Origin: Amoeboaphelidium protococcarum X5
Lineage: Eukaryota > Fungi > Aphelidiomycota
Length of the DNA stretch: 28,427 nt
Assembly (NCBI GenBank): GCA_023515725.1
Contig: JALDTO010000218.1
Span: forward strand, 1 to 28,427
Direction: 5' to 3'
The notes beneath the pieces were generated by a model that made no database searches, had not been told where the DNA came from, and saw only the letters and a list, made by a program, of their open reading frames with translations. The position numbers and the translations under genes were made by a program. Numbering within the stretch: the first letter of the stretch is position 1; every line of letters starts with the position of its first letter. Of this stretch, positions 1 through 28,427 are shown piece after piece.

Positions 1-68
1 GAGGATCCTATTTGCTAGTGATTTATCACTAGTTTGGTTTCCTGCTGATTATCCATTGTTACATACTT
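1..68. repeat. 68-bp terminal direct repeat (identical to 28360-28427), lying in the Q-R region of a group I intron core
   Basis: gaggatcctatttgc...acatactt occurs at both ends of the window. Confidence 0.97.
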
Positions 69-177
69 TAAATTTTTACTGATTTATTACAACTAGTATT
101 TTTAATACTCTCTAATCTAGTATTAAAGTCTTTAGAAGTTTCCAGCATATAGTGAGATTTTAAGAGTCCAAATCTTT
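1..177 (-). mobile_element. 5' part of a group I (IB-like) intron in nad1
   Basis: P1: exon GAGUCU pairs with intron GGACUC, with U.G at the splice site; P element ATATGCTGGAAA (~139-150); Q element AATCAGCAGG (~41-50). Confidence 0.85.
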
Positions 178-762
178 AGACTCAGGTAGATCAAATGGTA
201 CTCTATTAGTTTCAGCTAATATTACTATTAATGTTATTAAATATAAAGGTAAATAAATTAATAAATTATTAATTGGTAAAAGATTAAAATAATAAAATCT
301 AAAAGAACCAATAGAAAGAGCTAATATAAAATAAATCATACCTAATATTAATTCATATGATATTAATTGTGAAGTTGTTCTAATAGCACCTACTAATGTA
401 TATTTATTTTTTGATGCCCATCCACCTAATAAAATACCGTATAATTCTAAACCACCAATAGCTAAAAGAATAAGTATACCAAGATAGGAATCTAAAAGAT
501 AATAAAATAACCATAATGCTAAAGATAATAAAAATGATAATAAAGGTGATAAGGTAAAAATTATTAAATAGGATCTTTGAGGTATTAATATTTCTTTAAA
601 TAATAATTTTAAACCGTCAGTTAATGGTTGTAATATACCATATGGACCTACAATATTAGGTCCTACTCTCATTTGAATACTAGCTTGTACCTTACGTTCA
701 GCTAAGGTATATAACATAATAGATAAAATTAATGGTACAATAATTAATAATAATTTAATCAT
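178..762 (-). CDS. nad1: NADH dehydrogenase subunit 1, exon 1 (195 codons; 3' exon not in window)
   Basis: AERKV..QMRVGPN..GILQPLTDGLKL, ISYE, AETNRVPFDLPE; exon end set by P1 pairing. Confidence 0.95.
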
Positions 763-902
763 CTAAGTTTTAATTATTCAAGAATTTTTTTTTCTATTTA
801 CTAAACTATTTTTTAACTAATAATTTAATTATATATTATTAAAAATTTTTACAATTTTTATATCCAAAATAATAAATACCCTGCATAATCTAAGATTCTG
901 CG

Positions 903-981
903 AGGATACCTAAAATGGATAGTGATAGGATACCTAAAACGGATAGTGATAGGATACCTAAAACAAATAGTGACAAGATAG
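903..981. repeat. about 3 copies of the 24-bp unit GATACCTAAAACGGATAGTGATAG (inverted relative to the 25592-25738 array)
   Basis: units start at 904, 928 and 952. Confidence 0.9.
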
Positions 982-1221
982 ATAATAATATTGATAAATA
1001 AATAATAATAGATAAGAACTTATAGTGAAAAATTCTGTATACAGAATCTGAGAGATTAATGAAAATTATATGATCTGATAAACTCCTGTAATATTTTTAT
1101 ATTATTATATACTAATAGTTATAAAAAATAAGACGTGATTATTAGAATCATGAACTATGAAAAATTTAATTATGAAAACTTTAGATTAGATTAAGATTTA
1201 ATCTACCGTTTTAAAAACTAT

Positions 1222-1347
1222 TTAATAAGTATAGATAAGAGAATCAAAAAGATTAATTAATGGTAAAATAATTAAAAAATATGCGAAATAATAAATACTT
1301 GATAAAATTAAAGGAATTATAATTATAATTATTAATAATTTTATCAT
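1222..1347 (-). CDS. 41-aa chimeric micro-ORF: nad1-like start fused to a duplicate cob C-terminus
   Basis: MIKLLIIIIIIPLILSSIYYFAYFLIILPLINLFDSLIYTY*; the last 28 aa match cob ILSSIYYFSYFLIILPLINLLDSLIYTH at 25 positions. Confidence 0.6.
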   Translation of the reverse strand: MIKLLIIIIIIPLILSSIYYFAYFLIILPLINLFDSLIYTY

Positions 1348-1400
1348 TCAGACTTTAACTATTCAAGAATTTTCTTGATTACCTTTGACTATAAAAAAAT

Positions 1401-1874
1401 TTAAGATCTAAAGCATCCGCAAAATAAAGATTTAATAGCTGAAAAAAAAGAACGAGTAGAAACATGAGCAGAAACAGGAGCAGAAACAGGAGCAGAAACA
1501 GGAGCAGAAACAGGAACTTCTTCCGGAACTTGTCGGGCTAATTCAACAGATTGGATTTGAATTCTTCTTAGAAGATTAGGGTCTAAATCAATGCTTTTAA
1601 AGGTTCCCGTGCGGACAGGCTCAAAAAAAGGATCATGATCTAAACAATACATAATAGAAGGATAACATATTTTTATTAAAATAAATAGTGCTATTGTTAA
1701 AACAAAAATCAAAAAAAAAATTTTAGGGTCAGTAAATAGTAATAATGTAGAAAATTTATTTATCATATAGGGTAAAATTTTCATTTGGATTGTTGATGTC
1801 ATCATAGATATATTAATGGTATTTAAGATAGTCGAAATTTTAGAAGGAATTATAATTAATAATGTTTTTATCAT
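1401..1874 (-). CDS. orf157, hypothetical membrane protein with a nad1-derived N-terminus and PVSA repeats
   Basis: open 157-aa ORF; MIK.LLII.P...IQM...P...TD is colinear with nad1 residues 1-49; hydrophobic stretch IFFLIFVLTIALFILIKIC. Confidence 0.6.
   Translation of the reverse strand: MIKTLLIIIPSKISTILNTINISMMTSTIQMKILPYMINKFSTLLLFTDPKIFFLIFVLTIALFILIKICYPSIMYCLDHDPFFEPVRTGTFKSIDLDPNLLRRIQIQSVELARQVPEEVPVSAPVSAPVSAPVSAHVSTRSFFSAIKSLFCGCFRS
1454..1515. repeat. 12-bp tandem repeat GAGCAGAAACAG x4 plus 1 degenerate copy (PVSA repeats of orf157)
   Basis: read directly from sequence. Confidence 0.9.
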
Positions 1875-2248
1875 TCAGAATTTAAGAATTTTATTTTTAT
1901 CTGCTAACTTTGTCTTTTGAACAAAATTTTTAATTAATTATTACATCCACAAATAAGGGATTTAATAAAGATTTTTAAAATGACAAAATTATTAATAATA
2001 GTAAGATAACAAGTAATAAAAAATTCATTTAGGTTTTAAAAATTTTTAACTGTTTTCTATTTAGCTGACCGTACTATATAACTAATTTTACTGAATTTTA
2101 ATTTTCTATAATGGATTAAAATTATAGTTTAAATGGTTTGTTTAGATACATAAATCTTTATTGTATTTTATTAAATATTATATATACTATTAATAATATA
2201 TTAAGTGAGTATTTATAATTTAACTATTATAATTTACCTACAGTTGAA

Positions 2249-2962
2249 TTAATGAGTATAAATAAGTGAATCTAATAGGTTAATAAGTGGTAAAATAATT
2301 AAGAAATAAGAGAAATAATAAATACTAGATAAAATAGATAAATTAATAATTTCTTCTGATATAGGTAATGCACCGCAAATAACTAATAATAAATAACTAC
2401 CAATAAATAACCAATAAAAGATTTTAGAATAAGATCTTATAGTATAGGATCTTATAGCAAATTGAGAAATAAATGGTAATATTAATAATATTAATAATGA
2501 TAATGCTAATGCTACTACACCTAATAATTTATTAGGTATTGTTCTTAATATAGCATAAGGAGCTAATAAATACCATTCAGGTTGAATAGATAAAGGTGTA
2601 ACTAAAGGATTAGCAGGTATATAATTATCAGGGTGATTTAAATAATTAGGAAAATAAAATACTAAAGTTGAAAATAAAATTAAAAATAATGTAAAATAAT
2701 AAAGATCTTTTATAGTAAAATAAGGATGAAAATAAATTTTATCAGTATTAGATGATATACCTAAAGGATTATTACTAGCATGTTCATGTAAAGCTGATAA
2801 GTGATAAGCTACTAATCCTAATAAAATAAATGGTAATAAATAATGTAATGAATAGAAACGGTTTAATGTAGGATTTCCTACTGAGAAGCCACCCCAAACT
2901 AAAATAACTAAATCTTGTCCTAAATAAGGGATAGCAGATAATAAATTAGTAATTACTGTTGC
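2249..2962 (-). CDS. cob: apocytochrome b, exon 3
   Basis: ATVITNLLSAIPY, RFYSLHYLLPF, PEWY; preceded by omega-G at 2963. Confidence 0.96.
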   Translation of the reverse strand, partial: ATVITNLLSAIPYLGQDLVILVWGGFSVGNPTLNRFYSLHYLLPFILLGLVAYHLSALHEHASNNPLGISSNTDKIYFHPYFTIKDLYYFTLFLILFSTLVFYFPNYLNHPDNYIPANPLVTPLSIQPEWYLLAPYAILRTIPNKLLGVVALALSLLILLILPFISQFAIRSYTIRSYSKIFYWLFIGSYLLLVICGALPISEEIINLSILSSIYYFSYFLIILPLINLLDSLIYTH

Positions 2963-4093
2963 CAAACTTCTAAATTTAATTATATCTTTTTATAACTAAA
3001 ACTTATGTTCATAATTAAATCCATGTACTTTTAATATAATATCTCTATAATATTTATGATGATAAGTCATCTAATATTTCATATAATAATTTTCAATTAT
3101 TTAATATTTATGATGATAAGTCATCTAATATTTCTGAGATCTTTTCTATAATATTTTTCAATATTATTTATTTAATTAAAAGCCTTGTGTTAGTATTAAA
3201 ACTATAGAAATTCCGACTGTACATTAAATATCATTTCAGATATCCATCAGTGATCCAGTCTGTAGAGATTAAATAGATAACCCACGGTCTTAAGTTGAAC
3301 ATTACTTATTGACCTAGTTTTCACTAATGTCGCTCTAATTAATTATATTTTTCTTTCTATTAATTACAAATATAATATTTTAAATTAGAACTATATATTA
3401 TACTTAACTTTAATTTTCTATCATAAATTTATATTTCATACTAGGATGAATATATGGTTCAAGAATTTTATATAAATTATTTATATTTTTTTTAGGTATA
3501 TAAATATTATATTGATCTGGAACACCTGCAGAATTAATAGTAGTATTTAAATTATATTTTTTATTAAGAACTTCAATTAAAACCATTACTTCTTTATAAG
3601 TAAAATTATTAGTTGATATTTTCATTCCAGATGAAGATTTACTACCATCATCCATTATCCAAATGGCCAGGGCCAATGGAGTTAAATAAATCGATAATTG
3701 ATCAATATGGGGTAAAATTTTTTTACCATCTTTATACCATATTTTATGAATCCAATTAAAACTACTAAATGTAAAAGTTTTAAATCTTAATATTAATCTT
3801 AATTTTCCATATTTACCTAATCTTGTTGTTAATTTTGGTATACTAATTTTACAATAACCTAAATTAGCGATTAATTGATGTAAATATAATAAATAAGCTT
3901 TATGAGTATTTTCTTGATAAAAACATATTCTAGTACCATTACTACGTTTTTCAGCATATCCATCTCCTAATAATGTTCCAAATATAATAGATAATATATC
4001 TAAATTATGAGGTCCAATTCTTTTTTGAGTACTATTTTTAATTGCAAATATAGGAATCAAATTTAATTTAAGTATAATATATTTAGGGCAATA
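2963..4093 (-). mobile_element. cob intron 2, group I (ID-like), inserted after the WG codons
   Basis: core motifs CTACAGACTGGATCAC and TTAATGTACAGTCGG (~3213-3265); P1 GGGGU/GCCCU. Confidence 0.9.
3410..4093 (-). CDS. LAGLIDADG endonuclease/maturase (RIGPHN type), in frame with cob exon 2
   Basis: [31 protein letters not shown]. Confidence 0.9.
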   Translation of the reverse strand, partial: YCPKYIILKLNLIPIFAIKNSTQKRIGPHNLDILSIIFGTLLGDGYAEKRSNGTRICFYQENTHKAYLLYLHQLIANLGYCKISIPKLTTRLGKYGKLRLILRFKTFTFSSFNWIHKIWYKDGKKILPHIDQLSIYLTPLALAIWIMDDGSKSSSGMKISTNNFTYKEVMVLIEVLNKKYNLNTTINSAGVPDQYNIYIPKKNINNLYKILEPYIHPSMKYKFMIEN

Positions 4094-4144
4094 ACCCCAA
4101 ATTGACATTTGACCAAATGGTAAAACATAACCTAAAAAAGCTGT
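4094..4144 (-). CDS. cob: apocytochrome b, exon 2 (51 nt)
   Basis: TAFLGYVLPFGQMSIWG. Confidence 0.93.
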
Positions 4145-5094
4145 CATGAATAAAAATTCACCGACTGTACATTAAGCATCATTTCAGATACCCACCAGTG
4201 ATCCAGTCTGTAGCGAAGTTATATACCTCCGACGGTCTTAATTATAAATTTTAATCTTTAACCGTTTTCACTAGTGTTGCCAAAATCATTATTATTAATT
4301 CTATTAAAAATAAAATAATTAATTTTATGAATTTATCATCTATTCATTATAAATTAATTCTATATATATATTTTATTAATTTATTGAAAATTTATTTCAA
4401 AAATAGGACTATATTTTATTTAATTTTTAATTTTTTTATTTAATTTATACATCATACTAGGACACATATATGGTTCAACAATATTAATTAAATTTTCCAT
4501 TGAATTTTGAGAAATTCTAATTCTATATTGATTATTTAAACCATCTTTTGTTTTACCATCTTTATTAATTGTAACCTTTAAATTATATTTAATAGTTAAA
4601 ATATTACATATACGTAATATATCTGAATAAGTAAAACAATGTGTAGATAAAGTAAGTCCTGTTTTTTGAACTGCACCATCATCCATTAGCCAAATGGCTA
4701 GGGCCAATGGGGTTAAATATAATTCAATATTATCAGGTATAACTTTTTTATTATTAATATAAAAATCTTTATATATATTAATAAAACTAGTAAAAGTATA
4801 TGTATAAAAATAATAGGTTTGATTATTATTTTTACGTTTATTTATAATTGGTAAAGTATTAGTATAACCTAGATTTTTAAATAAATTATATAAAAAATAA
4901 ATATAATCCTTATTTTTTTGTTCTAATCTAAGTCTTATATTTCCTTTAACATTATATAATGTACTATCACCTAATAAAGAACCGTATATAATAGATAAAA
5001 TATCAATATTATGAGGTCCAATTCTTTTATAAGCTCTAATTCTAGGTAAAGTAAAAAAATTTAAATTAAATAAAATATCTTGGGCAATATTTTC
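4145..5094 (-). mobile_element. cob intron 1, group I (ID-like)
   Basis: core CGCTACAGACTGGATCAC / TTAATGTACAGTCGG (~4161-4215); P1 UGGGU/GCCCA. Confidence 0.9.
4420..5094 (-). CDS. LAGLIDADG endonuclease/maturase, in frame with cob exon 1
   Basis: [31 protein letters not shown]. Confidence 0.9.
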
Positions 5095-5448
5095 ACCCAT
5101 CATGAGAATATATATAACAACTCCAATATTCCATAGTTTATGACGAGGATAGGTATATGAACCAGCATATAAACCTCTAGCAATATGAAGATAAACAAAT
5201 AAAAAGAATAATGAAGCACCATTAGCATGAATATAACGAACTAACCAACCAGCATTTATATCACGCATAATATGTTCTACTAAATTGAATGATAATTCTA
5301 TATTCGCTGCATAATGCATTCCTAATGTTACTCCTGTCATTATTTGAATTACTAATATAACTCCTAATAAAGAACCATAATTCCAATTAATAGAAATATT
5401 ACTTGGTAATCCAGAATAAACAAAATAATCAGTAAATAATTTAATCAT
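5095..5448 (-). CDS. cob: apocytochrome b, exon 1
   Basis: [24 protein letters not shown]. Confidence 0.96.
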
Positions 5449-5641
5449 AATATATATAATATTATTAATTAATAAAACCTACACCAGATTAAAATACGTG
5501 AACGGTACTGGAACAATAGTATTTTTAATAAACTTTAGTTAAATACAGCTGAAAACTGAGTTAAAAGTATCGATATATACTGATAGGGACAGTTCAGCTG
5601 TAGGCAGACAACAGATATTATATTCTTAAGTTATGGTTTAA

Positions 5642-5712
5642 CAAGAGAAAAAGGAATCGAACCTTTATTATCATCTTTGGAAAATGAGGTGTTACCATTA
5701 CACTATTCTCTA
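5642..5712 (-). tRNA. trnW: tRNA-Trp(CCA)
   Basis: cloverleaf; anticodon arm TCATT-TTCCAAA-GATGA; T loop TTCGATT; pair 1:72 is U.U. Confidence 0.9.
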
Positions 5713-5727
5713 ATATTTCCATACGCA

Positions 5728-5839
5728 GAGATCTTGTTCTATAGAACAATAATTATTGTAGAATATCTAAGATATTCAATCCCGATCTTTTAAGATCCTG
5801 CTAATATTTATGACGATAGCCGGAATTCTAGAATTCCGC
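5728..5839. repeat. multi-hairpin dispersed element (family A)
   Basis: TTGTTCTATAGAACAA, GAATATCTAAGATATTC, GATCTTTTAAGATC, CGGAATTCTAGAATTCCG; related copies at ~6017-6057 (inverted), ~11815-11885, ~17196-17282 and ~18950-19115. Confidence 0.8.
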
Positions 5840-5944
5840 TTATCTTCCTCCGGTCCTCCGGTAATATTTTATAACTTTCAGTTATCTAACTATATACAAA
5901 TAATATTTTATTATAAAATTTTTAATAAAATTAAGTATTATTTA

Positions 5945-6015
5945 CTTTCAAGAAAGGACTTGAACCTTTAATTACAGAACCAAAATCTGTTGTGTTACCT
6001 TTACACCACTTGAAA
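5945..6015 (-). tRNA. trnQ: tRNA-Gln(TTG)
   Basis: perfect 7-bp acceptor stem TTTCAAG/CTTGAAA; anticodon arm ACAGA-TTTTGGT-TCTGT. Confidence 0.88.
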
Positions 6016-6072
6016 TTTGGATTGAATATCTTAGATATTCTACAATAATTATTGTTAACAAAAATTTTTATT

Positions 6073-6146
6073 TGATAAAGAAAGGAATTGAACCTTCAAC
6101 CTTCCCGTTAACAGCGGGATGCTCTAACCAATTGAGCTACTTTTTA
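6073..6146 (-). tRNA. trnN: tRNA-Asn(GTT)
   Basis: D arm AGCTCAATTGGTTAGAGC; anticodon arm TCCCG-CTGTTAA-CGGGA; acceptor mismatches at pairs 1 and 3. Confidence 0.88.
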
Positions 6147-6226
6147 TCCAAGGATGGAATCGAACCACCAATGACTATCAGTCGTCCCATTTACAGTGGG
6201 ATGCACTACCACTATGCTACTTGACT
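6145..6226 (-). tRNA. trnY: tRNA-Tyr(GTA), long variable arm
   Basis: anticodon arm TCCCA-CTGTAAA-TGGGA; variable arm GACTGATAGTC; G.A mismatch at pair 2. Confidence 0.9.
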
Positions 6227-6309
6227 TTTTTAAAAAGTTTTTTAATTATATATTATATACTATAAATATATATTAAAAAGATCTAAGAAGATCTCGTATA
6301 ATAATATTT

Positions 6310-7160
6310 AAATTTAAGAACTTAAACTCAGATCAATTTTAATTTTCAACATTCTCAGAATTAAAAGAATAATTTTTTATATTCTTTTTAATCTCTTCTA
6401 TTTGCTGATACGCATTAATTATCAAGATGGCTGCTTCTAAGCCTACTTTTAAATGAAAAAATTCTTTTTTATCTCTAAAATATGATCTTTATTTTAAGTT
6501 AAGGATTCTGATCCTATTGATAGAAGATCTTATCACCTTTCTATCCCTGTATTAAATTATTTTCTATTACTAATTTAATCAACTCCTAAAAGAGATTTTG
6601 TAGAGAACCAGCTATCACTTAATTCGATAGATATTTCACCTCTTACCTATAATCATCCTAGCCCTTTGCAACGGACACAGGTTCGGACTTCTATCCTGTT
6701 AAATTATTTTTAGGTAAGCTCATTAAGTTTCGGGACTTAATCACTTATGACTTCTTAAATATCTTTCTTTTTCCTTTAAGTATTCTGAACTTAATGTTCA
6801 ATTGCCATAAATAATTACTTACTGACCCATGATGCAAAAGGTATAAGGTTTACCCTTTTCTAATTTTAGATTTCATCTTCTAGATTTACATCTTCTATTA
6901 TCTTTCTTATAATAAATTAATTTATTCCTTAATTTTATTTATTACTTTTAGTTACAGGTATTTATTTTATATACCTACCAGTTTAATCTGATATTACTTG
7001 TCAGTAAATATAACTGCTTTAATTACTCAATGGATATTTCCCTCTGAACTTACGTTCAGGGAATTTTTTTTCTTTTGTATACCTCCCTAATGGTACCGGT
7101 AGGTACCATTTTATTTAGATTAGGTTATAATTTTAACTTAAGTCCATTTATCGGCTTGAA
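6310..7160 (-). rRNA. rnl: LSU rRNA 5' half (domains I-II up to the GTPase centre); boundaries approximate
   Basis: TACCTTTTGCATCATGGGTCAG (~E. coli 560-580), GTCCCGAAAC (~670), GATAGCTGGTTCTC (~805), GGCTTAGAAGCAGCCATC (~1060-1080). Confidence 0.85.
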
Positions 7161-7264
7161 AATATTTATATTTTCAGGTTTTTAAGAAAGATAATAATAT
7201 AAGAATCTGTCTAAATCTTAATTTAGATTACTTTTAGAATTAAAATTTAATTCTATAATCTTTA

Positions 7265-8290
7265 ATTTTATCTTTATTATCTATATTTCAATCAATCATG
7301 ATTTTATTATTTTTAAGTTTAGCTTAAGCCATAGACTTATTCATTCTAGTCCTTGCGTACTGGGAATGAGTATAATAAAGATCTATTAATCAGTAGATAG
7401 GAACCGAACTGTATTGCTACGTTCTGAACCCAACTCACGTACCTTTTTAATTGACGAACAGTCAAACCCTTACTAGCTTCTGTACTAGTAGGTGAAGATG
7501 AGTCGACATCGAGGTAGTAATCCCCCAGTTAGATCAAATCTCTAGCCGAGGATTGCTCTGTTATCCCTAGAGTAACTTTTTTCCTTTTTACGGTTTATAA
7601 ACCGGTTCATTAAAACCCCCTCATTTGAAGGCCTGTTTTTTTAGTAAAAATTACAGTCAAAATCAATTATCTTTTCTTATTATGAATTTATTAATTCATC
7701 TTAATATTGATTCTTTTGTTAACCTTTGTTACTTCTTTAAAGGTTACCATCCCAGTTAAAGCTATTTTTAACCTTTAATTATTATTTGCTGGATTAAAAA
7801 TATAACTTAAGCTTCATAGGGTCTTACCTTCTTACTGATTAGTTTAAGTATCTTCACTTAAATTACATTGTCATCAGGTAAAGGATGAAGACAGTTGGGG
7901 AATCGTTTTCTCTTTCATGCAGGACATCAATTATATGTCTAGGGATTATGCTACTTTCAGACCGTTATGGTTACAGCCGGCATTGACTGGAAATCTTCCA
8001 GCATTGGCCAGAGTTCAGAGACTATACTTCTCCCTTTTAGATTCGCAGTCTCATAAGTTTTTGGTTTACAGTCGTCCCCCTTTATTTGCCGAGTTCCTTC
8101 ACCCTTTTTATCCTTTAACCTATTTTTAATTCTCCTGAGTTGGTTATGTACACTTTTTTATGTTTAGACCCACAACGAATTATAGTTATTATTAAATTTG
8201 ATTACACATATCAGCATTCTCTCTTTCTTTTTTTTTCAGATCACTCTTGAATTTTATTTTTTAAGAAATGCTCTACTACCTCTCTCTTAT
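7265..8290 (-). rRNA. rnl: LSU rRNA 3' half (~E. coli 1185 to the 3' end); boundaries approximate
   Basis: GGTAGTAGAGCA, GAATGCTGATATG, GGTGAAGGAACTCGGCAAA, AAGACCCTATGAAGC, GGGATAACAG, GATGTCGACTC, GAGTTGGGTTCAGAAC, sarcin-ricin loop AGTACGCAAGGAC. Confidence 0.9.
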
Positions 8291-8528
8291 AAAATATATT
8301 TATTATTTTTAATTTAATTTAATATACTATATTAATATATAGATATTAAATCCAAATCGATTATATGCCTTCGGCTGTATTTAAAAATAATCTGAAAATA
8401 TTTTAGGAATACTTGAATCTTTAAATATTATATACAACTAAAAACTGAGTTGAAAATATCTAATCGATTTATTTAATAATAGAATTATTAAAATTTGTAA
8501 CTATATTAAAAATATCTAATCGATTTAT

Positions 8529-9956
8529 TTAAAATAAATTAAAAATAAGAAAAAAAGAAAATAATAATATAGATAAATATTGTATATTTGATTTATTTCC
8601 ATTTAAATTTTTATCAGACCAAATAGAAGAACCTGAAGAAGGGGAATCTATAAAATCTGTTAATTTTTCACTTAATTTATAAATATTTAATCCCATAATA
8701 GATATTAATAAATCTATATAACCAGAATCAAAAATTTTAAATAATATTCTATATGATAAATTTAAAAATAAACCTGAAATAAAGGTATATAAAGATTTAA
8801 ATCCATATTGATTTTCTAATGGTAAAAATCTTAAAGGAACTTTTAGTTTCCATTTCATTAATATTATAAATGATAAAATAAAAAATATTAAAGGTAATAA
8901 TTTAATAATTAAACCATAATTAGATATAAATAGATTAATTTCTTTATTGTTAAAATTTAATAATAAATTCCATTCACGAAATAAATAACCAATAAATATT
9001 GTTATAATTGTTAATATAGTTAAAGAAATAGTTAAATGTAATGAAAAATAATGTAAATTTTTTAAAGTAAATATAGATAATCTGGTTGTTTTTATAAAAA
9101 TTCTAATTATAAAATTTAATGAGTATAATATTGTTAATAATGCACTTAATAATGTTATTAAATAAATAAATTCACTCCATAAACCATAAGAAATAAAAGA
9201 TTGATTAATAATCATTTCTTTACTATAAAATCCGGTTGTAAATGGAAATCCAGTTAAAGAAGTTAAACCAATTAATAATACTATGTAGGATATTTTAATC
9301 CAATTAATTAAACCACCCATAATTCTTAAATCTTGAATATCTAATATTGTATGTATAATTGAACCAGCTGTTAAAAATAATAATGCTTTAAAATAAGCAT
9401 GAAATAATAAATGAAAAAATGAAAGATTATAATATTTTAATCCAATTATTGTTACCATATAACCTAATTGTGACATTGTTGAATAAGCAATTAATTCTTT
9501 TAAATCTAAAGAAACTAAAGCTAAAGTACCTCCAATAAAAGCTGTTAAAGATCCTACAATAGTTATTATTATTAAAATAAAATCTGAATAATTAATTATA
9601 ATAGATAATCGTAATAATAATAATAAACCTGCTGTTACCATTGTAGCAGCATGTATTAATGCTGAAATAGGAGTAGGACCCTCCATACTGTAAGGTAACC
9701 ATAAATGTAAAGATAATTGAGCTGATTTAGCCATTGCAGCACCTAAAAAGAATATTATTAATAAATCTGAATTAAATAAAGGATGAGATACTATTGTAAT
9801 AATATCTAAAGAACCATATAAAATTAAAGATATAAAAATTCCTATTAAATAAAATATATCACCTATTCTATTCATAAATAAAGCTAATAATGAACCTAAA
9901 GTAGTATCAAATCTAGTAAACCAAAATGAGATAAGTAAAAAACTAGATAATCCGAC
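8529..9956 (-). CDS. nad5: NADH dehydrogenase subunit 5, exon 2
   Basis: VGLSSFLLISFW, NRIGD, KSAQ..WLPYSMEGPTPISALIHAATMV, GFYSKE. Confidence 0.96.
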   Translation of the reverse strand, partial: VGLSSFLLISFWFTRFDTTLGSLLALFMNRIGDIFYLIGIFISLILYGSLDIITIVSHPLFNSDLLIIFFLGAAMAKSAQLSLHLWLPYSMEGPTPISALIHAATMVTAGLLLLLRLSIIINYSDFILIIITIVGSLTAFIGGTLALVSLDLKELIAYSTMSQLGYMVTIIGLKYYNLSFFHLLFHAYFKALLFLTAGSIIHTILDIQDLRIMGGLINWIKISYIVLLIGLTSLTGFPFTTGFYSKEMIINQSFISYGLWSEFIYLITLLSALLTILYSLNFIIRIFIKTTRLSIFTLKNLHYFSLHLTISLTILTIITIFIGYLFREWNLLLNFNNKEINLFISNYGLIIKLLPLIFFILSFIILMKWKLKVPLRFLPLENQYGFKSLYTFISGLFLNLSYRILFKIFDSGYIDLLISIMGLNIYKLSEKLTDFIDSPSSGSSIWSDKNLNGNKSNIQYLSILLFSFFLIFNLF

Positions 9957-11043
9957 CAAATTCTTAAAATAAATAATTTATAATTGATTTTTTATTTATT
10001 TCCTGTACTTTAATACCTAATAGGATTTATTTAAAGCCTTGGTAAATGAAAACAGCTTTCAGCATATATTCATCTAGAATTCTGACTGTACATTAAACAC
10101 CATTACAGGTATCCATTATTGAACCAGTCGATAGCGATAAGTATTGTTACCGACGGTCTTTAAACAAAATCTATTTAGTTGACCGTTTTCAATAATGTTA
10201 CAAAAAATATTTTTTGTTTACGGCTGTATTTTTTTATTTTTCAATACAATTACTAAAAAAATAATCTAAATTTTGATTGTCCCCGAAAGGAGCATTCTTT
10301 TGGAGCCGATTAAATATTTTTTATTATATTTTTAATTATGATTTAATATCTAATTTGTAATACATTGAAGGATGAAAATAAGGTTTAACAATTTTAATAA
10401 AATCTTCTTTAGAATTTTTATGTATATATAAAATATATCCTTTATTTTTACCTGCTTTTTGTACTGATGCAGTAATATTATATATTAAAAATAATTGATT
10501 ACATAAAAATTCTATTTCTGAAAATTTAAAATTATTAGTTGCTATTTTTAATGAAGAATTTATTTTTGATCCATCATCCATAAACCATATAGCTAATATT
10601 AAAGGTGTAATAAAATCTTTTATATTATTAGGAACTATTTTTACATATTTTTTTAAATCTGAATCCCATTTATAAAAAATATCATGAATCCAAGTTAAAC
10701 TATTAAAAGTATAACTATTAACTCTATAATGATAAAAAATTCCTTCTTTTTTTATTCTTTTATGAAGTTTAGGGGTTTTATTATTACAATAACCTCTTAA
10801 AGATAAATATTTATGAAACCACATTAAATATTCAACATTTTTATTAGATTGTTCAAAAAGTATTCTAGTTCCTTTATTTCTTTTTTCTAAATGACTATCA
10901 CCTAATAAAGAACCTATTATTAATGAAATAATATCTAAATTATGTGGTCCTATTCTATCATTAGCAAACAACTTCTTATTATTTGTACAAATTATTACAT
11001 TATATATAAAATCATAATTATTATATTTTAGGCATTCTAATAT
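9957..11043 (-). mobile_element. nad5 intron, group I (ID-like), inserted after WEG (nt 426)
   Basis: core TTAATGTACAGTCAG (~10082-10096), CGCTATCGACTGGTTCA, AAGACCGTCG; P1 AGGU/GCCU. Confidence 0.88.
10336..11043 (-). CDS. LAGLIDADG endonuclease/maturase, in frame with nad5 exon 1
   Basis: DRIGPHN..LIIGSLLGDS, ITPLILAIWFMDDG. Confidence 0.9.
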   Translation of the reverse strand: MLECLKYNNYDFIYNVIICTNNKKLFANDRIGPHNLDIISLIIGSLLGDSHLEKRNKGTRILFEQSNKNVEYLMWFHKYLSLRGYCNNKTPKLHKRIKKEGIFYHYRVNSYTFNSLTWIHDIFYKWDSDLKKYVKIVPNNIKDFITPLILAIWFMDDGSKINSSLKIATNNFKFSEIEFLCNQLFLIYNITASVQKAGKNKGYILYIHKNSKEDFIKIVKPYFHPSMYYKLDIKS

Positions 11044-11469
11044 ACCTTCCCAACCTATAAATAATATAGGTAATGAAGAAGTAGTAATTAATATTATCAT
11101 TGTAAAAATAAATAAAATTATATATAGATTAAATCTAATTGAATGAGGATCTGAAATCATATAATCATATGTATATATTAATACTATTAATGTTATTGAT
11201 ATTACTACTATTAACATTATTGATGCTATTTCATCTAAATATAATGTCCAATTAATATCCATTATATCATTTTTAACAATTTTTAATAATTCTATTCTAA
11301 TACTATTATTTTCTATTACTACTTCTTTTAATAAACTAATTGATATTATTAATAATATTGTTAATATTGATATTACTAATATAAAGGTACCTCTAATACC
11401 TAAAAATCTACCAAATAAACCAATAGATAAAAATAATAAAAATGGTAAAATTAATAATTGAATGTACAT
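11044..11469 (-). CDS. nad5: NADH dehydrogenase subunit 5, exon 1
   Basis: GRFLG, YMISDPH..RF, LFIGWEG. Confidence 0.95.
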
Positions 11470-11490
11470 CTCAAAATCGATTATAAACTT

Positions 11491-11562
11491 TAATCCATAA
11501 ATATCTGCTGTATGTCTACGGCTTAGCTGTCCTTATCAATCCATACTGGTTCCTACCGGTAT
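11491..11562. repeat. about 70-bp repeat (family B) just upstream of nad5, with a near copy upstream of nad2 (18724-18794)
   Basis: taatccataaatatct.ctgtatgt...agctgtccttatca.tccatac.ggttc...taccggt; shorter relatives at ~5582-5618, ~24399-24437 and ~25740-25775. Confidence 0.8.
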
Positions 11563-12029
11563 TTTAGGTTAACTAGTAAAAATTTACCTGTTTTCTGTTC
11601 ATTTTTCAACTTATTTACCTACCTCCCTTCGGTCCCTTCGGTCCCTTCGGTCCAGTCAGGCTGTTTTTGTTCAGTTTTTAATAGATTCTTACTAATTTTC
11701 ATTTATAATTTTACCATTTTTGTCTCCTACTGTATTCTAAAATTTTTATTGATTTTAATATAATATTTCTGACAATAGGTATTAAAATTACTCATCTTTC
11801 TCCGGTCCTCCGGTAATATTTCTGACGACGAGATCTTGTTTTTTAAAAAACAACGATCATTAGATCTTTTAAAATATCTCTAATATTTTTAGATTCTGCA
11901 TTTTTTATATAGTATTTATATACTCAATATTTAAAAATTAAAGAACAATAAGGTAATAATACATTTTGATAACTTAAAGTTATTAATATATATGGGTAAT
12001 CTAATTTTTAGATTTAAATACTTATTATA

Positions 12030-12794
12030 TTAATAAGCCATATAATATATTAAAATAAATAAAGCTATCCAAACTATATCAACAAAATGGTAATATAAAA
12101 GAGATAAATCAAATAATAAAGAAGGGGAATGGAAGAAATAAATTCTAATCCAAGTAAAAAATAACATTAAAACTCCTACAACAACATGTAATCCATGTGC
12201 ACCAGTAGTTAAGTAAAAAGCAGAAGAATAAACAGAATCTGTAATATCATAAGTAGAATTAAAATATTCAAATAATTGTAAAATAAAAAATATAACACCT
12301 AATACAATACCTATTCCTAATCCTAATAATGATTCTTTTCTATTATTATTTATTAATGAATGATGTGCCCAAGTTGCACTAATACCTGAATATAATAATA
12401 AGAATGTATTTAATAATGGGATAGACCAAGGATTAATAAGATCAATACCAATTGGAGGCCAAATTAAATAAGTTGGATTTAAAGCTGAATGAAAATAACT
12501 CCAAAAAAAAGAGAAAAATAACATAATTTCAGTTAATATAAATAATAAAAACCCTAAAGCTAATCCACGAGAAACTTCATTTAAATGAAAACCTAAATAT
12601 AATGATTCACTCATTACATCATATAACCAATTTGTAAATATTATTATAACCATTATTAAAGAATATAATACTAAATTTAAACTTGAAATATAACCATTTA
12701 AATAACCTAATAATCCTATTAATAAACTTAGTAAATTAAAACTAATTAATAAAGGCCAAGGTGATAAATCTAATAAATGATAAGGATGACGCAT
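12030..12794 (-). CDS. cox3: cytochrome c oxidase subunit 3 (start at MRHPYH; an upstream ATG at 12830 is also possible)
   Basis: HPYHL..SPWP, GAHGLHV, YYHFVDIVW. Confidence 0.95.
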   Translation of the reverse strand: MRHPYHLLDLSPWPLLISFNLLSLLIGLLGYLNGYISSLNLVLYSLIMVIIIFTNWLYDVMSESLYLGFHLNEVSRGLALGFLLFILTEIMLFFSFFWSYFHSALNPTYLIWPPIGIDLINPWSIPLLNTFLLLYSGISATWAHHSLINNNRKESLLGLGIGIVLGVIFFILQLFEYFNSTYDITDSVYSSAFYLTTGAHGLHVVVGVLMLFFTWIRIYFFHSPSLLFDLSLLYYHFVDIVWIALFILIYYMAY

Positions 12795-13042
12795 TTTTAT
12801 TAAAAATCTTATCTTATTGTAACTTCTCATTTAAATCAAACTTAATCTTTATTGATTTCAGGGTTTTATCGTTTAATATCTCCCTATAGGTTTTTATTTA
12901 TATTTATATACTAAAATTAAAAACTCTTTTTTATGATTAATTAAATATTGTTATAAAAAACAATGATTTTATGAATATCTTTGATATTATGCAATAATCA
13001 ATTATGAAAAATAATTATAGTAGACAAAATGATTAATTTAAT

Positions 13043-13790
13043 TACTCAGATTTAAATTTGAATTTATTTAAATATAATTTTTCATTTTTATAATATCCAG
13101 AATTGAAAATTCTGACTTATATTAAAATTATTTAATAATAAATTTATACTAATAAAACTAATAATTTAATTATTATTTTCATCATAAACATATATTTTTC
13201 GATTATCCTTATTATTATTTAATTGACTTTTACTTAAATTAAGTTTATGAATATCATAAAATATTCTAATTTTACCAGGAATCAAAGATTCCTCGATATT
13301 TTCATTTTTGTTTCTGCCTTCAGCTGTTCTGATAAAATTATATTATCTTAATTTAAAGCAATTTTAGTCATATTATAATGAAGATTTAAAAGATAAAAAA
13401 ATGATTGTTATTTATTTAATATAATTGATTTTGTTTTGAATCTTAAAATGATTCACAGAATCTTAGATTATGATTAATAAAAATTAATGATGACCATATT
13501 TAGATAAAATACGATAAATTATTTTATTTTAATTATTTAATCTAGATAGACTAAAATATTCATTCGATTTCTATTAGAAATCGTGTTGCACTACCAATAT
13601 AATATTTATCATTTTAACAATTATACCATAAATAGCTTAATTATTATTACAGCTGAAAGCAAATAAATAATATATATCGATAACTATATTGTCAATAATT
13701 TTAAATTCTTTTTTTATTAAATTTTTTAAATTTATATATTCATCTAAAATTAAATGTCTAGGAAAATAAGGAATAAAAAAATATTAGGTG
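13043..13790 (-). pseudogene. degenerate free-standing GIY-YIG homing endonuclease
   Basis: frameshifted motifs AIYGII..KYYIGSA, IYRILSKYGHH*F, YNMTKIA, ETKMKIS (NUMOD3-like), KIYVYD. Confidence 0.75.
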
Positions 13791-13840
13791 ATATATATAT
13801 AATTAAATTTTTATTATAATAATTTCTTATAATAATTAGT

Positions 13841-14167
13841 TTATATAACACGTAAGGTAATAGGCATATAAGCATGATTTACCCCACACAATTCGTAGCA
13901 ATGTCCGTAGTATAAACCAGGACGATATACTTCTAATCCTGTTTGATTAATTCTACCTGGAATAGCATCCATTTTTACTCCTAAAGCTGGAATACCCCAT
14001 GAATGAATTACATCAGTGGATGTAATTAAAAAACGTATATAGGAATTAGAAGGAATAATTAAATGTTGATCAGTTTCTAAATTACGTAAACTACCTAATT
14101 TTAAATCAGTTAAAGGATATGAATCAAATTCATTATCTCCATAAGCATATGACCAATACCATTGGTG
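13841..14167 (-). CDS. cox2: cytochrome c oxidase subunit 2, exon 2
   Basis: HQWYWSY, DVIHSW, CuA motif [13 protein letters not shown]. Confidence 0.96.
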
Positions 14168-15223
14168 CATTCCGACTGTACATTAAGCCAATTAATTGAC
14201 CCACCAGTGACCCAGTCTGTAGCAATAAATTAAACAATATAATCTACTGACGGTCTTGTATTATTAATAAACACAGATCTAAGATCCGGCGGTATGGTCA
14301 TTTAATAATATTTTAACCGTTTTCACTAGCATCGCCATAAATAATAATCTGATTATTATCTATAAAAATCTCGTCAGATTTTTAGAAATTTATTAAAAAA
14401 TTTTGTTTTTACAAACAATAATTATTGAGTTTATTTAAAAAATAAACATAAATTTCACGACTATTAGTTATACTTATTTATAAATAACTAAATTCCAACT
14501 TTATATTTCATACTAGGAACTAAATAAGGTAATATTAAATTTCTAATTTTATTTAAAGAATTACTTTTTATATATAAACAATATCTATTATCTACCCTAT
14601 CACTATCCGTTTTAGGTATTAATTGTATTGTACAATCAATATTATATTTTAATTTAAAAAATAAAACTAAGGTATTATGTTCTTCTTTAGTAAAATTGTA
14701 AGTTGATAATCTTATTCCATGTCTTACAAATCCACCATCATCCATTATCCATATAGCTAATGCTAATGGTGTTAAATAAATCGATAATTGATCAATATGG
14801 GGTAAAATTTTTTTACCATTTTTATAAAATATTTTATGAATCCAATTAAAACTTCTAAATGTAAAAGTATTAAATTCATAACCATAATATATTTTATTTG
14901 AATTTAATTTTATAATATATTGTCTAGGTTTTAAATTAGAAACATAACTATTTATAAAGAAAAATTCATATAAATAGAATAGATATTCTTTATGAATATT
15001 AGATTGTCTATAACATATTCTTACTCCTTCACCTGTTCTAGTATTAGCATAAGCATCACCTAATAAAGAACCAAAGATAACTGATATAATATCATGATTA
15101 TGAGGTCCAATTCTTTTATTAGCTCTAATATTAGGAATTAAAAATAAAGTTGAAATTTCAAGATTGTAATAATTATAAATTTCCTGTACAGGGTATAACA
15201 AATTTTTGGCCACTTTGTAAGAA
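14168..15223 (-). mobile_element. cox2 intron, group I (ID-like)
   Basis: core CTACAGACTGGGTCAC / TTAATGTACAGTCGG; P1 UUGGU/GCCAA and P10 CAC/GUG. Confidence 0.9.
14488..15223 (-). CDS. LAGLIDADG endonuclease ORF, out of frame with cox2 exon 1 and lacking an early ATG
   Basis: [31 protein letters not shown]. Confidence 0.8.
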
Positions 15224-15550
15224 ACCAATTACTTTAACAGATAATGAAGGTTCTAATAAATCATCCATTAAATATAATAAACGAAATGATGGTAATGCAA
15301 TTAATATTAATATTACTCCTGGTATTAATGTCCAAATAATTTCTAAAGTAGACCCATGAGTTAAATCTCTTAAACCAAAATTATTACCTTTTGATAATAC
15401 TACTGTTAACATCCATATTACTACTGTTAACACTAAAATTTCATAAAATGTTATATGATCGTTTAAATTTACAATACCGTCCATAATATATGAACCACTG
15501 TCTAAATAGTCTCTAGGACTTCCAATAGTATGATTAAATAAAATATTCAT
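15224..15550 (-). CDS. cox2: cytochrome c oxidase subunit 2, exon 1
   Basis: HGSTLEIIWTLIP, ALPSFRLLYLMD, VKVIG. Confidence 0.95.
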
Positions 15551-15823
15551 AGTAAAACAAAAAACAAATTATTATAACTATCGCTCCCGTACTGTTCACG
15601 TATTTTACTTATCTACCTATTGGTCTGTTTTTTTTTTTGAATTATTTAATTAATTATATACTAATAAAGTAATCTTTAAGATTACTATTAAGAATTTAAT
15701 TACTTAAACTATCAGATATTTAATTATAATTTTGAAACAGTCGGAGACTGCTGCAATAATATTGAATTTTTAAATTCAAATTTAATAATATATTCAATGT
15801 AATATTACCTAATGTACTGGTAA

Positions 15824-16045
15824 TTATGAATATAAAATTAAAAATGAAAGCATTAAACTAAATAAGCCAATTGCTTCTGCTAATGCAAATCCTAAAATAG
15901 CTGTAGAAAATAAATATGAACGTAAAGAAGGATTACGTGCAGTAGCTACGAATAATCCTTGGAATACTAATCCAATTCCTATTCCAGCTCCAATTAATCC
16001 TGAAGAAGCTAATCCAGCTCCTAAATATTTAAAACCTTGAATCAT
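15824..16045 (-). CDS. atp9: ATP synthase subunit 9 (c)
   Basis: [25 protein letters not shown]. Confidence 0.97.
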
Positions 16046-16164
16046 TTATTATTATTATTATCACAAATTTTTATTGTGTATTATTTAAATTAATCCTGAA
16101 AATATTAATATTTTCATAGATACTAGATAAAGAATTTATTTAAGTAACGTCTAAAACGGAACAT

Positions 16165-17080
16165 TATTTAATCTCAACCTCAGGTTCCCCTAAGATCACC
16201 TTGTTAAGACTTCAGGTTTAGTTAAATAACCTGTGACTGGCGGTTAGTAGAAGTTGTCCAGTTTATTCCCAAGAGCACTCTGTGCTCCAGATACTAGTCA
16301 TTTTAATTTCAAATTTTTATTCCAAAAAATTATTCAATATAATCTTATTTTTTGATTTTATTGGATGGCATTCTACCCAATTCTTTTACCATAATACTTG
16401 ATCCCAAAATTCTTTTAATTTATTCTTTTTAGACAGCCATGCAGTTTAATTATGAATTGGTAAGATTATTGGATTACTTTCCAATTAAAGGCCATCCTCC
16501 ACGACCGATAAACAACCCCCTCTAGTTCTTAGATTTTCAGCATTGCTACCTAACTCTCCAGGTGGAATACTTTATATTTTATATAGTATTCTTAGTTTAT
16601 TGCTAAAACTACATAGGTATCTAATCTTTTTTGTTACTTTAGCCTTCGTCCTTCAATAATATATTATTTTATTTAATTAAAATTTCATTCCTTTTTTTAT
16701 AAACTTTTTAAAGTTAAAAAAAAAAATTCTATTAAATAATCATTAATTATAATATTTTTTAATCTTAAAACTCTTTAAACCTTTTATCTTTAATTGAAAT
16801 TATTCTATTTAGATTTACCGCGACTGCTGGCACTAATATTAGTCAGAACTATTTAAATCTTACTTTTATTTTATTTCATTCTACTGGATCAATTTTATCT
16901 TATTTTCCAAACTTCTACACTGCTGTCTAATTTTACTTTAGATAAATTCTCCTTTTTACCTGTGATTTTTAATTTGACCTTATCAAATTTATCTGATTTC
17001 TTTCTTTTACTCACCTCCCGCATGTGAAATATGAATGAACTTTCAATTAACTCCCAGAACCAAAGAGATTTGTTTGCCTA
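16165..17080 (-). rRNA. rns: SSU rRNA, compact (~0.9 kb), colinear; boundaries approximate
   Basis: GTGCCAGCAGTCGCGGTA, GATTAGATACC, TGCATGGCTGTC, AAGTCTTAACAAGG, h45 GGGGAACCTG. Confidence 0.92.
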
Positions 17081-17415
17081 TATTTTAAATACTATTTTAG
17101 TATTAATTATTTGGCTAGATTTTCTTTTACTTAACTTTGTATATTTTAAAGTTTTTATTATTTATATATATACTAATAATATATTAAAAATTAGAGAGAT
17201 CTTGTTCTAAAGAACAATGATTAAGGTTGAATATCTAAGATATTCAATCCCGATCTTAAAAGATCTCGTCGTCAGAAATATTAGATTTGCCCGTAAATGG
17301 TGTCTACGGTAAATAAAACCATAATAAATAATAAGTAAAGTTAATAATTTAATATAAATATCCATAATATTAAGTATTATAGCAGAATATTAAAAATATT
17401 CTAAAAATAATAAGT

Positions 17416-18702
17416 TTATAAAATTAATAAAGGAAGAAAAGAAATTAAAATAATTAAATTAGAAATTAAATTAGGATAAAATCTATTTTCAGTTGTATTT
17501 TTTTCAAATCCTACTTCTTCGCATTCTTTTTTTAAATCAGATTTATTTAAATTTTCTTTATTAACTTTTCCTAATAATATTATTATTAATATTCTTAAAT
17601 AAGTATAAGTTAATAATAGTAAACCGAATGATGCTATTATAAATGTAATCCAATTTAAATTTATTAAACTTAAATATAATGGATAATATTTTATAAAAAA
17701 TCCTGATAATGGTGGAATACCAATTAAATTCATTATTAAAATGAACCATAATGTCATATAATAAGGTTCATTAATTTTAAAATTTTGATAATATAATGTT
17801 ATTAAAGATAAATAAATTAATATTATAATTGAATAAATAGTTATATAATAAAAAAAATAATCTAAATTATTATTTTCTATTGTTATTAATATTAAAGCAT
17901 AATGATAAATTGATGAGTAAATACCTATAGATAATAAATTTTTATATCTTAATGAGCCTATAGCACCTATTAATATAGATAATATAATTATCCATCCTAT
18001 ATCAATAGAACCAATATTAAAACTATTAATAATATTTAATTTATTAATAACCATAAATAATATTATTTTATAAGGTATATCTATTAAAAATATCCATTCT
18101 ATTGATAAATTTTGATATAATATAGGTAGTAATATATGAAATGGAGCTAATCCTATTTTAGCCATAAATACTATAAATAAAAATTTTAATGCTAAATTAG
18201 AACCCATATAAATTAAAGCTAATGATAAAATAAAAAATGCTGAAAAAAGACCAGAAAATAAATAATATAATATACCTGGATATTGATCTTGAATATAAAG
18301 ATTAATAAGAATCATAGTTGTAAATGTTAAAATTTCAATTGAAATAAATAAAGATACTATTGATGTAGACATTAATGATAAATAAGAACCTATTATAAAT
18401 ATTGAACCTAATATTTCATAAGCATTATCACCTTTTAATTCTTTAGATCCAAACATAAAATTATTAAATTTTATATTATTACTAATTTCTAACCAATATA
18501 TTACTAATAAACTTATTAATATTAATACTAATAACTCAATACTTATATTTCCCCCCTCTAATCCTGTTGTTAAATTTTCACTTTTTATTAATATATCTAT
18601 TAAACTTAATAATAAATAACTAATTCCTAAGATTATTAGTCCATAATATTCTTTTAAAAGATAAAAAACTAAAGATAATAAAAGTGGTAATAATAAAATC
18701 AT
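17416..18702 (-). CDS. nad2: NADH dehydrogenase subunit 2 (divergent)
   Basis: LFISIE, KIGLAPFH, YSSIYH, GIPPLSGFFIK. Confidence 0.9.
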   Translation of the reverse strand: MILLLPLLLSLVFYLLKEYYGLIILGISYLLLSLIDILIKSENLTTGLEGGNISIELLVLILISLLVIYWLEISNNIKFNNFMFGSKELKGDNAYEILGSIFIIGSYLSLMSTSIVSLFISIEILTFTTMILINLYIQDQYPGILYYLFSGLFSAFFILSLALIYMGSNLALKFLFIVFMAKIGLAPFHILLPILYQNLSIEWIFLIDIPYKIILFMVINKLNIINSFNIGSIDIGWIIILSILIGAIGSLRYKNLLSIGIYSSIYHYALILITIENNNLDYFFYYITIYSIIILIYLSLITLYYQNFKINEPYYMTLWFILIMNLIGIPPLSGFFIKYYPLYLSLINLNWITFIIASFGLLLLTYTYLRILIIILLGKVNKENLNKSDLKKECEEVGFEKNTTENRFYPNLISNLIILISFLPLLIL

Positions 18703-19254
18703 TTAAAATTATACTAAAATTTTTAATCCATAAATATCTACTGTATGTATATGGCTGAGCTGTCCTTATCAGTCCATACCGGTTCTTACCGGTGTTTTCG
18801 GTTGTTTTATATTTTTAATATACCTCGGTTCGGCTGATTTATAAAAATTTATCTATCGGTAGATGTTTTCAACAAAGTTCTCTTTTATTTAACCTTAAGA
18901 TTGGTATATCTAGATAATAAGGATATTTGTCCAATTTATTTTAAACAAATATTCCATATGCAGCCGGAATTCTATAATTCCGCTCTGCTAATATTTATGA
19001 CGATATATATACTCAAAATTTTAAAAGTACTATTTCATACGCCAGATCTTGTTCCAAAGAACAATGATTAAGGTTGAATATCTAAGATATTTAATCCCGA
19101 TCTTTTAAGATCTGACTAATCTTTCAGGTTTTATCTAAAAAATTAGTTACTTTAACCTTAATAATCTAATATAATAGTAAATAAATTATTTACAGTATTA
19201 TGTTCAGTATTAAGAATATTTTTATTTATATATTATAATATTATTTATATATAA

Positions 19255-20948
<1,694 letters not shown>

Positions 20949-21429
20949 AGCCCAAACTAAAAATCCTAATAAACCAATTGATAACATAGCAAAAATCATA
21001 CCTAATTTACCAAAAATTGGTCTATTAGTTAAACTAGAAATTATATGTGATACTATACCAAAACCTGGTAAAATAATAATATAAACTTCAGGATGGCCAA
21101 AAAACCAAAAAAGATGTTGATAAAGTACTGGATCTCCTCCTGCTTGAATTTCATAAAAACTAGTATTCCAATTACGATCTGTTAATAACATTGTAATTCC
21201 ACCAGCTAAAACTGGAAGTGCTAAAATTAATAATATAGCAGTTATAACTAAAGACCACACATATAAATTTAATTGAGAATAACTTAACCCTGGTGCTCTT
21301 AAATTAATAACTGATACTATATAATTAATTGAACCTAACATTGAAGAAATACCTGCTAAATGTAAAGCAAAAATACCTAAATCTACTGAAAAACCTGAAT
21401 GATATAAGATAGAAGATAAAGGAGGATAT
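20949..21429 (-). CDS. cox1: cytochrome c oxidase subunit 1, exon 3
   Basis: [29 protein letters not shown]. Confidence 0.95.
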
Positions 21430-22592
21430 CATTTATGTTAATAACCCCAGAAAACTTTTATTAATTAATAATTTTTTATAATTACCTTTATGTTTTCCTC
21501 TCGTTATATGCCCTAATTCACACTAGGGATCGGACTATACCTTCATTCATCCTAATTTAATTTTAATGGATAGTTAATTTATGTTTATTTCTAATATTTC
21601 TTAATAAACTTTGAGTAATTAATAATTTTTTATAATTACCTTTATAGTTTAGATAAGAACGAGACCATATTTTTAATTCTAAAGATTTTACACCTTTAAA
21701 TTTATTACTAAAATATTTAATTAAAAATTCTATATTTCTAGAATTACTAGTTTCTAATTGATAAGTTCCATTTTTATTAGATTTTATTTTAGCATTAATC
21801 TTAAATATAGTTTTTAATTGTTCTAATAAGTGATAATCTAATGCAGTGCCTAACAGCACAGAATGTACTATACGATTTTCATCTGTCTTCGACTGTTTTT
21901 TTGTTAAATAAAAGGAACCTTCAGCTTCAATAAATCCTATAATCCAATTTTTAGTTGGAATTTGATTATGTGGAGATCTATAATCTAAAGGTAATTCTTT
22001 AAATTTTGTTTTATTATAATCTACCTCTGGTCTTATTTCAGAATTTAATAAAGCTTCTTTCCATAAATTATAAGAATAGTATTTACTAGTATGTAATGGA
22101 TAACTATCAAATATTGGTATAATAATTTCTTTTAATATTTTAGTATCTCTAATTCTATATTGTAAATCATTAGGTCCACTTTTAGTTATAGATCCATAAC
22201 CAATTTGTTTTTTAATAAAATATAATATTCGATAATTATAGATACTTTGTGTTAATTTAAAAGTAAATTGTGAATGTTGTGCATCCCTTCCTTTAGTCAT
22301 ACTAAAAGTTCCATCACCATCTGTAAATCCTACTAACCATTCATTAAAATTAAATGATGAATGCTCAACATTTAGTCTCTGATGCAATCTGTCTCCGACT
22401 GTATTTGTATTTGATTGCAAGCGAATTGTCTTTTTAACTTTTAATATCATTATTACACTTGTATACAGAATACTGACCGTTGTAGATATTAAAATAATCA
22501 TAATTAATTTTATAAACAAAGTTAATCTTTGTTCTAAAAATGATGATTTCAAGATGTTCTCGCATTGAGTTGAGTTTAAAGACAACATTTCC
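21430..22592 (-). mobile_element. cox1 intron 2, group I (IB-like), phase 2 (AT|A)
   Basis: P1 GGACAAU/GUUGUCU; R TCAGAGACTAAA; S AAGGTATAGTCC. Confidence 0.9.
21563..22592 (-). CDS. double-motif LAGLIDADG endonuclease/maturase, in frame with cox1 exon 2
   Basis: [12 protein letters not shown] and [12 protein letters not shown]. Confidence 0.9.
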
Positions 22593-22702
22593 ATTGTCCA
22601 TCCGGTCCCAATACCTTCACCTAAAGTCATTGCAGATACTGCTAATATTAATGATGAAAATAATAACCAAAATGATACATTATTTAAGCGCGGAAAGGCC
22701 AT
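22593..22702 (-). CDS. cox1: cytochrome c oxidase subunit 1, exon 2
   Basis: [17 protein letters not shown]. Confidence 0.94.
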
Positions 22703-24247
<1,545 letters not shown>

Positions 24248-24569
24248 TCAAATTAAACCCTGAAATCAATAGGAAGTTATATCTATTAATAACCCTATTA
24301 AATTTTATAATTGCCATAAGCTGTATTAAAAACAAAATAATATTAAAATATCCTTACCTAAATTTATTGGTATTAAAATAATTAAATATTGTTTTTATAT
24401 ATCTGTTGTCTGCTTACAGCTAAACTGTACCTATCGGTCTATTATATTATAGTATTTATATACTAAATATTAAATAATAAAAAAGGATATAAAGGATGTG
24501 AAGTAAATATGAAAATTTAATTATTTGTTAAATTTTTAACTTCCGATTCTATAATCTAAAACCAAAGGT

Positions 24570-24815
24570 TTAATTTATAAGATTTGTAGAAGAATATCTG
24601 TATTCATATATAAGACCTAAAGTTAAAATTAAAATAAATAATAAAGAATAACTATAAGTATAAATATTTAAATTTAAAACTATAGGATATAGATAAACAA
24701 TTTCAATATCAAAAATTAAAAATAATAATGCAATTAAATAAAATCTAATATCATATCTATAATGAATATTACCATATGGATCAAATCCACATTCATAAGA
24801 ATGAAAATCTTGCAT
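24570..24815 (-). CDS. nad3: NADH dehydrogenase subunit 3 (81 aa, lacks the first TM helix)
   Basis: [28 protein letters not shown]. Confidence 0.9.
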
Positions 24816-24926
24816 TGATTAAATGTAAAAAAAATTTTTTTATCGTCCACAAAATTATAATTTATAATACTGTTTTATATTAAAAGATTTGGTTAAATTA
24901 ATACCCTGTTAAAAACAAATTAAAAA

Positions 24927-25565
24927 TTAGTGAGGTAATGAAACATCGCCATAATAAGAAATAATTAAAACTAAAAATACATAAGCTTGTAAAAATGCAA
25001 CCATTAATTCTAAAAATACAATAGGTAAAATTATAATTGATAATAAAGGCATTTCAATAAAAGCATAAATCATAATTTTCATTAAAATATGTCCTGCAAT
25101 CATATTAGCACTTAAACGAAGAGTTAAAGATAAAGATCTTATACTATAAGAAATAAATTCTAATATTGCAATAACTGGAGTTAATATTAAAGGTGCACCA
25201 GCTGGTAAAAATAAATAAAAAAGATTATGTCCATGTAATTTAATACCAAAAAGATTAATAGCTAAAAAGGTAGGTAATGCTATTGAAAATACAAATATTC
25301 CTTGTGCAGTTAATGTTAAAGAATAAGGTACCATACCAATTAAATTACTTATTAAAATTAAAAACCATAAAGTTAATAAAATATAGATATGATCTCCTAT
25401 ATTATTTTGATTACTATACCACCATTCAATATGTTTTGATAATATAAATTTATTTAAAAATTTTAATAATATTATAGTTAATAATACAAAAATAGCAAAT
25501 ATTGAAAAATTACTAATTTCTATAATAGGAATAATAGTAAATTGTTCTAAAGGTGAAAAAATCAT
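24927..25565 (-). CDS. atp6: ATP synthase subunit 6 (a)
   Basis: SPLEQF, NLIGMVPYS, RLSANMIAGH, LQAYVF. Confidence 0.96.
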   Translation of the reverse strand: MIFSPLEQFTIIPIIEISNFSIFAIFVLLTIILLKFLNKFILSKHIEWWYSNQNNIGDHIYILLTLWFLILISNLIGMVPYSLTLTAQGIFVFSIALPTFLAINLFGIKLHGHNLFYLFLPAGAPLILTPVIAILEFISYSIRSLSLTLRLSANMIAGHILMKIMIYAFIEMPLLSIIILPIVFLELMVAFLQAYVFLVLIISYYGDVSLPH

Positions 25566-25591
25566 TTTAAAATCAAAAATATTTATTTACC

Positions 25592-25738
25592 TATCCTATC
25601 ACTATCCGTTTTAGGTATCCTATCACTATCCGTTTTAGGTATCTTATCACTATCCGTTTTAGGTATCCTATCACTATCCGTTTTAGGTATCCTATCACTA
25701 TCCGTTTTAGGTATCCTATCACTATCCGTTTTAGGTAT
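25592..25738. repeat. minisatellite: 6 x 24-bp TATCCTATCACTATCCGTTTTAGG in the atp6 5' region
   Basis: six contiguous units, one with a single substitution; no spacers. Confidence 0.95.
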
Positions 25739-25866
25739 TGATGTTGTCTGCCTACAACTGAACTGTTTCTATCGATATTTACTCATTTATTTACCGATGT
25801 TTTCAACTAAATTTTCAGTTTATTATATAAAATAATATTTTTGTTTAAACTCTTGTTAATAAAAAA

Positions 25867-26085
25867 TTAAGATCTTAAATAATATCCTAACAATATTGAT
25901 AAACCTACTGCTGTTTCACAACCTGTTATTGTTAATACTATTATTACTAAAAATTCCATATTTAATGAAATTAATAAAAATCCTAATAATAAATAGATTA
26001 ACTCTAATATCATAGATATAACAAGAAAATTTTTTCTATGAAAAATCATACCTGATATTAATATTAATAAACTTAATGTAATCAT
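25867..26085 (-). CDS. nad4L: NADH dehydrogenase subunit 4L
   Basis: RKNFL..ILEL, GCETAVGLSIL. Confidence 0.9.
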   Translation of the reverse strand: MITLSLLILISGMIFHRKNFLVISMILELIYLLLGFLLISLNMEFLVIIVLTITGCETAVGLSILLGYYLRS

Positions 26086-26210
26086 TCTTAATATAATAAA
26101 TTTTATTTCTTCCTATCAATCCCTATCGGTCTTTACCGATCTCTTTGAACAGGGTATTTTTAATTATCTTTAGAAGTTATCAGTCTATAATATTTAAGTT
26201 AATAATATTA

Positions 26211-26609
26211 TTAAATAGATCTAATTGCAAAAATCATTGCCAAAAATAATAAAATACCAATTGGTATTATTAAAGAACTATAAATTTGATAAGAAATTGT
26301 TAATATATTAGATATTTCAGAATAATAAGGTATAGATATACCTAAAATTGAAATAGTTATAAATGGTAAAAGAAATAATAAATAACTTTCAGCTGAAGGT
26401 TCAATTATTGATAATACCATTAATATATATATAAATAATATAGCTATTGATCCTACATATATCATTAAGTATACTAAAGATAAATAATAATTACCTAATA
26501 ATAATATTAATAATACTATTTCTACCATAGCTAATAAAAAAGTTATATATGAAATATAAGTTCTACTTGATACTAAAAGAAATAATAAAAGTAGTAATAA
26601 TGTATTCAT
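26211..26609 (-). CDS. nad6: NADH dehydrogenase subunit 6 (short)
   Basis: YLMIYVGSIAILFIY, LFLAMIFAI. Confidence 0.88.
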   Translation of the reverse strand: MNTLLLLLLFLLVSSRTYISYITFLLAMVEIVLLILLLGNYYLSLVYLMIYVGSIAILFIYILMVLSIIEPSAESYLLFLLPFITISILGISIPYYSEISNILTISYQIYSSLIIPIGILLFLAMIFAIRSI

Positions 26610-26691
26610 TATTAATAAAATTTAATAAAACTGAATATTTCTTTTTTTTTTATACTTAATTGAATATTTAATTTAATATTATTTATAAAAA

Positions 26692-27400
26692 TTAATCTAT
26701 AATAGTAATTAATAAAAAGGATAATAATACTAATGGTAAAGCAATTATAAATTCTCTTAATTTTAAATCACTCCAATGATTATTAGATATTTTACTAAAT
26801 ATAATTCTAGTAAATAATAATAAAGAATAAATACCAGAAAAAAATACTGCAATTAAACTATGTGTAGTACCAATAAATTCATTAATAAAAGCACCTTGTA
26901 AAAGATGTAATTCTGCAAAAAATGATAAACTAGGAGGAATAGATGAATTTAAAATTAATCCTATAAATAAAAAAGTTGAAAATATTGGCATACTAGTAGC
27001 TAGTCCTTTATAATAATAAAGATAACGAGTTTTAGTTCTAACATATAATATTCCTATTAATAAAAATAATAATGATGATACTAATCCGTGAGAAAATAAT
27101 ATTAATATAAAACCTTTTATTGAAATTTTATTTATTGAAGTTAAACCTACTAATAATATACCCATATGTGCTATAGATGAATAAGCAATTAATTTTTTTA
27201 AATCAATATGTCTAATACATATTATAGATGCAAGTATTGCTGATACTAAACCTAATATCATTATTAAAGGTCTATAATAAAGATAACCAAAAGGAAAAAT
27301 TGGTATTAACCATCTAAGAAGACCAATTCCTCCTAATTTTAAAAGAATAGCGGCAAGATAAATTGAACCACTAGTAGGAGCTTCTCCATGAGTATCCATT
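26692..27400 (-). CDS. nad4: NADH dehydrogenase subunit 4, 3' exon only
   Basis: HGEAPTSGSIYLAAILLKLGG, DLKKLIAYSSIAHM, SHGLVSS; in-frame TAA three codons upstream of the ATG; putative omega-G at 27401. Confidence 0.9.
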
Positions 27401-28427
27401 CGGATTTAATCTGTTTTCAACTTAGTTTTTAATTAAATTCTTATCTTATTTATGGTATTATATAAGGTAATATTAATAGAATTAAAGTTTTTAAACCTTT
27501 TTCAGGAAATACAATTTGTATTTCAGGTTGATTTCTTTTATCTATATGTAAATTAGATTCAATACCATATTTATATCCAGAGATCTGTTTGGATTACTTC
27601 ATCAATACTAAAACTATTTGTATAAATTGTTAATCCTGAATCTCTATAACTACCATCCTCCAATAAGCTAATACTACTGGATTTAAACTATAATCGAAAA
27701 TTTCAATTGTACCGCGGAGGGAGGTAAAATTTTTATACCATATTTATACCCAATATTATGAAGATCATCAAAAACTTTTAATTGTCTTCCTATCGGTAGT
27801 TATAAAATATACACCTGTTGTTAATGTATTATTTATTTTACCCTGAAAATATAAATATTTTTAAGGAAAACTATTACAAATAAATTTTAATTTTTCAAAA
27901 TAATAAATCAAATAACTTGATTATGATAATGAATCTTTTAATTTTTAATAAACATATCTTATATGTTTTATTAAACAACTGTCACCTAATAAAGTACCAA
28001 AAATTATATTATAGATTTTATAACTTAAGATAAAAGATTATCCCCCCTCCGGTCATATCTTTAGACCATCTTTTATTATATGAAGTTCTCATATATGAAT
28101 AATCATAAGGTACAATAGCATTAGTTTGATTAGGTTTATATGTTAATGATCTATCTATATATAAAATATGCTTAAAATTAGTTCAAATAAAAATAAAATT
28201 ATAAATTAAGTTCAACTATAAGCAATAAACAGATTAATACCAGTACCTTTAGGCACGGATTGGACTATATCTTCCCAAAATATTGTTATAAATAACAATG
28301 ATTATTGCAGTACCAACAGGTATAAAAATCTATTATTTTAGGTTATTCGTGTAGTCTCTGAGGATCCTATTTGCTAGTGATTTATCACTAGTTTGGTTTC
28401 CTGCTGATTATCCATTGTTACATACTT
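27401..28427 (-). mobile_element. 3' part of a group I (IB-like) intron preceding the nad4 exon
   Basis: Q AATCAGCAGG, R TCAGAGACTACA (~28350-28361), S AAGATATAGTCC (~28262-28273). Confidence 0.75.
27435..28150 (-). pseudogene. degenerate LAGLIDADG endonuclease downstream of the intron S element
   Basis: IIFGTLLGDSCL, LNPVVLAYW, DGSYRDSGLTIYTNSF, ILPYIIP, broken by stops, frameshifts and GC-rich inserts. Confidence 0.78.

What the first reader, a model, noticed from the sequence alone, without database searches (positions are those of the whole stretch)
6073..6226. tRNA-Tyr and tRNA-Asn overlap by 2 nt, so tRNA-Asn needs 5' repair
Positions 72-73 of tRNA-Tyr (6146, 6145) are also positions 1-2 of tRNA-Asn. 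The genomic Asn 5' strand TAAAAAG mismatches its 3' strand CTTTATC at pairs 1 and 3. If Tyr is released intact, Asn is left 5'-truncated, and templated 3'-to-5' nucleotide addition would rebuild GAU. This would make 5' editing a necessary step for resolving overlapping genes, the mirror image of 3' repair of overlapping tRNAs in animal mitochondria (inference).
Basis: partly seen in the sequence, partly recalled or inferred. Interest (0 to 1): 0.72.

Follow-up and report, generated by a model that had tools for sequence, protein, structure and literature searches.

The report
Overlapping aphelid tRNAs needing end repair
In the mitochondrial DNA of an algal parasite related to fungi (Amoeboaphelidium), two tRNA genes share two bases and both have mispaired ends, so the cell likely trims and rebuilds their 5' ends after transcription, a repair known from amoebae and chytrid fungi that here would also undo a gene overlap.

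Summary
The overlap is real. The window is a complete circular mitochondrial genome; its cox1 matches the aphelid Amoeboaphelidium protococcarum. tRNA-Tyr (6226-6145) and tRNA-Asn (6146-6073) share 2 nt, and two DNA runs and one RNA contig read the junction identically. Asn has U1xC72 and A3xA70, as stated.

(1) Tyr (G2xA71, U3.G70) and the free-standing Trp (U1xU72) are mismatched too, and a relative with the same four tRNAs unlinked keeps U1xC72 in Asn. So 5' editing looks lineage-wide and is not caused by the overlap. (2) The arrangement has a precedent: the Dictyostelium tRNA-Ile pair shares 1 nt, its downstream partner is 5'-edited, and a 2014 review poses exactly this question. (3) Tyr 70-73 (GAUA) equals the expected Asn 1-4. 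The junction therefore looks like a fusion, and a rival fold (bulged Asn, Tyr repaired at its 3' end) is within 0.7 kcal/mol.

Best reading (0.55): both 5' ends are trimmed and rebuilt, and Tyr keeps its 3' end. Editing, the enzyme and the cleavage order are untested. A new member of a known kind and a good test case.

The parts
6145..6226 (-). tRNA-Tyr(GUA) with long variable arm; acceptor A1-U72, G2xA71, U3.G70, pairs 4-7 Watson-Crick, A73
   Evidence: ARAGORN; Rfam 50.7 bits; pair table
6073..6146 (-). tRNA-Asn(GUU); acceptor U1xC72, A2-U71, A3xA70, pairs 4-7 Watson-Crick, A73
   Evidence: Rfam 61.7 bits, model positions 1-71; pair table
6145..6146 (-). shared bases: Tyr U72, A73 = Asn positions 1, 2
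   Evidence: same sequence in runs X3 and X12 and X14
6145..6148 (-). GATA = Tyr 70-73, also the exact complement of Asn 69-72; likely remnant of Asn's old 5' end (inferred)
   Evidence: the Tyr of L001 is identical for 23 nt up to position 69 and differs from position 70 on; pairing probability 0.94 with Asn 70-72 when the arms are forced
6141..6145 (-). run of five A's; two more than a fully paired Asn stem starting at G6148 would hold
   Evidence: sequence; no insertion or deletion in the covering contigs
5945..6015 (-). tRNA-Gln(UUG), acceptor fully paired, 57 nt downstream of Asn
5642..5712 (-). tRNA-Trp(CCA), free-standing, U1xU72 mismatch
6276..8152 (-). large-subunit rRNA upstream of Tyr on the same strand; both ends approximate
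   Evidence: Rfam 7269-8152; a deep RNA contig stops at 6276, a weak hint only because contigs cannot show ends

Best explanation
Two tRNA genes in this aphelid mitochondrial genome overlap by two bases, and both likely mature by 5' editing: the precursor would be cut inside the top of the Asn acceptor stem, Tyr would keep its encoded 3' end, and a 3'-to-5' polymerase is predicted to rebuild the first one to three bases of each tRNA from its own 3' strand. Shown: the overlap, the mismatches, their confinement to pairs 1-3 in the lineage, and an unprocessed RNA-library contig across Tyr-Asn-Gln. Inferred: one transcript LSU-Tyr-Asn-Gln-Trp; a cut at or just after 6145; mature Asn G1 A2 U3 and mature Tyr A1 U2 (C or U)3; a Thg1-like enzyme. 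Inferred history: a deletion fused Tyr position 69 to the 5' end of Asn, so Tyr borrowed GAUA as its 70-73 (a 4-nt overlap). Two extra A's then moved Asn 4-7 clear of Tyr and left the shared bases inside the 3-nt window that 5' editing rewrites anyway. Editing came first and tolerates the overlap; the overlap did not call it into being.
For: Mismatches by pair in 12 aphelid-like tRNAs: 6, 1, 1, 0, 0, 0, 0; Rfam gives the same register for 12 of 12. Free-standing genes: pair 1 mismatched in 5 of 10, against 21 of 176 in 16 other loci (Fisher p 0.006; related genes are not independent). The 5' side drifts: Gln position 1 is U, G, A, U with A72 in 4 of 4; Trp position 1 is U, A, A, A with U72 in 4 of 4; 3 of the 6 pair-1 mismatches face C72, a 10% base in this genome. 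L001, in a 100/100 cox3 clade with the window, has an unlinked Asn with U1xC72. Known 5' editing covers pairs 1-3 in amoebae and chytrids (PMC4284800 section 2.2.1); the Dictyostelium downstream tRNA-Ile is edited at 1-2; a bacterial TLP adds 1-2 nt to 5'-truncated tRNA-Phe in vitro (PMC3061083 passages). The extra AA makes sense under this route and would be a defect otherwise (inference). A73, the Tyr identity base (PMC9976931 passage), is kept.
Against: No mature tRNA read was available; the one RNA contig is unedited and could be precursor or DNA. No aphelid Thg1-like gene could be looked for. In free-standing aphelid-like genes, pairs 2-3 are Watson-Crick in 20 of 20 and co-vary in Gln, so editing beyond position 1 is not shown for the lineage; the non-Watson-Crick pairs at 2-3 are all at the junction (3 of 4, p 0.002). 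Tyr keeps A1 and G2 like L001 while its 70-72 differ, as if the 5' strand were the template. In the folding model the junction GAU prefers Asn's 3' strand (0.94) to Tyr's 5' strand (0.04). Every studied overlap releases the downstream tRNA whole (PMC4284800). Only one other Tyr and one other Asn were available for comparison.
Confidence: 0.55

Rival explanations
1. Animal-type resolution of a 4-nt overlap: RNase P cuts before G6148, Asn leaves with G1 A2 U3 paired and a 2-nt bulge (kept, or later trimmed and rebuilt), and Tyr is left ending at position 69 and is repaired at its 3' end on its own 5' strand (A70 C71 U72, then A73).
For: GAT exactly complements Asn 70-72; chance is 0.019 at one shift and 0.059 at any of three, and 6 of 176 control tRNAs show it. 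Both-cloverleaf energies: -32.0 (bulged Asn) against -31.3 kcal/mol (Tyr keeps 3:70). Tyr diverges from L001 exactly at position 70 and keeps G2, which would restore L001's G2-C71. It removes all three junction defects without editing at positions 2-3. Releasing the downstream tRNA whole is the known rule (PMC4787750 abstract).
Against: It needs templated 4-nt 3' repair, which the review passages I read report for a centipede, and the same review found no organism with both 5' and 3' editing (section 5.1). It does not explain the extra AA, which puts a bulge in an acceptor stem. Pair-1 drift in Gln and Trp points to the 5' side. The GAT match is equally explained as a historical remnant.
Confidence: 0.2
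2. Either-or processing: 5' editing repairs Asn and Tyr as it would in unlinked genes, but each precursor yields only one tRNA, or RNase P cuts at Asn +1 and Tyr minus two bases is repaired or discarded. The overlap is tolerated, not resolved by 5' repair.
For: Lineage-wide pair-1 mismatches without overlap. The review leaves both cut orders open for Dictyostelium. A poly(A) polymerase repairs human Tyr (abstract).
Against: RNase P relies on an intact acceptor stem (PMC4284800 section 2.2.3 passage), which Asn lacks at pairs 1 and 3. Untemplated A addition would give A72 against A1. Alternative processing was excluded in the animal cases.
Confidence: 0.17
3. No editing: pair-1 mismatches are tolerated, and Tyr or Asn at the damaged junction is a decaying gene replaced by imported cytosolic tRNA.
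For: Only 4 tRNAs are encoded, so import must supply most codons (inference). Pair-1 mismatches occur in 21 of 176 control tRNAs. Asn has A73 (C73 in L001) rather than the bacterial identity base G73.
Against: All arms of both genes are fully paired, and mismatches never reach pairs 4-7. The same four tRNAs persist in L001 at 68% cox3 identity. Anticodon stems differ from L001 on both sides and stay paired.
Confidence: 0.08

Closest known systems
Dictyostelium discoideum mitochondrial tRNA-Ile(GAU)1/tRNA-Ile(GAU)2 overlap (PMC4284800 section 5.2, passages read, citing Abad et al. 2014, which I did not see)
   Same: Same-strand overlap; the downstream tRNA is mismatched at the top of the acceptor stem; the cut order is unknown.
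   Different: There 1 nt (the discriminator only) and editing is shown by sequencing. Here 2 nt including the paired position 72, two different tRNAs, both partners mismatched, an alternative 4-nt register, and no RNA evidence of editing.
Mitochondrial tRNA 5' editing of Acanthamoeba, Physarum, Polysphondylium, Spizellomyces, Harpochytrium and Monoblepharella (PMC4284800 section 2.2.1, read whole); enzyme DdiTLP3 (PMC5041481, passages)
   Same: Mismatches confined to pairs 1-3; reduced tRNA set as in chytrids (PMC7194472 and PMC6131824, passages).
   Different: An aphelid, for which I found no such report. Free-standing mismatches are at pair 1 only. Enzyme not identified.
3' repair of overlapping animal mitochondrial tRNAs, e.g. 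human Tyr/Cys by mtPAP (PMC4787750, abstract and outline; PMC4284800 passages)
   Same: An upstream tRNA-Tyr overlaps its downstream neighbour on one transcript.
   Different: There the downstream tRNA is encoded complete and paired, and only A's are added. Here the downstream gene is itself defective in the standard register.

Membership tests
Mitochondrial tRNA 5' editing (Acanthamoeba/chytrid type) | Encoded mismatches confined to acceptor pairs 1-3 in otherwise intact tRNAs | tested here: met
   8 of 8 mismatches in 12 aphelid-like tRNAs, none in pairs 4-7; registers confirmed by Rfam
Mitochondrial tRNA 5' editing (Acanthamoeba/chytrid type) | The 5' strand drifts and the 3' strand is conserved | tested here: inconclusive
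   Met for Gln and Trp at pair 1 (4 genes each); reversed for Tyr (A1, G2 kept, 70-72 differ); Asn keeps both U1 and C72 in 2 of 2
Mitochondrial tRNA 5' editing (Acanthamoeba/chytrid type) | Mature tRNA 5' bases differ from the gene and restore Watson-Crick pairs | not testable with these tools
   Only assembled contigs were served; the one RNA contig over the junction is unedited
Mitochondrial tRNA 5' editing (Acanthamoeba/chytrid type) | Nuclear Thg1-like 3'-5' polymerase acting in mitochondria | not testable with these tools
   No nuclear genome held
Overlap with a 5'-edited downstream tRNA (Dictyostelium Ile pair) | Same-strand overlap lying within positions 1-3 of a mismatched downstream tRNA | tested here: met
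Overlap resolved by 5' repair (proposed in PMC4284800 section 5.2, not observed) | Upstream tRNA released whole, downstream released 5'-short | not testable with these tools
   Needs intermediates; the folding model does not favour it
Animal-type 3' repair of overlapping tRNAs | Downstream tRNA encoded with a complete paired acceptor stem | tested here: inconclusive
   Not met in the standard register; met only with a 2-nt bulge from G6148

The most novel reading that the evidence does not exclude
A gene fusion in which tRNA-Tyr lost its last four bases and took the first four of tRNA-Asn, made viable because 5' editing rewrites both tRNAs: one cut at the junction would release Tyr whole and Asn 5'-short, the route that a 2014 review calls possible but never observed. 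Less likely but stranger: the same mitochondrion uses 5' editing for pair-1 mismatches and templated 3' repair for Tyr, two systems that the review had not found together in one organism.
Probability: 0.4. Interest if true: 0.62.

Novelty: new member of a known kind. Interest (0 to 1): 0.44.

Why it matters
It would extend predicted mitochondrial 5' tRNA editing to aphelids, the sister group of fungi; I found no such report in the open library. It also gives a sharper test of a stated open question (PMC4284800 sections 5.1 and 5.2): can 5' editing resolve overlapping tRNA genes? In Dictyostelium the shared base is an A that looks the same whether kept or re-added. Here the routes predict different mature Tyr ends (G70 A71 U72 with an edited 5' end; A70 C71 U72 with the encoded 5' end; or A72 from untemplated addition), so one end-sequencing experiment in a cultured organism would separate most of them.

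Tried and rejected
Assembly error in the A run: rejected. ARAGORN's 76-nt Asn fold as drawn: rejected, it needs an A.C pair and a broken T stem; the -18.0 row holds the same A.C pair and was dropped. The unconstrained fold of the precursor does not give cloverleaves, so only constrained energies are used, and 0.7 kcal/mol is within model error. Further tRNAs: none by a relaxed ARAGORN run, Rfam to E 1, or an arm scan. RNase P RNA gene: no Rfam hit; a scan with two recalled motifs gave two hits of one half only, both inside ORFs; this is weak, such genes are hard to detect. More relatives: metagenome scan 52 loci, of which only L001 holds Tyr and Asn among the 11 closest scanned; genome scan 20 loci, none close; viral scans gave nothing aphelid-like; plasmids one short irrelevant hit. 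The unread part of the L005 contig could not be fetched, and cluster names could not be looked up. RNA runs X16 and X18 and DNA runs X6, X11, X8 had no cover at the junction; holes prove nothing. Paramicrosporidium does not fit (23 tRNAs); the sanchytrid passages gave no tRNA list. Laforest et al. 2004 was not held. PMC6471195 held none of my four terms. The search for a printed Dictyostelium overlap study gave 0 papers. In the control table I left out duplicate or overlapping loci (L036, L049, L054, L063) and some loci with a single or doubtful tRNA. L051 is counted as aphelid-like on a 35-residue match at 66% and was not in the tree.

Full report
What the window is. The first 68 bases repeat at the end, so it is a complete circle. 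It carries the usual fungal-type respiratory genes and LAGLIDADG introns, nearly all on the minus strand. In 13 ORFs TGA is unused, all stops are TAA, and Trp is TGG. The last cox1 exon is 100% identical over 220 residues to the UniRef cox1 of Amoeboaphelidium protococcarum, an aphelid, and that protein maps to four exons of the window. Only four tRNA genes exist: Trp(CCA), Gln(UUG), Asn(GUU), Tyr(GUA), clustered between the LSU rRNA and cob.

The observation. Rfam places Tyr at 6226-6145 and Asn at 6146-6073: a 2-nt overlap, with Asn mismatched at pairs 1 and 3. Two of four DNA runs span the junction without a difference (one may be the window's source, the other is from another study). One of three RNA runs has an unedited contig over 5994-6215 at depth 4.3 beside an rRNA contig at 183.6; this fits a precursor but may be DNA, and contigs cannot show mature ends.

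Is there 5' editing? Three of the window's four tRNAs are mismatched: Asn, Tyr (G2xA71, U3.G70) and the free-standing Trp (U1xU72). A cox3 scan gave 52 loci. I scanned the 11 closest with Rfam and found 8 complete tRNAs and 1 partial. L001, L002, L005, L006, L008 and L013 group with the window at 100/100; L051 rests on a short match only. L001 has the same four tRNAs, unlinked, with Gln G1xA72, Tyr A1xC72 and Asn U1xC72. Over 12 tRNAs the mismatches by pair are 6, 1, 1, 0, 0, 0, 0. My script chose registers partly on pairs 4-7, but Rfam gives the same coordinates for 12 of 12. Pair 1 is mismatched in 5 of 10 free-standing genes against 21 of 176 in 16 other loci (p 0.006; not independent, and some control loci may edit too). 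Position 1 varies while 72 is constant in Gln and Trp. Nine tRNAs from chytrid-like loci (labelled so from their CUA anticodon tRNA) show the same pair-1 pattern, 3 of 9. This is the signature described for amoebae and chytrids (PMC4284800 section 2.2.1). I put lineage-wide 5' editing at about 0.8. It is a prediction from DNA.

What is special at the junction. Pairs 2-3 are Watson-Crick in 20 of 20 free-standing positions but not in 3 of 4 junction positions (p 0.002). The window's Tyr matches L001's for 23 consecutive bases up to position 69 and differs from position 70 on, while A1 and G2 are kept. The four bases there, GATA, are what a fully paired Asn would start with; the 3-base match has a chance of 0.02-0.06. 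The simplest history (inferred, one comparator only) is a deletion that fused Tyr 69 to Asn 1, followed by two extra A's. A deletion between two pre-existing GATA copies is also possible, but then Tyr's 5' bases must have drifted twice.

How it is processed. With both cloverleaves forced, the state where Tyr keeps pair 3:70 scores -31.3 and the bulged-Asn state -32.0 kcal/mol; with the junction free, GAU pairs with Asn at 0.94, mostly in a 6-bp helix that gives up G7-C66. So folding does not support 'Tyr intact' and does not exclude it. I favour 5' repair of both tRNAs (0.55) because it needs one known activity working within its known 3-nt range, explains the Trp and L001 mismatches, keeps Tyr A73, and gives the extra AA a reason: it moves Asn 4-7 out of Tyr. 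The 3'-repair rival (0.2) follows the animal rule and explains the kept G2, but needs templated 4-nt repair beside 5' editing and leaves a bulged stem. Either-or processing (0.17) gives the same mature Asn without the overlap being resolved by 5' repair. Decay with import is unlikely (0.08).

What is known. PMC4284800 (sections 2.2.1 and 5.1 read whole; passages of 5.2, 3.1, 3.2 and 2.2.3-2.2.4) already asks whether 5' editing can process overlapping tRNAs, names the Dictyostelium tRNA-Ile pair (1-nt overlap, downstream A1 and A2 edited) as the test case, and says that 5'-truncated release had never been observed. DdiTLP3 is the Dictyostelium editing polymerase (PMC5041481 passages). Similar DNA-only predictions are routine (Acrasis, Naegleria; PMC4202320 passages). 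Nine library searches (listings only unless cited above) showed no paper on aphelid mitochondrial tRNA editing and no later resolution of the overlap question; most subscription papers, including aphelid genome papers and their supplements, are outside the library, so this is not proof of absence. Earlier notes of this scan list many predicted 5'-editing genomes, one with an overlapping pair in a filasterean; I did not check them.

Verdict. Observation confirmed; interpretation partly supported. A new member of a known kind, with a useful twist: the overlap reaches a paired base and both partners are defective, so the mature ends are diagnostic. Interest 0.44.

Noticed in passing
window 1-28427: No tRNA-Met gene in a complete circular mitochondrial genome; only Trp, Gln, Asn, Tyr. 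L001 (17.6 kb, partial) has the same four. The initiator tRNA would have to be imported; chytrids with reduced sets keep Met (for Synchytrium).
   Followed up: partly
window 5745-5782 and 6019-6056: Perfect 38-bp inverted repeat around tRNA-Gln, starting 16 nt after Asn; part of a dispersed repeat with copies near 17195-17265 and 19033-19120. It would form a long stem in the precursor and may mark the rearrangements that built the cluster.
   Followed up: partly
window 1401-1874 (-): 157-aa ORF with no Pfam hit whose start is a decayed copy of the nad1 start (20 of 23 nt; 29% over 91 aligned residues, E 7e-9) and whose end has PVSA repeats.
   Followed up: partly
window 160-762 (-): nad1 ORF covers only positions 1-200 of the 298-position Pfam model; I did not locate the rest among the listed ORFs.
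   Followed up: partly
window 6073; L001 9411, 5140; L008 3801: Unusual discriminators: Asn A73 (window) and C73 (L001) instead of bacterial G73; Gln U73 in the two genes with a pair-1 mismatch and G73 in the two without.
   Followed up: no
window 25586-25738 and 903-992: 24-bp tandem array with an inverted copy elsewhere.
   Followed up: no
window 1222-1324 and 28295-28329: Short stray copies of cob (84% to 2249-2351) and cox1 (97% to 19832-19866) sequence in intergenic DNA.
   Followed up: no
L060 near 5364: tRNA-Gly/tRNA-Val overlap by 1 nt in another mitochondrion-like contig, without mismatches at pairs 1-3.
   Followed up: no
L053-L065: Several prokaryote genome bins hold contigs with cox3 and mitochondrion-like tRNA clusters, likely eukaryote contamination.
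   Followed up: no
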